NCBI GenBank assembly: GCA_003514055.1
Contig: DOSG01000008.1
Span: forward strand, 45,895 to 109,894
Length of the DNA: 64,000 nucleotides
DNA from: Candidatus Yanofskybacteria bacterium
GTDB taxonomy: Bacteria; Patescibacteriota; Minisyncoccia; 2-02-FULL-40-12; GWA2-44-9
Reading direction: 5' to 3'
The notes beneath the pieces were generated by a model that saw only the letters and a list, made by a program, of their open reading frames with translations, was not told the origin of the DNA and ran no database searches. How positions within the stretch are numbered: the stretch's first letter is position 1; the number at the start of each line of letters is the position of its first letter. The translations under genes and the position numbers were made by a program. Below are positions 1 through 64,000 of the stretch, one piece after another.

Positions 1-704
1 ATTTCAGCTGTGCGTTTTTTCTGCTCAGCTATTTCTTCTTCTTTTCGCCAAGACTGGACTTCAGGATCTCGCCACTCCCAGATAAGTTCTACAAAATTCA
101 TAAGAAAGTCGAAGGCTATCTGTTCATGATGAGTTCGTTCGCGTTGGCGTGGTAGATTCGGAATTTCGAAATCATCAGCGTAGCGTCTCTGATGGATACT
201 AAAGAAGCCGAGGATGGCATTAAATATTCGCTCCGATTGAATAGTCTTATTCCAAAAACTACCAAAACTATCATCTCGTCGATATTCAATCACTTTTCGA
301 GTTTCTGCGCCTTTAAAAAAATTCTGAACAAGCATCTTGAATGCTTTTTGCGCCACGATTTGTCGAATTTCGCCCTCAGACCTTACTACTTCATTTCCAT
401 TTTTATCGTAGCCTATCCTAAACTTCGGCGGATCTAGCGGAGAATTGGATCTGAGCAAGAAATGGCCGTCAGCAACTAGAAAGTAAAATATCAGGCGATC
501 GATATCGTCGTAATCTGGCTCACCGTATGTTGATGCAGTAAGACTAACTTCAAAACCTTCATGAAGTAGCCCTAGCAATTCACCAAGAGTCTTGGCAGTT
601 TGCCACATCTTCAGCCATTCATGAAAGTTCTTAGTCGGCCTCACTTCTCTTTTTGAAAGATCACCGAGTACGGCTATGTCGTACTTCTGTTGTGGTTCGA
701 ACAC
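1..704 (-). CDS. hypothetical protein, 3'-truncated by window edge; probable GTG start at 704
   Basis: Minus-strand frame open from 704 to position 1 (>=234 codons). It is absent from the ORF track only because it runs off the edge. GGGAGG lies 5 nt upstream of the GTG. No family recognised. Confidence 0.45.
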   Translation of the reverse strand, partial: MFEPQQKYDIAVLGDLSKREVRPTKNFHEWLKMWQTAKTLGELLGLLHEGFEVSLTASTYGEPDYDDIDRLIFYFLVADGHFLLRSNSPLDPPKFRIGYDKNGNEVVRSEGEIRQIVAQKAFKMLVQNFFKGAETRKVIEYRRDDSFGSFWNKTIQSERIFNAILGFFSIHQRRYADDFEIPNLPRQRERTHHEQIAFDFLMNFVELIWEWRDPEVQSWRKEEEIAEQKKRTAE

Positions 705-832
705 CGTAGCCTCCCATGTTATGCCCCGCTCTGTGGCGGAACCGTGGAGCTATCTCCACCGATAATCTACGCCGTCTAGGCGATTTGTCAATAAGCAAAT
801 TGAGGGGAAAATAAAGCCGAGCAATTGCTCGG

Positions 833-1117
833 TCAGTCTATATGCACCTGACTTGGGATGACTTTTGGTTTTTTTCTCCTAATATCAGCCACTCGTAGAC
901 CCAGATCGCAACCGCCTCTTATGGCCACGTAATTTATGAAATCTACTACGACAGCCTCAGCGATTCGATTAGCTCTAGCTCTATTTGCATCAATCCAGTC
1001 GAAGTCAGATTCGGCTAAGCCGTTCTGATAGCTATTCCTGTAGATTGACGGAAGGATCCCTTTTAAATGAGTTCGGGCGTCTTCTTCTAACATGTCATGA
1101 AGCTCTTTTTTCGTCAT
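833..1117 (-). CDS. hypothetical protein (94 aa)
   Basis: ORF track only; no motif recognised; co-directional with the edge gene. Confidence 0.35.
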   Translation of the reverse strand: MTKKELHDMLEEDARTHLKGILPSIYRNSYQNGLAESDFDWIDANRARANRIAEAVVVDFINYVAIRGGCDLGLRVADIRRKKPKVIPSQVHID

Positions 1118-1183
1118 AGCGCCCTCGAGTACTCAGACTAGATTATCACTACAATATTAATAATCAAGCGGGCTTGATCACAA

Positions 1184-1219
1184 TTACAAAGAGCGCCCCG
1201 AGAAGGGCGTTCTTTGTAA
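1184..1219. repeat. GC-rich palindromic mini-element, intergenic copy; also the terminator hairpin 13 nt downstream of ctpA
   Basis: TTACAAAGAGCGCCCC-GAGAA-GGGCGTTCTTTGTAA. Arms match the copies at 6933, 30017 and 52719. Confidence 0.6.
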
Positions 1220-1231
1220 TCTACTGAGTTA

Positions 1232-2506
1232 TTATCTTAACAATTCCAAAGCCTTGTCGAGCTGAGGATCTTTCCCTTTCTCGCCTATAACCAATGCTTC
1301 GAGTTCTTTTGGATCTTCCGGCAACATAACCTTGATATCGGCTTCAATCCCTTTTTCAGAAATCGATATACCATTAGGTGTCAGCCATTTGGCAATCGTA
1401 ACTTTTAACGATGAGCCGTCGGAAAAGTTTTCCAATTCTTGGACAGAACCCTTTCCAAACGACTTTTCGCCTACTAATTTTATTCCTCTATTATCATGCA
1501 GTGCTCCGGCTAAGATTTCTGATGCCGACGCTGATCCGCCATTCATCAATATCACCGTAGGTAATTTGAGCAAGCCGTTACCATTACTCTTGAATTCGTT
1601 TCTCGTACCATCGCCGAACTGCTCCATGACTACAATCTGACCTCTATTTAAGAACCACCCGGCCATATTTATGGCAGAATCCAACAACCCACCCGGATTA
1701 TTTCTCAAATCCAAGATTAGCCTAGTAGCCCCACTCTTTATTATATCTTGTGCTGCCTTGTTGAATTCAGATTCAACATTCTGATTGAAGGAGTATATCT
1801 GCATGTAGGCGATTTTATTACTACCCTCTTCAAAATATTTCAGATCGACTGTCGGAATCTTGATCGTATCTCTCGTTAATTCATAATCTCTTAATTCTCC
1901 ATTGGAAATCGACAATATAACTTTAGTTCCTTTCTTGCCACGAATCAAGTTTACCGCTTCATCCACGGACATTTCTTGGGTGCTTTTACCATTAATCTTA
2001 ACAACTTTATCTCCAGCTTTTATCCCAGCCTTATCGGCGGGAGTGCCTTTTAATGGAGAAACGACGGTTAAAACATTATTCTTTTTACTCAACTCTAGAC
2101 CAACACCGCCGAAAGATCCAGATATTTCTTCCTGGAATTTTTTGCTTTCAACAGGTTCAAAGAACGTAGTATAAGGATCTCCGGCGCTGTTCACCATACC
2201 CGCTATAGCACCGTAAAACATTTTTTCGTTACTAAGTTCACCCTTATCTACGTATTTCTCGTTTAATTTGTCCCACACCTGCCAAAAGAGTTCAAAATCA
2301 ATGTCTTTGTACTTAACCGCATCCTTATTTATCAGCCTAGCTACAACCGGTGAAGGTTCGTATTGGCCAATAAAATAACCGACTGCTAAGCCGATTAATA
2401 AGACGCCAACAAGCACTACTAAGCGCCACTTCGATTTAGTCCTAGATGCTTCTGGTTGTAATATTTGATTTTCTGATTCCATATTTTTTAAAATATTTGA
2501 TAGCAT
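1232..2506 (-). CDS. ctpA: carboxyl-terminal processing protease, S41 family with PDZ domain
   Basis: N-terminal TM; PDZ (GIKAGDKVVKINGKS); S41 catalytic block GGSASASEILAGAL and KGSVQ. Confidence 0.9.
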   Translation of the reverse strand: MLSNILKNMESENQILQPEASRTKSKWRLVVLVGVLLIGLAVGYFIGQYEPSPVVARLINKDAVKYKDIDFELFWQVWDKLNEKYVDKGELSNEKMFYGAIAGMVNSAGDPYTTFFEPVESKKFQEEISGSFGGVGLELSKKNNVLTVVSPLKGTPADKAGIKAGDKVVKINGKSTQEMSVDEAVNLIRGKKGTKVILSISNGELRDYELTRDTIKIPTVDLKYFEEGSNKIAYMQIYSFNQNVESEFNKAAQDIIKSGATRLILDLRNNPGGLLDSAINMAGWFLNRGQIVVMEQFGDGTRNEFKSNGNGLLKLPTVILMNGGSASASEILAGALHDNRGIKLVGEKSFGKGSVQELENFSDGSSLKVTIAKWLTPNGISISEKGIEADIKVMLPEDPKELEALVIGEKGKDPQLDKALELLR

Positions 2507-3260
2507 CTTTTATGTGCCATCTGGTTTCTTTTTTGAATAAAGCATCAAAGACATCGAAGCGACTCTTCGAACCTCTACGATGATAGTGATACATTTTAGA
2601 TTTAGGATAATAAATTACTCTGTATCCATTTTCCCAGAAGCGACGCGCCCAGTCAACATCACTCATATAGAGAAATAGATTTTCGTCCATTGAGCCAACT
2701 TTTTTTATAGCTTTTTTACTAACCATGATTGCTGAGCCCATCAACCAATCGGCATCAGTTTCTTTGAACAGATCGTGATCGTGCATTAAGAACTGCTCAA
2801 CTTCTTTTTTAAATAATCCTATTCTGCCGATAAAACTTCGACGATATATGGTAGTTAGTGGCGAATAGAATCTAAAGTATGAATCCTGATGACTGCCGTC
2901 AAAATTTAATAATTCCGGGCCGACTATGCCAATTTTAGGATCATCTTTAATCAATTCATACAAAGTCTCTACTGCACCTTCAAGCGGAATTATATCGGGA
3001 TTGATTACAAATACGTAATCGTTAACGCTGGCCTGAAGGCCAGCGTTAACGCCTTTGGTATAACCGATATTCTGGTCGAATGCCACTAATTTTATATCCT
3101 TAAACTCTTCATTGACGACATTCCGGGTCTCTATACTGCTGGCGATATCGATAACTATGATTTCGTATTTAAAATCTGCGCGAACAATACGTTTAAAAGA
3201 TTTCAAACACAGTCGTAATAGCGCCGGATTCTTATAATTGATGACGAGTATCGAAAGCAT
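2442..3260 (-). CDS. glycosyltransferase family 2
   Basis: N-terminal ILVINYKN...IIVIDIASS GT-A signature; start overlaps the LCP stop (TAATG coupling); its 3' end overlaps the ctpA start by about 40-65 nt. Confidence 0.85.
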   Translation of the reverse strand: MLSILVINYKNPALLRLCLKSFKRIVRADFKYEIIVIDIASSIETRNVVNEEFKDIKLVAFDQNIGYTKGVNAGLQASVNDYVFVINPDIIPLEGAVETLYELIKDDPKIGIVGPELLNFDGSHQDSYFRFYSPLTTIYRRSFIGRIGLFKKEVEQFLMHDHDLFKETDADWLMGSAIMVSKKAIKKVGSMDENLFLYMSDVDWARRFWENGYRVIYYPKSKMYHYHRRGSKSRFDVFDALFKKETRWHIKDAIKYFKKYGIRKSNITTRSI

Positions 3261-4300
3261 TAATTTAAAGTTTCAGCGAAAAACTTTTTAAATAAATCGA
3301 AATTCTCGCCATTTGGAAGTAACACGTAAATTGCATCGATGTATGTTTGATAAAGTAAATTCGCGGTGGAAATTACATATTCTTTGGGCATAGCCTTTTT
3401 CACTTGTTGATACAAGTTTATTAATTCCGACAAATTCCAAATATTCAAATCTGTTTTAATGTCGCTGCGAACGACACTTAGCATGCCAAAAGCTTTAAGA
3501 GGATCTGAGGTCAAATTAGCAGTCATGACTTTGTCTTTAATAGCCATTATAATTTCCTGTTGACGCCTAGACCTATCGAAATCGCTAGTTGAATACCTCG
3601 ATCGAGCGTAATAGAGCGCACCTTCACCATCGAGATGATTGAGCCCAGCCGGCAGATAGAAGCTATTCCCCCACTGGCTCTTCTCTTCAAATGGTTTGTC
3701 TAGGTATACGTCCACCCCATCTAGCTCGTCAACAATTTTCTTGAACGCTGTAAAATCAAAGACTATGGCATTATCTATATATATTCCAGTCATTATCGAA
3801 AATACTCTCTTTGTAAAATCTAGCCCCTCTTTGCGACTAAGTCCATATTCATAAACTTCGTTTATCTTGCCCATCTTGTACTTGTCGATTTTTATGTAAA
3901 GATCTCGTGGGATAGACACCAACGATGACTTTGCGGTGGTCTTGTCGTAACTAAAAAGCAAGATCGTGTCGGTTAACATACCGCCTTGAATCGCGTCCGG
4001 ATCGTCGAGACCACGCATGCCTAATATTAAGATGTCTAAACGATTTGGGTCAGGCTTTGGTGTCGGATCGGTAGATATTGCGGCTACCGGAAATGACAAA
4101 ATGGCCGAGACACGATTCCAGAAAGGAACACTACCATCACTGGTAATGACAATCTCGTTATAAGCTAAGCCCAACATTAAAGCTCCGTAGCTCAAGGCTA
4201 CTATGGCTATAATTGAAACGCCTAGACCAAGTATCTTCTTCTTACTTGGCTGATTATTATGTCCTACGGGGTCTATAAAATTCATTTCTTTATTATTCAT
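3260..4300 (-). CDS. LytR-CpsA-Psr (LCP) family cell-envelope glycopolymer ligase
   Basis: N-terminal TM, then LILGMRG...DTILLFSYD...SIPRDLY LCP-domain motifs. Confidence 0.85.
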   Translation of the reverse strand: MNNKEMNFIDPVGHNNQPSKKKILGLGVSIIAIVALSYGALMLGLAYNEIVITSDGSVPFWNRVSAILSFPVAAISTDPTPKPDPNRLDILILGMRGLDDPDAIQGGMLTDTILLFSYDKTTAKSSLVSIPRDLYIKIDKYKMGKINEVYEYGLSRKEGLDFTKRVFSIMTGIYIDNAIVFDFTAFKKIVDELDGVDVYLDKPFEEKSQWGNSFYLPAGLNHLDGEGALYYARSRYSTSDFDRSRRQQEIIMAIKDKVMTANLTSDPLKAFGMLSVVRSDIKTDLNIWNLSELINLYQQVKKAMPKEYVISTANLLYQTYIDAIYVLLPNGENFDLFKKFFAETLN

Positions 4301-5357
4301 ACCATTCGCGCATTCGAGCTGGCGCGGCTACAGCTCGTCTCATAATGGCATTTCTCTTCTTGAGCATTTTAGGAATATTTTTTAATACCACGCTAACCTC
4401 GCTTAAAACGGCTGGCTCATAGATAAGGAGGTAGGCCAGCATGGTTAATTCTCTTTTCGCTATATAAAAGAAGTCCTTGAGGCAATTTATTATATACTCA
4501 TTCTTGATCATTGTAAACCTAAGATTTTTCCATTCAAGCCGGCGCTTATTGAGCGGTATCTGCTGTCTACTTTTTCTGAATTCGGTGAAACCGCCAGACA
4601 ACGATTTTGTTGTCTGGCGATCATGCCAAGCCAAAACTCGTGGAGCATATATCTGCTTCCAGCCGAATAGGTTCATGCGCCACGCAATATCTAAATCCTC
4701 GGCATACCAAAAAAAATCGTGATCGAATATCTCTCCGGCACCTGACGGATTGATTTTGATTCTTAAACTAGCAAACGCTTCCTTTCTAAAAACAGGCACC
4801 GCACCTTCAACGCCGAATATCTCTTTCTGCGTGTTGTATTGGCCCGTGTCTTTCTCGCCATGGCCGATATTAACTATCCTCCTCGATTTGAATATTTTAA
4901 AACCACATGTGTCTATGACGTCGGTACCCAGCCTAAGATTACGACCTTTCAGCTGGTCCAAATCAAATCGGTAGACTTTGGCCTGAAGTGCACCAATATC
5001 GGCGCTTACTTCCATGACCCCCATCGCTTCAAGTAGAAAATTCTTATCTAATATCACGTCTACGGAAAGCACGACCACATATTTCCCAGCTGATATTTCA
5101 AACAACTTTTCCTGCCCAGCCCACATGCCTATGTTTTGTGAATTTTCAATAACTTGAGAATTCACAAAAGCTAATTCTCCAAGTTCTAATTGCCAGTCTT
5201 TGATTATTTTCTTTGTTCCATCGGTTGAATTATTATCCCAGATATTTAGCTCAATTAGATCATGCGGATAGTTCAAGTTCTTTATCGAATCCAAACAATG
5301 GCGAATATATTTTTCGCCATTAAAAACCACTAGATTTATTGAGATTCTACTTGACAT
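4293..5357 (-). CDS. glycosyltransferase family 2
   Basis: INLVVFNGEKYI...DNNSTDGT GT-A N-terminus; 8-nt overlap with the LCP start. Confidence 0.85.
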   Translation of the reverse strand: MSSRISINLVVFNGEKYIRHCLDSIKNLNYPHDLIELNIWDNNSTDGTKKIIKDWQLELGELAFVNSQVIENSQNIGMWAGQEKLFEISAGKYVVVLSVDVILDKNFLLEAMGVMEVSADIGALQAKVYRFDLDQLKGRNLRLGTDVIDTCGFKIFKSRRIVNIGHGEKDTGQYNTQKEIFGVEGAVPVFRKEAFASLRIKINPSGAGEIFDHDFFWYAEDLDIAWRMNLFGWKQIYAPRVLAWHDRQTTKSLSGGFTEFRKSRQQIPLNKRRLEWKNLRFTMIKNEYIINCLKDFFYIAKRELTMLAYLLIYEPAVLSEVSVVLKNIPKMLKKRNAIMRRAVAAPARMREWYE

Positions 5358-5411
5358 CTTATTCCTAACATTATATCCTTTTTCCAGTCATTTTCCAAGA
5401 GAAGCAGAAAG

Positions 5412-5723
5412 ATGGATGAGCTTACTCCAAGCCAAGAAATTATAAAGAACGATTTAATCGCACATTTCAAAGAAGACGCGACATCGTCACTGAATCAAGT
5501 AGTCAATTTTCTTGGTCAAAAGCAAACTTGGTATTGCATAAATTTCGACCATAGATATCTCAACTTTGCCAAGCAAGACATGATAATGGTGCTAAAATAT
5601 TTGATAGCCCAGAGTATATTGGAAATATCCGATTGGAGGACATCTCCCGATATGAATGCTACATTTGGATTTGTGCTGGAACCAGTTTTTTCTCTTTCCG
5701 AAACATTTCAAGCCCAGGCTTAG
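5412..5723 (+). CDS. hypothetical protein (103 aa)
   Basis: ORF track only; weak RBS; convergent 4-nt overlap with the Wzy-like gene. Confidence 0.3.
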   Translation: MDELTPSQEIIKNDLIAHFKEDATSSLNQVVNFLGQKQTWYCINFDHRYLNFAKQDMIMVLKYLIAQSILEISDWRTSPDMNATFGFVLEPVFSLSETFQAQA

Positions 5724-7285
5724 TCTGGGCCTTTGTTTACCAAAAGAGCGGCAGAAACGGCAAGCATAAGAAAGGCGCGTTCGTCGAATATAGCTACGTC
5801 AGTCATTAAGTAAGCGAAGACCCACGGAATGAATAATAGACTTGCACCATAATAAGTTGCCAGCGTGGTGTCCGCCTTAGAATCGATGAATTTTCTATAG
5901 ATTATTTTGAATAACTCAAACAAGAATGCACATAGCGCAATCAGGGCAAAAACGCCCATCTCCGCGGCTACGTGCAAATAAATATTATGCGCCGAAGATC
6001 CAGCCTTAGACAGTTTAATATCTTGAGACAACACGACTGGATAATTACCAATACCCACTCCCAACAATGGATGGTCCGCTATAGATACTAAACTTTTTTT
6101 CCAGATTTCTATTCTTTGAGCGTTAGAAGTCTCACCAAAATCTATGACTGATCTAATTCGATTACCAAGCATGCTCCAATCCCCTTTTGATAATAAAAAT
6201 TGAGGCGAAGTAAATATCGGATAGGCAACAAAGAACATCATAAAAAACAAAATTATGTAGCTAGAAATGAATTTAAAATAACTCACCTTAGTTTCTTTCT
6301 TAATCGTCATATAGATAATCACGCCGATAGCAAGCGCAACCACTCCCACACTCGCCGCCCAGAAACCTCTGGTGCCAGTTAAAATTACTGCTAGGAATAT
6401 TATCGGCACCCAAACCACGAATAGCTTAGTCCTTGTTTTAATCAAATCTTGGAATTTCGCACCAACATCCATTTTGCGCATAGTCCAAGCAAAAATAGCT
6501 GGCATACCCAGAAGCAGAAATATTGGGAAAGAATGAGAATCTGGAAAAAGAGAAAACATCCTCAACGAAAGTTGCTCTCCGTAGTAAGCGAACCAAGTAT
6601 TACCAACCCTCACGGCAATATCGCACCATTGCTGACCAAACTGATTGCATTGGATGTTCTCACCCCATATGCGCATGAATTGATAAATATCAATAAAGTA
6701 ACTTGAGGCCAATTGTAAAAAACCAATAATCGTAACTAGTAAAACCGGAATCGTTAAGGCTCGAATTAGTCGCTTCGAAAAATCGCTACTTCTCGTGGTT
6801 AGATAGTAAACTGGAAAGCCAACCAAGCTTAAATTAGTAAAATAGATAATTCTTTTGATAGCGGCCGCCTTATCCGAAGCCATGGACACTGAAAGTAACA
6901 TCAGCGCATAAAGTGCAACGAGAGCCATTGCGTACAAAGGGCGCCATTGTACAAAGGCGCCCTTTGTAAAGATTTTCGTGGTTTTAAGCCGGGACAAAAA
7001 CCATTTCACGAATAATATGACTGAGAATATCCTCCAAGAATTAAAGTTATCAAAGCTAGAACTGAATGGAATCGCCAAAAACATCGGGATTGAGGCCGCA
7101 AAAAATATTACTCCATCCTCCAGCGGTGCTAAGATCAAATACAAAGCTAACATGGCCACTAAATATAAAACGAATTCGCGAGGTATAAGACCAGAAATAA
7201 CCAGAAAGAAGCAGATAACCTCAGCCACGTAAACTATTCCGCCAGTTTTTTTATTATTTAACATTCTCAAAAAATGATTTAGCAA
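5720..7285 (-). CDS. O-antigen ligase/Wzy-like polytopic membrane protein
   Basis: More than 10 predicted TM helices; SSAHNIYLHVAAEMG motif typical of the Wzy_C / O-antigen ligase family. Confidence 0.75.
   Translation of the reverse strand: MLNHFLRMLNNKKTGGIVYVAEVICFFLVISGLIPREFVLYLVAMLALYLILAPLEDGVIFFAASIPMFLAIPFSSSFDNFNSWRIFSVILFVKWFLSRLKTTKIFTKGAFVQWRPLYAMALVALYALMLLSVSMASDKAAAIKRIIYFTNLSLVGFPVYYLTTRSSDFSKRLIRALTIPVLLVTIIGFLQLASSYFIDIYQFMRIWGENIQCNQFGQQWCDIAVRVGNTWFAYYGEQLSLRMFSLFPDSHSFPIFLLLGMPAIFAWTMRKMDVGAKFQDLIKTRTKLFVVWVPIIFLAVILTGTRGFWAASVGVVALAIGVIIYMTIKKETKVSYFKFISSYIILFFMMFFVAYPIFTSPQFLLSKGDWSMLGNRIRSVIDFGETSNAQRIEIWKKSLVSIADHPLLGVGIGNYPVVLSQDIKLSKAGSSAHNIYLHVAAEMGVFALIALCAFLFELFKIIYRKFIDSKADTTLATYYGASLLFIPWVFAYLMTDVAIFDERAFLMLAVSAALLVNKGPD
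6933..6969. repeat. GC-rich palindromic mini-element, in frame inside the Wzy-like CDS
   Basis: TACAAAGGGCGCC-ATTGTACAAA-GGCGCCCTTTGTAA. 12-bp perfect stem. Translated in frame as TKGAFVQWRPLY. Confidence 0.6.
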
Positions 7286-8360
7286 AACTGCTCCAGCTAA
7301 GCCTTGGAATTAATTCTTTGTATCTATCCTTACAATATTTTCTTTTTTGCTCGTCTTTGAGTCCCCTATCAATAGCATCGGCAATCTTTTCTGAGGTACC
7401 GTTTGCAGCAAAAAAAGCAGCATCGTTAAAAAGTTCGTGATTCAAGGCGTTGTCCATCACAACTACTGGTACGCCATATGAAGCCGCTTCCACCGGCGGC
7501 AAACCGAACGCCTCTGATTCAGATACATAAACAACCAATTCGGCGCTAGAATACAATCTTGAGATTTCGTCATCAGCTACATAGTCACGATAATTAATTC
7601 TTTCACGGCCAAATCTATTATTCATTTCTTTAACCATGCTCTGAATTATCGGTCTGGGATATTTATCCCGGCCCACCAATATTAATCTCAGATCTGGATA
7701 TTTGGGGGCTATCTGACTAAAAGCTAATATCGTTTCTTTGGCGTGGCGTCTTGCAAACATTTGGCCCACGTATAATATGTACAGGCTATTCGATTTAAAA
7801 TCTTGTGCAACTTCTCTAGCCCGATGGGACCCAAGACGTGAAACAAATATCTTATTTGGTTTTATTTTGTATAGTCTGGCAACCTCATCTTTCGATGCCC
7901 CCGATATGGCCATGATTTTATAAGCGAACTTCGCGGCCCAGTTAGTAAACATCCCATAGGCTAATCTATATTTGAACGGCAACGTACCTTGCTTGTACTC
8001 ATAGTAAACATCGTTGGTCAGTATCACTACGGCTTTCCCTAAGTATAATGGCGGCATCATATAGGCCGGGAAAAACATTCTATCGACGCCGTCGAGCATT
8101 GCCTTAACTGGCATTAAAATGTGATAAAAAATATTAAACGATTTTAGGGACTTCCAGCCGACGATTCTTTTGACGAATATTGGATTCTTCAGAACTTCGT
8201 CGTCGGGGATGAATTGATTGAAATATAGATATAATTTAAATTCTTTATGCCATTCTATATTTTTCTCATATTCTTTAAGTAAATTTAAAACCACGTGGCC
8301 AACGCCCCATCTAGACTTTGCATCCTCTAAATTTTCGCACTCAATCCCTATTTTAAGCAT
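7254..8360 (-). CDS. glycosyltransferase family 1 (GT4)
   Basis: C-terminal EAFGLPPVEAASYGVPVVV GT-B motif. Confidence 0.85.
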   Translation of the reverse strand: MLKIGIECENLEDAKSRWGVGHVVLNLLKEYEKNIEWHKEFKLYLYFNQFIPDDEVLKNPIFVKRIVGWKSLKSFNIFYHILMPVKAMLDGVDRMFFPAYMMPPLYLGKAVVILTNDVYYEYKQGTLPFKYRLAYGMFTNWAAKFAYKIMAISGASKDEVARLYKIKPNKIFVSRLGSHRAREVAQDFKSNSLYILYVGQMFARRHAKETILAFSQIAPKYPDLRLILVGRDKYPRPIIQSMVKEMNNRFGRERINYRDYVADDEISRLYSSAELVVYVSESEAFGLPPVEAASYGVPVVVMDNALNHELFNDAAFFAANGTSEKIADAIDRGLKDEQKRKYCKDRYKELIPRLSWSSFAKSFFENVK

Positions 8361-8372
8361 GTCGTATTATTA

Positions 8373-8400
8373 TTGACACTCGAGGTTATCATCATATACT
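8373..8400 (+). promoter_or_regulatory. candidate sigma70-like promoter (TTGACA-16-TATACT) for the small gene at 8427
   Basis: TTGACA at 8373-8378 and TATACT at 8395-8400; GGAGG SD at 8417-8421. Confidence 0.35.
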
Positions 8401-8426
8401 ACGTGAAGATCTTTGTGGAGGCCATC

Positions 8427-8648
8427 ATGGCTAACAAAGCATTACTGCCGGGAAAAAGATTTGAGCTAAATAACCATTTAGGACAATCCTATCCCTTGCC
8501 ATGCCCAGGATGCAATACCATACTGCAACGCGATAACGTATCATTTGAATCTTGCGTTGAAGAAGGCCTGGTCGAACTTATCAATGGCGTGCTAGTACAG
8601 GAATTACATATTCCAGTCTGTCCATTCAGCTGGGTCGGTAATAACTAG
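8427..8648 (+). CDS. small Cys-containing hypothetical protein (73 aa; the ORF-track start at 8373 is a TTG extension)
   Basis: ATG at 8427 has GGAGG 6 nt upstream; CPGC...C...CPF cysteine pattern. Confidence 0.4.
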   Translation: MANKALLPGKRFELNNHLGQSYPLPCPGCNTILQRDNVSFESCVEEGLVELINGVLVQELHIPVCPFSWVGNN

Positions 8649-8666
8649 GGGCTAAGTAGCCTCTTT

Positions 8667-9608
8667 TTAATTTCCTATTTTGCCCATTTTATCTTTATAA
8701 AAATCGAATACTCCGTTTAGTATTGCCTGCGACCTTTCTTTTTCGATACCAAATATCAATTTGATTATCTGCTTTTTAATAATCCAGATGCTCCAGGGCC
8801 ACAATAATATTTGCACCCACCACGGACCAAATTTACGATTGAAATAAAGAGCGTTACGGTAATGATATCTCAACAGTAACGGAGACCCTAATTTTTTGGT
8901 TGAGGCCGATACCTTATGATTAATAGATACTCCTTCGGCTATGCCGATTGAAAACCCGGCTTGAGCCGCAGTCAATGATAAGTCGGCATCTTCAAAGTAC
9001 AGAAAATAGTCCTCATCCATTAGGCCAATCTTTTCAAACACATCACTAGATATGGCCGCGCCACCACCGATGGCGTAGATATTAGAAACACAATGGCCGC
9101 GTTGAATACAATGGCTGTCTTTTAGGCCGCAAAGACAGCCATTGTATTCAGGCGTATATATGTGTCCGAGGGTAGGCTTTAGCCACTTCACCAAGCCAGC
9201 ATAGGCCGTATGCCCACCCTCATCCAAAGGTATTGAAACTACCCCCCTTTTGAGCCTCAAAACGGCCTTTAGGCGAGCGATAAAGTCCTTTTCAGGTGTT
9301 GTATCGTTATTGATCAAAATCACCCATTTTGACCCTCCGGCCAAGGCCTTTTTTATGCCCACATTACACCCCCCAGAAAAGCCGAGGTTTTGACCATTTT
9401 TAATAACCACCAGGTTCTGCCAACCATGCTTTTTTTGATACTCATTGAGCCTATCTATGTCGGCCACGTTAGAACCATTCTCAACTACAATCAATTCGAA
9501 ATCAGAATCGGTTTGATTCTTAAATATATTTAGAAGATTAATCGTGTCTTCTGCTCCGTTATAATTTACAGTTACTATTGATATCTTCATCTTATCCATT
9601 AATACCAT
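8667..9608 (-). CDS. glycosyltransferase family 2
   Basis: KISIVTVNYNGAEDT...ELIVVENGS GT-A signature. Confidence 0.85.
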   Translation of the reverse strand: MVLMDKMKISIVTVNYNGAEDTINLLNIFKNQTDSDFELIVVENGSNVADIDRLNEYQKKHGWQNLVVIKNGQNLGFSGGCNVGIKKALAGGSKWVILINNDTTPEKDFIARLKAVLRLKRGVVSIPLDEGGHTAYAGLVKWLKPTLGHIYTPEYNGCLCGLKDSHCIQRGHCVSNIYAIGGGAAISSDVFEKIGLMDEDYFLYFEDADLSLTAAQAGFSIGIAEGVSINHKVSASTKKLGSPLLLRYHYRNALYFNRKFGPWWVQILLWPWSIWIIKKQIIKLIFGIEKERSQAILNGVFDFYKDKMGKIGN

Positions 9609-9616
9609 AATACTAC

Positions 9617-9641
9617 AAAAAGCGGCGAAACGCCGCTTTGT
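9617..9641 (-). terminator. rho-independent terminator hairpin
   Basis: AAAA-AGCGGCG-AAA-CGCCGCT-TTG. Lies 10 nt downstream of the 9648 gene stop. Confidence 0.5.
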
Positions 9642-9647
9642 TGATAT

Positions 9648-9968
9648 TTATGCCCGAGAAGTTTCTGCGATATAGCTCTGCTCGAAAGCAAACCACATCT
9701 CTCTCCACTCTCCGTTAAGACGGATCCTAGAAAATACGAGCATATCGGGCGGATCACCACGCCCCTGACAATTAAAATCAGACTTACTGTAAATTTTCTC
9801 ATGTTCCATTTTATAAACAGTACAACCGATTTCATTGCCGTAAAATTGATACCCAAGTTGCTCTGGGTTCTTAGCAATCTGAACGGCCGATATTAGGTCT
9901 TCAGTCATGAGAACTGGATCAGATACTTCTCCATGGCCAGTATCGTGCGTTGCGATGACAATGAACAT
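9648..9968 (-). CDS. hypothetical protein (106 aa)
   Basis: Strong SD (GGGGAGG) 5 nt upstream of the ATG at 9968; no family recognised. Confidence 0.55.
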   Translation of the reverse strand: MFIVIATHDTGHGEVSDPVLMTEDLISAVQIAKNPEQLGYQFYGNEIGCTVYKMEHEKIYSKSDFNCQGRGDPPDMLVFSRIRLNGEWREMWFAFEQSYIAETSRA

Positions 9969-10054
9969 GTAAGCCTCCCCTGCTTAGAAACTGAGCCGAT
10001 AATCTCACAAATCCCGGCATGCGTCAATTAACTCAAGGTGTTTAAAAATAGCGG

Positions 10055-10098
10055 GAGGAACTTTCGAGAGGCTCTCGCAGGAACGAAAGTTTTCCCCC
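10055..10098. repeat. hairpin sharing the GAGAGGCTCTCG core with the 17446 element (partial copy / terminator of the GT4 gene)
   Basis: AACTTTCG-AGAGGCTCTCGCAGGAA-CGAAAGTT followed by TTTCCCCC. Confidence 0.4.
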
Positions 10099-10102
10099 TA
10101 TT

Positions 10103-11167
10103 TTACTCGATTATCTCCAATATAGCATTTCTAAAATTTTCGAGAGAGAATCTCTTGGCTGATTCTTTGATAAGATTTGGGCTATATTTGTGATAATTAT
10201 CATTGAGCCTTCTAATGCCATCTGCCAAAGCTTCTGGTATCGGATCGTCAAAAAATTCTCCAGTAACCCCCTCTTCGATGATCTCCATGGCACCGCCCCT
10301 ACGTAGTGCCACTACTGGCTTGCCATAAGCCATAGCCTCAACCGGAGCAATCCCGAAATCTTCTTCTTGCGGCATAATGAATGCCCGACAATTCTTGTAA
10401 TAGCCAGCCAAAAACTCATCAGAAACGAATCCCAGCAAATCAACATTATCGCCAGCCATCCTTTTTAATCTCCTCTTGGTCGGCCCATCGCCGATTATGA
10501 TCAAGGGTAATTTTAGCTTATTAAAAGTATCAATAACCAAGGCAATATTTTTATAGTCATAAAGCCTCGAAACAATCAGATAATAATTCTCAATAGTCGG
10601 CACAAAATCTGATTCTATGTTGTAGGTATTCACTGGTGGGAATATAATCTTTGAATCTCTGTGGTAGTATTTTTTTATCCTATCTTGAACATTCTTCGAT
10701 ATGGCGATAAATTCATCGACTCTATCCGAGGCCAAGCGATCCCATATTCTTAAATAGTGTCTGGCGACTTTGCTAATTAATCCCGATCTTTCGTAGTCTG
10801 AATTTCTATCCCATAAAAATCTTGTTGGGCTATAGCAATAACAAATATGCCTAGTTTTTGGTTTTAGAACTAATCCCTTTGAGAAAATTACAGATGATGA
10901 GATTACTAGGTCAAATTCAGACAAATCAAATGACTCGATAATGCTAGGCATTATAAATGCTAAATATGGGTAAGCGGTCATCACGAAGGGAAGTCTCTGC
11001 AATCTGCTAGCTACAATTTTAGTATTAGGCAAATATCTACTAGTCAGCTTTTTCTTGTGAAATAAGGTATAAATCGGCGCATTGGGAAATATTTCATGCA
11101 AAGCAATAAGGGTGCGTTCGGCACCCCCCAAATTTAGAACCCAATCATGTACCAGCGCTATTTTCAT
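10103..11167 (-). CDS. glycosyltransferase family 1 (GT4)
   Basis: MKIALVHDW...GGAERT N-terminus and GIAPVEAMAYGKPVV C-terminal motif. Confidence 0.85.
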   Translation of the reverse strand: MKIALVHDWVLNLGGAERTLIALHEIFPNAPIYTLFHKKKLTSRYLPNTKIVASRLQRLPFVMTAYPYLAFIMPSIIESFDLSEFDLVISSSVIFSKGLVLKPKTRHICYCYSPTRFLWDRNSDYERSGLISKVARHYLRIWDRLASDRVDEFIAISKNVQDRIKKYYHRDSKIIFPPVNTYNIESDFVPTIENYYLIVSRLYDYKNIALVIDTFNKLKLPLIIIGDGPTKRRLKRMAGDNVDLLGFVSDEFLAGYYKNCRAFIMPQEEDFGIAPVEAMAYGKPVVALRRGGAMEIIEEGVTGEFFDDPIPEALADGIRRLNDNYHKYSPNLIKESAKRFSLENFRNAILEIIE

Positions 11168-11195
11168 TATATTAACTTATGGATGAGGCAAAGCG

Positions 11196-12197
11196 CTATC
11201 TCTTAGCTATCACATTTCTCTTGTAAACATCCAAATTCTCAAGGACTATACCCGTACCACGGGCGACACAAAATAAAGGATCGTCAGCTATCGACGCCGG
11301 TACGCCTGTAACTCGAGTGATGAGCGTGCTTATATTCTTTAACAAGGCTCCTCCACCGGAGACGATGATCCCCCGATCCATGATATCTGAACATAGCTCT
11401 GGAGGCGTAACTTCTAACACGCTTTTGATAATTTGAATTATTTCACGCAATTGTTCAGACATGGCGTCGGTTATCTCGTTAGAGCTTAACTCCACCGTTT
11501 TAGGATAGCCTGTAGCCAAGTCTCTACCTTTTATGTTTATCTTTTCTTCGACGGCCTGCTTAGCAGCGCTTCCGATGTTTATCTTGATCAACTCGGCTGT
11601 CCTTTCGCCGATAGCCAAGCCGTGCTTTTTCTTGATAAATTCAACAATAGCCGCGTCCAATTTATTGCCAGCCACTCTCACTGAAGAGCAACTCACGATG
11701 CCGCCCAACGAAATAACTGCCAATTCCGTGGTACCACCGCCAATATTTAAAATCATGTTGCCCGAAGGGTTGTTTATAGGGATCTTGGCACCAATCGCGG
11801 CTAGCACTGGTTCTTTGACCAAGTATACGGCCTTCGCACCAGCATTTAGAGCCGATTCGATAACAGCTCTCTTCTCGGTTGAAGTTATGCCAGCCGGTAC
11901 TGATATCAACACTTCTGGCTTAACAAAATTCATAAATCCACCAGCTTTTTTTATGAAATATCTTAGCATCGCCGTAGTAATTCTATAATCGGCGATAGCT
12001 CCGTCGACAAGCGGTTTTGAAACTATAATACTATCCGGCGTTCGGCCGATCATTTCTTTTGCCAAATTCCCCACGGCTATAACCTTATTATCCAAAACCG
12101 AAATCGCCACCACCGACGGTTCATTTATGACGATACCCTTCTTGGGCAAGAAAACTACTGTATTAGTTGTACCCAGGTCTATACCAATCTTTTTCAT
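11196..12197 (-). CDS. mreB: rod-shape determining actin homolog MreB
   Basis: KKIGIDLGTTNTVV phosphate-1 motif; length and overall similarity to MreB. Confidence 0.95.
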   Translation of the reverse strand: MKKIGIDLGTTNTVVFLPKKGIVINEPSVVAISVLDNKVIAVGNLAKEMIGRTPDSIIVSKPLVDGAIADYRITTAMLRYFIKKAGGFMNFVKPEVLISVPAGITSTEKRAVIESALNAGAKAVYLVKEPVLAAIGAKIPINNPSGNMILNIGGGTTELAVISLGGIVSCSSVRVAGNKLDAAIVEFIKKKHGLAIGERTAELIKINIGSAAKQAVEEKINIKGRDLATGYPKTVELSSNEITDAMSEQLREIIQIIKSVLEVTPPELCSDIMDRGIIVSGGGALLKNISTLITRVTGVPASIADDPLFCVARGTGIVLENLDVYKRNVIAKR

Positions 12198-12345
12198 CTT
12201 ATATAAGGAATCTACCCGTAAATCGTGGAATTAGCAATTTTCGAATAATCCGACGTTAATCTGCGGAGGGAGTTAGGAAAAATTGATAATAAGCGATCAT
12301 TTAAGCGCCTAAATTATACTAACTAATTATTCACAATACAAACAT

Positions 12346-12374
12346 TTGACAGATCTTTCTAAAGATTGATAATT
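12346..12374 (+). promoter_or_regulatory. candidate promoter TTGACA-17-ATAATT with an inverted repeat in the spacer
   Basis: TTGACA 12346-12351; ATAATT 12369-12374; the spacer AGATCTTTCTAAAGATTGA is palindromic (possible operator). Confidence 0.35.
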
Positions 12375-12399
12375 ACTACCTTTCTGATAATATGTATTC

Positions 12400-13239
12400 A
12401 TGACTAAGAGGCAAAAAAGATTATTATTCTATTGTGCAGTACTATTCTTCCTTTTCGGTAGCTATGTAGCCATTATGTACGCTCAAGGCTATAAATACGA
12501 TTTTGCAGAAAACAATTTTTTCAAAACTGGGACGTTCCACTTAAAAGTTAACGAAGACGCCGAAGTATTCGTAGATGGAGAATATATGGGCACCACTTCC
12601 TTTCTTGGAACATCGTTCAGTCACGAAAGATTACTACCAGGAACCTACCAGACTAAAGTTCAAAAGAATGATTACTCCACTTGGCAGAAAAACATACAAG
12701 TTGAAGAAGGCTTAGTTACTGAATTTACTTCAATCATGCTTCTACCTCAAGCTGGGGTAGAGAAAGATAAACTTCTAGAGGAGATCAGCCTAATATTAGA
12801 TGGCCCAAGTCCATCACCGACCCCCAGTGGATCAAAGGCTAGCCAGCCTAAGGGCTCACCCAGCCCCTCCCCAATAAAAACCCCGGAACTACCAAGCCTC
12901 CCATTCGTCATACAAAATAGAATACTATACCAGGCTAAGACCGATGACGATCAGATAACATTAGTCCCCGTAGCAGACGAAGCAACTGGATTTAAAATAT
13001 CTCCCGACAAAAATAAAATAGCTTGGTGGAATAAAGGTGAATTGTGGTTATATTGGGTAAACAAAACTAATTATCAGCCCATACACATCAAAGGAGATAT
13101 CGAATTGATCAAGACATTCGACGCGCCCATAAGTAAGCTTGATTGGTTTAGGGATAGTGAGCATATTGTTGTAGAGTCCATTGGGTTTAAGGTCATCGAG
13201 ATTGACTCAAGAGGCGGATTGAATATTATCTCCATCTAA
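12400..13239 (+). CDS. PEGA-domain membrane-anchored protein with a Pro/Ser-rich linker and C-terminal beta-propeller-like region
   Basis: N-terminal TM; FHLKVNEDAEVFVDGEYMGTT resembles a PEGA domain; SPSPTPSGS linker. Confidence 0.55.
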   Translation: MTKRQKRLLFYCAVLFFLFGSYVAIMYAQGYKYDFAENNFFKTGTFHLKVNEDAEVFVDGEYMGTTSFLGTSFSHERLLPGTYQTKVQKNDYSTWQKNIQVEEGLVTEFTSIMLLPQAGVEKDKLLEEISLILDGPSPSPTPSGSKASQPKGSPSPSPIKTPELPSLPFVIQNRILYQAKTDDDQITLVPVADEATGFKISPDKNKIAWWNKGELWLYWVNKTNYQPIHIKGDIELIKTFDAPISKLDWFRDSEHIVVESIGFKVIEIDSRGGLNIISI

Positions 13240-13255
13240 GAGATTTACTAAAGAT

Positions 13256-13284
13256 AAAAAAGCCCCGCGTATGCGGGGTTTTTG
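13256..13284. terminator. bidirectional rho-independent terminator between convergent genes
   Basis: AAAAAAG-CCCCGCGTATGCGGGG-TTTTT. Confidence 0.7.
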
Positions 13285-13287
13285 CGT

Positions 13288-14031
13288 TTAATAGCGCCGT
13301 TCGAGATCGAACCAGAAGTAGAAACCGGAGTCAGGCGGATGGTAGTGGCCTGGGATATTGCAGAAACCTCTGATCCAGACCCAGCATTGACACCATTCAT
13401 CCCATTCCCAGTGTCCTGGAACGTGCATGTATCTATCTCCCCAGAGGTCATGGAATGGCCTCCAGAAGAAGTAGTACTTATTCGCTCCGAACCACCAGCC
13501 GGAGGAATACTCTCCACGCCCGTAATCACCGAACTGCGGATGTGGCAGCGGCGTAGGTCGAGTCCTTGGAATGGCATAGCGCGGAAGATCCCTCAGAGGG
13601 AATCGCTGATGCGTTCCTTGGCCACCACGAGGCAACTCGTTCGAATAGATGCCAGGCGGCCGCATCATCGCGCCCGGCCCGCGACCCATGCCTTGACCTT
13701 GTCCACGGCCTTGCTGGTCACCACGACCCATGCCTTGACCTTGACCACGTTGAGTACCTGGATCTTGCCGTGGCCGACTCCGCTGAGGATCACGGCCCAT
13801 GCCTTGACCCGAGCCTGAAGGTGGCCCCTGCCGTTGTGGCGGTTGCTGTCTTGGTTCGGCCCGAGGCGGTGGAGCCTGACGTGGCGGCGGCTGTTGCCGT
13901 GGCCTTTCTTGAGCTTGCGGGTCTCGAGTTGATCTTGGCTTGGCCTTTTCCCTTTCCTGGCTAGCCAAGAGTGCCGCCGATCCAAAGATCAGCAGCAGTA
14001 GAATCGAAAGAACTGTTCGTTTGCGGCGCAT
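13288..14031 (-). CDS. secreted low-complexity Pro/Gln/Arg/Gly-rich protein with GQGMGRG repeats and a Trp/Phe/Tyr-rich C-terminal domain
   Basis: Signal peptide MRRKRTVLSILLLLIFGSAALLA; GC-rich codons; three alternative-frame ORFs in the track are high-GC artefacts. Confidence 0.55.
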   Translation of the reverse strand: MRRKRTVLSILLLLIFGSAALLASQEREKAKPRSTRDPQAQERPRQQPPPRQAPPPRAEPRQQPPQRQGPPSGSGQGMGRDPQRSRPRQDPGTQRGQGQGMGRGDQQGRGQGQGMGRGPGAMMRPPGIYSNELPRGGQGTHQRFPLRDLPRYAIPRTRPTPLPHPQFGDYGRGEYSSGWWFGANKYYFFWRPFHDLWGDRYMHVPGHWEWDEWCQCWVWIRGFCNIPGHYHPPDSGFYFWFDLERRY

Positions 14032-14105
14032 AAGTCACCTCCATGATGTAGCGCTCGACTCATTAACTTTACGCCATCATTAGATACTGTCAAGCTGGCG
14101 AACTA

Positions 14106-14145
14106 AAATCAAAACCCCTCGTTATTTCGAGGGGTTTTGATTTTA
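14106..14145 (-). terminator. rho-independent terminator of the ribosomal operon (16-bp stem)
   Basis: AAATCAAAACCCCTCG-TTATTT-CGAGGGGTTTTGATTT; 42 nt downstream of the rpsI stop. Confidence 0.75.
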
Positions 14146-14186
14146 TATTAAATAAATTAATCTTTCTGACGCCTTCGTTGTTCAAA

Positions 14187-14786
14187 CTAACGCTTGCTCC
14201 ACTGCGGCGATTTACGAGCCTTCTTCAATCCATACTTTCTTCTTTCCTTGGCCCTTGGATCTCTCTTTAGGAAATTAGCCTTTTTGAGCTTCTTCCTAAA
14301 ATTAGCGTCAAATAAAGTTAGAGCTCTAGCCAATCCGTGTCGAACGGCTCCAGCTTGTCCCGACAATCCGCCACCATTAACCATTACTGTCGCTTTAAAC
14401 CTTCCAATTGATTTCAGTCTCTTTAATGGAGATTCAACGACTAGCTGTAAATTACCATCCAAAAAATATTCTGTGTAATCTTTGCCATTAATTATAATCA
14501 GGGCCTTCTCGTCTTTAATGGTGTCAGTAGATTTTTTAGTATACAGCCTAACTCGTGCTGTGGCATTCTTCCTTCTACCAACCGTCTCATAGTACTTCTC
14601 TTTGCCAGACTTTTGCTCTTCGTCTATCTTTTCATCAACCGCCTTTAATACTTCTTTATCTTCTGGACTATCGAAAACCTCCACCAAAATTTCTGGTCTC
14701 TTAATCTCAATCTTTACGCTTTCAACCTTTTCGGCTGGCTTATCGACTGGTGCGGTCTTTTTAATTGTTTTCTTAGTAGTTGCCAT
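14187..14786 (-). CDS. rpsI: 30S ribosomal protein S9 with a roughly 65-aa Lys/Glu-rich N-terminal extension
   Basis: GRRKNATARVRL...GGGLSGQAGAVRHGLARAL...KYGLKKARKSPQWSKR. Confidence 0.9.
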   Translation of the reverse strand: MATTKKTIKKTAPVDKPAEKVESVKIEIKRPEILVEVFDSPEDKEVLKAVDEKIDEEQKSGKEKYYETVGRRKNATARVRLYTKKSTDTIKDEKALIIINGKDYTEYFLDGNLQLVVESPLKRLKSIGRFKATVMVNGGGLSGQAGAVRHGLARALTLFDANFRKKLKKANFLKRDPRAKERRKYGLKKARKSPQWSKR

Positions 14787-14790
14787 AAAA

Positions 14791-15132
14791 TTACTTGAAC
14801 TTTAGATTTCTAATTATTTTATCTCTTGATTTGTTCTTAGGCAGCATTCTATAAATCGCCATTCTAACAACCTCTTTAGGTTTTGATTTCCAAAGTTCAG
14901 ATAGTTTTTTTTCCTTCATACCGCTGTGATAGCCAGAATAATGATAATAAATCTTCTGATCCATCTTCTGACCTGTAAATTTGATCTTATCGATATTATT
15001 AATAATGACTTCAACCTCTGGCAATTTACTTGGCTCAAACGAAACTAAATGTTTTCCACGTAAAGCCGTGGCAGCTTCAGTCGCTACTCTTCCTAACGCT
15101 CTATTTGTCGCATTGATTTCGTAGGTAGTCAT
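14791..15132 (-). CDS. rplM: 50S ribosomal protein L13 (short form)
   Basis: LGRVATEAATALRGKH...YYHYSGY...RMLPKN. Confidence 0.85.
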   Translation of the reverse strand: MTTYEINATNRALGRVATEAATALRGKHLVSFEPSKLPEVEVIINNIDKIKFTGQKMDQKIYYHYSGYHSGMKEKKLSELWKSKPKEVVRMAIYRMLPKNKSRDKIIRNLKFK

Positions 15133-15134
15133 AT

Positions 15135-15506
15135 TTATTTCGCAGGTTTTTCGGCCTCTTTAAAAGTAAATTCTATAAAAACCATCGAGGCGGCATCGCT
15201 TTTTCTATCGCCTAATTTGGTAATCCTTGTATATCCGCCCTTGTGATCCTTGAATTTAGGAGCAATCTCGGTAAAAAGCTTGAAGATAGCCTTCGCGCCT
15301 AAATCTTTAGCCATTTCCCTCTTAGCAGCTACGCTATTAGACTTAGCCTTAGTAACCAGCTTAGAAACGTACGAAGAGATGGTCTTCGCCTTAGCAACCG
15401 TTGTCTTAATCCGGCCATGATCAATCAAAGCAGTAGCTAGCGCCTTATATAGTGCATGTCTCTGGATTGATTCTCTTCCAAATTTTCGGTGTTTACCTCT
15501 TCGCAT
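15135..15506 (-). CDS. rplQ: 50S ribosomal protein L17
   Basis: MRRGKHRKFGRESIQRHALYKALATALI...GGYTRITKLG. Confidence 0.9.
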   Translation of the reverse strand: MRRGKHRKFGRESIQRHALYKALATALIDHGRIKTTVAKAKTISSYVSKLVTKAKSNSVAAKREMAKDLGAKAIFKLFTEIAPKFKDHKGGYTRITKLGDRKSDAASMVFIEFTFKEAEKPAK

Positions 15507-15509
15507 ATC

Positions 15510-16274
15510 TTATTTTGACTTCTTTTTCTTAGTTGATTTCTTCTCTTCTGATACTTCTATCTTTATCTCTGATATACCTCTAAAGTGATCGTTCAATATA
15601 ACGGCGGCTTTTTGTAGCGCCTCTTCTGGTTCAATTGATCCGTCGGTTTCGATAGTCAAAACAACTTTATTGAAATCGATCCTGTCGCCAACGCGAATAT
15701 TCTCAATTGAAAAATTAACTAACTGAACGGGTGAGAATACGGCATCAACGGCGATTGCTCCAATAGCTAGCTTCTCTTTCTTTCTCTGTTCAACTGGAAC
15801 ATAGCCAACTCCCTTTTCAATATCAAGTTCCATGTTCAGCTCTGCTTTTTTATCAGTCAAAGTTGCTATGTGCTGATCTTCGTTGATAAGCTCTACATCT
15901 GACGTGAGATCTATGTCAGCTCCAGTCACGACTTTATCGCCCTTAACACTCAACGTGACTTTAACCGGACCATCGCCCAATAATTTAAATCTAAGCTTCT
16001 TAACGTTTAGGATGATTTCAATGATATCCTCCTGCATATTTGCTAGAGTTGAGAACTCGTGATCTACGCCCTTAATCTTTATAGCAGTTACGGCGGCACC
16101 CTCGAGAGATGACAAAAGCACCCTCCTCAATGGGTTAGCTATCGTTGCTCCATATCCTGGCATCAACGGTGATATCTCGAAAACGGTCGTATTACCATCC
16201 TTCGAAATTGTCTTAACTTGTTCCGGTAGCGTAAGCATTTGTTTTGTATGAGCATGCAGATTAGTAATCTCCAC
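15510..16274 (-). CDS. rpoA: DNA-directed RNA polymerase alpha subunit, N-terminal domain only; C-terminal domain replaced by a Lys-rich tail
   Basis: Aligns to the RpoA NTD through TIETDGSIEPEEALQKAAVIL, then ends EEKKSTKKKKSK at 254 aa. Confidence 0.85.
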   Translation of the reverse strand: MEITNLHAHTKQMLTLPEQVKTISKDGNTTVFEISPLMPGYGATIANPLRRVLLSSLEGAAVTAIKIKGVDHEFSTLANMQEDIIEIILNVKKLRFKLLGDGPVKVTLSVKGDKVVTGADIDLTSDVELINEDQHIATLTDKKAELNMELDIEKGVGYVPVEQRKKEKLAIGAIAVDAVFSPVQLVNFSIENIRVGDRIDFNKVVLTIETDGSIEPEEALQKAAVILNDHFRGISEIKIEVSEEKKSTKKKKSK

Positions 16275-16297
16275 ATACCCACAAGTTATTTATAAAA

Positions 16298-16930
16298 CTA
16301 TCTTGAATAATATTCGACTACGGCCTGAAGGTCTTCCATCTTTAATCCGCTTTCTTCTAGCGTTGCTTGCCCCTTAACCTTAGCCTCAACTTTCTCTTTA
16401 TTTATTTCTATCCACCCTGGACCCTGATATGCAGGGAACCATACTGGAAGTAAAGTTGTAAAATACTTGGTCTTCTTGCTACCCTCTCTAACCGATATGA
16501 TGTCATTCCTTTTTACCGTATATGAGGGAATATTCACTTTCTTACCATTTACTAAGATATGGCCATGAGATACTAACTGTCTTGCCTGATCTCTTGATTG
16601 AGCAAATCCTGATCTGAAAACCGTATTATCTAGTCTGTTCTCAAGCTTTCCGATGATCTCGGTGTAAGGCTCTTCTCTTGATTCAAGCGCATGCTTAATG
16701 CCATTCTTGAACTGCTTCTCAAGCATTCTGTATGTAGCTCTGACTTTCTGCTTGGCCATCAACTGTTGCCCGAATTCAGATATCTTGTTGTTTCTTCGGG
16801 TGTGCTGACCTGGCGGATATGGTCTTCGAGTTACGGCAGCTTTCGGAGAATACGAACGATCGCCTTTCAAAAAAAGACGCTCGCCAACTCTTCGCTCAAC
16901 TTTTTCTCTTGGTCCTAGATATCGTGCCAT
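16298..16930 (-). CDS. rpsD: 30S ribosomal protein S4
   Basis: MARYLGPREKVERR...S4 domain LDNTVFRSGFAQSRDQARQLVSHGHILVNGKKVNIPSY. Confidence 0.95.
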   Translation of the reverse strand: MARYLGPREKVERRVGERLFLKGDRSYSPKAAVTRRPYPPGQHTRRNNKISEFGQQLMAKQKVRATYRMLEKQFKNGIKHALESREEPYTEIIGKLENRLDNTVFRSGFAQSRDQARQLVSHGHILVNGKKVNIPSYTVKRNDIISVREGSKKTKYFTTLLPVWFPAYQGPGWIEINKEKVEAKVKGQATLEESGLKMEDLQAVVEYYSR

Positions 16931-16960
16931 GATCTTATTTTATAAAATGATAATTAATTG

Positions 16961-17398
16961 CTAGACTCTCCTCGGTTTCTTACTCCTAACGCCATTATGC
17001 GCAACCGGGGTATTGTCCTGGATCGATAAAACATTCAAACCCGTTCCAGCTATGCCTCTGATCGCCGATTCTCGGCCGGGTCCAATTCCCTTAGCGATAA
17101 TCTTGATATTGGTCAGATTAAACTTTTTAGCTTTCTCTACACAATCCTTAGCAACCATATTTGCGGCATAAGGAGTAGACTTCTTGGTACCCTTAAAACC
17201 CAAGCCACCAGCCGATGACCAAGCAATAATATCGCCTTTCTGATCGCTGATAGCAATAGAAGTATTATTATACGAAACGTTAATGTGGGCTATACCATTT
17301 ATAACTTGTTTCTTACTACTTTTCTTAGGAGCTGCGGGAGCGTTGCTTTCTGTTGCTCCAGAAGTCTCGGTTTTTGTGATGATTTTCTTTTTTCCCAT
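16961..17398 (-). CDS. rpsK: 30S ribosomal protein S11
   Basis: GIAHINVSYNNT...KGIGPGRESAIR. Confidence 0.95.
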   Translation of the reverse strand: MGKKKIITKTETSGATESNAPAAPKKSSKKQVINGIAHINVSYNNTSIAISDQKGDIIAWSSAGGLGFKGTKKSTPYAANMVAKDCVEKAKKFNLTNIKIIAKGIGPGRESAIRGIAGTGLNVLSIQDNTPVAHNGVRSKKPRRV

Positions 17399-17445
17399 TT
17401 TATTTAAATTCTCGAATCTACTAAGACGTTAGACTCAGACATAAG

Positions 17446-17526
17446 TTCTGAGAGGCTCTCGGAGCGCGACTGGCGCGAGAGAGAGGGTGATTTCTAGTAA
17501 GAAATAAACCCGTACTCGAAAAACTT
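17446..17526. repeat. conserved structured intergenic element (copy B) in the 152-nt rpsM-rpsK spacer
   Basis: GAGAGGCTCTCG / GCGC-GACTG-GCGC / GAGAGGGTGATTTCT-AGTA-AGAAATA / AACCCGTACTCGAAAAACTT; homologous to 63393-63477. Confidence 0.55.
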
Positions 17527-17550
17527 GTGTCTGGGCCTAACTAATATTCT

Positions 17551-17937
17551 TTATGTCTTCTCGGATGACGGTTTTCTGCCAGAGCCCATGGTTCTTCTTA
17601 CGTTGCCCCTGGTAGTTCTTGAATTTGTCTTAGAACGGCCATGCAGCGGCAACCTGTGCGCGTGTCTGAGTCCTCTCCAGGCCCCAATTTCCTTCAATCT
17701 TTTTATGTTTCCAGTGACTTCTTTTCTTAAGTCTCCTTCTACCTTATAGCTCAATTCAATTATCTTTTGGATTTTATTTAGTTCCTCAGTCGTTAAATCT
17801 TTGGCTAGCTTATTCTCATCGATACCTACGGTTCTTAAAATTATCCTGCTAGTGCTAAAACCTAAACCATAAACATACGGTAATGAGTAAACAATCTTCT
17901 TTTTATCAGGAATGACTATACCTAGAATTCTTGGCAT
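17551..17937 (-). CDS. rpsM: 30S ribosomal protein S13 (start at MPRILGI; the ORF-track start is 5 codons upstream)
   Basis: MPRILGIVIPDKKKIVYSLPYVYGLG...GLRH. Confidence 0.9.
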   Translation of the reverse strand: MPRILGIVIPDKKKIVYSLPYVYGLGFSTSRIILRTVGIDENKLAKDLTTEELNKIQKIIELSYKVEGDLRKEVTGNIKRLKEIGAWRGLRHAHRLPLHGRSKTNSRTTRGNVRRTMGSGRKPSSEKT

Positions 17938-18006
17938 TAAATGAATTATCAATTATCAGTTATCAATTTCCATTTTTATTGGTAATCGTTAACTGGTAAC
18001 TGTTTA

Positions 18007-18120
18007 CTACCCTTGTCTTTGCTTATGCTTGGCTATCTTGCAAATGCAATACAGGCGCCCCTTGCGTCTTACTAATTTGCAGCTAGTACACATTTTTTTC
18101 ACTGACGCTCGTACTTTCAT
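18007..18120 (-). CDS. rpmJ: 50S ribosomal protein L36 (37 aa; below the ORF-track size cut-off)
   Basis: Manual translation gives [37 protein letters not shown], between infA and rpsM as expected. Confidence 0.85.
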
Positions 18121-18131
18121 GGTCTTTATTA

Positions 18132-18344
18132 TTAAAATCTATAGACTATCCTGCCCCTGGCACCGTCTGGGCTCAATTCTAAAGAAACCTTGTCCCCTAT
18201 CATTACTTTAATGTAGTTAAGGCGCATCTTGCCCGCCAAGTATGCCAAAACCTCTTTGCCATCGTCAAGCTTAACTTTGAAGGTAGTACCTGGCAAAGCC
18301 TCTATAACCTGACCGTTTACTCTATTTTTGGGGTTTTCGTTCAA
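18132..18344 (-). CDS. infA: translation initiation factor IF-1
   Basis: S1-like fold sequence [31 protein letters not shown]. Confidence 0.9.
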
Positions 18345-18611
18345 TGATCCTTTGCTAAATAATCTCGAGACAAATTAACCTTACCTACTGGAAAGGCAAT
18401 TAGTCTCAATATTACATTTATAAAATGTCGGATTAGATCCCCATTTAGAAATCATGAGATCTAGCCCTGAGTATTTATTCAGTTGACGAGATTACTTTTA
18501 GCTCATTTATATTAGCAAAGAGGCTAAATAATGTCAAATTCCATATCCACACGCCTTGACTCGTCGGAATTACCAATATATCCTTGGCAAAGCTCTTAAA
18601 CGGAGAAAGTC

Positions 18612-18998
18612 ATGAAAAGACTGAATTTCGTGGATGAGGCCCTTATTCCAATTATTCTCGGTAAAAAACGCATAACCATTAGGAAGTACCGGGAAGGTTC
18701 CCACGACGTTACGTTTGCACAAATACTTCGTGCCGAGTTCCCGTGCGGTTTAGGACTTCTCATTCGGGTCACCAATACGCCCGACAAGACTCCCCTTAAG
18801 ATGCTAAGCCAGGACACACTCGAGCGGGATGGCTATGCAAATCATGAAGAAGCTCTCGCTGATCTTAAAAATTTCTATCCATATCTGACGATGGAGTCCG
18901 ACGTTATCGCGATTTCTTTTGAACCCCTAGGGTATTCCATCTCATTTGAGGATCAACCATTAATTGATGCCAGAGATGTAGCATTTCCCGCCTGGTAG
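18612..18998 (+). CDS. ASCH/PUA-like domain protein (tentative)
   Basis: N-terminal LIPIILGKKRITIRK pattern typical of ASCH domains; GGAG SD upstream. Confidence 0.45.
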   Translation: MKRLNFVDEALIPIILGKKRITIRKYREGSHDVTFAQILRAEFPCGLGLLIRVTNTPDKTPLKMLSQDTLERDGYANHEEALADLKNFYPYLTMESDVIAISFEPLGYSISFEDQPLIDARDVAFPAW

Positions 18999-19003
18999 AA
19001 TAC

Positions 19004-19032
19004 AAATCGGCGCGTATGCGCCGATTTTTTTG
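19004..19032. terminator. bidirectional rho-independent terminator
   Basis: AAATCGGCGC-GTAT-GCGCCGATTT-TTTT between convergent genes. Confidence 0.7.
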
Positions 19033-19052
19033 TTTAAATAACAGTTACAACT

Positions 19053-21149
19053 CTATTCAAATACTACCTCCATCTTAACCTTGGCTTTGTCTTTAGGTAC
19101 AGTTTTCACCCAAAAAGGCGAGAGACTTACTTTGGCTGAATCGATAACCTTATCGGCCTTGAGCTCCTGCAAGTAATCTCTAACTTGTGAATCCTTTTTG
19201 CCCAGCAAATCGACAAGGATCTTATCAGCATCAATCTTCTTATATTGCATGCCACGGACCATAGTCGTAAACGTTAAGGTGCTGGTTGCGTCATCGTAAG
19301 CTATATTAATGTAACTCTTATCAAGTTTATCCGCCTGCACCGTAGAGGTACCGCCCTTCTCTACATATTTAACTGCTAATTCGTCTATATCTTCCTCTCT
19401 GAAGCCAATAGTTTTAATAAGGCCCGTTAGAGTCATAGTAAAGGTATCGGCTGCCTCATCTACCTGAGCCGTAGATTGTGTGTCTTTAATCACGACATTG
19501 GCCGAATTAATAATCTTTAGATTGGCCGATTGAGATTTCAACGCCTCGGCCACGACTCTTTTAAGCTCTTCCATCAAAACATCTTTAGCCGCTTGATAAT
19601 CCTGATCAGTAACCACCTTAGCCTTACCGCTCGTACCACCCTTCATGGGCTGGACTGACTTACCATATACTTTCTTTAATTTCTCTTGGTCATTCTTCTC
19701 CTTGAAAGCTGATACGATGAAATCAGATGCGGCTATGTTGTATTCGATACCCGGCTTATCAGCTATTACTTCAACTTCCATAGTCCCAGAACTAGATTTG
19801 GCAGCCGGAACAGTTATAGACTTAAGAGTCCTAAAAACTAGACCCTCCTTGGTCTCGAACCTGGTAGTAGCTATTAATTGTTGAGTGACGGCCAAATCAT
19901 TATATACCACAATCTTGCCTCTAGCTTTTTGGGCTACATCTTTTTCTCCAGTAGCGGGAAAAGACTTTGAGGCACTCTTCTCAATATTAAATAATTGCCC
20001 AGGTATTTTGTTGGAGTTCGGATCAACAGATGAATATTTATCAGAAGCTGAAATTTTCAACTCTAATTTTAGTGGATCTTTGGCTGGTACGATCTTAATA
20101 TTGGCGGCACCGCTAACAATATATATAGTCACTAAAAGCACTCCCACCGCAAAAACACCAATGCCCACTATTGCTTTTGACATTCTTTTACCAGAAGGGT
20201 TCCTGTGTTTTGTGTACGAGCCAGCAGACTTATTACTAGATCTAAAAATCCCAGACCAGCTAAATTTTGATTCGGGCTTTCTCTTATCCCAAAGGTGCTC
20301 GCTTTCCCAAACTTCCGTTATCTCGTCCACGTTACCGCCTTTCTTACTATCCGATTCTTTTCTTACCTCAAGCTTTATCGGCTTATAACTGCCACTTTTT
20401 ATCTTTAAATTTTTTATATCTGTATCGGATTGAGATATTATGTCATCCAGATTCTTTCTAGCCATAGCTGTGACGACTTTATAATCATGGTCACTTCCAG
20501 AAAAAGATATTTCTTCGGCCTCTTCATCATCGTCAGTCTTTAGATCTTTATCGTCGAATTCCTCTTCCAACTCTTCAAGGTCTTCCTCTTCTTCAATTTC
20601 TTCTTCGACTTCCTTCTCTAGATCATCCTCTTCCAGCGCATCTTCTTCGATGTCAAGCTTTTTGCCTTTTTTCACGCCTTTATCTTCTTCGACATCTACC
20701 AAATCTTCGTCTAAGTCTTCATCTTCTTCGTGTAACCCACGATCACCTAAATTCTCAGAAACGAAATCTTCGTCATGATATACTTCGGGATTTTCTGGAT
20801 CATCATCATTAATAGAGCTATCATCAACCTGATTGACGGCTAGAATCGCCGACGGTTTTTTTGACCCAGATACCGGTGACAGCAAGATATCGAATTTGTA
20901 GCTCTTAGCCATCTCATTCATTTCTGGATTTGAGCTTAATAAAGATATGGATTTACCATTCTCGTTAGCTTCTTGGCTCAAGGTAGCAAAATTCTCTGGC
21001 CTACTGAAGGCTTTGGCCTTTTTTGGAACTATAAAAATAACTTCCTTGGCGGAAGCTTGCTTAAACAAATTTAATATTTCCTCGAACTTATCATCTTTGA
21101 GTACGTTTATAATCTTTGTCGATGACATATTAACTGAATTATACCACAA
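19053..21149 (-). CDS. large hypothetical membrane protein with an acidic (Asp/Glu-rich) cytoplasmic linker, one TM helix and a roughly 350-aa extracytoplasmic domain
   Basis: EEDLEELEEEFDD low-complexity stretch; TM helix AIVGIGVFAVGVLLVTIYIV. Confidence 0.55.
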   Translation of the reverse strand: MWYNSVNMSSTKIINVLKDDKFEEILNLFKQASAKEVIFIVPKKAKAFSRPENFATLSQEANENGKSISLLSSNPEMNEMAKSYKFDILLSPVSGSKKPSAILAVNQVDDSSINDDDPENPEVYHDEDFVSENLGDRGLHEEDEDLDEDLVDVEEDKGVKKGKKLDIEEDALEEDDLEKEVEEEIEEEEDLEELEEEFDDKDLKTDDDEEAEEISFSGSDHDYKVVTAMARKNLDDIISQSDTDIKNLKIKSGSYKPIKLEVRKESDSKKGGNVDEITEVWESEHLWDKRKPESKFSWSGIFRSSNKSAGSYTKHRNPSGKRMSKAIVGIGVFAVGVLLVTIYIVSGAANIKIVPAKDPLKLELKISASDKYSSVDPNSNKIPGQLFNIEKSASKSFPATGEKDVAQKARGKIVVYNDLAVTQQLIATTRFETKEGLVFRTLKSITVPAAKSSSGTMEVEVIADKPGIEYNIAASDFIVSAFKEKNDQEKLKKVYGKSVQPMKGGTSGKAKVVTDQDYQAAKDVLMEELKRVVAEALKSQSANLKIINSANVVIKDTQSTAQVDEAADTFTMTLTGLIKTIGFREEDIDELAVKYVEKGGTSTVQADKLDKSYINIAYDDATSTLTFTTMVRGMQYKKIDADKILVDLLGKKDSQVRDYLQELKADKVIDSAKVSLSPFWVKTVPKDKAKVKMEVVFE

Positions 21150-21191
21150 AATCTGAGAATCAAGGCCAGGATAGTTGATATTTTATCAAAA

Positions 21192-21213
21192 GAAAAAGAC
21201 GCTTTCGCGTCTA
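21192..21213 (-). terminator. terminator hairpin AAAAAGACGC-TTTC-GCGTCTATG
   Basis: Same stem sequence as the hairpin at 23327-23350. Confidence 0.5.
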
Positions 21214-21220
21214 TGTGTGG

Positions 21221-21625
21221 CTATGTCAATCCATTGTCTGAGGCTCCAGCTAGGCAGTCTATCATGCCCATCATAAAATCTGTCCTCTCACTATTCGTTT
21301 CATAAGTAGCCAATATCGTAGATATTGCACTCGAACCAATAGTGTTAATGACGCAAGCACAGTATGCTCCGGCATAATAAGGCTTCCTGTCCATAACTAA
21401 CTTTCTAAGTTTTGCCATAGAATCTGCGACCCATGCTTTTTGCTCAAGAACGATGGCTTTCTGGGTGGCTAATTCTGCTTCATGTCTGCGTACGACTTCT
21501 TCAGCTATTCTTAGGTTCTCCAAGGCGGATTTAACCACCACAGACTCTCCTTGGATATCATCCAAAATTGAGATAGCAAGCCCTTCTCTTAGCGTTTTGC
21601 TTTCAGGCATGGATACTCCATTCAA
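21221..21625 (-). CDS. hypothetical protein (134 aa)
   Basis: ORF track only; no motif recognised. Confidence 0.45.
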   Translation of the reverse strand: MNGVSMPESKTLREGLAISILDDIQGESVVVKSALENLRIAEEVVRRHEAELATQKAIVLEQKAWVADSMAKLRKLVMDRKPYYAGAYCACVINTIGSSAISTILATYETNSERTDFMMGMIDCLAGASDNGLT

Positions 21626-21647
21626 TGAGCTACCGATATAATACAGC

Positions 21648-22658
21648 TTATTTCGTTCGTGTCAATATTGTAAAGGCTTCGGTCGCAGACTTAGTAATCA
21701 TAAGCTCCATACGTAATTCTTTCGCGCCCTCCCAGCCCGAAATATACATTTTAAAGAATTTTTTCATGTTATCGTAATTTCTCTCTTTACCCCAAAACTT
21801 CTCATGCAGCTTCAAATGATATAGTGCCAATTTAATTCTCTTGTTTCGTTCAGAAGAGAAGGGCGCCTTTTCGTCCGACAATGCCGGATCAAAGATGCCC
21901 TTCGGAAAATTGCCTTCACTAAACACCCACGGATTCTGGAAAATTCCTCGCCCGATCATAATTCCATCTACGCCATATCTCTTGGCTTTATCCATCCCTT
22001 CTCCCACACTCAGAACATCACCGTTGCCAATTGCTACAATTCCCGCTTTTTTTATTAACTTAGTCGCTTTGGCAATTTCGTCCCAATGCGCTGGCACCAT
22101 CGACAATTCCTTGCTTGTCCGGCCATGCACCGTAATTGCATCAGGCTTAGCCCTTATTATCTCCGATATCCAATTTTTAGTATCGATTTTATTAAATCCG
22201 ATTCGAGTCTTAACCGAAACTGGTATCCGGCTACTGCCGGAGCCAGCTCCACGCTTAGTCGCGATTATAATCTCTTTGGCCAATTCAGAATTTGAAATCA
22301 GCTTAGCACCTGCGCCCTGCTTCGCCACCTTCTTAACTGGACAGCCCATATTAATATCAATACCATCAAAACCAAGCTTAACTGCCAGCTGAGCACATTT
22401 ATAAAAATTTTCTGGTTTAGTCCCAAAGAACTGAACCACGATTGGCTTTTCTTTCTTTGAGAATTTCAAATGCCTAATGAGCTTTTTATAACCCTTATTC
22501 GAAGACAGGCCATCAACCGAGACAAACTCTGTCCAAAGAACATCCGGCTTGCCACATTTTAAAATCACCTGCCTAAAAACAGGGTCGGTCACATCGGCCA
22601 TCGGCGCCAATGCAAAAAATGGCTTCTTCTTTTTCACTAATTTCTGCCAGAAGTTCAT
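21648..22658 (-). CDS. dus: tRNA-dihydrouridine synthase
   Basis: FALAPMADVTD...GFDGIDINMGCPVKKV...ITVHGRT TIM-barrel flavoenzyme motifs. Confidence 0.9.
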   Translation of the reverse strand: MNFWQKLVKKKKPFFALAPMADVTDPVFRQVILKCGKPDVLWTEFVSVDGLSSNKGYKKLIRHLKFSKKEKPIVVQFFGTKPENFYKCAQLAVKLGFDGIDINMGCPVKKVAKQGAGAKLISNSELAKEIIIATKRGAGSGSSRIPVSVKTRIGFNKIDTKNWISEIIRAKPDAITVHGRTSKELSMVPAHWDEIAKATKLIKKAGIVAIGNGDVLSVGEGMDKAKRYGVDGIMIGRGIFQNPWVFSEGNFPKGIFDPALSDEKAPFSSERNKRIKLALYHLKLHEKFWGKERNYDNMKKFFKMYISGWEGAKELRMELMITKSATEAFTILTRTK

Positions 22659-22716
22659 GTTGACAGATTATACCATCTGTTTTAATATTTGCCCAGCTAC
22701 TTGAAGGGAAATCTAG

Positions 22717-22959
22717 ATGTCATGTAACGTACTTCATAAGATGCAGGTAAAAACAGCCCTCATCGTTTCTTACTCGTTAATGATCATCATGTGTCTTGGA
22801 CTGTCTAGCCTTCTCGTTTGGCAAGTATGCCAAACCGAACTTCCGATTTCCACAAGTATAGGTTTCTCAATTTTTGCCCTGTTATTCCTGGGTCTTAGCA
22901 TCTTAAGCGCCACGTTTATGACTAAGATAATTCGAACGAAATCTATCGATACCGCCTAA
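22717..22959 (+). CDS. small membrane protein
   Basis: Two predicted TM helices; ORF track only. Confidence 0.35.
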   Translation: MSCNVLHKMQVKTALIVSYSLMIIMCLGLSSLLVWQVCQTELPISTSIGFSIFALLFLGLSILSATFMTKIIRTKSIDTA

Positions 22960-22989
22960 CGGCGGTCTTTTCTTACGCCTTGACGGTCT

Positions 22990-23304
22990 ATGTCAAAGCC
23001 TATACAATCCGATCAGCTGTTTTACTCGGAGGCGGACATGCGTTTTGTAGGTCTTAATCTCATGTTGTTCTGGTCTACTGTTCTGATAGTTCTAGCATAT
23101 CCAGTATTTGGCCTATTCGGCTCTATTGGATGGTCCTTGGTATGGTTATTGATGATGTTGTTGTTCGGCAAGCTCACTTCTATCTCGAGCATAAAAGGTA
23201 GTGTCGCAATGTTTGGAATCGCTTGGCTGACTATCGTAATGTTCATTTATAAGCCAGAATATGCGAAGAATTTTGAAGAGTTTTTCAATAAATTATTTCC
23301 ATAG
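22990..23304 (+). CDS. small membrane protein
   Basis: Three predicted TM helices; followed by the terminator GGGCCTAGGCCC-TTTTTTT (23303-23322). Confidence 0.45.
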   Translation: MSKPIQSDQLFYSEADMRFVGLNLMLFWSTVLIVLAYPVFGLFGSIGWSLVWLLMMLLFGKLTSISSIKGSVAMFGIAWLTIVMFIYKPEYAKNFEEFFNKLFP

Positions 23305-23322
23305 GGCCTAGGCCCTTTTTTT
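23303..23322 (+). terminator. rho-independent terminator
   Basis: Palindrome GGGCCTAGGCCC plus a T7 run. Confidence 0.6.
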
Positions 23323-23326
23323 GTTA

Positions 23327-23350
23327 CAAAAAAAGACGCAAATGCGTCTA
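23327..23350 (-). terminator. terminator hairpin AAAAAGACGC-AAAT-GCGTCTATG
   Basis: Downstream of the 23348 gene; duplicate of the 21192 hairpin arms. Confidence 0.5.
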
Positions 23351-23698
23351 TGGAAACATGAATTTCGAGAAGTCGAACAGAAAAGTTCTCAATCGCTGAC
23401 CCCAAGTAGTATCCACCCATATCCAAGCGATACATAAGGCTAGCCAAATAGTGCCGAAAAAATAACTAAGGATAGCTGTGCGTTTATTTACTTTAGCCCA
23501 GAATTCGTCTGCGTTAATCGTCTCATCTCTTCCTTTTATGGCTAGGATCCCGACGGTACCGGTCATCATAAGATAAACAAATGAAACCACAAATGACGCC
23601 ATTGAGAAATCTAACAACGTCCTTGGCCACGAATAGAGCAACATCATCGTGGCCAAAATAACCATCAGTATGGGCAGATAGAGCCTAAGTCTCGACAT
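23348..23698 (-). CDS. small membrane protein (116 aa)
   Basis: Three TM helices. Confidence 0.45.
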   Translation of the reverse strand: MSRLRLYLPILMVILATMMLLYSWPRTLLDFSMASFVVSFVYLMMTGTVGILAIKGRDETINADEFWAKVNKRTAILSYFFGTIWLALCIAWIWVDTTWGQRLRTFLFDFSKFMFP

Positions 23699-23750
23699 GT
23701 TTTTGGCCTCTCAAGAAACTACCAAGACAATAGCACATTTACCTAGATCG

Positions 23751-23787
23751 TCAAATAAAAAGAGCGGGCGCACCCGATGCGCCCGCG
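23751..23787 (-). terminator. rho-independent terminator downstream of alaS
   Basis: GCGGGCGC-ACCCGAT-GCGCCCGC, followed on the minus strand by TCTTTTTATTT. Confidence 0.65.
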
Positions 23788-23808
23788 AGGACATGAAACA
23801 ACTGCGAG

Positions 23809-25509
23809 TTATTGTAATACGATCCTAATACGTCTGATACCAGCCGAAACGGCCTCCTCTTTTGCGATTTTAATGTGGCCTATCTCGCCGGTGCGTCTAA
23901 CATGCGGACCACCGCAAACTTCTTTCGAAAAATAATCACCAGGATCGCCAATCGTATAGACTGTCACCATCTCTGGATATTTAAGCTTAAAAAATGCTAA
24001 CGCCCCAGAATCAATCGCATCCTGATATCTCATATCTTCAAAAGATACAGCCAGGTCATCGGATATAGCTTGATTAATTGTGTCCTCGACTTGCCTTATC
24101 TCTTCGGATGTCATCTTACGATCAAAACTAAAATCAAACCTCAACCTTTCGGCATTAATATCAGAGCCAGATTGATGGACATCATTGCCCAAGACTTTTC
24201 TCAAGGCAGATTGGAGTAAATGCGTGGTAGTATGATATTTGATTTTGATAACTAATTCCTCCTCGTTAGCGGCGGTTAAGTCACCCTTGGCAATGCCGTG
24301 GCCACCAAACTTTTTCTCCGCACCCGCCCGCGATAGTTCCTGATGCTTTTTAAATTCTTCGTCAAAGTTATCGCGATTCAAGCTCTTGGCCTTATCGCCA
24401 CCAACTTCTTTGATAATTTCGTAGGGTAACCCAAAACTTTCATAAAGATGAAAGGCATTAACCGCATTCAAGTCATCAATCTTATCGAGCTCTCTCATGC
24501 CTCGCTCTAAAGTGTTATCGAACTTATCTTTCTCCGTCGAAAATTCACTGATGATCAAGTTAATATCCAATTCCGGATAATAACCGTCGTATATTTCCTG
24601 AACCATTCTAAATAAATTCGAAATTATCTGCTTCTCAATCTTAAACTGAAAAGCATAAACGATTAGACGGCGCATTATTCTTCTTAATACATATCCGGCT
24701 TCTTTATTGGAAGGCCTGAAGCCATCTGACAACATAAACGCTACGGCACGAGCATGATCAGTAACGATTCTTTTCTTTCTTTCTTCCATACTAGGAATCA
24801 ATTCCATGATCGGCCGGAGTAAATCAGTATCAAATATAGTCGAGACGCCTTGGCTTACCATAACGAGCCTTTCTAGGCCCATACCCGTATCGATACCCGG
24901 CGTTTTGAGCGACTCTAGCTTCTTGTCCGCGTACTGATAATATTGATTGAAAACGATATTCCAGACTTCTAGCCCGTTTACATATATTTCCGTGGTTGGG
25001 CCACAAGGCCCTTCGGCGCCAGTCGGTCCCCAGAAATTATCTTTCCTGCCAAATCTCTTAACCACAATGTTTGGATCTAGTTCTTTCCAATATTTTTCAG
25101 ATTCGTCATCAGCCGGTACGCCATCACTACCTTCAAATACAGAGACATAATCGATCTTTAGTCCCATTTCCTTAACGATAAAGTCGTAGCCATATTGAAT
25201 GGCTTCTTTTTTAAAATATCCGCCAAATGAAAAGTTTCCCAGCATCTCAAAAAATGTCAGATGAGATTCATCGCCGACTTCATCGATGTCTGAAGTACGT
25301 ACACATTTTTGAATAGTAACCGTATTTAAAGAACCAAAATCTTTGGTTGCATCGGCCTGACCAGTATAATAATATTTAAATTGCTGCATGCCAGCCGTAG
25401 TAAACAACACCGACGGATCAGTTGGCATAAGTGAGGCCGAGGGCACAAGTTTGTGTCCCCTCTCTTGGAAAAATTTTATAAACTTGTCTCTTATTTCTTT
25501 GTGAGTCAT
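23809..25509 (-). CDS. alaS: alanine--tRNA ligase, short form (catalytic plus editing domains; no C-Ala domain)
   Basis: N-terminal class II core FTTAGMQQFK...; editing-domain HTTTHLL...CGGPH motifs; 566 aa versus about 870 aa in typical bacteria. Confidence 0.85.
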   Translation of the reverse strand: MTHKEIRDKFIKFFQERGHKLVPSASLMPTDPSVLFTTAGMQQFKYYYTGQADATKDFGSLNTVTIQKCVRTSDIDEVGDESHLTFFEMLGNFSFGGYFKKEAIQYGYDFIVKEMGLKIDYVSVFEGSDGVPADDESEKYWKELDPNIVVKRFGRKDNFWGPTGAEGPCGPTTEIYVNGLEVWNIVFNQYYQYADKKLESLKTPGIDTGMGLERLVMVSQGVSTIFDTDLLRPIMELIPSMEERKKRIVTDHARAVAFMLSDGFRPSNKEAGYVLRRIMRRLIVYAFQFKIEKQIISNLFRMVQEIYDGYYPELDINLIISEFSTEKDKFDNTLERGMRELDKIDDLNAVNAFHLYESFGLPYEIIKEVGGDKAKSLNRDNFDEEFKKHQELSRAGAEKKFGGHGIAKGDLTAANEEELVIKIKYHTTTHLLQSALRKVLGNDVHQSGSDINAERLRFDFSFDRKMTSEEIRQVEDTINQAISDDLAVSFEDMRYQDAIDSGALAFFKLKYPEMVTVYTIGDPGDYFSKEVCGGPHVRRTGEIGHIKIAKEEAVSAGIRRIRIVLQ

Positions 25510-25563
25510 GTCTACATTAATTTATCAGTATTAGCCAACCTTAGCAATAAATATGCTCGGGCG

Positions 25564-26850
25564 TTATCTCAAGGAGAACTTCTCAAATATGATATTTGAA
25601 CCTCTTAATCCGGCCGCCTTGAGTCCCGATACTAATGACTCAATCATTGGTATCGGGCCGCAGATATAAACCGTCCTTTCTTTATAGTCTTGAACTAATG
25701 CCTTGATTTTCTCAGGATCAAGTTGCCCCATCTTTTGTGATAAAAATTTAATTAGTCTCAGATTCTTGTATTCTGCAGCCAATAGATCAACCTCTTTCTC
25801 TAATACGATATTGCCTTCCTGGCGATTGCTATATATCAAGGCCACGTCCATATTATCTTTGATCATCTCTTCGGCCACGGCCTTAACCGGAGTAATGCCA
25901 ACTCCACCAGCAATTAAAAGAATCTTGCGATTTCCAGCTCTAGCAGTCGTAAAAACACCATTTGGACCATCAATAATGACTTTAGTACCAACTTTTAGCT
26001 CTCTAATTTTATTTGAATAATCACCTAGATTTTTAACGGTTATTCTTAAAAATTTGTCATTATGAATACTCGAAAACGAATACGGATGAGCTTCATACCA
26101 GAACCCTTCCTGAAGAAATCTGAATATCGCAAACTGTCCACCTTTAAACTCAAATCGCTTGAGATCTTTGCCTTGAATATATATGGAATGGGACTCCTCG
26201 GTATCTTTTTCTACTTTTTGGATTTCAAAACTATGTCTCCAAAAATAATAAATTGGCCTAGCGAATCTATACAAAATCAAATTACCAAAGGCAAATACAT
26301 ATAACACCCACCAAAAAACTACGAATAAACCGTTATCCCTAAAATCTCCGCCGAGTTCTAATTGATGCCCAAAAGCGAGGAGGATAGCTACGTAGAGTAG
26401 TAAATGCAGATAATACCAGATCTCATATTTTAATTTTTCTAACAATATTGGGATTAATATTCCAACAGCAATGATTATAATAGCCGCTATCGTTCCATTT
26501 AAAACGTCATCGCCGCCATTCAATCTAATGAAAGTTGCTACAAATCCAGAATCTCCAGACTTAGCTACGGTCAGCAAGATTGGGTGGGCTAAGAGCATGA
26601 CAAGAGTCCCAACTCCATTCCAATGATGGAAGCGAGCTAGTTTATCCATGCCAAAGATCTTTTCCAGCCAACCAGTTCGGCCAATAAGTACCAGTTGCAA
26701 CAACAACGAATAGACTAGGACTAAACCAGCCAGCCGGCCCATGGCGAGAGAAATATTGGAATCCATTAAAATCCAAGAATTCAGTGACCAGAAATAAACT
26801 ATCAGAACTAAGCCAATTAGTAGCAGCAGATAAGAAAATGTTTTATTCAT
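25564..26850 (-). CDS. ferric-reductase-like transmembrane heme domain fused to an FAD/NAD(P)-binding oxidoreductase domain (NOX/FRE family)
   Basis: Paired His in TM helices (HHWNG...LAHP; YYLHLLL...GHQL); HPYSFSS FAD motif; GGVGITP NAD motif. Confidence 0.75.
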   Translation of the reverse strand: MNKTFSYLLLLIGLVLIVYFWSLNSWILMDSNISLAMGRLAGLVLVYSLLLQLVLIGRTGWLEKIFGMDKLARFHHWNGVGTLVMLLAHPILLTVAKSGDSGFVATFIRLNGGDDVLNGTIAAIIIIAVGILIPILLEKLKYEIWYYLHLLLYVAILLAFGHQLELGGDFRDNGLFVVFWWVLYVFAFGNLILYRFARPIYYFWRHSFEIQKVEKDTEESHSIYIQGKDLKRFEFKGGQFAIFRFLQEGFWYEAHPYSFSSIHNDKFLRITVKNLGDYSNKIRELKVGTKVIIDGPNGVFTTARAGNRKILLIAGGVGITPVKAVAEEMIKDNMDVALIYSNRQEGNIVLEKEVDLLAAEYKNLRLIKFLSQKMGQLDPEKIKALVQDYKERTVYICGPIPMIESLVSGLKAAGLRGSNIIFEKFSLR

Positions 26851-26900
26851 TGCTTCTTGATTATGATGATAATTTATCAGTTATCACTGTTTTTTACAAT

Positions 26901-26927
26901 AAAAAAAGCGACACCTATGGTGTCGCG
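26901..26927 (-). terminator. rho-independent terminator overlapping the stop codon of the 26915 gene
   Basis: AAAAAAA-GCGACACC-TAT-GGTGTCGC. Confidence 0.6.
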
Positions 26928-27259
26928 GATTCAGTAATATCTCCTTCGGATATATCTTGCTCAGGGCTAACCACCGATTGGCCGACTCTCCCCGCCTTTA
27001 TCTTCATCAGAAAATCAATGCGTTCAGTACGCCAAGTATCGGGAAAATGCTTTCTTTCCAAAAACAAAACGTACGCCGTCAAAGAATTCTTCTTATCGGT
27101 CAGAAGTTGAACTTCCCTGGACAATCGTTCGTTGTCCTTAATTATACGCCTGAACTCCCTATAATTTATCCAGAACTTTTTCATCTCTCGAAGCCTCCTC
27201 CGAATAAATAAAAAAGCTCCAAACAGAACTGTTTCAGTTACCACAGTAACCTCCCACAT
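26915..27259 (-). CDS. hypothetical protein (114 aa)
   Basis: ORF track; N-terminal hydrophobic segment. Confidence 0.45.
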   Translation of the reverse strand: MWEVTVVTETVLFGAFLFIRRRLREMKKFWINYREFRRIIKDNERLSREVQLLTDKKNSLTAYVLFLERKHFPDTWRTERIDFLMKIKAGRVGQSVVSPEQDISEGDITESATP

Positions 27260-27307
27260 GAAAGAACCGAAGTGCTTGGTTTATTTTACACGTACAATTA
27301 GATTGTG

Positions 27308-27673
27308 TCAACAAACAAGCCTTGAGAACCCCCACAAATGCCACATTACTACAATTAATGAGATGGCGGTTAATGCCAGAAAAGCCAACCTAGCATGTCT
27401 TGACTCTCCTTTAGTAGGTAATCTCTCTTCGGCCACGCCATATATGAATAAGGCGCCGATGAGAGCAACAAGTTTTAGTAATATCATCGCCGGCAAGACG
27501 CCAATCTTTTGCATTAACAGCTTCAGAAAAGGATTCAATTCTGGGATGCCTATGCTTAAATAGAAAAACGTCCAGGCGAAATCGGCTATATTGGCTAGAA
27601 TGAACAAGATTAAGACTAGCCTTAATTTCATCCAAACCTCCATTGTCAAAGATTGTGTAATAATATTAATCAT
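27308..27673 (-). CDS. small membrane protein
   Basis: Four TM helices. Confidence 0.4.
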   Translation of the reverse strand: MINIITQSLTMEVWMKLRLVLILFILANIADFAWTFFYLSIGIPELNPFLKLLMQKIGVLPAMILLKLVALIGALFIYGVAEERLPTKGESRHARLAFLALTAISLIVVMWHLWGFSRLVC

Positions 27674-27732
27674 ATCGAATCAAGTCAAATAGACGCCGCT
27701 TGCTAGAGAAACAAAAACGGGTAGCTTATCAG

Positions 27733-28053
27733 CTACCCGTGAATCTCTAGCCATAACTTTATTCCGCCAATCACGACCGCACAAGAGAAGTATATAATCC
27801 CAAAGGCAAGTAGCTCTGAGTTAGTCAGATAAGCCAACTCAGAAAAGGTTATCGCCAGACAGATCATGAGTATGCCCAGAATAAAGATAGGTCCCTGTCT
27901 ACCCGCCTTTACTAGTTCATAAATCAAGACTATTGGCGATAGTAGGATTGAGAATACGTTCCACAGCCAACCAGTCAAAAAGAAAGCCACATTCGTCATA
28001 CGTGCCCTATTCTTCTGAGTTATCGTCAGAGGAATATTCTTCGGCAAGTCCAT
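27733..28053 (-). CDS. small membrane protein
   Basis: Three TM helices. Confidence 0.4.
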   Translation of the reverse strand: MDLPKNIPLTITQKNRARMTNVAFFLTGWLWNVFSILLSPIVLIYELVKAGRQGPIFILGILMICLAITFSELAYLTNSELLAFGIIYFSCAVVIGGIKLWLEIHG

Positions 28054-28357
28054 TCTGTATTGCGATTATCAAATTGGTCTTACCCATTTGCTCACAGTAC
28101 TGCTGCGGAGTCAGGCCCCCGAGCAAATCGCTTGGTTCAACCCAAAACTCCCACATATCTCTGGCGGCGATCGAACCAGCCAGAGCGATACGAATTACTT
28201 CCGGTATCGCCGAATTCAGTGGCATGATTTTTGCCATACATACTCCATGTTTGAGAACTGCCAACATTATACAATCGTGCCATTTTTTGTCAAAGACTAC
28301 GCTTGACAGTCGCTGGTTGGACATGCTATAATATATGAATAAGTCTGGTTCGTTCAC
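28007..28357 (-). CDS. hypothetical protein with an acidic C-terminus
   Basis: ORF track; overlaps the downstream gene by 47 nt. Confidence 0.3.
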   Translation of the reverse strand: MNEPDLFIYYSMSNQRLSSVVFDKKWHDCIMLAVLKHGVCMAKIMPLNSAIPEVIRIALAGSIAARDMWEFWVEPSDLLGGLTPQQYCEQMGKTNLIIAIQNGLAEEYSSDDNSEE

Positions 28358-28387
28358 AACCCAAGAAGGCAGCTATGCCACGAGCTT

Positions 28388-28894
28388 ATGCTCAAAAATA
28401 GCAGAGGAAAAATGAAAACTCTTCTGGCGATCATCTTCACGCTCCTCTTCATCGCCTGGGGCGTCGCAATGACCTTCAACTCGATCATGTTCAATCGAGG
28501 GTGTGGAGGCTACCTCAAACGGGCCGCCGACGCCAACACGACCAAGCTGGCGACCGAGAACCTCGAGATCGCGGTCAAGTACGCCAAGGACAATGGGCTG
28601 ACCTCCGGCTACACGTCGATCGTGTATCGGACTCCAGACGAAGACGTGGGCTTCTGGTACGACAACCTCAAGGAGTCACTGAAAGAGCTCCAGTCGACCA
28701 GCCCTGACGCCTCACGACTCGAGAAGACGAACGCTCTCATGAAGCTCAGAGAGACCCTTCTGGATTCCGGTCAGAGCACCAGCGTCACGGCTCCTGCCGG
28801 CATTAGCCGATACCCCCACAACGGCTTCTTGGCTCTGTGGGGATGGCTCTCGTTCATTCTGGCGATCATCTTCTGGCTCGGGGCTACCGTGTAG
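28388..28894 (+). CDS. hypothetical membrane protein encoded by a compositionally foreign GC-rich gene
   Basis: N- and C-terminal TM helices; codons dominated by G/C in third position, unlike its neighbours. Confidence 0.55.
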   Translation: MLKNSRGKMKTLLAIIFTLLFIAWGVAMTFNSIMFNRGCGGYLKRAADANTTKLATENLEIAVKYAKDNGLTSGYTSIVYRTPDEDVGFWYDNLKESLKELQSTSPDASRLEKTNALMKLRETLLDSGQSTSVTAPAGISRYPHNGFLALWGWLSFILAIIFWLGATV

Positions 28895-28912
28895 TAGCTA
28901 CTCGATCACCCT

Positions 28913-28958
28913 CCCTGGCGAAGCAAGCAGACAGCTGCTCTTCGCCAGGGCTTTTTTT
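28913..28958 (+). terminator. rho-independent terminator
   Basis: CCCTGGCGAAG-loop-CTTCGCCAGGG-CTTTTTTT. Confidence 0.7.
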
Positions 28959-31900
28959 ATTCCATCATTTTACGTAGCGCACAATATTCGCAGTCTTTTT
29001 CTTTGCATCCCTTATCCCAAAAATCCAGATTCATTATTTCTTGAGATGTTTTAATGACTAATTCTTTAAGTTCTACGACCTCATCGGACGTGACATAGAA
29101 ACTTTCTTTCTTATATCTCCCCTTCTCGTCCGGCTCTATGAAATCAATGTCACCCGATATCATTTTAAATTTCTTGCCTTCAGCATAATTATTCAATAAC
29201 AAATTGTAGAATACCAGCTGTCTTTTTATATCACCATTAGATGTTTGAGTAGTACCCTCAATTTCGCCACGAGTTTTCTGCCTACCAGTTTTATAATCAA
29301 CCACGTTCACCTCTCCCGAGTCATTCAGTATCTCAATTTTATCTATCTTACCAGTAATCCTAACGTCCGCGGCAACGACTATCCCTGGTATGTTGAATTC
29401 ATTCAAAAGATTAGCCCTCCAGTGACCAACGTAATTATCGTAATAACCAGAAAGCGATTTCTCTCCTTTCTGAAGCACTTCTTCAAAATCACTCTCCTTA
29501 AGGGGTTCTCTCTGTAAATATGTGACAAACTTACTCAATAGCATCTCTTTATTAGCTTCGCCTTCCTTGATTTTATCGAAGAAATCTTTGAGCGCACCGT
29601 GAATAGCTGTGCCATACATTTGATGCTTATCTTTGGCTTTTGGTATGCGTAACAGATTAGTATAGAAATACTGCCACGGACATCTTAGATAGTTGTTTAA
29701 GCCCGTAACTGATAACCCATTCTTAGTGAATAAGTCTTTTATGAATTCTTTGTCTTTTATACTTGTTCCAGATTTCACTTTTGGCGTAAACATAATTGTT
29801 CTGTCTCTTTCAAATCCATCTTCATACTCATCGGCAACGACGGTTTCTATGAGATCGGATTTAATCTCCTGGATAAATTGAGATGGTATCTGCTGCTTAC
29901 CGGAAAGTGCTTCCTGGGCATATGTAATTGTCACCAATTTCTTAGCTCGAGTTATGGCCACATAAAATAATCTCCTCTCGTCATCATTTCCATCATCATC
30001 TGCAAGATCCTTATCCTTACAAAGGGCGCCCCTGAGGGGCGCCCTTTGTAACCCAAGAGAATAGACCGAGGCAGGCAAAGACAACAGGTTAGTTCGCCTC
30101 TTATTACCCCAGTGGCCGTCAAAAGCATTCACTATATATACATATTCGAACTCCTGTCCTTTCGATCTGTGGGCGGTCATGAGTCTTATATTCTTTGTGC
30201 CCGATTGGCCTAAACTCTTTTTAATAAGTAGATTATGTATCTGAAGGGTGTCTATATATTTTATAAAATCGCGTAGATCGTAATCTTTGTGTTTCTCCAA
30301 CAATGACTTGATCTCGTTGAATAATCCATCCAATTTTTGCATCTTCTCAGCTACGTCCTTTTCTTTCATTATGTGAGCTAGAAAGCCAGACTCGTTTATC
30401 ATCAACTCGAAGAATTCCGATAAGCCCTGGTTTTTCTGAATCGTAGCCCACCCCGCTACTTTTTTATAGAAATCATGAATTTTATCGGCTGATTCGAGAT
30501 CAATACGCTCAAGATTCTTCTTATGTTTTACAATATCGTGTACGGGAATCTTTTCTTTGTTTGAATAGTTTATGATTTTGTATACGTCCAGCGGATCAAT
30601 ACCTAGAAAATCAATATGCATAGATTCGAGTATCCTAGCCTGAGATCCGAAATTATCCACCAGGCGCATTATCAGCATAAGCTTCTTAATATCGGGATCA
30701 GACAAAATATCCTGATCAGATTCTATAGCAAAAGGCACGTCAACTCTTTCAAGCATATCCGCAAAAGTAAAAACATCTTTATTGTCACGATACAGGATGG
30801 CAATCTCGGACGGCACAACGCCCTTAGAAATTAAATTCTTTATGCTTTTAGCCACGAAATACGCCTCAACTTTTGGCTTTGAAAAGGATAAAAGCCTTAT
30901 CTTTTCCTCTTCGTATCTCATATTAGCTTGTAGTTGCTTATCTCCGGCCAAGATACTATGGGCCGAATCTAGAATATTTTGAGTTGAGCGATAATTATCT
31001 TCCAAGACAATTAGTCTTGCCTTAGGATACAAATTCTTGAAATATAGAAAATTCTCTATAGATGCACCCTGGAATCTGAATATGGCCTGTTTCTCGTCGC
31101 CAACCACGAATATGTTTGGATTAGGATGGAAATTACAGAGTAGCTCCAGAACCTTATTCTGGGCATTATTTGTATCCTGGTGTTCGTCTACTAGCATGTA
31201 CTGGTGTTGCTCCTGCAATATCAATAAAAGATTCTGATTCTGACTGAGTTCTCGCAGAACCTCCATAATCATATCGCTATAGTCATACATCTTATTCTCA
31301 GCCAACTGCTTCTGATAAAATCCGTAGACCACGGCCAACTCCTTATTTTTTCGAATCTGCTTTTCAATTTTCTGATATTCACCCTTCATCTTACCCTTGT
31401 GTGCACCTTTCTCATGATAAAGATCGTCAATCGATGTAAAGTCTTTCTCCTCTTTCTCTACTAGCAGCTTAAATCCTTCCGGGCTAAGACCTTCGCGCTT
31501 AAGATCGTTTAAAGATTTCAAAATTTCTCGCGTGTAATAAAGCGGATCACCGAATGGCTTGAGATCCTTAAGAGGTAGGCCATCGATGGCTTTTTCGATG
31601 ATATTTATCTGATCAACTTCAGTAATATTCTGCGACCCAATGATTGCCGGAAATTCTTCGGGGTAATTTTTAATCACGTCATTGCAAAAACCATGAAAAG
31701 TACTTATCACCACCGAATATCCTGGAGTGCCAATAATCTCGACTAATCGTCTGCGCATTGAAGATACGCCAGATTCTGTGAATGTAAGCGCTAAAATATT
31801 TTCCGGTTCAGTATCGGTCTTCTTTAGTATATTAGCGATGCGCAAAGTCAAAATCTGGGTCTTGCCAGTTCCGGGTCCAGCCACCACCATCACAGGCCCA

Positions 31901-31983
31901 TCAACCGCATCCACGGCCTCCTTCTGAGCCTTATTGAGTTTTTTATATAGCTCCTCGAACTTCGCCATGATTAGATTATACAT
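28957..31983 (-). CDS. UvrD/PcrA-type SF1 helicase fused to a C-terminal Cas4/AddB-like PD-(D/E)xK nuclease with a four-Cys cluster
   Basis: Walker A MVVAGPGTGKTQ; UvrD motifs through about aa 700; C-terminal YLRCPWQYF ... CKEKDCEYC. Confidence 0.85.
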   Translation of the reverse strand: MYNLIMAKFEELYKKLNKAQKEAVDAVDGPVMVVAGPGTGKTQILTLRIANILKKTDTEPENILALTFTESGVSSMRRRLVEIIGTPGYSVVISTFHGFCNDVIKNYPEEFPAIIGSQNITEVDQINIIEKAIDGLPLKDLKPFGDPLYYTREILKSLNDLKREGLSPEGFKLLVEKEEKDFTSIDDLYHEKGAHKGKMKGEYQKIEKQIRKNKELAVVYGFYQKQLAENKMYDYSDMIMEVLRELSQNQNLLLILQEQHQYMLVDEHQDTNNAQNKVLELLCNFHPNPNIFVVGDEKQAIFRFQGASIENFLYFKNLYPKARLIVLEDNYRSTQNILDSAHSILAGDKQLQANMRYEEEKIRLLSFSKPKVEAYFVAKSIKNLISKGVVPSEIAILYRDNKDVFTFADMLERVDVPFAIESDQDILSDPDIKKLMLIMRLVDNFGSQARILESMHIDFLGIDPLDVYKIINYSNKEKIPVHDIVKHKKNLERIDLESADKIHDFYKKVAGWATIQKNQGLSEFFELMINESGFLAHIMKEKDVAEKMQKLDGLFNEIKSLLEKHKDYDLRDFIKYIDTLQIHNLLIKKSLGQSGTKNIRLMTAHRSKGQEFEYVYIVNAFDGHWGNKRRTNLLSLPASVYSLGLQRAPLRGALCKDKDLADDDGNDDERRLFYVAITRAKKLVTITYAQEALSGKQQIPSQFIQEIKSDLIETVVADEYEDGFERDRTIMFTPKVKSGTSIKDKEFIKDLFTKNGLSVTGLNNYLRCPWQYFYTNLLRIPKAKDKHQMYGTAIHGALKDFFDKIKEGEANKEMLLSKFVTYLQREPLKESDFEEVLQKGEKSLSGYYDNYVGHWRANLLNEFNIPGIVVAADVRITGKIDKIEILNDSGEVNVVDYKTGRQKTRGEIEGTTQTSNGDIKRQLVFYNLLLNNYAEGKKFKMISGDIDFIEPDEKGRYKKESFYVTSDEVVELKELVIKTSQEIMNLDFWDKGCKEKDCEYCALRKMME
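30017..30051. repeat. GC-rich palindromic mini-element, in frame inside the helicase-nuclease CDS
   Basis: TTACAAAGGGCGCCCC-TGA-GGGGCGCCCTTTGTAA. 14-bp perfect stem. Translated as LQRAPLRGALC. Confidence 0.6.
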
Positions 31984-32016
31984 TTTTTAAACAGATCCCC
32001 GTTATATATGGACTTG

Positions 32017-33000
32017 CTATTCGGTCATATTAATAGACGTATCCACTCCGAATTGTTTAAAACTACCTTCCCCAAATGTTCTTTCAATTATTCTTGCTAT
32101 TCTCAATAATCGGCCCGTCATTACAGCTTCTGCAAATAATTTAAACACATCTTCCTCTGAAGAGAATTCATCTGAATTTTTTACATAAATTTCTCTAACC
32201 AGACTACCTAGTTCTTTTCTCTCCTCGCTGTAGGCGTAGCCTTCTCTTAGCTTGATAGATGGGCCATCTTTTGTTTTGAAATCTCTGACCACGGCCAAGT
32301 CGTCTGCCGCAATCTCACGATTCCCATCTTCTGCAGATTTTTTGGCAATTTCTGATCTTTTTAATTCCCTTTCTTCGTATTCTTTTTTAGTAAGAGCCAG
32401 TCTACCGAAGTATCTTTTATCAAATCTTTTCATCAATTCCTCCGTTATCGCTTCGTTTAAATTATGAAAAAATATTTTATTCTTTTTCTCAGAAAAAATT
32501 TCGAAACCAATTCTTCTAGGCCCGAGAATTACCAATTCTCCTCCGTCGTCTTCGTCTTTCTCGAAGCGAAATTTTTTCCCTCTGCTTGCATTCTGGATAG
32601 ATTGGAAGGAATTAAAATGTAATAGCTCATGCACCACGCGTATCGCGGCTTTGAGATCGCTGTAACTTGAATCTACGAAGATAAAAATGGCCTGAGACTC
32701 AGGGCTGTAGAGTCCATTAAATTCTTGGGTCTTGTCGCTGGCACTTTTAGGAAGATTGTGCCTATCAATCACATGGATATTCTTGGCAGGCACATCGATA
32801 GGCTCTCCTCCATATTCGGAGACAAATTCTCTTAGAAAAGAATTAATCTGTCCCAGAGCTTCGATCCATTCGGGACTTTTAGCTACTTCATAAGACTTAG
32901 TTACGTTGCTATTTAATATATCACCGTACAAGTCCTGAAAAACTTCAGCGTCAGTCCTTAGTACTTTAGATATCCCGGATTTTCTTTCAAATTTATTCAT
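32017..33000 (-). CDS. hypothetical protein with an HExxH motif (possible Zn-dependent peptidase; an ImmA/IrrE-like fold not excluded)
   Basis: VVHELLHFNS at aa 124-128; 33-nt gap to the helicase-nuclease gene suggests co-transcription. Confidence 0.5.
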   Translation of the reverse strand: MNKFERKSGISKVLRTDAEVFQDLYGDILNSNVTKSYEVAKSPEWIEALGQINSFLREFVSEYGGEPIDVPAKNIHVIDRHNLPKSASDKTQEFNGLYSPESQAIFIFVDSSYSDLKAAIRVVHELLHFNSFQSIQNASRGKKFRFEKDEDDGGELVILGPRRIGFEIFSEKKNKIFFHNLNEAITEELMKRFDKRYFGRLALTKKEYEERELKRSEIAKKSAEDGNREIAADDLAVVRDFKTKDGPSIKLREGYAYSEERKELGSLVREIYVKNSDEFSSEEDVFKLFAEAVMTGRLLRIARIIERTFGEGSFKQFGVDTSINMTE

Positions 33001-33094
33001 GTCTCTAGCTTAGAATAATTGAAATTTATGAACAAGGGCACTTAGAAGTAAAAACCTGCTTAAAAAATAGTGTCTGGAAATGACGACCTATAAA

Positions 33095-33123
33095 AATCAA
33101 AAGCCGCCTGCAAGGCGGCTAGG
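33095..33123 (-). terminator. terminator hairpin, one of two exact 29-nt copies
   Basis: AATCAAAAGCCGCCTGCAAGGCGGCTAGG, identical to 33808-33836. Confidence 0.6.
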
Positions 33124-33753
33124 CTAGCCTTTACGCCACTCCCAACACAAGAATCGGCTTTTACGCATGCCAACTGGATAGGGATAATATGAGAACTCCA
33201 CGATCAGTGGTCTAATCCAGTGGAATCTCGTCAATTCGAAAGCGCGGTTTCTCAAAATCTCAGGCACCCATTCTGGCCACGGCTGCTGCAACCTTCTTTG
33301 GGCCGTCTTGAGAGTATCGATATCTCCATGCTCTATGTCTCTACCATAGCCAGATCCAGTCAAATATTCTAACTGCATCTCCACATGCTGGAATGCCTGA
33401 GAGATCCTTATCGTCCCCTGATAAATATTATCGGCTCGCGGCAACGTTTCATTGAATAAAGAAAAATAATTAGGGTTAGTTTCTTTAACGAAGCCGACTA
33501 TCGCATCCCAATCTTTCTGCTCTGGCTTAAATGGTCCGCGACCCTTATCATCTGCTCTAAATGTTCGACAGGAGATTAATCCACCACGCTCATCGAAAAA
33601 CTTTCTCAATTGATCGAAATCAATCCCTCCTGGAGGAAAAGCGATGTAATTCGGGATATTCTGACCAAACTCAAAAAGCTGCCACATACGATGATGCTTG
33701 AGAGGATATTCCAATTCTTGTCCAACCGAGACAATGTTAGATAGAGCCGCCAT
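33124..33753 (-). CDS. hypothetical protein (209 aa)
   Basis: ORF track; Trp/aromatic-rich; no family recognised. Confidence 0.5.
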   Translation of the reverse strand: MAALSNIVSVGQELEYPLKHHRMWQLFEFGQNIPNYIAFPPGGIDFDQLRKFFDERGGLISCRTFRADDKGRGPFKPEQKDWDAIVGFVKETNPNYFSLFNETLPRADNIYQGTIRISQAFQHVEMQLEYLTGSGYGRDIEHGDIDTLKTAQRRLQQPWPEWVPEILRNRAFELTRFHWIRPLIVEFSYYPYPVGMRKSRFLCWEWRKG

Positions 33754-33807
33754 AAGTCATCCTTTCAATGAGCACGAAGATAAATTATCACTATAAACAT
33801 TAAAGTC

Positions 33808-33836
33808 AATCAAAAGCCGCCTGCAAGGCGGCTAGG
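33808..33836 (-). terminator. terminator hairpin, second exact 29-nt copy
   Basis: AATCAAAAGCCGCCTGCAAGGCGGCTAGG. Confidence 0.6.
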
Positions 33837-33847
33837 AATGCGAAGTT

Positions 33848-34177
33848 CTAAAAAATATCTTCGCTCGGGGTATTGTTTGAAGCTCTGCCCTTCACGCTGA
33901 CAGTAGTATTCTCCGGATGAGCACATAAAGCATGGAGATCAATAGCTAAGATGTCAAAATAATTTTCACAGGTAGGACATTGAGCACAGCGACAATTAGG
34001 ACATTCGCCGGCCTTGTTGCCTTTCCAGCCAGGTTGATGGCAGAGACAACGACAAGGACTAGCATATTGATTAACGACACCCAGCATACTATTGCCACCA
34101 AGAAGATCTTCAATAATGTCGTGGGCCATATTGATTTCCCTTTTCAAAATACTAGTTCTATTCCAACATATTTCCAT
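33848..34177 (-). CDS. Cys-rich small protein (CxCxC...CxxCxCxxCxxC); the true start is probably at an internal Met
   Basis: Eleven Cys within about 35 residues (CRCLCHQPGWKGNKAGECPNCRCAQCPTC); upstream segment contains a Gly-Gly pair. Confidence 0.45.
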   Translation of the reverse strand: MEICWNRTSILKREINMAHDIIEDLLGGNSMLGVVNQYASPCRCLCHQPGWKGNKAGECPNCRCAQCPTCENYFDILAIDLHALCAHPENTTVSVKGRASNNTPSEDIF

Positions 34178-34190
34178 AGTTTAGTAAATA

Positions 34191-35180
34191 GTGTATACTG
34201 TTTCTACTATGTTAGTCGATGAACTAAAAATACGCGTTAGAGCCGGAAATGGCGGTCATGGCACCGTCGCTTTTAGCAAAATAAAAATGGCCCTTGGGCC
34301 AACCGGAGGTCGTGGCGGCAAAGGTGGCAGTGTTTGGCTAGAAGGAATTGCCGATATCGGTGGCCTAACTAAACTTAAGTTTGCCAAGACTTTTGAAGCC
34401 ATTGATGGCAAGAATGGTGGCCACCATCTAAACGATGGCCCCGACGGAGCAGACATAACCATTAAGGTTCCGGTTGGTACAGTAGCTAAGAATCTAACGA
34501 CCAAGAGAGAGATTGAAGTCACTAAAATCGGCGAAAGAGTTTTAATCGCGCAAGGTGGCCGTGGCGGTAGAGGTAATTTCCATTTTAGATCTTCGACCAA
34601 TACTAGCCCACAGCAATCTCAGCCCGGAACAAAAGGTGAGAAATATAATTTTAGACTAGAATTAAAACTTATTGCCGATGTCGGCCTAGTTGGCATGCCC
34701 AATGTTGGTAAATCATCTCTGATTAATGAACTCACAAAAGCCAAGAGTAAGGTCGCTAATTATCCATTCACAACTCTCGAAGCGCATCTTGGTTCTTATT
34801 ACGGATTGATCTTAGCTGACATTCCTGGAATTATTGAAGGTGCCCATGAAGGCAAGGGTCTTGGCATAAGATTTTTAAAACACGTAGAGAGAACTAAGGT
34901 TCTATTCCACCTCGTCTCAGCCGAGTCAGAGACCCCAGTTACCGATTATGAGGTAATGCGCGCAGAACTTGGAGCCTACAAAGAGGAACTACTAAACAAG
35001 AAGGAATACGTCTTCATCTCAAAATCAGACCTAATCAAACCAATTGAATTAAAAAAGATAATCACAAAGCTCAAAAAATTAAATAAAAATATACTTCCCC
35101 TCTCAATTCACGATTGGGACAGTCTAGAGGCAGTTCGCAAGATCCTCAACGAAATCCAAGCAGAAAAAACAGCCACCTAG
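34191..35180 (+). CDS. obg: GTPase Obg (likely true start is the ATG at 34209)
   Basis: Gly-rich Obg fold GNGGHGTVAF...GGRGGKGG; G1 motif GMPNVGKSS. Confidence 0.9.
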   Translation: MYTVSTMLVDELKIRVRAGNGGHGTVAFSKIKMALGPTGGRGGKGGSVWLEGIADIGGLTKLKFAKTFEAIDGKNGGHHLNDGPDGADITIKVPVGTVAKNLTTKREIEVTKIGERVLIAQGGRGGRGNFHFRSSTNTSPQQSQPGTKGEKYNFRLELKLIADVGLVGMPNVGKSSLINELTKAKSKVANYPFTTLEAHLGSYYGLILADIPGIIEGAHEGKGLGIRFLKHVERTKVLFHLVSAESETPVTDYEVMRAELGAYKEELLNKKEYVFISKSDLIKPIELKKIITKLKKLNKNILPLSIHDWDSLEAVRKILNEIQAEKTAT

Positions 35181-35193
35181 TGGCTGTTTTTTT
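35164..35193 (+). terminator. rho-independent terminator overlapping the obg stop
   Basis: CAGCCA-CCTAG-TGGCTG-TTTTTTT. Confidence 0.65.
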
Positions 35194-36115
35194 ATTTAAT
35201 ATAGAAAGTATAAGTTTTATAGGTTTCGAATTTATTGAAAAATTGAGTCTTAAATCTTAGCGCTTGAGAATCGCTACCCTCAAGATCACAACTCTTGTAT
35301 CCGGCATTTTTTATCCAAACTAAATCTTCATATAAAAGAGCCACTCCCAAATCTTTAATTGAGTAATCGTGAATACCGATACTCGCTGACCATTCGCTCG
35401 GGTTATTCGACGTCTCCCAACCAGCATTAAATCCTACCGGCTTGTTATCGACGATCATAACTCTCGAACTTTTCGTACCGCCAAAATTATTATCTATCAT
35501 GTCATGATAACGCTCAGGGAGAACCGCTATGCCTACTCTGGCACGGCTAGCGAACCATCGATCGACTATGTCGTGCAAATCTTTTTTGGATAACTCGCTC
35601 GTTTCCGAGATTTTGACCGCATGCTCACGATTAAATTTGCTAAGAGCATTTCGTAGTTCTTTAAAATGACTCCCCGGTAATTCTGGATTCCAAGTGGCCA
35701 TATCTACTACCGGCCAAACAATTTCATAGTCTGGTTTAAACTTATCTCTGTAATTTTTGATCGCGAAATCTTGCACGGACTCACGAACATCAAGAAAATA
35801 TATCGTCATACTCTGACCTAAAACATAATCGCACAATTCTTTCAAAATTTTGTCCTGGACATTCGTTGGAGCGATGGGATCGGCTACTATCACGTGCTGA
35901 TTAGTCTTTTTGTTTACATAAAACCAAACGCCTTCGCCGTCTTTCCAGACGACGAAGGCGGGGCTACCATCGTTCGAACAGCTCTTTAACCAATCAAAAT
36001 TGTGATCAGGCGAATATCCAAATTTACTTATCGAAGATTCGATAAGTTCTCTTTCTTCTTCTACGTTATCTATTATCCTCACGTCCCAAGAGTAACAAAA
36101 TATTTTTTTAACCAC
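35192..36115 (-). CDS. hypothetical protein (possible acyltransferase-fold / DUF2156-like; unverified)
   Basis: ORF track; divergent from the ATP-grasp gene across a 109-nt AT-rich spacer. Confidence 0.5.
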   Translation of the reverse strand: MVKKIFCYSWDVRIIDNVEEERELIESSISKFGYSPDHNFDWLKSCSNDGSPAFVVWKDGEGVWFYVNKKTNQHVIVADPIAPTNVQDKILKELCDYVLGQSMTIYFLDVRESVQDFAIKNYRDKFKPDYEIVWPVVDMATWNPELPGSHFKELRNALSKFNREHAVKISETSELSKKDLHDIVDRWFASRARVGIAVLPERYHDMIDNNFGGTKSSRVMIVDNKPVGFNAGWETSNNPSEWSASIGIHDYSIKDLGVALLYEDLVWIKNAGYKSCDLEGSDSQALRFKTQFFNKFETYKTYTFYIK

Positions 36116-36224
36116 AATTTTTCTTGTAATATTTTTTCAAAGGAATAATATTTAATTGTTCAATAATAATTTTCGAAATTAAAAATTTTATTTCAAAAAT
36201 TTTTCTAAATTAGAAACTAAGAAC

Positions 36225-37601
36225 ATGTCCAACGGAGAGGTAAAACAAAATGGATCGAACGGAAATGGAAATGGCAACGGCTCGCCTCGCGGCGAAACAG
36301 TAAACGGGCATCCTGAAAAACCCAAATATAAATTTCTTTTTATAAGCTGGGAAAGCTTGAGTGGAGATTTGGCCTGGCAAATAAAGAAAGAAGGCCATGA
36401 AGTCAAATGCTACATAAAAGATCTCGGCGGAACTAATGTCTACGATGGTATCTTAGAAAAAGTAGACGACTGGAAATCTTTCGTAGATTGGGCTGACGTT
36501 ATTGTCTTTGATGACATCTGGTTTGGCGATCAAGCTGACAAGTTAAGAAAGGCAGGAAAAGCTGTAATCGGTGGCAGCTCCTATACCGATAGATTAGAAG
36601 ACGATCGAGAGTTCGGACAATCAGAGATGAAAAGAATGGGCATGAATATTCTTCCGCATTGGGATTTTAGTGACTACGACGAGGCCCTGAAATTTATTTC
36701 CGAGAACCCAGGCCGCTATGTTTACAAGCCTTCTCTTGACGTCTCTTCCGATTGGAAAGGCCTTCTATTTATAGGCAAAGAAGAAGATGGCAAGGATTTA
36801 CATCAAATTCTATCCAGCAATAAAACCGTACTAGGTAAAAAAATAAAATCTTTTCAGCTACAGAAATATGCTTCTGGAGTCGAGGTCGGTTGTGCTGCGT
36901 TTTTTAATGGTCAAGATTTTATAATGCCCCTAAACATCGCCTTTGAGCACAAAAGACTTTTCCCCGGAGAGATTGGCCCCATGACTGGCGAAATGGGTAC
37001 TTCGATGTTCTGGTGCGGTCCAAATAATTTTTTCCGATCAACTCTTGAAAAAATGCTCGAACCTCTGCGCGCCTCTGGATATGTCGGATACATTGATATT
37101 AATTGCATAGTAAACGCTCGTGGCATTTATCCGCTAGAGTTCACCTGCCGTTTCGGTTACCCTACGATCTCCATTCAGCAAGAAGGGATACTGAACGATT
37201 GGGGAGAATTTTTTCATGCCATTGCCAACCATAAATCCTATGAATTGCGCACAAGAAAAGGATTCCAAGTCGGCGTCGTGGTTGCCACTCCACCATTTCC
37301 GTATGACGATAAGTCCGAGTTGGCGATTTACAACGACACATCTATTCTATTTAAAAAGCCCAATTATGAAGGCGTCCATCTAGGCGATGTAAAAATAGTC
37401 GATGGTGATTGGAAGATAGATGGCACTTGCGGATACGATTTGGTTGTTACGGGATCGGGCACGACGATGGAAGATGCTCGCCGTATGACCTACAACAGGA
37501 TCGACAACATTATGATTCTAAACATGTTCTACCGCACAGACATCGGCGCTACTTGGGCCGAAGATCGAGACAAGATGCACAGCTGGGAATACATTTACTA
37601 A
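36225..37601 (+). CDS. ATP-grasp enzyme of the phosphoribosylamine--glycine ligase (PurD) family, divergent, with an Asn/Gly-rich N-terminal tail
   Basis: PurD-like layout with a GEIGPMTGEMGTS loop resembling the GPNTGGMGAYSP motif; NGNGNGNG low-complexity N-terminus. Confidence 0.55.
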   Translation: MSNGEVKQNGSNGNGNGNGSPRGETVNGHPEKPKYKFLFISWESLSGDLAWQIKKEGHEVKCYIKDLGGTNVYDGILEKVDDWKSFVDWADVIVFDDIWFGDQADKLRKAGKAVIGGSSYTDRLEDDREFGQSEMKRMGMNILPHWDFSDYDEALKFISENPGRYVYKPSLDVSSDWKGLLFIGKEEDGKDLHQILSSNKTVLGKKIKSFQLQKYASGVEVGCAAFFNGQDFIMPLNIAFEHKRLFPGEIGPMTGEMGTSMFWCGPNNFFRSTLEKMLEPLRASGYVGYIDINCIVNARGIYPLEFTCRFGYPTISIQQEGILNDWGEFFHAIANHKSYELRTRKGFQVGVVVATPPFPYDDKSELAIYNDTSILFKKPNYEGVHLGDVKIVDGDWKIDGTCGYDLVVTGSGTTMEDARRMTYNRIDNIMILNMFYRTDIGATWAEDRDKMHSWEYIY

Positions 37602-37604
37602 TAC

Positions 37605-37637
37605 AAAGAAAGCCGCCCAGGAAGGGCGGCTTTCTTA
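37605..37637. terminator. bidirectional terminator
   Basis: GAAAGCCGCCC-AGGAA-GGGCGGCTTTC. Confidence 0.65.
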
Positions 37638-37644
37638 AGGCATG

Positions 37645-38199
37645 CTAAAATAAATATGTCTTCAGAAACACAATCATGCCAACAGCGGTCACCACAATCT
37701 CGCACCAAAAAGTTAAAGTAAATTTATCGTAATAACATCTAATAAATCTAAACCAGTAATTAAAAAATCTATCATTGACTAGCCCCAGTTTTAGATCTGT
37801 ATTCTTAATCGAGTAGTGATCTTTTTTAAATGGCCATAGCCACATAACTCCATATTGTAAGGAATCTAGAATGAAGTGGGAGAACACCCCAGCAAGAAGA
37901 ACGATGCCTAAATATCGTATAAATAGATCTTGGCTAATAAATATTACCAGCCCACACAGAACCAACCAAAGAAGCGGCGCGTGAGAGATGAACATTCTAT
38001 GGTCAACTTCCTCTCTCTTGAACGTCATCTCCCTATTCTTGAAAAATACGTAGAAAGCATCCAGGTCTGGGATCATACCAAAAAAAGTTCCCCAAATGAG
38101 CAACCAATTAAGTTGACTAGCATCAAGCTCCGGCTTAAAGAATTTGATTATTCCGACAGTCATCAAATATCCAGCCGCTAAGTGCCCGGGCATTATCAT
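37645..38199 (-). CDS. membrane-bound metal-dependent hydrolase-like protein (YdjM/DUF457-like, tentative)
   Basis: Four TM helices with conserved His residues (SHAPLLW, SHFILDSL). Confidence 0.45.
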   Translation of the reverse strand: MIMPGHLAAGYLMTVGIIKFFKPELDASQLNWLLIWGTFFGMIPDLDAFYVFFKNREMTFKREEVDHRMFISHAPLLWLVLCGLVIFISQDLFIRYLGIVLLAGVFSHFILDSLQYGVMWLWPFKKDHYSIKNTDLKLGLVNDRFFNYWFRFIRCYYDKFTLTFWCEIVVTAVGMIVFLKTYLF

Positions 38200-38203
38200 A
38201 AAT

Positions 38204-38530
38204 TTATATGGTTCTTAAAAATATTCCTATTCTAGCTATAACAACAAATCCTACTCCCCAAATAAGTGGGAGCCAGTAAGGCACACCGAAAAGATGCGCC
38301 TTAGGCCAAATCTGCTGATAACCTAATGTGCGCATACCTATCTCGATAACTACTCCCAATATAACTCCCACAAAATACAAATAAAACTCTCCAGAGTTAT
38401 ATTTAAATAACCATATGAGAACAACCGAAAATATGGCGAATACGGTAAACTGGATTTCGCTCAGCTTATTAATAGACTCCGCAACGAAAAACAAAACAAA
38501 TATAGCTAGGGGTATTAATATTTCTAACAT
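38204..38530 (-). CDS. small membrane protein
   Basis: Three TM helices. Confidence 0.4.
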   Translation of the reverse strand: MLEILIPLAIFVLFFVAESINKLSEIQFTVFAIFSVVLIWLFKYNSGEFYLYFVGVILGVVIEIGMRTLGYQQIWPKAHLFGVPYWLPLIWGVGFVVIARIGIFLRTI

Positions 38531-38666
38531 CTGGGGGGCGCCTGAAGGGAATCGGCTTCGACTCTCGTCGCCTTCCGACGACTCGGTCTAGCCACCACCT
38601 CGTGATCTCGCTCGCCCATTGCTCGCAAGACAACGCTCCGGCGTTCGATTCCAATTTAAATCATTC

Positions 38667-38740
38667 TGGGCGCCTGAAGGGAATCGAACCCTCGTGACCG
38701 CTTCCACAGAGCGGCGTTCTACCATTGAACTACAGGCGCC
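38667..38740 (-). tRNA. tRNA-His (anticodon GTG) with an encoded G-1
   Basis: Manual cloverleaf: G-1 + GCGCCTG acceptor / D stem GTTC-GAAC / anticodon stem CCGCT-AGCGG with loop CTGTGGA / T stem GAGGG-CCCTT with loop TTCGATT. Confidence 0.85.
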
Positions 38741-38766
38741 ATAACAACCCGAAAATTATACCACGA

Positions 38767-39615
38767 TTACTGCCGATTCGTAAAATCAACCGCGTCAATA
38801 AGCTCATGAAATCCTTTATCTCCAGAGAAAGACGTGCTCGAGTCTATCTTTTTTCTGAGAGCTACAATCGCCTGCTCATGGGTCATATGGCCTCTCCTTC
38901 TAAAAGCATCGTATACATCCAATACGCAAATTAATTTCTCGGGCCTATCGAATGATAAATTTTCGCCAAAATATTTTGTAAATCTTCCGTCGGCGGCGAT
39001 AATACCTTCGGGATTAATACCCTGAATAAAGTGATGACTTGCTGCGGCGACGACTGCTTCTGCCGGAACCCCATCGCCGCTTATTATCTGGAGTGTCCAC
39101 TCGGCATGCATATCCCAGAATTTTCTCATCACCATTTCTGGATCTAATCCCATACTCACGTAGACACCAACTCTCTCTGTATGATCATCTGGAAAATATT
39201 TTTCTAGATATTTTGCCACAGAAAGCTTATCTTCGCCACCACCCCAATCCTTACTGTCGATTGAGTATATAGTCGCGATCATCTTTTGCTGCTCGAAATT
39301 TGCTACCCTTGGTCCAGTTTTACCGACGTCCGAAAAAGTCGTACCGATAATTACTGTTTTTTGCTCTCGTTCGGTCCACCGTTCCTCTGGTCTATTATTC
39401 TCATACCAAGCGAACACAGCCCTGGCTAAGTGAATGGCGTTATGCTCGTCTTCGACGGTTTTAGTTAATTCCGCTAATAAGATCAAGCGACTAACAATAT
39501 CCGGCCTTATCTTCGCTATATCTAGGCCAACCTCTGTAAGTAAAAAACGCATCCTCTCATATCCTTCAGGATTAGTAATAGATTCTTGGTTATTAATAGT
39601 ATTTTGCTCCACCAT
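38767..39615 (-). CDS. hypothetical protein (282 aa), possibly HD-like phosphohydrolase
   Basis: His-rich patches (HNAIH, ASHHF) and a C-terminal DVYDAFRRRGHM segment resembling the HD-domain tail. Confidence 0.45.
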   Translation of the reverse strand: MVEQNTINNQESITNPEGYERMRFLLTEVGLDIAKIRPDIVSRLILLAELTKTVEDEHNAIHLARAVFAWYENNRPEERWTEREQKTVIIGTTFSDVGKTGPRVANFEQQKMIATIYSIDSKDWGGGEDKLSVAKYLEKYFPDDHTERVGVYVSMGLDPEMVMRKFWDMHAEWTLQIISGDGVPAEAVVAAASHHFIQGINPEGIIAADGRFTKYFGENLSFDRPEKLICVLDVYDAFRRRGHMTHEQAIVALRKKIDSSTSFSGDKGFHELIDAVDFTNRQ

Positions 39616-39630
39616 GCTTCCTTATGTAAA

Positions 39631-40122
39631 TTATCGATCTATTTGTGCGAATAATACCACGTAGTTTTTACCATATGCCTTGGCACATTTCGGACAAGTG
39701 GTATACGAGAAATATAAATTCATTATGTCGGAACCCTTAGATTTGATGTAGTCCCTCATCTCCTTGGCCCACTTACCAGCATTTTGATATGGCCCCTCGA
39801 AAACTTTCGTTAGAAATGTTCCTGAAAGCGTAGCCATCTGCGCTCCCGGCACATCTTTAGAAACGTCGACATAAATATCTGCGCCCCAAAGAGATTTCTC
39901 ATCCGTTAACATTAATTGGTGAGACGCCTTAGCGCCCGCCTTTTCAATGAGATCCAAGTTTTTAATAACTCTAGCTCCCATATTAATCGGCATATGTAAA
40001 AAACTAGTAATATGATCTTTCACAAAAAGTTTATCTTTCCAAATTATCTCCTTATTCTGCCAGAGCTCAGGATTAAACGGTTCGCAACATCCAGTCGATT
40101 GTATTGGTTCTTGAGTATCCAT
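39631..40122 (-). CDS. hypothetical protein (163 aa)
   Basis: ORF track; Cys pairs near both termini (GCCEP...TTCPKC). Confidence 0.45.
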   Translation of the reverse strand: MDTQEPIQSTGCCEPFNPELWQNKEIIWKDKLFVKDHITSFLHMPINMGARVIKNLDLIEKAGAKASHQLMLTDEKSLWGADIYVDVSKDVPGAQMATLSGTFLTKVFEGPYQNAGKWAKEMRDYIKSKGSDIMNLYFSYTTCPKCAKAYGKNYVVLFAQIDR

Positions 40123-40262
40123 ATATTTTCATTATATTTGTTGAGTGCGCAGAAACAACTGCCCTGCTCTTCCGTAGCTTTAGCGAAGGAGGGGCATACT
40201 CTTATGATTGAATCATGCCAGTATTTGATGAGAAATCCATTACTTACATTGAGCTAACGTTA

Positions 40263-40901
40263 TTAATTTCTTGATTCTAGGTTTGCAACAATCCAGACTC
40301 CCCATCCTGTCAAAGCAACACTTAATACAGCTAGAATTACAACACTGCTAACCAATAAGGTTGACCCACAAAAATAATCATAATTTGGTAATGCTAATAA
40401 GGAAATTACAATAGTCAATACGGCTAAACTTAGACTTAATCCTAAATTATTAATAATTTTTTTCTTATCCAATACCGACATTTTTAGGACATCCCTCTTC
40501 ATTGATAAATAGCCGTAGATTCTATCTGGGTCGGGTCCATAAAAACTATGCCATTCAGAATGTATAACCTCAAGCATCTCTGCTTTATATTTTTCAAAGA
40601 TCTTGCCTTCTAATCCTAATGTTTCACTTCTAGGATCCAGGCGATCTAGGCATTTCTGAAATAAGCTTAGGTAATCGTTGTTTGTTAATGCATCAATCTG
40701 ATGAATCTCCGTTGCATGAATTTCTTTGTCAAGTTGAGATGTGCCTAGAAGTATGAATCTTCTAATTCTAGGATCTTTTCTTATCTCTGTAATCTTACTG
40801 GATAGCATATTAAGATTAACAGCACCAAATGTTGCTACTAGCGCTATCATAGTAGCTAGGGTCTGAGGTATGGCACTTAATGTATAATACCAATATTCCA
40901 T
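40263..40901 (-). CDS. membrane protein (212 aa)
   Basis: N- and C-terminal TM helices. Confidence 0.45.
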   Translation of the reverse strand: MEYWYYTLSAIPQTLATMIALVATFGAVNLNMLSSKITEIRKDPRIRRFILLGTSQLDKEIHATEIHQIDALTNNDYLSLFQKCLDRLDPRSETLGLEGKIFEKYKAEMLEVIHSEWHSFYGPDPDRIYGYLSMKRDVLKMSVLDKKKIINNLGLSLSLAVLTIVISLLALPNYDYFCGSTLLVSSVVILAVLSVALTGWGVWIVANLESRN

Positions 40902-41102
40902 ATTAGAGATTCTTTATTTGATTCATTATGCTCTATTCCATTGGTTTTTCAAGCCAAAGGAGTCATAATAAAAACAACAATCAGGTTGCCTAAATTCATG
41001 ACCTAATTGTGATGAGATTGCAGATCCGATCAACAAACACAGACTTATCATTTCTATGGTGGCAAACCTCGAACTCAATGAAGAGAATCTAATCATTACA
41101 TG

Positions 41103-41140
41103 GAAAAGGCCGTTCGACTTAATTGCCAAACGGCCTTTTC
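41103..41140. terminator. 12-bp perfect hairpin
   Basis: GAAAAGGCCGTT-loop-AACGGCCTTTTC. Confidence 0.5.
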
Positions 41141-41231
41141 CTTCAAATGGTCGGGCACATTCGCGCTGGTGCGCTCAGTATTTCCTCGCTCACGCTCGGT
41201 CACTGCCTCTTGCCCTCATATACGGTAAATT

Positions 41232-41256
41232 AAAACAGGGTTTTTAACCCTGTTTT
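41232..41256 (-). terminator. terminator immediately downstream of tRNA-Pro
   Basis: AAAACAGGG-TTTTTAA-CCCTGTTTT. Confidence 0.65.
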
Positions 41257-41267
41257 AATTTCCGATG

Positions 41268-41338
41268 TCGGGCTGCCGGGATTTGAACCCGGACTAAAAC
41301 GTCCCAAACGTCTCGTGCTACCGTTACACTACAGCCCG
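41268..41338 (-). tRNA. tRNA-Pro (anticodon TGG)
   Basis: Acceptor CGGGCTG/CAGCCCG; anticodon stem AGACG-CGTTT; loop TTTGGGA; T arm CCGGG-TTCAAAT-CCCGG. Confidence 0.85.
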
Positions 41339-41351
41339 TTATTTCTAAATT

Positions 41352-41380
41352 ATCATATCGAAAAAAACATATTTTATCAA
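41352..41380 (-). promoter_or_regulatory. candidate tRNA-Pro promoter TTGATA-17-TATGAT (minus strand)
   Basis: The -10 ends about 13 nt before the mature 5' end. Confidence 0.4.
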
Positions 41381-41451
41381 ATAATGGCAATTGACAATAA
41401 GGGTAATTGTGGCAGAATGGCAATAAAGATCCTTGAAAAAAGGAGCGCCCC

Positions 41452-42522
41452 ATGGATGCCCAGAACAATGCACGAGTCGAAAGAAATCAAAATGGTGGCC
41501 TAGCTTTAATTCCCATGCCAGGATTTGAGAGCCTAGCCCTAGAGACAAAAACTTTAATTGAGAAGAACTATCCCGATAAAGTTGACATTGCCACGCCGAG
41601 AGTTGATCATCATAAAAGCGGTGAACCGTTTATTGAATTACCAAAAGATCATATTGGCGGACACGATTGTTTCCTACTCACGAGCGGTCCAGGCACAGAA
41701 CTCATGCTGGCTCAAACCCAGATAGCCCTGGCCTACCTCGTAGGCAGAAAAGCTAAACGCATAACCTTAGTATCTGGGTATAGTCCCCTTTCTAGGTCAG
41801 ATAAGGATGACGGACTTAAAGTTTTAGCGCTTAATCGCATTATTATTGATATGTTTTGGGCGGCATCATACCAGAAGCTTGAACGCATGATAGTCGCGAA
41901 TCTACATTCCCCGGGCGGAGTTGCCGCTGGACGACCTGGGCTGATCACCGAAATATCTCTAGCGAGAAGGGTTATTAAAAAAGCTATCAAAGACGCAATC
42001 AAACAATTTCCCGATAGAAATATCTGCCTGCTATTCCCAGACGAGAGTGCTTTAAAGAGAGTCGAACGCGAGATCGTAGAGATAGAGAGGGAAATGTCTC
42101 GGACTTTCCACATCATATGCGGTAGAAAAAGAAGGAAAAGCAGCGATGACATAACGTTAGCTGGATTCTCTGGCGATCTGGATAAACTGGATGGGTCAAT
42201 CGTCATATCCGTAGATGACGAGATAGCAACTGGAAATACAAATATCAAAACCGCCAAGGCCTTCAGAAGCTTTAGCGATATCAAGGCCTTTTGGGCCACA
42301 GTCATTCACTTTATCGGCTGCGGAAATTGCGTTAGTGCTCTCGCAGACGTCAACTGTCCCATAGATAGAATCTACGCCACCGACACGATACCCATAGATA
42401 ATAGATACGAGATTACGCCACTAATCGATAGTGGTCGACTGGTAATTCTCCGATGGGCGCGAGATCTGTTCAAGATTATTCGCTACTCTCATTGGGACAT
42501 GTCCATCAGAGAAATACGTTAA
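41452..42522 (+). CDS. prs: ribose-phosphate pyrophosphokinase (PRPP synthetase)
   Basis: RITLVSGYSPLSRSDK (PRPP-synthase flexible loop) and ISVDDEIATGNT PRPP-binding motif. Confidence 0.8.
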   Translation: MDAQNNARVERNQNGGLALIPMPGFESLALETKTLIEKNYPDKVDIATPRVDHHKSGEPFIELPKDHIGGHDCFLLTSGPGTELMLAQTQIALAYLVGRKAKRITLVSGYSPLSRSDKDDGLKVLALNRIIIDMFWAASYQKLERMIVANLHSPGGVAAGRPGLITEISLARRVIKKAIKDAIKQFPDRNICLLFPDESALKRVEREIVEIEREMSRTFHIICGRKRRKSSDDITLAGFSGDLDKLDGSIVISVDDEIATGNTNIKTAKAFRSFSDIKAFWATVIHFIGCGNCVSALADVNCPIDRIYATDTIPIDNRYEITPLIDSGRLVILRWARDLFKIIRYSHWDMSIREIR

Positions 42523-42527
42523 TTTCC

Positions 42528-42551
42528 AAGCGGCCGGAGGCCGCTTTTTTC
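42528..42551 (+). terminator. rho-independent terminator
   Basis: AAGCGGCC-GGA-GGCCGCTT-TTTT. Confidence 0.7.
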
Positions 42552-42640
42552 TTTACTTTTTGGTATTTTTGATCTATAATTACTAAGGGTTACAGAGCCT
42601 AGGATTGTCCAGGGTTAGAAGTTTGTAGTATAATCCCTGT

Positions 42641-42937
42641 ATGCCCTACAAACATAAAGAGGATTTATACAAGGCTCAAAAACGGCATAGGGTCAAGATA
42701 CGAAAAAATCTATTAGACTTTCTAAAGACGAGAGCCTGCACCGATTGTGGCGAAAAAGATTTTAGAGTATTAGATTTTGATCATATCGATCAGAAGAATA
42801 AGCTCAAATCGATATCAAGAATGCGCTCAGGTCATTATTCCTGGGAATCGTTACAGGTGGAAATACATAAATGCGAAGTAAGGTGTGCAAATTGTCATCG
42901 CAAGAAAACGTATTTACAATTAAAAGGAGGTAAATAA
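42641..42937 (+). CDS. HNH endonuclease (98 aa)
   Basis: CTDCGEKDFRVLDFDHID ... CANCH: two CxxC pairs flanking the H-N-H core. Confidence 0.7.
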   Translation: MPYKHKEDLYKAQKRHRVKIRKNLLDFLKTRACTDCGEKDFRVLDFDHIDQKNKLKSISRMRSGHYSWESLQVEIHKCEVRCANCHRKKTYLQLKGGK

Positions 42938-42941
42938 ATAC

Positions 42942-43016
42942 GCCCCCGTAGCTCAATGGATAGAGCAGAGCTCTTCTAAGGCTTTGATGTGGGTTCGATT
43001 CCTGCCGGGGGTACCA
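42942..43016 (+). tRNA. tRNA-Arg (anticodon TCT) with encoded CCA
   Basis: GCCCCCG acceptor; D arm GCTC-AATGGATA-GAGC; anticodon loop CTTCTAA; T loop TTCGATT; ends ACCA. Confidence 0.85.
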
Positions 43017-43021
43017 ACAAA

Positions 43022-43060
43022 GTATACTAAAACGCGCCTACTTGGCGCGTTTTAGTATAC
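43022..43060. terminator. 17-bp perfect palindrome (terminator) after tRNA-Arg
   Basis: GTATACTAAAACGCGCC-TACTT-GGCGCGTTTTAGTATAC. Confidence 0.65.
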
Positions 43061-43101
43061 TTATACTTTTTCTAAAATTTCGTTAGTACCCATATTCAGC
43101 A

Positions 43102-43129
43102 TTGACAAGTGCCATACAAGTGATATTTT
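43102..43129 (+). promoter_or_regulatory. candidate promoter TTGACA-16-(TG)ATATTTT
   Basis: TTGACA 43102-43107; extended -10 at 43121-43129; GGAGG SD at 43153-43157. Confidence 0.4.
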
Positions 43130-43163
43130 ACTCTCAGTTCGTTCTGGATTACGGAGGTTAATC

Positions 43164-43355
43164 ATGTCAGAGCAGAAGATTAGAAAGAGGAGATGGGCGC
43201 ATTATTCTAATATCTGCAAGTTTTGTAATGGACATAACTTTTTACTAAATACTTCAAGACTGGTGCTAGAGCAATGCCCACATTGTGATGGTACGGGCTA
43301 TGGAGATCAAGAACCGCCAGACGATGGCACTCCAGGCTCCAGCAATGCCGCATAG
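43164..43355 (+). CDS. small zinc-ribbon-like protein (63 aa)
   Basis: CKFC...CPHC pair of CxxC motifs; good promoter, SD and terminator. Confidence 0.55.
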   Translation: MSEQKIRKRRWAHYSNICKFCNGHNFLLNTSRLVLEQCPHCDGTGYGDQEPPDDGTPGSSNAA

Positions 43356-43362
43356 ATCATTC

Positions 43363-43385
43363 GCCGACTGACGTCGGCTTTTTTG
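43363..43385 (+). terminator. rho-independent terminator
   Basis: GCCGAC-TGAC-GTCGGC-TTTTTT. Confidence 0.65.
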
Positions 43386-43396
43386 ATACGCCGAAG

Positions 43397-43424
43397 TTGA
43401 CAAATATCGCCCGCATGGTATTCT
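43397..43424 (+). promoter_or_regulatory. candidate promoter TTGACA-16-TATTCT
   Basis: GAGGAG SD before the ATG at 43452. Confidence 0.4.
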
Positions 43425-43451
43425 AAGTTCACGTTCTTTGAGGAGAGGTCA

Positions 43452-43655
43452 ATGTGCCAAACAATGCCCGACGCTCCCGAGCCATTGGGGAAATTATTTC
43501 TTCAGGCAGCGAGAGACAGGAATATCGCGCTCTTGAATAGTGTTTTTGGTAGATGTCTTATGTGGGGAAAATACATGCGACAACTCCCAATTCAAGATCA
43601 AAAATGGGTTAGCAAGCACGCAGGGAGAACGAGAGAATCTGGAGTCACTGCCTAA
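43452..43655 (+). CDS. small hypothetical protein (67 aa)
   Basis: ORF track plus promoter and SD signals. Confidence 0.45.
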   Translation: MCQTMPDAPEPLGKLFLQAARDRNIALLNSVFGRCLMWGKYMRQLPIQDQKWVSKHAGRTRESGVTA

Positions 43656-43720
43656 ACTAGGCAAACTCTTAGAATGTCTTCTAATCTCAACGTTCTAACT
43701 AGAAGGCGATACATTGCGTT

Positions 43721-43797
43721 GCCCCAGTAGCATGGGGCTTTTTCGTACCTTAAGTCGTCCCAACTTAAAACCCGTCAGCCAATGGCTGACGGGTTTT
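43721..43797. terminator. tandem terminator hairpins (43721-43744 and 43767-43797)
   Basis: GCCCCA-GTAGCA-TGGGGC-TTTTT and AAAACCCGTCAGC-CAATG-GCTGACGGGTTTT. Confidence 0.6.
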
Positions 43798-43815
43798 AAT
43801 ATATGGTAATCATAT

Positions 43816-43944
43816 TTATTCTTGCTTCAGGGCCTCTTCCTTTGCAACCTCTTCCTTCTTACCATCCTCGCATCCACACGTGCAGGTACCATCCTCCTTT
43901 GTGTGCTCATGCATACATTTCAAACATTTTTTTTCGTCTGTCAT
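43816..43944 (-). CDS. unannotated 42-aa Cys-rich ORF (below ORF-track cut-off)
   Basis: Manual translation gives MTDEKKCLKCMHEHTKEDGTCTCGCEDGKKEEVAKEEALKQE; weak RBS. Confidence 0.3.
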   Translation of the reverse strand: MTDEKKCLKCMHEHTKEDGTCTCGCEDGKKEEVAKEEALKQE

Positions 43945-44047
43945 AGGTATATCACTGATATTACTAGTTAATAGTCGACCCCCTCAAGCATGCTCTTTGC
44001 CGAGGATAATGCAAGCATACTTTGAAATCTCAGGCAAAAATGTTCTA

Positions 44048-44076
44048 ATTGACTAATAAAAAGATTGACTGTAATT
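44048..44076 (+). promoter_or_regulatory. candidate promoter TTGACT-17-TAATTA
   Basis: Located upstream of the ATG at 44101. Confidence 0.35.
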
Positions 44077-44100
44077 AAGACGCATCAATCTATTAAAATT

Positions 44101-44604
44101 ATGCCTAAAAAATTAATCATAAAAATGGCTAGAAACGGCAAGGGCATTTTCGCCGCAAAAGCATTCAAGCAAGGAGAAATAATTGAGACTATCAGCGGGA
44201 AACTCGTACATCACGAAAGGGCGAGCAAGCTTTGGGATGAGAATGCCAGAAAAGCCGAAAACTTATTTCGTTATTGTGGGACAAGATACCTAAGCCCAGA
44301 AGGAGAGCTTGGAGATTATTCAAATCATTCATGCAATCCAAATTCAGGAGTTATAAAAAATAAAGGCAAATTATTCTGGATAGCCATAAATGACATTAAA
44401 CGTGGCCAAGAAACACTTATCGATTACTCAACCATAATTGGTGCCGATGACGCCTGGACCATGAAATGTAACTGCGGAGAGAAGGAGTGTCGTAAAATTA
44501 TAAGAAGCATCGACAAACTACCTAAGAAAATCCTCGATAGATACCTAAAACTAGGCATTATCCCAAGATATATCTTAAACACTATGAAAAAAGCACGCCC
44601 CTAA
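44101..44604 (+). CDS. SET-domain protein (putative lysine methyltransferase); the ORF-track start at 44065 is a TTG extension
   Basis: ELGDYSNHSCNPN (NHSCxPN SET motif), ETLIDYS, and a post-SET CNCGEKEC cysteine cluster. Confidence 0.7.
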   Translation: MPKKLIIKMARNGKGIFAAKAFKQGEIIETISGKLVHHERASKLWDENARKAENLFRYCGTRYLSPEGELGDYSNHSCNPNSGVIKNKGKLFWIAINDIKRGQETLIDYSTIIGADDAWTMKCNCGEKECRKIIRSIDKLPKKILDRYLKLGIIPRYILNTMKKARP

Positions 44605-44656
44605 GTGACGTGCCCGTGCTAATAAAAGAACATTATCGATAGCATACGCTTTCGAT

Positions 44657-45940
44657 CTAGCGCGATCCTCCCGAGATGACATATGTGAAATCATCCCCTT
44701 CTCTTCTAACGCCGGCCCTAGCAAAGGGCGTTTCTACGACTCCATCAGGTCCAGCCGATAAACACATTGAATTGTACGGCCACCTGAGCTCATCATCAAA
44801 GAAGAATATACTGTTAACCATGTACCTATTCCCCCAGGGATCTGGGCCGATAGCAGATAGATAAGCTCCTCTCCAGCCCATACCAATCGATGAGCTATAG
44901 CTTAGTCGCATTACATCTGGATATAGATATGCGTTTTCAATTCTGCCTCTCGGCAGATTCTGAACCAAGTGATTTTCCATTATATCAACCACCAGACTAT
45001 TCTCCGATTCATAGGCCCACCCAATCGTCTTGCGCTTCACCAACATCTGTCTCTCAAGCTTACTCTCGACAATAAATGATGACTGACGATCTGAGACGCT
45101 AAATAGCGCCAGATTTCCACAAGCTTCTGGAACTAGAAATATATATCTGGCCTTAGGAGTCTCGACCTGGAACATGAAGGCATTAAGTGACTCTCCGGAC
45201 CACTGAACATTTTTCAGCAGATCGACGGCGCGATCGTTAACTGCTGCCTTTGGACGATACGCCATCCACAGCATTCTTATCCCAGGATTCATTCTACATT
45301 TAACTATGCCACTTTGAGGCAATATTACCTCGCTACAAGACGTCATAGAGCCCTTCACCTCTTTAGCGTTAGAGATCCTACTAATTACAATCTCTGGGGA
45401 ATCAATCTCGGCCTTAACTAATAGCTCGCGGAAATCTGCCGCATGTTTCTCTGCCGCCGATCTCAAATCAATGTCTGATTTGATTTCTGATGTAAATGCG
45501 GTAGCGCCTCCTAAATGCGTCGCATTTATCCAAGTCATATTCGTTGCTACGATTCGTTGAGAGTAGCTGATTGACTCACGAGATGACATTCGCGTGTAGT
45601 TTGCTTCATATGAATATGATCCATAATCAAAGAGCTGAGCACCCAAGCCACGAGTTCTAATGGCGTTACCTTCGCTAACAAGCAGATTCACACGATTGTT
45701 TCTCGAGCATGGGAGACGACCGTCTAATCTAATACATGGACCCGTATCCACCAACATCCTAGACAACGACACTCCAATTGCCTCACAATCTTCTTTAACC
45801 TTTACAAAACGAGCATCTCGGACGAAATCCATGATCGAAGGAGCCAATACACCAGCCAAAAGCATCAATGTAGCCAATATTATGGTCACTTCGACTAGCG
45901 ATAAGCCATGCTTACCATGACGTAAGCGTTTGTATGTCAC
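44657..45940 (-). CDS. large type IV pilin-like protein (prepilin-type N-terminus); true start is GTG at 45940, so the ORF-track 5' extension is spurious
   Basis: GGAGA SD 6 nt before the GTG; leader MTYKRLRHGKHG followed by LSLVEVTIILATLMLLAGVL (class III signal peptide, Glu+5). Confidence 0.65.
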   Translation of the reverse strand: MTYKRLRHGKHGLSLVEVTIILATLMLLAGVLAPSIMDFVRDARFVKVKEDCEAIGVSLSRMLVDTGPCIRLDGRLPCSRNNRVNLLVSEGNAIRTRGLGAQLFDYGSYSYEANYTRMSSRESISYSQRIVATNMTWINATHLGGATAFTSEIKSDIDLRSAAEKHAADFRELLVKAEIDSPEIVISRISNAKEVKGSMTSCSEVILPQSGIVKCRMNPGIRMLWMAYRPKAAVNDRAVDLLKNVQWSGESLNAFMFQVETPKARYIFLVPEACGNLALFSVSDRQSSFIVESKLERQMLVKRKTIGWAYESENSLVVDIMENHLVQNLPRGRIENAYLYPDVMRLSYSSSIGMGWRGAYLSAIGPDPWGNRYMVNSIFFFDDELRWPYNSMCLSAGPDGVVETPFARAGVRREGDDFTYVISGGSR

Positions 45941-46043
45941 AAGGGTCTCCTTTTTTGAACGAACGGAACCTAAGGCTAGTGAACCACTTCGTGATAGCAG
46001 TGTCAATAAAAATAAGAAGGCCCGAGAACGTCTCAAGGCAATC

Positions 46044-46069
46044 AAAAAAGCACGCCCCTTGGGGCGTGC
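46044..46069 (-). terminator. rho-independent terminator
   Basis: AAAAAA-GCACGCCC-CTTG-GGGCGTGC. Confidence 0.6.
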
Positions 46070-47476
46070 CTATGCCGACAGAAGATAGCCGATAACGTCG
46101 GCTACTGTATAAGTATCATCTGGCCCACCCATCAGATGCTCCAAGAAGTTGACGTCATCTCCCAGAGTAGCAATTTCAGGCTCACCAGGGGTGCCTAGAT
46201 CGGCCGTGGCAAGCAAGCCTTGGCAAAGACAAGCCCTGCCTACCGTATCCTCAATCTTCCCGCCTTTGCGGACATACTGATCGACATCTTCAGACGCGCA
46301 AAGATAAATAATCTTTCCATCTTTTTCTACTGGCGTGGCCAAATAACGCAAGGCACAATATCTTGTTCGATTATCATAAACTGCAGAATCAGAAAGAGTT
46401 CCTGGTAATTCGACAACTTTAAATGGGAAGCCCGTTGGAGATACTCTAAAATCAGTTCTAATGCTAAAATTGGTGTCGACTCCAGTAGCTTTCAGGAATC
46501 CTCTTCTTCGAATCTCTCGCCTCAAGCTATCTTTCATACCTGATTGTTGGCTTAGGGCAAATATAGATCCAACTTGTATACCCTTTGCACCAGCCGATAT
46601 CGCCTCGGCTAATCCAGCCGGTGAAGCATATGACCCGCCAATCCAAAATGGTAATCCCAGCTCAACGATTTTCTCAAAATCCACTCTATCTTTTCCGCCA
46701 TACTCTTCGGAGTGCTTTTCTCGCGGCGGAGCATTATGCCCGCCAGCGGTAGGCGTTTCAATAACAAAGCCTTCGATACTCCCCGACGACCTAGTCAACA
46801 TTATCTTAGCCATAAGATTAGAAGAGATAATGGGCAAGAAGACTGGACGCTTTAATGTTCCCAGATCAGCGCCAAAATGCTTCCCGAAGTTGAATAATAT
46901 AGCCTTGTGCCCACCGATAGCATTTGTCACGCTAACCTTATAGATCGCATCCTCGCCGCGAGACAACGCGTCCATGACTCCAGGAATTTGAGTAGGAATC
47001 CCTGCACCCATGGTCACGCAATCAACTCCGGCTATCATAGCACCGGCGAGACTATAAACGTGAGGCATTTGTATTTTCTCAAGATAGTTAATGCTAATCG
47101 GATAATCGTGACCCTCTTTGGCAAGCCAGACAAAAGCGAAACTCGCACACACAAAGAGATTGATAGTTCTCCACGACGGCTTAAAGCTAAGTGGAATTAC
47201 GGTCTTATATTCTGCTCCCTCTGGGATACCACCTTCAACAAAGTAATAATCTACAATATCTTTAACTGCTTCTTGGAATGGAAAGTGGGCCAGAGCCCTT
47301 CGATAGTGCCCGCCAGGATCGCCTTTTTGCAGAATACGAGATAGAATCCTGTCAGCGGCGATACCAGATATAGTGCCAAGGGCCGAGCCCTTAGATACGA
47401 GTGAGACTTCTTTAGCAAGGAAAGGATGGGATATGTAAGCCCCCATGCCTCCTTGAATTATTCGCCAGTCTAGCAT
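46070..47476 (-). CDS. FMN-dependent nitronate monooxygenase / FabK-like TIM-barrel oxidoreductase family protein
   Basis: RIIQGGMGAY N-terminal motif and GGSYASPAGLAEAISAGAKGIQVGSIFA C-terminal motif. Confidence 0.65.
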   Translation of the reverse strand: MLDWRIIQGGMGAYISHPFLAKEVSLVSKGSALGTISGIAADRILSRILQKGDPGGHYRRALAHFPFQEAVKDIVDYYFVEGGIPEGAEYKTVIPLSFKPSWRTINLFVCASFAFVWLAKEGHDYPISINYLEKIQMPHVYSLAGAMIAGVDCVTMGAGIPTQIPGVMDALSRGEDAIYKVSVTNAIGGHKAILFNFGKHFGADLGTLKRPVFLPIISSNLMAKIMLTRSSGSIEGFVIETPTAGGHNAPPREKHSEEYGGKDRVDFEKIVELGLPFWIGGSYASPAGLAEAISAGAKGIQVGSIFALSQQSGMKDSLRREIRRRGFLKATGVDTNFSIRTDFRVSPTGFPFKVVELPGTLSDSAVYDNRTRYCALRYLATPVEKDGKIIYLCASEDVDQYVRKGGKIEDTVGRACLCQGLLATADLGTPGEPEIATLGDDVNFLEHLMGGPDDTYTVADVIGYLLSA

Positions 47477-47529
47477 TCTCGCCTCTTTTCAAAGACCACG
47501 TTAACTCTATTAAATCATTTGCTCGCAAT

Positions 47530-47560
47530 AAAACAACCCCGCCTAGGCGGGGTTGTTTTA
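47530..47560 (-). terminator. terminator downstream of tRNA-Gly
   Basis: AAAACAACCCCGCC-TAG-GGCGGGGTTGTTTT. Confidence 0.7.
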
Positions 47561-47593
47561 TTGGATTGAATGAGTTCATGTCATCACAATTTG

Positions 47594-47665
47594 AGCGGGT
47601 AAGGGGAATCGAACCCCTATTCACAGTTTGGAAAACTGTCGTAATAACCATTATACGATACCCGC
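47594..47665 (-). tRNA. tRNA-Gly (anticodon TCC)
   Basis: GCGGGTA/TACCCGC acceptor; anticodon stem ACAGT-ACTGT with loop TTTCCAA; T arm AGGGG-TTCGATT-CCCCT. Confidence 0.85.
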
Positions 47666-47935
47666 AATATCTTGCAGATTACTTAAATACGTCTACATAA
47701 GAGCTGCGTCTTGATAAAAGCATAGTATCAAAAATATAGTCTATTTTCAACCATTAGCGTCACTATGCATTTGTGAAGAAATACAAAAAAATATAGTTAC
47801 CCTATACTAAGAGCATTACGACCGTTCATCTGGCTACCGAAGACGAAGAAGAATAGATTGCCGGTCAATGATGAGCCTAGACTAGACGACATAGGTTTTC
47901 GTTAAAACATTAGATAACTATTGAAATAGTCCATT

Positions 47936-47965
47936 AGCAAAACCGCCCCAATGGGGCGGTTTTGC
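47936..47965 (-). terminator. terminator downstream of hup
   Basis: GCAAAACCGCCCC-AAT-GGGGCGGTTTTGC. Confidence 0.7.
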
Positions 47966-47996
47966 TAAAAAGTATTTTGGATCCAAAATACCTAGA

Positions 47997-48275
47997 TTAT
48001 AGAATAGCTTCTTTCAAAAGTTTACCCGGTGTAAATCTTGGCTTTTTGGAAGCTTTGATTTGGATTTTCTCTCCTGTTCTCGGGTTGACTCCTTCTCTAG
48101 CTTTTCTATCTGAAACCTTGAAGATACCGAAACCGGTTATGTTGACCTTATCGCCGGTTTTCAATACTTTCGTGATCTCATCTGTAAAAGCATCGATCCA
48201 CTCTAATGACTGCTTCTTAGAAACATTCATTTTCTCAGCTAAATTTTGAGCTAATTGACTCTTTTTGACTGGCAT
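47997..48275 (-). CDS. hup: DNA-binding protein HU
   Basis: GFGIFKVSDRKAREGVNPRTGEKIQI beta-arm motif. Confidence 0.85.
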   Translation of the reverse strand: MPVKKSQLAQNLAEKMNVSKKQSLEWIDAFTDEITKVLKTGDKVNITGFGIFKVSDRKAREGVNPRTGEKIQIKASKKPRFTPGKLLKEAIL

Positions 48276-48364
48276 ACGCACACCCCCTTTCTGTTTTAAT
48301 TATTGTACTTGTATAGTACTCAATCAAAATACTAGCATAAATACTAGATTTTTGGAACAACTGC

Positions 48365-49897
48365 CTATCTCGCGTATTCTACGGCTCTAGTTTCCCTTAT
48401 TACATTAACCCTGATTTCTCCAGGATATTTCATGTCTTCTTCAACTTTTTTAGCAACATCCTTAGCTAGCTTAATAGCTCCTAGGTCATCAATTTTCGTG
48501 GGCATTACGAATATCCTCAATTCCCTACCGGCCTGAACGGCATATGATTTCTCAACGCCCTCAAATGACGTAGCAATTTTTTCTAACTCTTCTAATCTCT
48601 TGAGATATATCTCAACAGTATCTTTTCTGGCCCCAGGTCTGGCGCCAGATATGGCATCAGCAGCTTGAACAATTCTAGACTCAATCGAAGAATATGGATA
48701 TTCCTCATGATGAGCCTCCATGCCTTCGATTACTTTCTTATCTATTCCGAATTTAGCCAAAATCTTTCTTCCAATTTCGACGTGAGTGCCCTGAACCTCG
48801 TGATCAACGGCCTTACCTATGTCATGGAACAATGCCGCCTTCCTGGCAACGCTTACGTCTGCGCCTAATTCTGAGGCTAGCATGGCCGCAATATGGGACA
48901 TCTCGATAGAGTGCAGCAATACGTTTTGACCGAAGCTAGTTCTAAAAGCTAATCTACCTAATAAGTATGTGAGCTTAGGGTCAATTGGGCCGACACCTAC
49001 CTCAAATAGAGCCGCTTCGCCAGCTTCTTTAATTTTGTCATTTATCTCGGCTTTGGCTTTGTCTACCATCTCTTCGATCTTAGCCGGATGTATCCTGCCG
49101 TCAGCAATCAACTTCTCGATGGCTAATCTAGCTACCTGTCTTCGGACCGGATCGAAACCTGAGACAACCAATGCCTCCGGCGTATCGTCAATAATAATAT
49201 CGACGCCAGTCAATCTTTCGATAGTCTTAATGTTTCTGCCTTCTTTGCCTATGATCTTACCCTTGACTTCATCGGAAGGCAGGTTAACTACCGTAGTCGT
49301 AGCATCGGCGATCTGAGATGAGGCATATCTCTGGATAGTCATAATCATTAATTCCCTAGCTCTCTTGTCTACCTCTTCTTTACCCTCAAGCTCAAGCTTT
49401 CTTATCTTAGTATAAAGCTCATCCTTATACTCCTGCTCAATCTTTGCGATTAATTCGATTTTAGCCGCATCACGTGTAAGATCGGTTATCCTTTCCAATT
49501 CTTTCATCTGTCTCTCTTTCCCCTGCTCAAGGTCGGCCTTGATTAGAGTAAGTTCAGCGGCCCTAGATTTAAGGAAATCTCTCTCAGCCAGAAGCTCCTT
49601 GCTTTTTTGGTCCAGTTCGTCTTCCTTTTTAGTAAGAAGATTTTCGATTCTAGTCAGCTGAGCATTCCTGTCTTTCTCCTCTTTTTTGGCATCTTCCAAA
49701 AGCTTAATAGCCTTGTTTTTAGCTTCAAGGAGGATATCTTGAGATTTAGATTTTGCCTCGTTCAGGACTGTGTGGGCCCTAGATTCGGCCGAGCTAATCC
49801 TAGCACTAGCTAAGATCTGACGAAGAACGTAACCAACGATAGTACCTAAGACTAAAGCCAAAAATGCCGCTAAAAGCGGATTCATTCCTAATATCAT
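48365..49897 (-). CDS. rny: ribonuclease Y
   Basis: N-terminal TM plus coiled coil, KH domain (GKIIGKEGRNIK), HD domain (ALFHDIGKAVDHE). Confidence 0.9.
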   Translation of the reverse strand: MILGMNPLLAAFLALVLGTIVGYVLRQILASARISSAESRAHTVLNEAKSKSQDILLEAKNKAIKLLEDAKKEEKDRNAQLTRIENLLTKKEDELDQKSKELLAERDFLKSRAAELTLIKADLEQGKERQMKELERITDLTRDAAKIELIAKIEQEYKDELYTKIRKLELEGKEEVDKRARELMIMTIQRYASSQIADATTTVVNLPSDEVKGKIIGKEGRNIKTIERLTGVDIIIDDTPEALVVSGFDPVRRQVARLAIEKLIADGRIHPAKIEEMVDKAKAEINDKIKEAGEAALFEVGVGPIDPKLTYLLGRLAFRTSFGQNVLLHSIEMSHIAAMLASELGADVSVARKAALFHDIGKAVDHEVQGTHVEIGRKILAKFGIDKKVIEGMEAHHEEYPYSSIESRIVQAADAISGARPGARKDTVEIYLKRLEELEKIATSFEGVEKSYAVQAGRELRIFVMPTKIDDLGAIKLAKDVAKKVEEDMKYPGEIRVNVIRETRAVEYAR

Positions 49898-50093
49898 GCG
49901 ATTGTGAAGTTATGTCTGTGGTCATAATCATCTTTAGATGACGTAAACTTACAGATTCCAAAACTCAAATGTTAAGTAATTACCATATTATTATATCACC
50001 CAAGGCCCAAATTAGCAACAATAGCCCTAAGGTGGCGGCCCAATTACGCTCATCAGAAATGCATTTCATTGATAGTCTGATATAATTAATCTC

Positions 50094-51644
50094 ATGAGAC
50101 CCGTCGTACTGTGCATACTCGATGGCTGGGGATTTTCCAAGCAAAAGCTCGGCAACGCTATTTCGACCGCCGAAACTCCAAACATCGACTTCATAAAAAA
50201 TAACTACCCATCCCTTTTGCTTCAGGCTTCCGGCGTTGCCGTCGGCTTATCTTGGGGTGAATCGGGCAATAGCGAAGTTGGCCACCTGACTATTGGTGCA
50301 GGCAGGATAATCTTTCAATATCTCAGTCGGATAAATAAGGCTATAGAAAATGGCAGTTTTTTTACTAACCCCGAGCTGATGCAAGCCATTGATCATGCGA
50401 AAAACAACCACTCCTCTCTGCACTTGGCTGGGCTATTAACCTCCAATTCGGTGCATGCCTATACCGATCACATTCTAGCTCTCATTGATTTAGCAAAACG
50501 AAACGGCATAAATAATGTTTATCTCCACCTTTACACGGATGGCAAAGACTCTGGCTTAAAAGAAGCTCCATCTATATATAAGAAGATCGATGAGTTTATG
50601 AAAACTTCTGGTGTTGGGAAATTAGCTTCTATGATAGGCAGAGATATAGCTATGGATCGAAATGAGAACTGGGATCTCACTGATCAAACGTATCAACTCA
50701 TGGTTAAGGGCGAGGCCGAATCGGCTACAGACCCATATGAGGCATTGAATAGTCGTTACGAAAAAGGACTAACCGACATAAATATGCCTCCTATGTTATT
50801 CGATGCGGATGGCACGATCAGGGACGGAGATGCTCTAATTTTCTTCAATTTTAGAGAAGATCGCATGAAGCAAATAGCCCAAGCCTTCACTCAAGAGAAG
50901 TTTGATAAATTTGAGACGATTGAGATGCCAAATCTCCTGACTATATGTATGACTCAGTACTTCGAAAATTCTAACCTCCATGTTGCCTTTCCGGCGACAC
51001 AAATTAACAACTGCTTATCCGAAGTAATCAGTACAAATGGACTTAGGCAATTGCACATCGCTGAGACGGAAAAGTACGCTCATGTGACTTTCTTTTTTAA
51101 TGCTCTCAGGCGACAGCCATTTGATGGCGAAACTGATACTTTGATCAAGTCAGACAGAGTGGCCACAGAAGATTCGGCCATGAAGGCTAACGAAATATGT
51201 GAAGCAGTTATTAAAGATCTAGAGAATGATATAAATTCATTCATACTGGTCAATTTTGCTAACGCCGATATGCTGTCTCACATGGGTGAATTCAATCAAG
51301 TTGTTGAGGGCGTAGAAACGCTAGATAGACTACTAGGAAAGCTAAGAGAAGTCGTCTTGGCTAAAAATGGATATTTAATTATCGCATCAGACCATGGCAA
51401 TGCCGAATCATTAACATACAAAGGCACTGGGGATTCCGAAACAAAGCACAACCCGAATCCAATCCCGCTATATTTGATAGCCAGGGAGTACGAGAGAGCT
51501 CGAACCCCAGAGGAAATCATTCGATCAGAGTCTAGTCCAGGTGGCTTTCTTTCGGACATAGCTCCGACCGTGATAGATCTTTTAGGCATTCAAAAGCCGG
51601 TCGAGATGACCGGCGATAGCCTACTAGAAACACTGCTCAATTAA
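50094..51644 (+). CDS. gpmI: 2,3-bisphosphoglycerate-independent phosphoglycerate mutase
   Basis: PVVLCILDGWG N-terminus and a DHGN metal-binding block. Confidence 0.9.
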   Translation: MRPVVLCILDGWGFSKQKLGNAISTAETPNIDFIKNNYPSLLLQASGVAVGLSWGESGNSEVGHLTIGAGRIIFQYLSRINKAIENGSFFTNPELMQAIDHAKNNHSSLHLAGLLTSNSVHAYTDHILALIDLAKRNGINNVYLHLYTDGKDSGLKEAPSIYKKIDEFMKTSGVGKLASMIGRDIAMDRNENWDLTDQTYQLMVKGEAESATDPYEALNSRYEKGLTDINMPPMLFDADGTIRDGDALIFFNFREDRMKQIAQAFTQEKFDKFETIEMPNLLTICMTQYFENSNLHVAFPATQINNCLSEVISTNGLRQLHIAETEKYAHVTFFFNALRRQPFDGETDTLIKSDRVATEDSAMKANEICEAVIKDLENDINSFILVNFANADMLSHMGEFNQVVEGVETLDRLLGKLREVVLAKNGYLIIASDHGNAESLTYKGTGDSETKHNPNPIPLYLIAREYERARTPEEIIRSESSPGGFLSDIAPTVIDLLGIQKPVEMTGDSLLETLLN

Positions 51645-52027
51645 TCTATGCCAGGTGCGTCCTCTTCAACTCTCCTCTCAAGCAAAGATTTCAATTCTAT
51701 CTCCCTTAGCTCATCAATCAGCATCGTTCGCAAATCGCTAATCTTATGGCTATTAGCTATCACCCCTTCCCTAAATAGATCGGCAAAGCAGTTTAGGGCA
51801 ACGGTGTGATCGATAGTCTCTTTTCTATCTAATGGATTCTCGGCTCGATGCAGAAGCGGCCATAGATTATTGACCGGCTCCAAGGAAACAAGGCGACCCT
51901 CTTCGATTAATATCCTAACGGCCCTCAGAAGATTAAGGAGACGAGATCTCCTCATCTTGATCTTTTGCTCATACGCCAAGAAAAAGGCAATCTCTTCGCG
52001 AGCCTTTTTACTTAGGTTGCTCTGCAT
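51641..52027 (-). CDS. hypothetical protein (128 aa)
   Basis: ORF track; convergent 4-nt overlap with gpmI. Confidence 0.4.
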   Translation of the reverse strand: MQSNLSKKAREEIAFFLAYEQKIKMRRSRLLNLLRAVRILIEEGRLVSLEPVNNLWPLLHRAENPLDRKETIDHTVALNCFADLFREGVIANSHKISDLRTMLIDELREIELKSLLERRVEEDAPGID

Positions 52028-52076
52028 GTCCGAGACCCCTTCCGACTAACCACTCAAAGAACGTAAATTTAAAATA

Positions 52077-53171
52077 TCACTTTATTACTCCTCCGCCAAG
52101 AAGAAGTTGTCCCCTGTAAAAAACTGCCGACTGGCCCGAAGTTATAGCTCTAACTGGTTTATCGAATTCTAAATTACCATCATCAGATAAAATGGCTTTT
52201 TCCGATTTAGTTCTGTATCTTATTTTAACGTCAATTCGTGCTGGTAATTTAATTGGACCATTGACCCAGCTGAGATTGCTCACGACCGTCTTCGTTGACT
52301 TGAGATCTTTCTCGCTTCCAACGTAAATAATATTTTTCTCTACGTCTTTTCCGATTACATAAAATGGACCATCTCCAGATTTAATATCTAACCCATGACG
52401 CTGGCCGATAGTATAGTAGAAAACACCATCGTGAGTTCCAATGGCTTGGCCATCTTTTATTATCTCGCCTTTTTTCGATTTTATTCTTTTCAGCAAGAAA
52501 TCTTTCACGTTTAATGGTCCGATGAAACAGACTCCTTGGCTATCCTTCTTCCCCGCATTCGGCAATTTAAATTTTTTGGCTAGTTTCCTTATTTCTGGCT
52601 TAGTATATCCTCCCACCGGGAATAAGCACCTTTCTATCTCTTTTTCTTTCAGAGTCCATAAAAAATAAGACTGGTCCTTGTTCTTATCTTTGCCCTGATA
52701 AAGATAAGAACCGCAAGAAACAAAGGGCGCCTTTTTGGCCCCAAAGGCGCCCTTTGTGATTTTTCTTACATAGTGTCCGGTAGCGATGAAATCCGCGCCC
52801 TCACTCAATGCTCTTTTCAAGAATAAGCCGAATTTAATCTCCTTGTTGCACATTACGTCAGGATTCGGAGTCCGACCAAGCTTATATTCTCTGATCATGT
52901 AATCGGCAACTTGTTTTTTATATTCCTTAGTAAAATCCCAGGTCTTAAATGGTATATTCAGACTAGCCGCGGCCTTCGCGGCTTCTTCGCGTTCTTCTTT
53001 CCATATACAAAAATCACCGACATCGGGTTGCCATTGTTTCATAAAAACTCCGACCACTTTATGGCCTTCTTGCTTGAGCAGTGCCGCAGCCACAGAACTA
53101 TCCACTCCACCGCTCATGGCCACATAAACCAGCTTTTTGTTGTTCTCTGCTAATCTTGACATAATAGTCAA
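52077..53171 (-). CDS. mnmA: tRNA 2-thiouridine(34) synthase MnmA
   Basis: PP-loop VAMSGGVDSSV; KDQSYFL motif. Confidence 0.9.
   Translation of the reverse strand: MTIMSRLAENNKKLVYVAMSGGVDSSVAAALLKQEGHKVVGVFMKQWQPDVGDFCIWKEEREEAAKAAASLNIPFKTWDFTKEYKKQVADYMIREYKLGRTPNPDVMCNKEIKFGLFLKRALSEGADFIATGHYVRKITKGAFGAKKAPFVSCGSYLYQGKDKNKDQSYFLWTLKEKEIERCLFPVGGYTKPEIRKLAKKFKLPNAGKKDSQGVCFIGPLNVKDFLLKRIKSKKGEIIKDGQAIGTHDGVFYYTIGQRHGLDIKSGDGPFYVIGKDVEKNIIYVGSEKDLKSTKTVVSNLSWVNGPIKLPARIDVKIRYRTKSEKAILSDDGNLEFDKPVRAITSGQSAVFYRGQLLLGGGVIK
52719..52757. repeat. GC-rich palindromic mini-element, in frame inside mnmA
   Basis: AACAAAGGGCGCC-TTTTTGGCCCCAAA-GGCGCCCTTTGT, translated as ITKGAFGAKKAPFV. Confidence 0.6.
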
Positions 53172-53185
53172 ATAATTATATTATC

Positions 53186-53545
53186 TTGGCAGCCGTTTTA
53201 CAAGAGGGGTGGGTCATCATGAACTTGCTCGTGGTGGTATTGCTATGCGTCCTTGTTTCATCTTTCTACCTAAATATGGGGTTCGGCATCAGGAAATTTG
53301 GAAGTTTAGTATTTAGAAATTGGCCTTCCGGAGCTTTTTTTGAAGAAGACATGAGATATGCGTGGGCGCTAATGTGGCCCTTCGCCATATTATTCATCGC
53401 CATCATTGCCATAATATACGCATTAGTGTGGATTTTCGCAAAATTGTTTGAAGCCATGCGCTCCATTGCTCTCTTCAGACACGTAATTAATTTCTTTGGA
53501 AGGGCAATAGGATATCTATTCCTCGGTAAAATGTGGAAAAAATAA
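53186..53545 (+). CDS. small membrane protein
   Basis: Three TM helices; followed by the terminator 53549-53576 (GACTCGC-ATAT-GCGAGTC-TTTT). Confidence 0.45.
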   Translation: MAAVLQEGWVIMNLLVVVLLCVLVSSFYLNMGFGIRKFGSLVFRNWPSGAFFEEDMRYAWALMWPFAILFIAIIAIIYALVWIFAKLFEAMRSIALFRHVINFFGRAIGYLFLGKMWKK

Positions 53546-53587
53546 TACGGACTCGCATATGCGAGTCTTTTGTTTTATACTTTCGAG

Positions 53588-53806
53588 ATGAGAATAAACG
53601 TAAAAGCTAAACCGGCCAGTCGCGAAGAAAAGGTTGAGAAAATTGATGAAACCAATTTTATTGTTTCAGTAAAAGAGCCGCCCATTCAGGGCCGAGCCAA
53701 TAAGGCCATAATCGAAACATTGGCGAAATATTTTGATATTTCAGCAATACGTATAAGAATCGTCTTCGGTGCCACCTCTCGCAACAAAATCATTGAGATT
53801 ACTTGA
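53588..53806 (+). CDS. DUF167/YggU family protein (start at MRINVK)
   Basis: VKAKPASREEKV ... GRANKAIIETLAKYF ... IVFGATSRNKII pattern. Confidence 0.55.
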   Translation: MRINVKAKPASREEKVEKIDETNFIVSVKEPPIQGRANKAIIETLAKYFDISAIRIRIVFGATSRNKIIEIT

Positions 53807-54209
53807 TCGGCGTACTATTGAAAACATATTTATCAAAAAATTTCTTTGTTGCCGGCCATAGCCTCATCCTACTCATTTCCTCCTGACTAAAAAATCCAGC
53901 ATCGACAATCTCGCTCTCTTGTATAATAAAAGGCTGGTCATTGTAATCACAAGTCCAGTAGTGTATAAATCTATCCTTCACATCGCCGAAGCCAGACGCG
54001 ACTTCCTTCAAAGGAAACACCTCTATTCCCAACTCTTCTTTTATTTCCCTCTTTAGTGCGGTCGCCTCATCTTCGCCTTCTTCAAGGTGACCTCCGGGTG
54101 GGTAGTAGCAGTCTTTAAAATCCTCGTAAAAGTCAGATCTAACGAGTAGAAATTTTTCGATACCGTCTTCTTTTTTTGATATTAATCCTACTACTGCATG
54201 CTTAATCAT
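53799..54209 (-). CDS. NUDIX hydrolase
   Basis: NUDIX box GGHLEEGEDEATALKREIKEELGIEV. Confidence 0.8.
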   Translation of the reverse strand: MIKHAVVGLISKKEDGIEKFLLVRSDFYEDFKDCYYPPGGHLEEGEDEATALKREIKEELGIEVFPLKEVASGFGDVKDRFIHYWTCDYNDQPFIIQESEIVDAGFFSQEEMSRMRLWPATKKFFDKYVFNSTPIK

Positions 54210-54302
54210 GTTTTTATAAGAGTTGCATTAAGACTTTCATGTACACATTGTAGCGATAAACTTCAATAAAATAAATATATAGGAGGGAGGCCTTGCGCTC
54301 AA

Positions 54303-54959
54303 CTAAAGCACGTATTTCAACATCAGCCAAAAATGGCAAAAACTACCCGCCAAAACAAAGATATGAAATATTTCATGCATTCCAAACCAACGTTTTCGAG
54401 GTATGTATCTTTCTAGACCAAAAAATATCGTGCCGACAGTGTAAAATAGCCCACCAGTAAAAAGCCACACCAATCCCCCATCTGGCAAAGATTTAGAAAG
54501 CGGAGAGATGGCCACGACTGCAACCCAGCCCATTAATATATACAACACCGTAGAAAGCCACGACTTGATCTTTAACTCTAAGAATTTTATTAATATTCCA
54601 GCGATAGCTAGACTCCAAACTATGCCAAATATGCTCCAGCCCCAACCACCCCTCAACACGATAAGGCAAATAGGCGTATAAGTGCCAGCTATAAGTACGT
54701 AGATTAAAGCGTGATCGAATTTTTGAAAAAGTTTTTTTCTGTTATTCTCCGAAGAGATGAAATGATAAAGTGCACTTGCGCCATATAATAGAACTAAGCT
54801 TATACCATAGATTGAGAAGCCGACGACCTTCCAAGCATTACCCTTAATAGCAGCCAAAACTACGAGCAGAATGAGTCCGACCAAGGACAAAATAGTCCCC
54901 AGAAAATGGGACAAACTGCTAAAAGGCTCGTTTTGCTTTAGTTTTTTGAGCTCGTCCAT
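54303..54959 (-). CDS. hemolysin III / PAQR family channel protein
   Basis: Seven TM helices with a C-terminal HEIFHIF motif. Confidence 0.7.
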   Translation of the reverse strand: MDELKKLKQNEPFSSLSHFLGTILSLVGLILLVVLAAIKGNAWKVVGFSIYGISLVLLYGASALYHFISSENNRKKLFQKFDHALIYVLIAGTYTPICLIVLRGGWGWSIFGIVWSLAIAGILIKFLELKIKSWLSTVLYILMGWVAVVAISPLSKSLPDGGLVWLFTGGLFYTVGTIFFGLERYIPRKRWFGMHEIFHIFVLAGSFCHFWLMLKYVL

Positions 54960-54971
54960 AGATACTCAGTA

Positions 54972-56255
54972 CTAATCGTATTTCTGTAAAAAACGAATCT
55001 TGGCTAGGTAGCCCTTTGTTTCTGGGAGTAACTTGCCAAGCCAATCACTGAAACCGCCGGCTATGGCGGCCTTCAACGAGCTATTAACTCGCGCCGGTGA
55101 GCCGTTGTATCCAGCTGCTAGATATTCTTCGAGTTTAGGGTCGTCAACTATTCTACTTCCATGGACTTTCATTAGGCCTGCTAAATTATAATCATACAAA
55201 AGCACAGCTGCCATCATAGAATTCAGATGGTTAGCCGCGCCTTTTTCAAAGTCACTAATTAGTCCGGCTTTGGAATATATTTTTGCTAGCTCTTTATAAG
55301 TTCTCGGCGTAAATTGCACCCAGCCACACGCCGCCGCATAATTACAATTATCAGCGTAAGCCCCAGCTCCATTAGCTCCTATTATAATCTTAACTCTTTC
55401 GGAAGTTTTAGTTGGATCAAGAGTAAATTCTCCTAAATCGCTGTGCTCAGTTATGGGAATTTTGATAAAGTAATCTTTTCTTAAAACCGATACATCGGAT
55501 ACCAAAATCTTGGGATAAGCCCTAGATAATACGCCCTTAGATTTTAACGTAGCATAGGCCTGATCAACCATATCTCTGACGTATTGGTTACCCAAGGCTA
55601 TCATCTCTTGAGTGTGGTAATCCTCACTATACGGAGCATAAGTTACATATTTTATGTTAACCTTATTCTCATATACGAAACTTTTTTTACCATTTTTCAA
55701 AGTCACCGGCTTCTTTATCTTCACATTCTCGGGCTCGGGCCATTTATTGAATAAGACCATGGCATTTGCCGGCTGAGTTACCTTATACTGAGTTGCCCAA
55801 TAATTCCAGCGTATGCCATTGGACCTCTCTACAACCTCTATCTGATAACCAAGTGGAGCAATTAAATCTCCTCCTCTTTTAATTATTTTCACAACCTCCA
55901 ATGCGCCAGAGATTTTATCCATGACTACCAAGGCGATTTCTCTTTCCGGATCTTTTAATGATTTATCAGATATTTTAATCTGACCACCATTGATTGAAAT
56001 TCTTTTCTCTGTGTAGGGAATATCTTTCGTGCCCACCTTGAGCTCAATATCTTTTAGCAACAAACGCGCCTCTGAAATTTTACTAGAAAAATTCCACGTA
56101 GAGGGAGTTGGCGACTGCTCGACGATCATGGTCGGCCCAATCTCTATATTGTTCTTCTTCAACGTTATCTTGGCTGAAACGTAAGTCCAAGTCAAAAACA
56201 GTGATACGACTATTACAATACCAAGTGCCCATTGGACTTTTTTCGTATTTATCAT
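54972..56255 (-). CDS. membrane-anchored lytic transglycosylase (SLT domain)
   Basis: GLMKV and AAGYNGSPARV motifs (GLMQ / AYNAG equivalents). Confidence 0.6.
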   Translation of the reverse strand: MINTKKVQWALGIVIVVSLFLTWTYVSAKITLKKNNIEIGPTMIVEQSPTPSTWNFSSKISEARLLLKDIELKVGTKDIPYTEKRISINGGQIKISDKSLKDPEREIALVVMDKISGALEVVKIIKRGGDLIAPLGYQIEVVERSNGIRWNYWATQYKVTQPANAMVLFNKWPEPENVKIKKPVTLKNGKKSFVYENKVNIKYVTYAPYSEDYHTQEMIALGNQYVRDMVDQAYATLKSKGVLSRAYPKILVSDVSVLRKDYFIKIPITEHSDLGEFTLDPTKTSERVKIIIGANGAGAYADNCNYAAACGWVQFTPRTYKELAKIYSKAGLISDFEKGAANHLNSMMAAVLLYDYNLAGLMKVHGSRIVDDPKLEEYLAAGYNGSPARVNSSLKAAIAGGFSDWLGKLLPETKGYLAKIRFLQKYD

Positions 56256-57571
56256 AGATTTGGCTCTATCTCAGCAGCCTTTCTAATAACCATGCTTGAA
56301 TACGAATAGCAAATTGCCTGAGTACAATTTGGATTGCCACTCACATAAGCCTTTGCTGCTCTTATCTCTCCTGCTTGAGTTTTACTATTGGCGCCGCCTG
56401 CGGCTAACTTGATAGCCGAGGCCATAAATGCATCTTCGATATTCCAAGGATTAGGAGGATTATGGCCCGTTAAAGCGGCTACCTTATCGACATATCCCAG
56501 CCAAGTAGTTGGCAAAAATTGAGCTGGCCCTAGAGCTCCTCCGCAACCATAATTTGGCTCTCTGGATACTTTGACCGTATCCGGATTCATACCTAGGCTA
56601 TTTACTATCTTCATGAAAGCTGCCTTTTCCTGTTCTGCTCGCTGAGGCTTGCCCAAACGCTTATAGCAACCATACATATCGTCAATCCATGTTCCCGTGC
56701 CAACATTTTTACCAAGCCTTGATTCTATCTCTAGAATAGCTATTAGAAAAGCCGGCCTGATACCTGCCGCAATGGCGGCCAATTGTCCAAATTTAATGGC
56801 ATCCTCCACAGAAACACCGTTCTGCTCTAGATAGGTGATCTGTTCTTTAATCATCTGGATATCTTTCTGGGACTTTTTAACCAACTCTTGGAATTTTGAC
56901 TCCTGGCCCTTCGTATCTCGCAATATTTTGTCTTTAGTGCTCTTATTCTGCACCAGATTTTTTTTCTCTAATTCTTGGATTGTCTTAAGCTGAAGCATCT
57001 CATCTTTTTTGTCTTCAAGGTCAATCTTTTTAATTTCCAAGCCAGATTTGATAGATCTTATGCTATCAATCGTATTTTGAAGATTTTCCTGAGTAGTTCT
57101 AACATTATTCAGCTCATTAAAAAAATCTGACAAAGCCCCATTTTTAAGAAGTATTTCGGTTAGAGTTTTCTGATCGTTCTCATAGGCAATCTTTAGATAT
57201 TGAACCAAGGCATTCTTATGTTTGCCTATATCGTCAAGAGCATTAGATATTTGTATCTCAGTATCACCTATCTGTAGGGCGGCCTTATTGATCTGAAGCT
57301 CTATGCTTCGTATTTCTAATTGAATTTGGTTCATCTGGCCATTTAATCTTGAGATCTCGCCCTGCAAGGTAGCTGACTTAGAACGATTTTGATCTATTTG
57401 CTTCTGATATTCATTAATTTGGGCTTGGATTTCGTCTATCTGCTTTTGTTTCAGGTTTATATCGTCTTGTGTGCTGGCGGCAAAAACGCCATTGGCAAAA
57501 AACATGGCAGTAATCGCGATTAAAATGACTAGTCCCAACCTTAACTTGTTGTGATCGCGTAGTCTTATCAT
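56252..57571 (-). CDS. coiled-coil protein with a C-terminal MltB-like (SLT_2) lytic transglycosylase domain
   Basis: About 200 aa of heptad-rich N-terminus; ILEIESRLG and GPAQFLPTTW motifs. Confidence 0.6.
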   Translation of the reverse strand: MIRLRDHNKLRLGLVILIAITAMFFANGVFAASTQDDINLKQKQIDEIQAQINEYQKQIDQNRSKSATLQGEISRLNGQMNQIQLEIRSIELQINKAALQIGDTEIQISNALDDIGKHKNALVQYLKIAYENDQKTLTEILLKNGALSDFFNELNNVRTTQENLQNTIDSIRSIKSGLEIKKIDLEDKKDEMLQLKTIQELEKKNLVQNKSTKDKILRDTKGQESKFQELVKKSQKDIQMIKEQITYLEQNGVSVEDAIKFGQLAAIAAGIRPAFLIAILEIESRLGKNVGTGTWIDDMYGCYKRLGKPQRAEQEKAAFMKIVNSLGMNPDTVKVSREPNYGCGGALGPAQFLPTTWLGYVDKVAALTGHNPPNPWNIEDAFMASAIKLAAGGANSKTQAGEIRAAKAYVSGNPNCTQAICYSYSSMVIRKAAEIEPNL

Positions 57572-57680
57572 CTTAGTCCATTATAGCATAATTTAAACAC
57601 TGCCCATGCCCAACACGCTCAAAACTAATAAGTGGATATTCTGCCTGACTTGAGACGATAAATCCTATATACTAATATTA

Positions 57681-59588
57681 ATGATCAAAAAGATATCATT
57701 ATTTATTCTCGCCTTTACGGTCGGCTTTGGATTATTTACATCTTCAGCTAAAGCAGAAGAATGTCCAGCAAGTGGAAATTATGCAGACAAGCTAAGAGGC
57801 GCCATGGATGCCATTCTAAAAGCAAATCCGAGTCTTGCCAATTCAACCAATACAGAAGAAAATAGTTTCGACTTCATAAGCTTGGTAGCAAAAAAGCCGC
57901 CGACGGGATTCAATGTAACAGATCAGGTCTTAAATGGAAACGGCAATCCTAATAGTGGAGATCTATTAGCAATATGGAAAAAGGGGGATGCTAAGATGGA
58001 GCGCTACGACGTGATAGCGGCCGTTGGTGCGGGAGATAGAACGATAGAATCCGCAGTAACCACTCAATTCGTCGGCTTAATACCTCTTAATTGTACAAGT
58101 AGCGGAGGAGGCAAGGAATGTAGTTGCGGTACCTCCGAACAAAATGCATCCAGACAGTGTGCTGTTGATGTTTATCAGGCTGGCGCTAGAGCAAAAGATC
58201 CAATTGCCATCGGAGCAGAATGCCGCAGTGCCGTCTGGTTCCAAAGAAATACCAATATAGCATTGTCCTGTTCGTCAGACTTTATATTTAGAGGGACACC
58301 CGCAAATCAGTGGAAGACATGGAGCGAAAACCAAATTGAGAAAGTCGTTAGGGCCTGTGATGGAGACAACGTGGCAAACGCCGATAAGATATTAGCAGCC
58401 CTTGAGGTAGTCTGGAGTTCTTGTTTGCCCGATAGAAAAGGAATTAGCTGTGTCTGCCAAACAGCAGAAGATGGAGAAAATAATTCATGCGCGATGTTTA
58501 TGGGAGAGATAGGCCCACCCACGATTACCTCTTTCACTCCGACAAAGGCAACGATCGGTACAGAAGTGTACATCGAAGGCACTCACCTGCCAGACAAGAT
58601 TGAGCTTCAGTCTTCCTCGCAAAAATACACCCTCGCTAGCCACGTTAATTCGACTTTCACGGGAACGACATTTACAGTTGATCCATCAGTAGAAGATGGA
58701 TCATACACTCTTTCAGTAGTTGGAATAAATGGAAGCGCTACAGCCAATCAAAAGCTGGTCATCACAGCTGGCGGCCCAGACTTCGCCGGCCGCACATTGC
58801 CAGCCACTCCGACTGGATATCCAGAAATGGGTGGCCTGTTGGGCATGATATTAACATGGTCTATTAGATTATTAGGCATATCCATATTTATTGTGGTCTT
58901 CTTAGCTGGCGCAGAATGGTTCTTTAATCAAGGCAATCCATCGATGTGGACTGGAGTTAAGACTAAGATACAAAATGCCATCATCGGAGCCATTATGCTT
59001 TTATCAGCCTATCTTATTCTATACACTATCAATCCCGACTTAGTTCAAGGCACATTCGAACTGCCAGGCATAACAGGAGGGAATACGGCACCAACAGCAA
59101 GTCCAAGCACTAGCCCATCGACACCGCCTACACCAACATCGTCCGGAACTCCACCCGAAGCTTGCAAACAAAATGTAGGCGGGACAGCATCTTCTGGCTG
59201 TACTCAAGCAACCTGCGTCGACATATCTAACTACACCCCTACCCATGGCTGCGAAAGTAATGGTGGCAAATGTTACGCATCATCTCAGGCAGCCCAAAAG
59301 ATACAGACTCTCGTTTCACGATTCAATGCCCTGTCAGGTGGTAGTTGTTCTCTACGAATATCTTCGACAATCCAAGGCCCAGGCGGACCGAGTATATCTG
59401 GATGCCACAAGCCAGGATCTGCCAATGCTGGGACATGTGCCGACTTCAACGTATCTCCGCACGGTTCTTGTTATAAATTCTTCTACCAGGCAGCAAAAGA
59501 AGCTAGCGTGGTATCTTTTCTAGATGAATACGTGCCAGCATGTATTCCTGCCAATGCTACCGGAGGGAATATCCACGTAAATTTCTAA
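57681..59588 (+). CDS. large secreted Cys-rich surface protein with an IPT/TIG-like segment, an internal two-helix hydrophobic hairpin, a Pro/Thr/Ser linker and a second Cys-rich domain
   Basis: Signal peptide; about 30 Cys; ITSFTPTKATIGTEVYIEGTHL; helices LLGMILTWSIRLLGISIFIVVFLAG and AIIGAIMLLSAYLILYTI; APTASPSTSPSTPPTPTSSGTPP linker. Confidence 0.55.
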   Translation: MIKKISLFILAFTVGFGLFTSSAKAEECPASGNYADKLRGAMDAILKANPSLANSTNTEENSFDFISLVAKKPPTGFNVTDQVLNGNGNPNSGDLLAIWKKGDAKMERYDVIAAVGAGDRTIESAVTTQFVGLIPLNCTSSGGGKECSCGTSEQNASRQCAVDVYQAGARAKDPIAIGAECRSAVWFQRNTNIALSCSSDFIFRGTPANQWKTWSENQIEKVVRACDGDNVANADKILAALEVVWSSCLPDRKGISCVCQTAEDGENNSCAMFMGEIGPPTITSFTPTKATIGTEVYIEGTHLPDKIELQSSSQKYTLASHVNSTFTGTTFTVDPSVEDGSYTLSVVGINGSATANQKLVITAGGPDFAGRTLPATPTGYPEMGGLLGMILTWSIRLLGISIFIVVFLAGAEWFFNQGNPSMWTGVKTKIQNAIIGAIMLLSAYLILYTINPDLVQGTFELPGITGGNTAPTASPSTSPSTPPTPTSSGTPPEACKQNVGGTASSGCTQATCVDISNYTPTHGCESNGGKCYASSQAAQKIQTLVSRFNALSGGSCSLRISSTIQGPGGPSISGCHKPGSANAGTCADFNVSPHGSCYKFFYQAAKEASVVSFLDEYVPACIPANATGGNIHVNF

Positions 59589-59618
59589 TAGATTACACTT
59601 TTAGAATAATCAGTACCT

Positions 59619-60092
59619 ATGGGATACGCGGCCATTATATTAGTCATAGCCACTATAATATTAGGAACCTACGCTGGTCCTGGCCTTTCCAATACACTTA
59701 AAGATGGATTAATAAGCAATATTGGCGAGGGATTCAAAGATCTGATACCGAAGAGTGAAAATGAGATAATAATAGAAAGTATAAATTCGACCAGCCGAAC
59801 CTTGGAAGATTTCTTTAATAATTCTGCGAATCAAATTCTTTCGGCGAAAGACGTATCAACTGAAGATAAAGAGGCGCTCAAAAAATCCATCCAGGCTTTC
59901 GTCGAATCAAAAGACCTAAATGCGAAGATAGAGACAAAACTCAAAAGCGAAGAAAGCCAAGGATTAGTCAGCAAAATAGTTGATAAAGTAATTGGAATCG
60001 GCACATCGAGTATCAATAACGCGACAACGAACAATAACCCGCCAGAGACTACCTACATACCGCCTCAGTGTAAAATGGTCTGCGATCCATAA
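59619..60092 (+). CDS. small secreted hypothetical protein
   Basis: N-terminal TM/signal; C-terminal CKMVC. Confidence 0.4.
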   Translation: MGYAAIILVIATIILGTYAGPGLSNTLKDGLISNIGEGFKDLIPKSENEIIIESINSTSRTLEDFFNNSANQILSAKDVSTEDKEALKKSIQAFVESKDLNAKIETKLKSEESQGLVSKIVDKVIGIGTSSINNATTNNNPPETTYIPPQCKMVCDP

Positions 60093-60103
60093 ATTGAAAT
60101 AAA

Positions 60104-60147
60104 GCTTGGGCCTTCGCTTCGATCAATTGGCTCGGCACAAACGAAGC
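60104..60147. repeat. direct repeat DR1 flanking the 29-aa-repeat gene
   Basis: GCTTGGGCCTTCGCTTCGATCAATTGGCTCGGCACAAACGAAGC; about 80% identical to 61108-61151. Confidence 0.55.
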
Positions 60148-60180
60148 ATAAGAAAAAGCCGAGCGTTGCTCGGCTATATA

Positions 60181-61065
60181 TTACTGACTCCTCCTCAACA
60201 AGGCCTGCTGAGTCTTGGTCAGGTTCTTCACGTCGTAAAGAGCGTAATTTGAATATTCTGCATTCTTGGCTACTGCCTTAACCAGAACATCTTTCTGAAC
60301 TCTGGTTAGACCCTTCATGTCGCGAAGAGTACGATATGCATATCTTACTTCTTTGGTCACTACTTTAATTAAGACATCTTTCTGAATTCTGGTCAGGCCG
60401 CCTACCTCGTAAAGAACGTCATGCGCATGTTCTGGGTTTTTGGCCAAACCCCTGACTAGAATGCCTTTCTGAGTGTTGGTCAGGTTCTTCACGTCACGAA
60501 GAACGTCAGATGCATATTCTGCACTCTTGGCCACGCCCTCAATCAAGATATCTTTTTGAGTCTCGGGCAGATCGCCTACCTCGCAAAGGACAGAAGACGC
60601 ATCGGTCACGTCTTCAGCTACACGAGGAATACAGATATCCATGAAGGCCGATCTCCAGAGCTCGGGAGCTCTTATGAGAATGTAACTGGCATCGTCTGGC
60701 TGAAGAGATCGTTTGAGCATTTTGCTCCAAGTATCAAAAAGAGTTTCGGGGGATTCAAGATGAATGGCAATTTCAGGTGGGAATTGAGTTTTATCCCAAA
60801 AATCCCTGTTTTCGAATTGAGGCAAACTTTCTGTCACTGGGCCATAGAAAGCATCAATAGCACTGTGCCCCAATATGTCGTTATGCATCGTACCTCGTAG
60901 AGTCTCTCTCCCATGAGGAGAAAATACATCTTTGTCCGTCAGAAAGTAGATATTCCCTTTAATATCCTTCTTCCAAGAGATGAAGTCGCACATGACACGC
61001 TTCCTTTCAAGAGAACTGAGGTGAATATACCACGCCCAAGCGGCATATGTCAAGTAGAGCATCAT
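60181..61065 (-). CDS. protein with 4.5 tandem 29-aa repeats (DVLxDVKxLTxxQKDxLxxxxAKNxEYAx) after a roughly 150-aa N-terminal domain
   Basis: Repeats visible by eye in the ORF translation; no known family assigned. Confidence 0.5.
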   Translation of the reverse strand: MMLYLTYAAWAWYIHLSSLERKRVMCDFISWKKDIKGNIYFLTDKDVFSPHGRETLRGTMHNDILGHSAIDAFYGPVTESLPQFENRDFWDKTQFPPEIAIHLESPETLFDTWSKMLKRSLQPDDASYILIRAPELWRSAFMDICIPRVAEDVTDASSVLCEVGDLPETQKDILIEGVAKSAEYASDVLRDVKNLTNTQKGILVRGLAKNPEHAHDVLYEVGGLTRIQKDVLIKVVTKEVRYAYRTLRDMKGLTRVQKDVLVKAVAKNAEYSNYALYDVKNLTKTQQALLRRSQ

Positions 61066-61107
61066 GTCTCAACGGCTCGAAAAAAACCCATCTAGCAAAA
61101 AGTCTAG

Positions 61108-61151
61108 GCTTGGGCCTTCGCTTCGATCAGTTAGCTCAATTCAAGCGAAGC
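61108..61151. repeat. direct repeat DR2
   Basis: GCTTGGGCCTTCGCTTCGATCAGTTAGCTCAATTCAAGCGAAGC. Confidence 0.55.
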
Positions 61152-61251
61152 TCGGCTAGTTTTCTCATCATTCACAGACAAGTCATGTATTAGAGGGTAG
61201 GTAGATAAAGAATCCAAAAAGATAGGTCGAGGGCGATACAATCACTAAGAA

Positions 61252-61280
61252 AGAAGGCCTCCGCTTTGCGGAGGCCTTCT
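61252..61280 (-). terminator. terminator downstream of the macB-like operon
   Basis: AGAAGGCCTCCGC-TTT-GCGGAGGCCTTCT. Confidence 0.6.
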
Positions 61281-61392
61281 TTAAATAATAGTGCGAGGGT
61301 TACCTGTCTTTTTGGTTGTATTCTTTACTATCTATCCCGAGAATACATGATACAGGCGAGGACACGATGAGAAAACTAGCTGAGCGAAGCGG

Positions 61393-62634
61393 CTATTCAT
61401 ATCTCAACGCCTCAATCGGACTCTTTTGCGCCGCTTTTCGTGCCGGGAATATGCCGAAAATAAATCCTATCGCACTAGAAACGAATACTCCCAAGAACGC
61501 TCCAAGATAAGAAAAAGCAAATGGGAAGTTAGTCGTTGTCAGATGATTGATAGAGAAGGTGGCCGCATAAGCCAACGCTGTCCCTAAAAATATTCCAACC
61601 AATCCCCCGCTGACCGTAAATATGATTGCCTCGACTAAGAATTGAGTAAGAATATCTTTGTTGGTAGCTCCTAGAGCTTTTCTCAGACCTATTTCCCTAG
61701 TTCTTTCGGTAACAGAGACGAACATAATATTCATAATTCCGATACCTCCTACAACCAATGAAATCGCCGCAACAGAGCTCAATAGTATAGTGAGAATGTT
61801 CGTGATTAAGCTTACCGTGTCTACTAAATCGGCCTGGGTCTGTATAAAAAAGTCGTCCTTGTCTGGATCAGTAATATTATGATTCGATCTCAATACGGCC
61901 TTAATATCGCTGACCACATCTGGGATATTCTCAACCGTATCGGCAACTACAACTACGCGGTGATAATATTTTATACCCAAGACATACTGCTGAATAGTAG
62001 AAACTGGGGCCACGACTGCCTCGTCAAAGTTAACAAATACGGCTTGTCCTTTTTCCGCCATAAGACCAACAACTCTAAAATATTTATCTTTTATTTTTAT
62101 CTTCTCACCAATTGGATCAGCAAGGCCAAATAATTTTTCAGCCACCGTCGTCCCAATAACTATTACATCGCTTTTTTGAGCGACATCTTCGTCAGTTATA
62201 TTTGTTCCCCTTGCGATATCAACTTGGAATAAATCGAAAAGCCTCGGATCAGCGCCCAGAACAGTAGCGTTGTAAGTCTCAGAATCATAATTAACGCTCG
62301 CCGGAGTAAAGACCATTCCCGTAATCTTGGCTGCATTCGGGACATTACTCTTCTTGGTTAAATCCTTTAGATCCCTTTCTTTCAGCGAGTCGGCTAGCAA
62401 AGTGCTAGAACCATCAGAGAATCCTTCGGGCTGACGACCAGGTATGATGAAGACATTAGTTGAGCCCAATCCCTGGACCTGATCGACGATAAGTTTTTGA
62501 GCGCTCTGACCTATGGACATAACCAGAATGATAGAAGATATACCGATAACAATCCCGAGAATAGTTAAAGCTGAACGAGTCTTGTTCGTGGATAATCCTG
62601 TTATCGCCATTTGTACGGTATCTCTAATCTTCAT
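61393..62634 (-). CDS. ABC transporter permease, MacB/FtsX family
   Basis: N-terminal TM, large periplasmic domain, C-terminal FtsX-type 3-TM bundle. Confidence 0.85.
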   Translation of the reverse strand: MKIRDTVQMAITGLSTNKTRSALTILGIVIGISSIILVMSIGQSAQKLIVDQVQGLGSTNVFIIPGRQPEGFSDGSSTLLADSLKERDLKDLTKKSNVPNAAKITGMVFTPASVNYDSETYNATVLGADPRLFDLFQVDIARGTNITDEDVAQKSDVIVIGTTVAEKLFGLADPIGEKIKIKDKYFRVVGLMAEKGQAVFVNFDEAVVAPVSTIQQYVLGIKYYHRVVVVADTVENIPDVVSDIKAVLRSNHNITDPDKDDFFIQTQADLVDTVSLITNILTILLSSVAAISLVVGGIGIMNIMFVSVTERTREIGLRKALGATNKDILTQFLVEAIIFTVSGGLVGIFLGTALAYAATFSINHLTTTNFPFAFSYLGAFLGVFVSSAIGFIFGIFPARKAAQKSPIEALRYE

Positions 62635-62639
62635 TCCGA

Positions 62640-63359
62640 TTATTTAAAGAATCCCTGCTTAGCGATTAATCGACGATTCTGAACCTTCTCGTCTCTATCA
62701 ATTAACCCATCTTTGATATGTAATATCCTTTCAGCGCATTCAGCGACATACGATTCGTGAGTTACCAAAATTATTGTATTTCCCTGGGAATGTAAATCTT
62801 GCAAAAATGACATAATAATCTCACCAGACTTAGAATCCAAGCTTCCCGTTGGCTCATCAGCGAAAATAACCTTAGGATTATTAACTAGAGCACGGGCGAT
62901 AGCTACTCTTTGCTTTTGGCCTCCAGATAGCTTCGTAGTCTTGAAATCTACCCTGTCATTTAGGTCCACCAAGCTGACCATGTCTCTCGCTCGCTTGTCT
63001 CTTTCTTCCTCGGATAACCTAGCATAGATTAAGGGCAATTTAACATTTTCCAATACCGTCAATTTGGGTAGAAGATTAAAAGCCTGAAACACGAAGCCCA
63101 TCTCTTTGTTTCTAATATGCGCCAACTGGTCGTCTGAATACTCGGTTATATTGTGCCCATTAAATATATATTCGCCACCTGATGGCCTATCAAGCACTCC
63201 GAGAATTTGAAGAAGAGTAGATTTTCCGGAACCAGATGGACCGATGATGGCGACAAACTCGCCTTCGTTGATAGCCAAATCAACGCCATTCAATCCGGGC
63301 GTTCTTACGTCACCATCCACATATATCTTCTCTAGTGATTTAACTTCAATAAGAGCCAT
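62640..63359 (-). CDS. ABC transporter ATP-binding protein (MacB/LolD-type)
   Basis: Walker [18 protein letters not shown] signature, Walker B IIFADEPT. Confidence 0.9.
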
Positions 63360-63392
63360 AAATAATTATCGAGTTAAGGGCGCAGATGTTAA

Positions 63393-63477
63393 TTTTGAGA
63401 GACCCGCGCAGAGCCGACTGGGCTCGAGCGAGAGGGTGATTTCTCAGCAGAGAAATACAACCCGTGCTCGAAAAGTT
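63393..63477. repeat. conserved structured intergenic element (copy C) in the 145-nt spacer between the adaptor and ATPase genes
   Basis: GAGAGACCCGCGCA / GAGCC-GACTG-GGCTC / GAGCGAGAGGGTGATTTCTC-AGCA-GAGAAATA / CAACCCGTGCTCGAAAAGTT. Confidence 0.55.
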
Positions 63478-63504
63478 AATATCTGCGACCTCTCGACGCA
63501 CCTT

Positions 63505-64000
63505 CTATTGGATTAGAATTTTATCTCCGGCCACGAGGCCACTAACGATCTCCGTTTTTCCGTCTGACCCCTTCAGTCCTGTCGTAATTGGCATTTCATA
63601 TACAACAGCGACGTCATCTCTTGTAGCTACTGATAAATTAGCAAATCTTGTGTTGGAAGCATCGTCTTGATTAGCCACCACGATTTTTACATATTTCTGG
63701 CCATCTCTTTGATAAATAGCTCTGGTCGGAATTACTAGAACCCCGTCTCTCATATCATTGAGTATGTCCATATTAGCAGTTAAGCCCGAACGAATCCTCT
63801 CATCGCTTTCGACAAACTGCAACTTAGTCTCATATGTCGGAACTCCATCAATCATCTTTTCGGCTGGGTATATGCTTGTAACCTTAGCCTCCCAAGAAAA
63901 ATCTTGACCAAAAGCATCTAAGGTCACCTTGGCTGTATTACCTACATTAACCTTAGATATGTCAGCCTCTGGTATATTAGAGGTTATTTCATAATTTGAG
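63505..64000 (-). CDS. HlyD/MacA-family periplasmic adaptor, 5'-truncated by window end
   Basis: C-terminal beta-barrel/MP domain; frame stays open to the window edge. Confidence 0.8.
   Translation of the reverse strand, partial: SNYEITSNIPEADISKVNVGNTAKVTLDAFGQDFSWEAKVTSIYPAEKMIDGVPTYETKLQFVESDERIRSGLTANMDILNDMRDGVLVIPTRAIYQRDGQKYVKIVVANQDDASNTRFANLSVATRDDVAVVYEMPITTGLKGSDGKTEIVSGLVAGDKILIQ

What the first reader, a model, noticed from the sequence alone, without database searches (positions are those of the whole stretch)
60104..61151. Tandem 29-aa-repeat protein flanked by imperfect 44-nt direct repeats
The 294-aa protein has 4.5 consecutive 29-residue repeats (DVLRDVKNLTNTQKGILVRGLAKNPEHAH / DVLYEVGGLTRIQKDVLIKVVTKEVRYAY / RTLRDMKGLTRVQKDVLVKAVAKNAEYSN ...). 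The gene is bracketed by GCTTGGGCCTTCGCTTCGATCA(A/G)TT(G/A)GCTC...CGAAGC repeats (60104-60147 and 61108-61151, about 80% identical). Repeat-flanked single genes encoding modular repeat proteins are typical of mobile or recombining accessory cassettes. The repeat architecture is reminiscent of nucleic-acid- or protein-binding solenoids (TALE/Bat-like or HEAT-like) often used in host interaction.
Basis: seen in the sequence. Interest (0 to 1): 0.5.

Follow-up and report, generated by a model that had tools for sequence, protein, structure and literature searches.

The report
Repeat-tailed protein with uncatalogued Cys-His head
A self-contained gene in a tiny groundwater bacterium encodes a conserved, uncharacterised N-terminal domain that always starts Met-Cys, joined to a basic tail of helical repeats; the same head domain occurs with many different repeat tails in phages, related bacteria and at least one archaeon, and the short DNA repeats flanking the gene look like a one-off local duplication.

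Summary
A minus-strand gene carries 4.5 tandem 29-aa repeats (87-nt period). It is bracketed by a 44-nt direct repeat: 37/44 identical, first 22 nt exact, and 51 nt long if a 22-nt indel is allowed.

- The real CDS is 60181-60993 (270 aa), not the 294-aa ORF. A near-consensus promoter lies inside the annotated 5' end and a terminator follows the stop, so the repeats bracket one complete transcription unit.
- AlphaFold (pLDDT 92) gives a small alpha/beta head (residues 1-96) and a two-helix HEAT/ARM-like solenoid. The repeat region is basic (pI 9.6). It is not TALE-like.
- The head defines a large family: 450 cluster representatives. Members sit in 46 IMG/VR viral loci, CPR bacteria and an archaeon. 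Met1-Cys2, Asp39, His43 and Glu61 are nearly invariant.
- The head matches nothing in Pfam, NCBIfam, PHROGs, PADLOC or PDB. Tails differ between members: two kinds of 29-aa repeat, 22-aa and 11-aa repeats, MORN and an HTH.
- Two 94%-identical alleles differ by exactly three repeats.
- The flanking 22-mer occurs nowhere else I searched. No recombinase lies nearby and no empty site was found, so mobility is unproven.

Best reading: a phage-associated modular accessory protein with a constant, probably catalytic or metal-binding head and a swappable targeting tail.

The parts
60104..60147 (+). Direct repeat copy A. It lies 12 nt after the stop of the 157-aa gene and directly beyond the terminator of the repeat-protein gene. 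Homology to copy B resumes at 60170-60176 (TCGGCTA) after a 22-nt insertion.
60148..60175 (-). Intrinsic terminator of the repeat-protein gene: stem-loop AGCCGAGC-AAC-GCTCGGCT at 60175-60157, then TTTTTCTT. Its left arm is supplied by the 22-nt insertion that interrupts copy A.
60181..60993 (-). Corrected CDS, 270 aa plus stop. The annotated 294-aa ORF runs on to 61065.
60184..60579 (-). Residues 139-270: 4.5 repeats of 29 aa. Subfamily consensus V-K-G-L-T-x-x-Q-K/R-D/N-I-L-V-K-G-V-A-K-D-A-x-Y-A-Y-x-T-L-x-D. Each unit is a helix-turn-helix. The region is basic (pI 9.6).
60574..60705 (-). Residues 97-140: helical linker. It contains one copy of the family-wide 'QxDDxxYIxxAPxxW' unit, which forms the tandem array in other members.
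60706..60993 (-). Residues 1-96: conserved N-terminal alpha/beta head with near-invariant M1, C2, S6, W7, D39, G42, H43, E61, F65, P72.
61024..61053 (-). Sigma-70-type promoter TTGACA-18-TATATT (11/12 matches, extended TG). An AGGAAG ribosome-binding site lies just upstream of the ATG at 60993.
61108..61158 (+). Direct repeat copy B: the 44-nt unit 61108-61151 plus the TCGGCTA extension. It lies upstream of the promoter and overlaps the left arm of the long hairpin.
61150..61385 (.). Imperfect long hairpin of about 236 nt. Outer arms are 20 nt and 95% complementary; the core is a bidirectional terminator at 61250-61282. It fills the space between copy B and the stop of the MacB/FtsX permease gene. 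It is an adjacent feature and may not belong to the gene unit.

Best explanation
The locus is a single-gene transcription unit with its own promoter, CDS and terminator, in a Candidatus Yanofskybacteria (CPR) genome. Its product has two parts. The constant N-terminal head of about 96 aa belongs to a large, uncatalogued family that is common in phage early and DNA-metabolism regions and is also scattered in CPR bacteria and at least one archaeon. The translation start is fixed at Met-Cys. Cys2, Asp39, His43 and Glu61 are nearly invariant and tend to be lost together. I infer that they form one functional site, most likely a thiol-based catalytic or metal-binding centre that needs the free N-terminal cysteine. 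The C-terminal part is a basic HEAT/ARM-like solenoid of 29-aa two-helix repeats. I infer that it acts as the targeting or docking module, binding a nucleic acid or an acidic protein surface. This module is exchangeable across the family and changes length by in-register recombination. The 44/51-nt direct repeats that bracket the unit are a real, locus-specific duplication. It most likely arose when the unit was inserted or rearranged at a synteny breakpoint. It is not a recurring mobile-element end. Shown here: the anatomy, family membership, conservation pattern, phage association, repeat-number polymorphism and uniqueness of the flanking repeat. Inferred: the catalytic or metal role of the head, the binding role of the tail and the origin of the duplication.
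For: Transcription unit: promoter and terminator scan, start codon agreed by 11 homologues and by NCBI's 270-aa entry. Structure: AF2 pLDDT 92.4 and pTM 0.84, a small alpha/beta head followed by two-helix repeats. Family size: 450 representatives at E<=1e-3 and 175 at E<=1e-10 with the head profile, plus 143 further hits, all unnamed. Conservation in 306 members: C2 in 279 of 292 with an alignable N-terminus, H43 300, D39 285, E61 279, and 284 with no residue before M1. Co-loss: members lacking C2 keep H43, D39 and E61 in only 10, 8 and 6 of 13, against 277, 268 and 268 of 279 with C2. Phage association: 46 IMG/VR loci, whose neighbours are RuvB-like, DNA methylase, ERF, RecT, YqaJ, integrase and DnaB genes, with tandem paralogues in 7 loci. 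Other hosts: an archaeal locus and phage-like contigs. Swappable tails; a GerE HTH in P0059. Basic tail, pI 8.9-10.3, in all close homologues. A 3-repeat indel between 94%-identical alleles. Flanking repeat real but unique.
Confidence: 0.5

Rival explanations
1. Mobile gene cassette. The 22-nt identical core with diverged arms is an attL/attR-like pair left by site-specific integration of a small circular element carrying promoter, gene and terminator.
For: The repeats bracket one complete transcription unit exactly. The core is identical and the 3' half is degenerate. The family is phage-borne. Homologues sit in different contexts. The gene lies where synteny with relatives ends.
Against: Only two copies exist in 64 kb, and there are none in the genome, metagenome or viral collections; the 16-mer viral hits do not extend. 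No integrase or transposase was found among the ORFs scanned across 50.1-63.9 kb. No flanking repeats surround homologues. No compositional anomaly. No empty site was found.
Confidence: 0.2
2. Programmable nucleic-acid-binding repeat protein of the TALE/Bat/PPR/PUF type, with one base read per 29-aa repeat.
For: A two-helix solenoid. Four conserved basic positions per repeat and a tail pI of 8.9-10.3. Variable positions 6, 7, 21, 25 and 28. One family member carries a GerE HTH instead of repeats.
Confidence: 0.12
3. Non-enzymatic adaptor. The head is a protein-interaction or ligand/metal-sensing module with no catalysis, and the protein acts as a scaffold or decoy, for example an anti-defence binder.
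For: No catalytic family or fold match. Fusion to an HTH in P0059 resembles sensor-plus-output regulators. Phage early-region location and tandem paralogues fit binder or decoy families.
Against: A near-invariant Cys at position 2 with a fixed start and a co-conserved Asp/His/Glu set is more typical of a chemical site than of a pure interface.
Confidence: 0.3
4. The flanking 44-mers are ordinary regulatory or terminator sequences duplicated by chance of function, with no bearing on the gene's history.
For: Copy A lies in a convergent intergenic terminator region, and copy B abuts a large terminator hairpin.
Against: Neither copy is itself a G+C-rich hairpin followed by a T-run. The weak stem predicted in copy B is broken in copy A. 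There are no Rfam hits and no other copies in the 64-kb window.
Confidence: 0.08

Closest known systems
HEAT/ARM-type alpha-solenoid scaffolds (e.g. PP2A A subunit, designed helical repeat proteins)
TALE / Bat modular DNA-binding repeats
   Same: A tandem two-helix repeat array with a basic surface and variable repeat number.
   Different: 29-aa units rather than 33-35 aa. Units are 31-52% identical rather than near-identical. No RVD-like di-residue and no sequence or fold match.
Phage morons (autonomous promoter-gene-terminator units inserted between genes)
   Same: A single gene with its own near-consensus promoter and terminator, set between unrelated genes. The family is abundant in phages.
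   Different: It sits in a chromosomal, non-prophage context between a pilin/SLT cluster and a MacB-type ABC transporter. It is bracketed by a 44/51-nt duplication, which morons typically lack (my own knowledge).
N-terminal-nucleophile (Ntn) hydrolases and class II amidotransferases
   Same: The protein starts Met-Cys with an essentially fixed start, so the mature protein probably begins with a free cysteine.
GIY-YIG homing endonucleases (I-TevI type)
   Same: An N-terminal domain of about 90 aa with beta-beta-alpha-alpha-beta-alpha order of elements, variable C-terminal binding modules, phage-rich distribution, and a shared 'E-x3-F-W' string.
Staphylococcal protein A B domain / GA module (three-helix bundles)
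   Same: A local motif 'LTxxQRNAxIxxxKDD' is shared. Five family members hit PF02216, the best at E 1.3e-8.
   Different: The window protein scores 12 bits against a cutoff of 27. The predicted architecture is a continuous solenoid, not separate bundles.

Membership tests
HEAT/ARM-like alpha-solenoid | Tandem units of two antiparallel helices stacked into a superhelix | tested here: met
   In the AF2 model (pLDDT 92.4), helices alternate in pairs from residue 99 to 269.
HEAT/ARM-like alpha-solenoid | Sequence match to HEAT/ARM profiles, or a strong structural match | tested here: inconclusive
TALE/Bat DNA-binding repeats | 33-35-aa near-identical repeats that differ mainly at a hypervariable di-residue | tested here: not met
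   29-aa units are 31-52% identical, with variation spread over many positions.
Integron-type gene cassette | A promoterless ORF with an attC recombination site and a nearby integron integrase, in an array of cassettes | tested here: not met
   The gene has its own promoter. No integrase was found in the Pfam scans of ORFs across 50.1-63.9 kb. The repeat occurs only twice.
Site-specific integrated element (attL/attR) | An identical core flanking the element | tested here: met
   A 22-nt exact core at 60104-60125 and 61108-61129.
Site-specific integrated element (attL/attR) | A cognate recombinase, and an empty attB site or an attP elsewhere | tested here: not met
   No recombinase nearby. The 22-mer is absent from the genome, metagenome and viral collections. 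Relatives are too distant to show an empty site.
Ntn hydrolase | The nucleophile (Cys/Ser/Thr) is the first residue of the mature chain | tested here: inconclusive
   M1-C2 is present in 279 of 292 members, and 284 of 306 have no N-terminal extension. Removal of the Met is inferred, not shown.
Ntn hydrolase | A four-layer alpha-beta-beta-alpha sandwich fold | tested here: not met
GIY-YIG nuclease | Profile similarity and the GIY/YIG/Arg/Glu/Asn motif set | tested here: not met
   hhalign probability 0.7% against the I-TevI catalytic domain. PF01541 was not among the families reported for 144 members.
DUF4116 repeat proteins | A match to PF13475 or a clear structural match | tested here: not met
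   No such Pfam hit for this protein. Foldseek matches to BFVD are only E 0.05-0.5.
Known anti-phage defence proteins (PADLOC) | A match to any PADLOC model | tested here: not met
   0 families.
New 'MC-head' family (defined here) | An N-terminal domain of about 80 aa: MCxF(I/V)SW, then (F/Y)LTD, DNDxxGHGAI, ExxxF(W/S) and PxEI | tested here: met
   The window protein seeded the profile. It has all the conserved residues C2, S6, W7, D20, D39, G42, H43, E61, F65, W66 and P72.

The most novel reading that the evidence does not exclude
The head is a previously undescribed small enzyme fold. Its mature N-terminal cysteine (a free 1,2-aminothiol), together with His43, Asp39 and Glu61, performs thiol chemistry such as hydrolysis, acyl transfer or ligation. 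Phages of ultra-small prokaryotes, and their CPR and archaeal hosts, retarget this one catalytic head by swapping and resizing tandem-repeat tails. That would make it a new class of modular, rapidly retargetable effector in virus-host conflict.
Probability: 0.25. Interest if true: 0.8.

Novelty: new variant of a known kind. Interest (0 to 1): 0.55.

Why it matters
The repeat tail alone is an ordinary alpha-solenoid. The head is the interesting part. It defines a family of at least 450 sequence clusters that none of the four family libraries searched (Pfam, NCBIfam, PHROGs, PADLOC) recognises. It has a strictly fixed Met-Cys start and a co-conserved Asp/His/Glu set. It sits in phage early regions next to methylases and recombinases, and in CPR bacteria and an archaeon. 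It is joined to at least six unrelated kinds of C-terminal module, some of which are expanding now (perfect 33-nt DNA repeats in L090; a 3-repeat indel between 94%-identical alleles). This 'constant head, swappable tail' pattern is typical of effectors in host-virus or cell-cell conflict. It offers a defined, testable target for biochemistry in organisms where few proteins have known roles. The flanking DNA repeats add little: they are a unique local duplication.

Tried and rejected
1. Tandem Repeats Finder on the gene found nothing because the copies are too diverged. The repeat finder recovered the 87-nt period.
2. tRNA and Rfam searches show the 44-mer is not a tRNA fragment or a known RNA. 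The low-score Rfam hits in the region are terminator noise.
3. The 22-mer gave 0 hits in genome contigs, metagenome contigs and viral contigs. A 16-mer gave 36 viral hits, none of which extends beyond the seed, so I take them as chance matches.
4. Empty-site search. The MacB permease found only relatives of 53% identity or less, with no synteny. Relatives of the 157-aa gene (34-37% identity) have different downstream genes.
5. An apparent shared 427-aa neighbour between the window and L002 is a coincidence.
7. The GIY-YIG idea came from matching topology and an 'ExxxFW' string. hhalign gave probability 0.7%, so I rejected it.
9. No conserved neighbour gene was found across the 46 viral loci.
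10. GC and GC3 show no clear foreign signature.
11. Literature searches found nothing on this family.

Full report
**1. Observation**

The region 59800-61500 was read directly. A minus-strand ORF at 60181-61065 (294 aa) contains the quoted repeats.

- The repeat finder reports four in-register DNA copies spaced exactly 87 nt apart at 60208-60559, 66-79% identical to the reference copy.
- At protein level there are five 'L(T/P)xxQ' units, four full and one half. The full units are 31-52% identical pairwise.
- The flanking direct repeat is real. The copies at 60104-60147 and 61108-61151 are 37/44 identical and the first 22 nt are exact.
- The 22-mer occurs twice in 64 kb even with 3 mismatches allowed, against 0.00 expected. 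blastn-short finds no weaker copies.
- A gapped alignment shows the homology resuming with TCGGCTA after a 22-nt insertion in copy A.

**2. Gene model**

All 11 homologues begin at residue 25 of the ORF with MC(D/E)F(I/V)SW. NCBI also holds a 270-aa version of the protein.

- A near-consensus promoter (TTGACA-18-TATATT, 11/12 matches, with TG) lies at 61053-61024 on the minus strand, inside the extra 24 codons.
- An intrinsic terminator lies at 60175-60157, directly after the stop.
- The real unit is therefore promoter, CDS 60993-60181 (270 aa), then terminator.
- The two repeat copies lie immediately outside it. Copy B starts 54 nt upstream of the -35 box. Copy A follows directly after the terminator's T-run.
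- The 22-nt insertion in copy A supplies the left arm of that terminator.

**3. Organism and neighbourhood**

The identical protein is named as a hypothetical protein of Candidatus Yanofskybacteria GW2011 genomes, which are CPR bacteria. All contigs carrying it have the same arrangement.

- Neighbours on one side are iPGM, MnmA, NUDIX, HlyIII, an SLT-domain protein, a 635-aa pilin-like protein and a 157-aa protein.
- Neighbours on the other side are a MacB/FtsX permease, an ABC ATPase and a partial barrel-sandwich-hybrid (BSH)/beta-barrel (HlyD-like) protein.
- None of these scanned ORFs is a recombinase or transposase.
- The gene's GC is 0.450 and GC3 0.461, against a window mean of 0.416 ± 0.031. 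This is not clearly foreign.

**4. The protein**

No Pfam, NCBIfam, PHROG or PADLOC family and no PDB sequence matches it.

- AlphaFold2 with the 12-sequence alignment gives pLDDT 92.4 and pTM 0.84.
- The model has a small alpha/beta head: strands 5-9 and 59-62 with a two-residue bridge at 15-16, and helices 20-31, 43-50 and 73-96.
- Helix pairs then run uninterrupted from residue 99 to 269.
- The repeat region is basic in every close homologue (pI 8.9-10.3), while the head is acidic to near-neutral (pI 5.4-6.8).
- The unit consensus V-K-G-L-T-x-x-Q-K/R-D/N-I-L-V-K-G-V-A-K-D-A-x-Y-A-Y-x-T-L-x-D has four conserved basic positions.
- Repeat number ranges from 1.5 to 5.5 among homologues.
- P0008 (186 aa) and P0264 (273 aa) are 94% identical and differ by exactly 87 aa, which is three units. 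In-register expansion or contraction therefore occurs between near-identical alleles.
- Alleles in the same 90%-identity cluster as the window protein all have 4.5 units.

**5. The head defines a large, uncatalogued family**

A profile of residues 1-112 searched against 1.84 billion cluster representatives finds 450 proteins at E<=1e-3 and 175 at E<=1e-10. Nearly all matches start at residue 1. A second search with a diverse 53-sequence alignment gives 143 hits. All are unnamed and only one carries a Pfam domain, the GerE HTH of P0059.

| Residue | Present in (of 306 members) |
|---|---|
| C2 | 279 of the 292 with an alignable N-terminus |
| S6 | 297 |
| W7 | 286 |
| D39 | 285 |
| G42 | 295 |
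| H43 | 300 |
| E61 | 279 |
| P72 | 294 |
| No residue before M1 | 284 |

- The 13 members without C2 keep H43, D39 and E61 in 10, 8 and 6 cases. The 279 members with C2 keep them in 277, 268 and 268 cases.
- Fisher tests give p = 7e-4, 3e-4 and 1e-6, uncorrected for phylogeny.
- No Pfam family covers the head in 144 members, and no PHROG does.
- A GIY-YIG lead, based on the same order of secondary-structure elements and an 'ExxxFW' string, was tested by hhalign and rejected at probability 0.7%.

**6. Distribution and tails**

The family occurs in 46 IMG/VR viral loci.

- Neighbours there include RuvB-like ATPases, C5 and N6/N4 DNA methylases, ERF, RecT, YqaJ, integrases, DnaB and SSB.
- No neighbour is conserved across loci. 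Seven loci have a tandem paralogue at the next gene position, and one 111.7-kb contig holds several copies.
- It also occurs on phage-like contigs.
- One locus is archaeal by gene content, carrying proteasome, exosome, Rpb6, eIF2-alpha and Nop10 genes.

C-terminal modules differ widely between members:
- the window's 29-aa unit;
- a different 29-aa unit, 'QNDDLRYIIxYAPDEWKxKAWEQLLKQxPSN', one copy of which forms the window protein's linker at residues 97-125;
- 11-aa units such as 'PAWAEYEKIRQ' or 'DADYEAKRAPL', usually followed by a conserved 'FWxIF...NR...W(R/K)' tail;
- 22-aa units in the archaeon;
- MORN repeats;
- a GerE HTH.

L090 has perfect 33-nt DNA tandem repeats, which indicates very recent expansion.

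**7. The flanking repeats**

- They are absent from homologue loci and from the genome, metagenome and viral collections.
- They are not an Rfam family. They do not form a conserved hairpin in both copies.
- Relatives close enough to show an empty site were not available. The SLT, pilin and 157-aa gene order is conserved in L137 and L139, but the gene downstream of the 157-aa gene differs in each. The window gene therefore sits at a synteny breakpoint.
- Close homologues of the protein lie elsewhere: next to a SET-domain gene and HU in L001-L004, and next to def/fmt in L005.
- The duplication is real, and it is consistent with a scar of insertion or rearrangement of a moron-like unit. None of the defining features of a mobile cassette beyond the repeat itself could be shown.

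**8. Mechanism**

Shown here: an autonomous transcription unit; a two-module protein; a family-wide fixed Met-Cys start with co-conserved Asp/His/Glu; a phage-rich distribution; exchangeable and length-polymorphic tails; a basic solenoid in this subfamily.

Inferred, with rough probabilities:
- The head carries one functional site built from the N-terminal cysteine and H43, D39 and E61. I put thiol catalysis at about 0.3, metal or ligand binding without turnover at about 0.3, and another role at the remainder.
- The solenoid docks the head onto a target, which is either a nucleic acid or an acidic protein.
- The family acts in virus-host or cell-cell conflict.

**9. Verdict**

The notable result is the uncatalogued head-domain family rather than the flanking repeats.

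Noticed in passing
window 61150-61385: An imperfect long hairpin of about 236 nt lies between repeat copy B and the stop of the MacB/FtsX permease gene. Folding energy is -130.9 kcal/mol for the 311-nt stretch 61090-61400, z = -10.5 against shuffles. The outer 20-nt arms are 95% complementary and the core is a perfect 15-bp terminator stem at 61250-61282. It is single-copy in the window and matches no Rfam family. It could be a MITE-like foldback or an unusually long bidirectional terminator.
   Followed up: partly
window 60994-61065: The deposited 294-aa gene model (e.g. UW46_C0001G0101) starts 24 codons too early, and the extension contains the gene's own -35/-10 promoter. NCBI holds both 294-aa and 270-aa versions.
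   Followed up: yes
P0008 vs P0264 (no window coordinates): Two 94%-identical homologues differ by an exact 87-aa (three-repeat) in-register indel. This is direct evidence for repeat-number polymorphism in the subfamily.
   Followed up: yes
L090 8285-8383: A viral family member carries two perfect 33-nt tandem DNA repeats and one 82%-identical copy, encoding the 11-aa unit 'PAWAEYEKIEQ'. This indicates very recent array expansion.
   Followed up: no
L091-L136 (e.g. L092/L094 on IMGVR_UViG_3300035053_000267): Phage contigs often hold several paralogues of the head-domain family. Seven loci have one at the next gene position, and one 111.7-kb contig has copies about 24 kb apart plus a 90-aa head-only paralogue.
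   Followed up: partly
window 56252-60092; L137, L139: A conserved cluster of an SLT-domain lytic transglycosylase, a long pilin-like protein with a hydrophobic segment, and a 145-157-aa protein ending 'PPQCKMVCD' is shared with distant relatives. Its function is unknown; it may be a secretion or competence surface module.
   Followed up: partly
P0059 (112 aa, ENA contig of 887 nt): One family member joins the head domain directly to a GerE/LuxR-type HTH (Pfam E 6.5e-11). This hints that the head can act as the input or effector half of a DNA-binding protein.
   Followed up: no
many viral members (L095, L099, L101, L104, L108, L113, L119, L128, L132): A second conserved element, a C-terminal tail 'FW(D/K)(I/L)F...NR...W(R/K)', follows the 11-aa repeat arrays in many viral members. 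It is absent from the window protein.
   Followed up: no

Follow-up and report, generated by a model that had tools for sequence, protein, structure and literature searches.

Patescibacteria (CPR) have genomes of ∼1 Mb with spacers of a few bases, yet some of their contigs carry up to six elements of 120 nt per ∼12 kb, even in ribosomal protein operons. One of these elements lies in a Candidatus Yanofskybacteria bacterium, in a spacer of exactly 145 nt between the adaptor and ATPase genes of a MacB-type transporter operon, within a stretch of 64,000 nt that was analysed as a whole (the window). The question raised by this locus is whether the element belongs to the operon and acts on its expression, or is of another nature and merely resides there. 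The initial annotation, made from the letters alone, had claimed a structured element in the 145-nt spacer and a second copy of it in the window, both between co-directional minus-strand genes, and had proposed that they act as attenuators, processing sites or stabilisers giving differential expression of the upstream and downstream cistrons.

The structural part of this account is borne out. The + strand of the spacer folds at -60.8 kcal/mol (z -6.7) and the minus strand at -52.3 kcal/mol (z -4.3), and on either strand 0 of 200 dinucleotide shuffles fold as well. A sensitive blastn search of the spacer against the window returns the second copy (17436-17533, 76.7% identity over 103 nt, E 5e-14), whose covariance-model extent is given in Table 1; it lies between rpsM and rpsK, so that both copies are flanked by co-directional minus-strand genes. 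The two copies have the same orientation, and the same fold is kept in them through compensatory changes. A covariance model built from the two scores 135 and 130 bits for its source copies and at most 25 bits in the rest of the window, with no further full copy in the 64 kb. The element had been drawn too short, however: the segment 63393-63477, named copy C, is real but represents the inner 85 nt (the junction core and the top of the stem) of a unit whose 3' end is abutted by the adaptor stop codon. The family profile additionally detects an internally deleted third copy, located between the minus-strand ORFs 9648..9968 and 10103..11167, in which the arms GGGAGGAACTTTC and GAAAGTTTTCCCCC enclose just the start of the core. 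In all three window copies the folding strand is antisense to the genes.

Table 1. Coordinates of the transporter operon, of the element and its parts, and of the related copies, in positions of the 64,000-nt window.
Feature	Position	Strand	Basis or remarks
Intercistronic spacer	63360..63504		adaptor TAG 63505-63507 to ATPase ATG 63359-63357, both minus strand
HlyD/MacA-like adaptor, 3' part	63505..>64000	-	Pfam HlyD_3/HlyD_D23; gene cut by window edge
MacB-type system ABC transporter ATPase, 239 aa	62640..63359	-	Pfam ABC_tran
MacB_PCD/FtsX permease, 413 aa	61393..62634	-	Pfam MacB_PCD+FtsX
Full element, folding (model) strand	63369..63496 (about)	+	fold -60.8 kcal/mol; model R1 134.9 bits; family profile E 9e-11
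P1 5' arm (CGCAGAUGUUAAUUUU)	63381..63396	+	sequence varies among copies; G.U pairs possible solely on + strand
P1 3' arm (AAAGUUAAUAUCUGCG)	63472..63487	+	fold, covariation
Tandem G.A loop (GA 63397-63398), then P2 5' strand (GAG 63399-63401)	63397..63401	+	partners CUC 63467-63469 and GA 63470-63471
Hairpin P3	63403..63432	+	covariation; invariant columns
Junction A between P3 and P4	63433	+	A61, invariant in 117 copies
Hairpin P4 (GGGU.../...ACCC), loop AGCA 63446-63449 (family AGNA)	63434..63463	+	covariation
Junction GUG (family GUR), then P2 3' strand CUC	63464..63469	+	third junction base covaries with purine 63402
Sister copy	17426..17545 (covariance-model extent)	+	family profile E 3e-21; antisense to rpsM and rpsK
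rpsM (S13)	17551..17952	-	flanks sister copy
rpsK (S11)	16961..17398	-	flanks sister copy
Internally deleted remnant, third copy	10042..10100	+	family profile; stem arms and first 19 nt of core (GAGAGGCUCUCGCAGGAAC) retained

The unit of ∼120 nt is a conserved three-way junction on top of a long, variable and nearly perfect stem (P0/P1/P2, ∼20-25 bp) that is often interrupted by G.A-rich internal loops. On the folding strand, P0/P1 (an outer stem in which a GARG/CGRA purine loop is common) is followed by a step that is either a tandem G.A or fully paired, then by P2, the junction purine, P3, A, P4, GUR and the 3' strand of P2. In the family, P3 begins with a 5-bp helix in which a U mismatch recurs and continues through a GNA/GA internal loop and a helix of 4-5 bp to a GAC(U)G loop; in the window copy it has a 5-bp lower helix, an internal loop of GCA (63408-63410) and GA (63426-63427), an upper helix and the GAC(U)G loop at 63416-63420. 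The conserved part is the branched apex of ∼75 nt, and the stem arms vary freely.

This architecture is supported by covariation. In an alignment of 117 distinct copies, 90.7% of cells pair, compared with 64.3% in column shuffles (the observed value is reached by 0 of 500), and 35 of the 39 pairs show changes on both sides; a set of 22 copies was analysed likewise. When the partners are slid by 1-3 columns, pairing falls to 39-51%. The covariation score is 0.686, compared with 0.200 in shuffles and 0.08-0.14 in the slid versions. A structure-blind scan of mutual information recovers the helices de novo together with the junction purine pair, in which the purine 63402 and the third junction base exchange G.A for A.G (columns 34 and 98 of alignment A8). 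A loop-loop pseudoknot was considered and rejected, with no covariation outside the helices except at this purine pair. The window element is confirmed as a conserved structured nucleic acid, with compensatory changes above both the shuffled and the slid controls. A chance hairpin or an assembly artefact, for which only the metagenomic origin of the assemblies could be cited, is refuted by the family evidence and has next to no probability, given the z values of -4.3 to -6.7, the strong covariation and the recovery of the element in independent assemblies from NCBI, JGI, ENA and Logan.

Optional hairpins occur at fixed sites of the element. In upper P3 the 3' strand can hold a near-identical insert of ∼49 nt, and an additional GC-rich hairpin can be present at P4. 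The former (TCTAAGCGAAGTTTCTTAGTCGGTGCTTTAGCCCGACTAGAATCGCTTT) is present at L008:9745-9797 and also in L163, L140, L255, L210, L190 and L185, in elements of different subfamilies, and represents an optional domain of the repeat or, alternatively, a smaller element that parasitises it. The latter (CCTGCCTGCCGGCAGGCAGG or similar) is found at or in P4 of L012:10718-10858, L184:2114-2254, L204:2757-2892 and L255:1829-2002.

Model R1 and the family profile together identify at least 277 copies (at least 188 of them unique) in 144 loci from Patescibacteria genomes and groundwater metagenomes, with 190 matches to model R1 in the 714 kb of collected loci. A specific DNA pattern finds at least 119 loci in JGI metagenomes, mostly from groundwater. 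With a degenerate pattern and a stem-complementarity filter, true copies in species-representative genomes were recognised at 16 loci among the matches listed, the rest being mostly GC-rich noise. The strict first pattern, which fits both window copies, is too specific to the window's subfamily and gave 0 matches in viral and genome collections. Among the matches listed, the taxon labels are Yanofskybacteria, Magasanikbacteria, Harrisonbacteria, Paceibacterota, Saccharibacteria (MAGs) and unclassified 'bacterium' or 'uncultured bacterium', and searches of viral contigs and of phage and plasmid records found no copies. As far as seen, the family is specific to Patescibacteria. Neither window copy matches any Rfam 15 family at E≤10, in a search that covers the hammerhead, twister, twister-sister, pistol, hatchet and HDV-like ribozymes, riboswitches, SRP and 6S; for eight other loci the sole Rfam 15 match is a chance plant miRNA hairpin (25.7 bits, threshold 100). 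Full-text literature searches found no description of the element. As far as seen, it is previously undescribed among bacterial intergenic palindromic repeats in its combination of conserved apex and variable arms, one-strand selection, a head-to-head rule for neighbouring copies (see below) and restriction to CPR.

The position of the copies relative to genes follows clear preferences. Classified by their flanks, single copies are antisense to co-directional genes in 43 cases, sense to co-directional genes in 19, between convergent genes in 26 and between divergent genes in 4, and 88 of these 92 have a gene end on one side at least. Stop codons are directed towards the 3' end of the folding strand in 110 instances (median gap 2 nt) and towards its 5' end in 44 (median gap 15 nt). 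The copies come to lie in the short gaps that separate genes, mostly directly behind a stop codon. Such placement is among the evidence for a cis-acting mRNA element (attenuator, processing site or stabiliser) that would set the adaptor:ATPase and S13:S11 ratios: the window copies lie between co-directional cistrons, directly past the upstream stop codon, and the family avoids divergent promoter regions. The same idea is favoured by the stable folding of the minus-strand RNA of both copies (-52.3 kcal/mol in the transporter operon and -47.4 kcal/mol in the rpsM-rpsK copy) and by the A/T runs that flank the stem in a few copies, as in bidirectional terminators (L082, L180). Neither window copy, however, has a terminator-like U tract or site, and an intrinsic terminator or attenuator was rejected for both. 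In the family as a whole, T-rich tracts (at least 5 T in the 8 nt past the stem) are found beside 21 and 22 of 153 copies on the two sides (∼14%), with no excess on either. The element also occurs in unrelated operons, where other copies adjoin DnaK, GroEL, UvrB, primase and other genes.

The strand on which the fold is maintained also speaks against such a regulator. Of 156 unique copies, 148 fold more stably on the model strand than on its complement, with a mean difference of 8 kcal/mol, and the paired columns contain 200 G.U but 56 A.C combinations. An A.C here is a G.U on the other strand, and the excess of G.U therefore indicates that folding is selected on one strand. In the window this selected, better-folding strand is the + strand, antisense to both operon mRNAs, and across the family it is antisense to the mRNA at ∼70% of co-directional sites. 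The G.U:A.C ratio is the same in sense (32:11), antisense (86:30) and convergent or divergent (74:34) contexts; since the bias is independent of the direction of neighbouring genes, it is not the host mRNA for which the fold is kept. The bias is also unlikely to stem from mutation pressure, since cytosine deamination on an exposed strand would be expected to bias the pairs in the opposite direction. The folding strand in the window is the C-rich strand, and GC skew is negative over all 64 kb. Replication strand and gene strand can be separated in only 8 informative copies, which split 5:3.

Comparison with relatives shows that both window sites are variable. The genome with 99% identical S11, Candidatus Yanofskybacteria RIFOXYD1_FULL_44_17 (GCA_001794775.1), has the same element on its contig, and a 97% relative also has it, on a contig that ends at the element. 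In relatives with S11 identities of 87% and 77% the rpsM-rpsK spacer is 2 and 9 nt long, and the sites of L003, L004 and L005-7 are empty. In the transporter operon, L016 (ATPase 85% identical) has no element, with spacers of 14 nt between adaptor and ATPase and 2 nt between ATPase and permease. The adaptor-ATPase spacer of L008-11 is 301 nt long and holds two copies, and L012-15 have two copies in this spacer and a third between ATPase and permease; all of these belong to subfamilies other than that of the window copy. Upstream of the adaptor, L008-L016 encode T4SS-like genes (DUF87/TrwB-like ATPase, T4SS_pilin), a synteny conserved in several Yanofskybacteria contigs.

Because the spacers of relatives are empty or differently filled, both window sites are insertion-polymorphic and repeatedly hit, and are not inherited regulatory structures, although part of the presence/absence pattern could reflect loss, since remnants exist. 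Near-identical cores are found in many unrelated contexts. The comparisons show that close relatives differ by copies gained or lost, by swaps and by erosion. Examples (L154:3023-3141 compared with L186/L164, and L145:846-1206 compared with L144:7919-8190) include erosion by deletion between short direct repeats (TGATT) and half-elements that start at the junction CGTAC and adjoin intact copies; at orthologous sites the resident element is replaceable by one of another subfamily (L143 compared with L163/L197).

Of the function first proposed for the two copies, what stands is a repeated structured intercistronic element; its role as an operon device does not, given the empty or differently filled spacers of close relatives, the selection of the antisense strand irrespective of orientation and the missing U tract, and we regard a dedicated regulator of these operons as improbable. 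In the reading that we prefer, with a probability of roughly 0.6, the spacer holds one copy of a non-autonomous, structure-defined and probably mobile repeat of the REP/ERIC type. On this best reading the element was not built to regulate macAB or the ribosomal protein operon, and its effects on their mRNAs are incidental at most.

The arrangement of neighbouring copies brings in a different alternative. All 28 adjacent unique pairs (gap ≤200 nt) are head-to-head, and orientations are random at larger distances. An origin of the pairs by inverted duplication was rejected, the partners being 58% identical compared with 64% for random pairs. The absence of tandem pairs could result from deletion between direct repeats, and deletions at short repeats are seen. 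The gaps within pairs are AT-rich, and in many of them a TATAAT-like box is found 6-8 nt away from the base of the stem. These features would suit small structured RNA genes or ribozymes, in which the + strand is transcribed alone, the three-way junction is active (binding a protein, cleaving itself, or serving as antisense or decoy RNA) and the members of a head-to-head pair share a short AT-rich bidirectional start region. Selection on one strand independently of host gene direction points the same way, as do the optional hairpins at fixed permissive sites and features typical of folded RNA, namely the purine-rich conserved loops, the tandem G.A and the covarying G.A/A.G junction pair.

An RNA gene would be expected to carry transcription signals, and these are not evident. 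TATAAT-like boxes are no commoner in the 5' than in the 3' flank (34 and 26, and 19 and 20, in the relevant windows), and a promoter of the element's own was rejected; the variant with outward promoters fares weakly (28 matches compared with 15 in one bin). No terminator signal is found on either side of the copies, nor any match to a known ribozyme or RNA family in the searches above, and communities contain copies by the hundred, diverged, eroding or truncated, which repeats explain better than genes do. Small RNA genes or ribozymes are the main rival to the mobile repeat, and we consider them unlikely, if less so than a regulator of the operon. The spacer itself contains a single sigma70-like site on the minus strand (TTAACA-16 nt-GATAAT at 63392..63365, in the arm and 5' tail of the element), which ends 6 nt ahead of the ATPase ATG and would yield a leaderless transcript; its occurrence is not above shuffle expectation.

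In the mobile-repeat reading, the fold would serve the propagation or maintenance of the element itself instead of control of macAB or the ribosomal protein operon. A factor encoded elsewhere would recognise the junction core of one strand, present either as single-stranded DNA or in the form of an RNA copy, and would copy or insert the element, in a manner resembling the use of REP/REPIN hairpins by RAYT transposases. The macAB and rpsM-rpsK copies would then have inserted, and been tolerated, where these operons offer their only free bases. Transcripts of the transporter operon would contain the reverse complement of the fold as a hairpin (-52 kcal/mol, no U tract), for which three side effects may be envisaged: a block to 3' exonucleases that protects the adaptor cistron, a double-stranded target for an RNase III-type enzyme, and an ATPase start that is no longer tightly coupled to the preceding stop.

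Among the ORFs beside or between copies, only housekeeping genes are found, with no mobilising enzyme, linked transposase or RAYT (Y1) transposase, and clustering of neighbour genes returns housekeeping orthologues only. A composite transposon was rejected, as the genes between more distant (-,+) copies encode DnaK, TrpRS, ProRS, UvrC, SOD and similar proteins. Flanks compared by subfamily contain no conserved junction or target motif, and comparison of these flanks and of filled with empty sites gives no consistent target-site duplication; a possible one at rpsM-rpsK, ATAAA, is low-complexity sequence.

Several known families of bacterial repeats share part of this profile. In REP, BIME and REPIN elements (associated with RAYT, IS200/IS605-like Y1 transposases, whose gene is typically flanked by the repeats), as in the CPR element, the units are extragenic, non-autonomous and hairpin-forming, lie at gene 3' ends, are rare between divergent genes, are inverted when adjoining, and show no obvious target duplication. 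A REPIN is described as a set of two inverted REPs that a single-copy RAYT uses (PMC3116915, PMC3337134). The CPR element differs in that its conservation lies in the three-way junction apex of ∼75 nt, whereas the recognised sequence of REP/REPIN is in the arms, in the stem and its 5' tetranucleotide; its unit is ∼120 nt compared with ∼35 nt (about 20-40 nt); the two members of a pair come from unrelated subfamilies and form no base pairs between them; and no RAYT-like gene was seen nearby. In the literature searched, nothing was found that joins REPIN or RAYT with a substantive treatment of Patescibacteria repeats.

ERIC (IRU) and Correia (CREE) elements of Proteobacteria are imperfect palindromes of 100-150 nt that have inserted into transcribed intergenic regions in both orientations and differ in presence from strain to strain. 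REP, ERIC and Correia elements can stabilise, process or attenuate transcripts. ERIC and Correia have no sequence similarity to the CPR element and are simple long hairpins, without a conserved branched core, a reported one-strand G.U bias or a strict head-to-head rule, and Correia elements have terminal inverted repeats and a TA duplication. Classical MITEs resemble the CPR element in being small, multi-copy and non-coding, with inverted-repeat ends and insertion polymorphism; the ends of the CPR element, however, are not conserved (the arms differ among subfamilies and covary), and no target duplication or parent insertion sequence was found for it.

The attC sites of integrons are likewise defined more by structure than by sequence. 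Their active form is one folded single strand, antisense to the ORF upstream, and the site adjoins or overlaps the stop codon of that ORF, a geometry also seen for the CPR element. In contrast to it, attC sites form same-orientation arrays beside an integrase gene (intI) and have R/L boxes (RYYYAAC...GTTRRRY) and extrahelical bases, whereas CPR elements are dispersed in core and housekeeping operons, and adjacent copies are head-to-head only. Boxes resembling attC R boxes (GTTAGAC...GCCTAAC) are confined to the rpsM-rpsK copy, where their order is wrong, and were judged a chance occurrence.

Besides the lack of a mobilising enzyme among the neighbouring genes and of a visible target-site duplication or target motif, other points count against the mobile repeat as the preferred explanation. 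It does not account for the strict head-to-head rule and the lack of tail-to-tail pairs. Conservation of the core across CPR classes, together with optional hairpins at fixed sites, is expected of a functional RNA and not of purely selfish DNA. In the window the folding strand is C-rich, whereas exposure as lagging-strand template would be expected of the other strand. We tentatively suggest, as an idea that is more likely wrong than right, that the three-way junction is the working part of an undescribed class of strand-specific mobile nucleic acids in CPR bacteria. These would be either a single-stranded DNA substrate of transposition, recognised by its shape and not by the sequence of its ends, or a possibly catalytic RNA from which new DNA copies are made, and the head-to-head rule would be a footprint of the insertion chemistry.

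The family provides a concrete handle on the persistence of repeats in streamlined genomes and may point to a new recombination or RNA activity. The element would serve as a strain-level marker, and it distorts CPR gene calls and spacer-based regulatory predictions. Beside the rpsM-rpsK copy, rpsK is annotated with 113 aa in GCA_001794775.1, 32 codons short of a 145-aa ORF that starts 27 nt from the element and fits the 144-148 aa of most relatives; judged from these lengths, the public annotation probably starts too late.

The window also contains other repeats. A 44-nt direct repeat (60104-60147 and 61108-61151, 84% identical) lies on either side of the minus-strand ORF 60181..61065, which has no Pfam match and consists in part of four 87-nt tandem units (60208-60559). 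Two identical 29-nt GC hairpins (AATCAAAAGCCGCCTGCAAGGCGGCTAGG) occur at 33095-33123 and 33808-33836, 713 nt apart. A perfect 22-bp palindrome with a 9-nt loop (9099-9156, GCGTTGAATACAATGGCTGTCTTT...AAGACAGCCATTGTATTCAGGCG), outside the element family, is located inside the 313-aa ORF 8667..9608 on the minus strand; the counterpart of this ORF on L001, a contig that is nearly identical, encodes 310 aa and has a Glycos_transf_2 domain.
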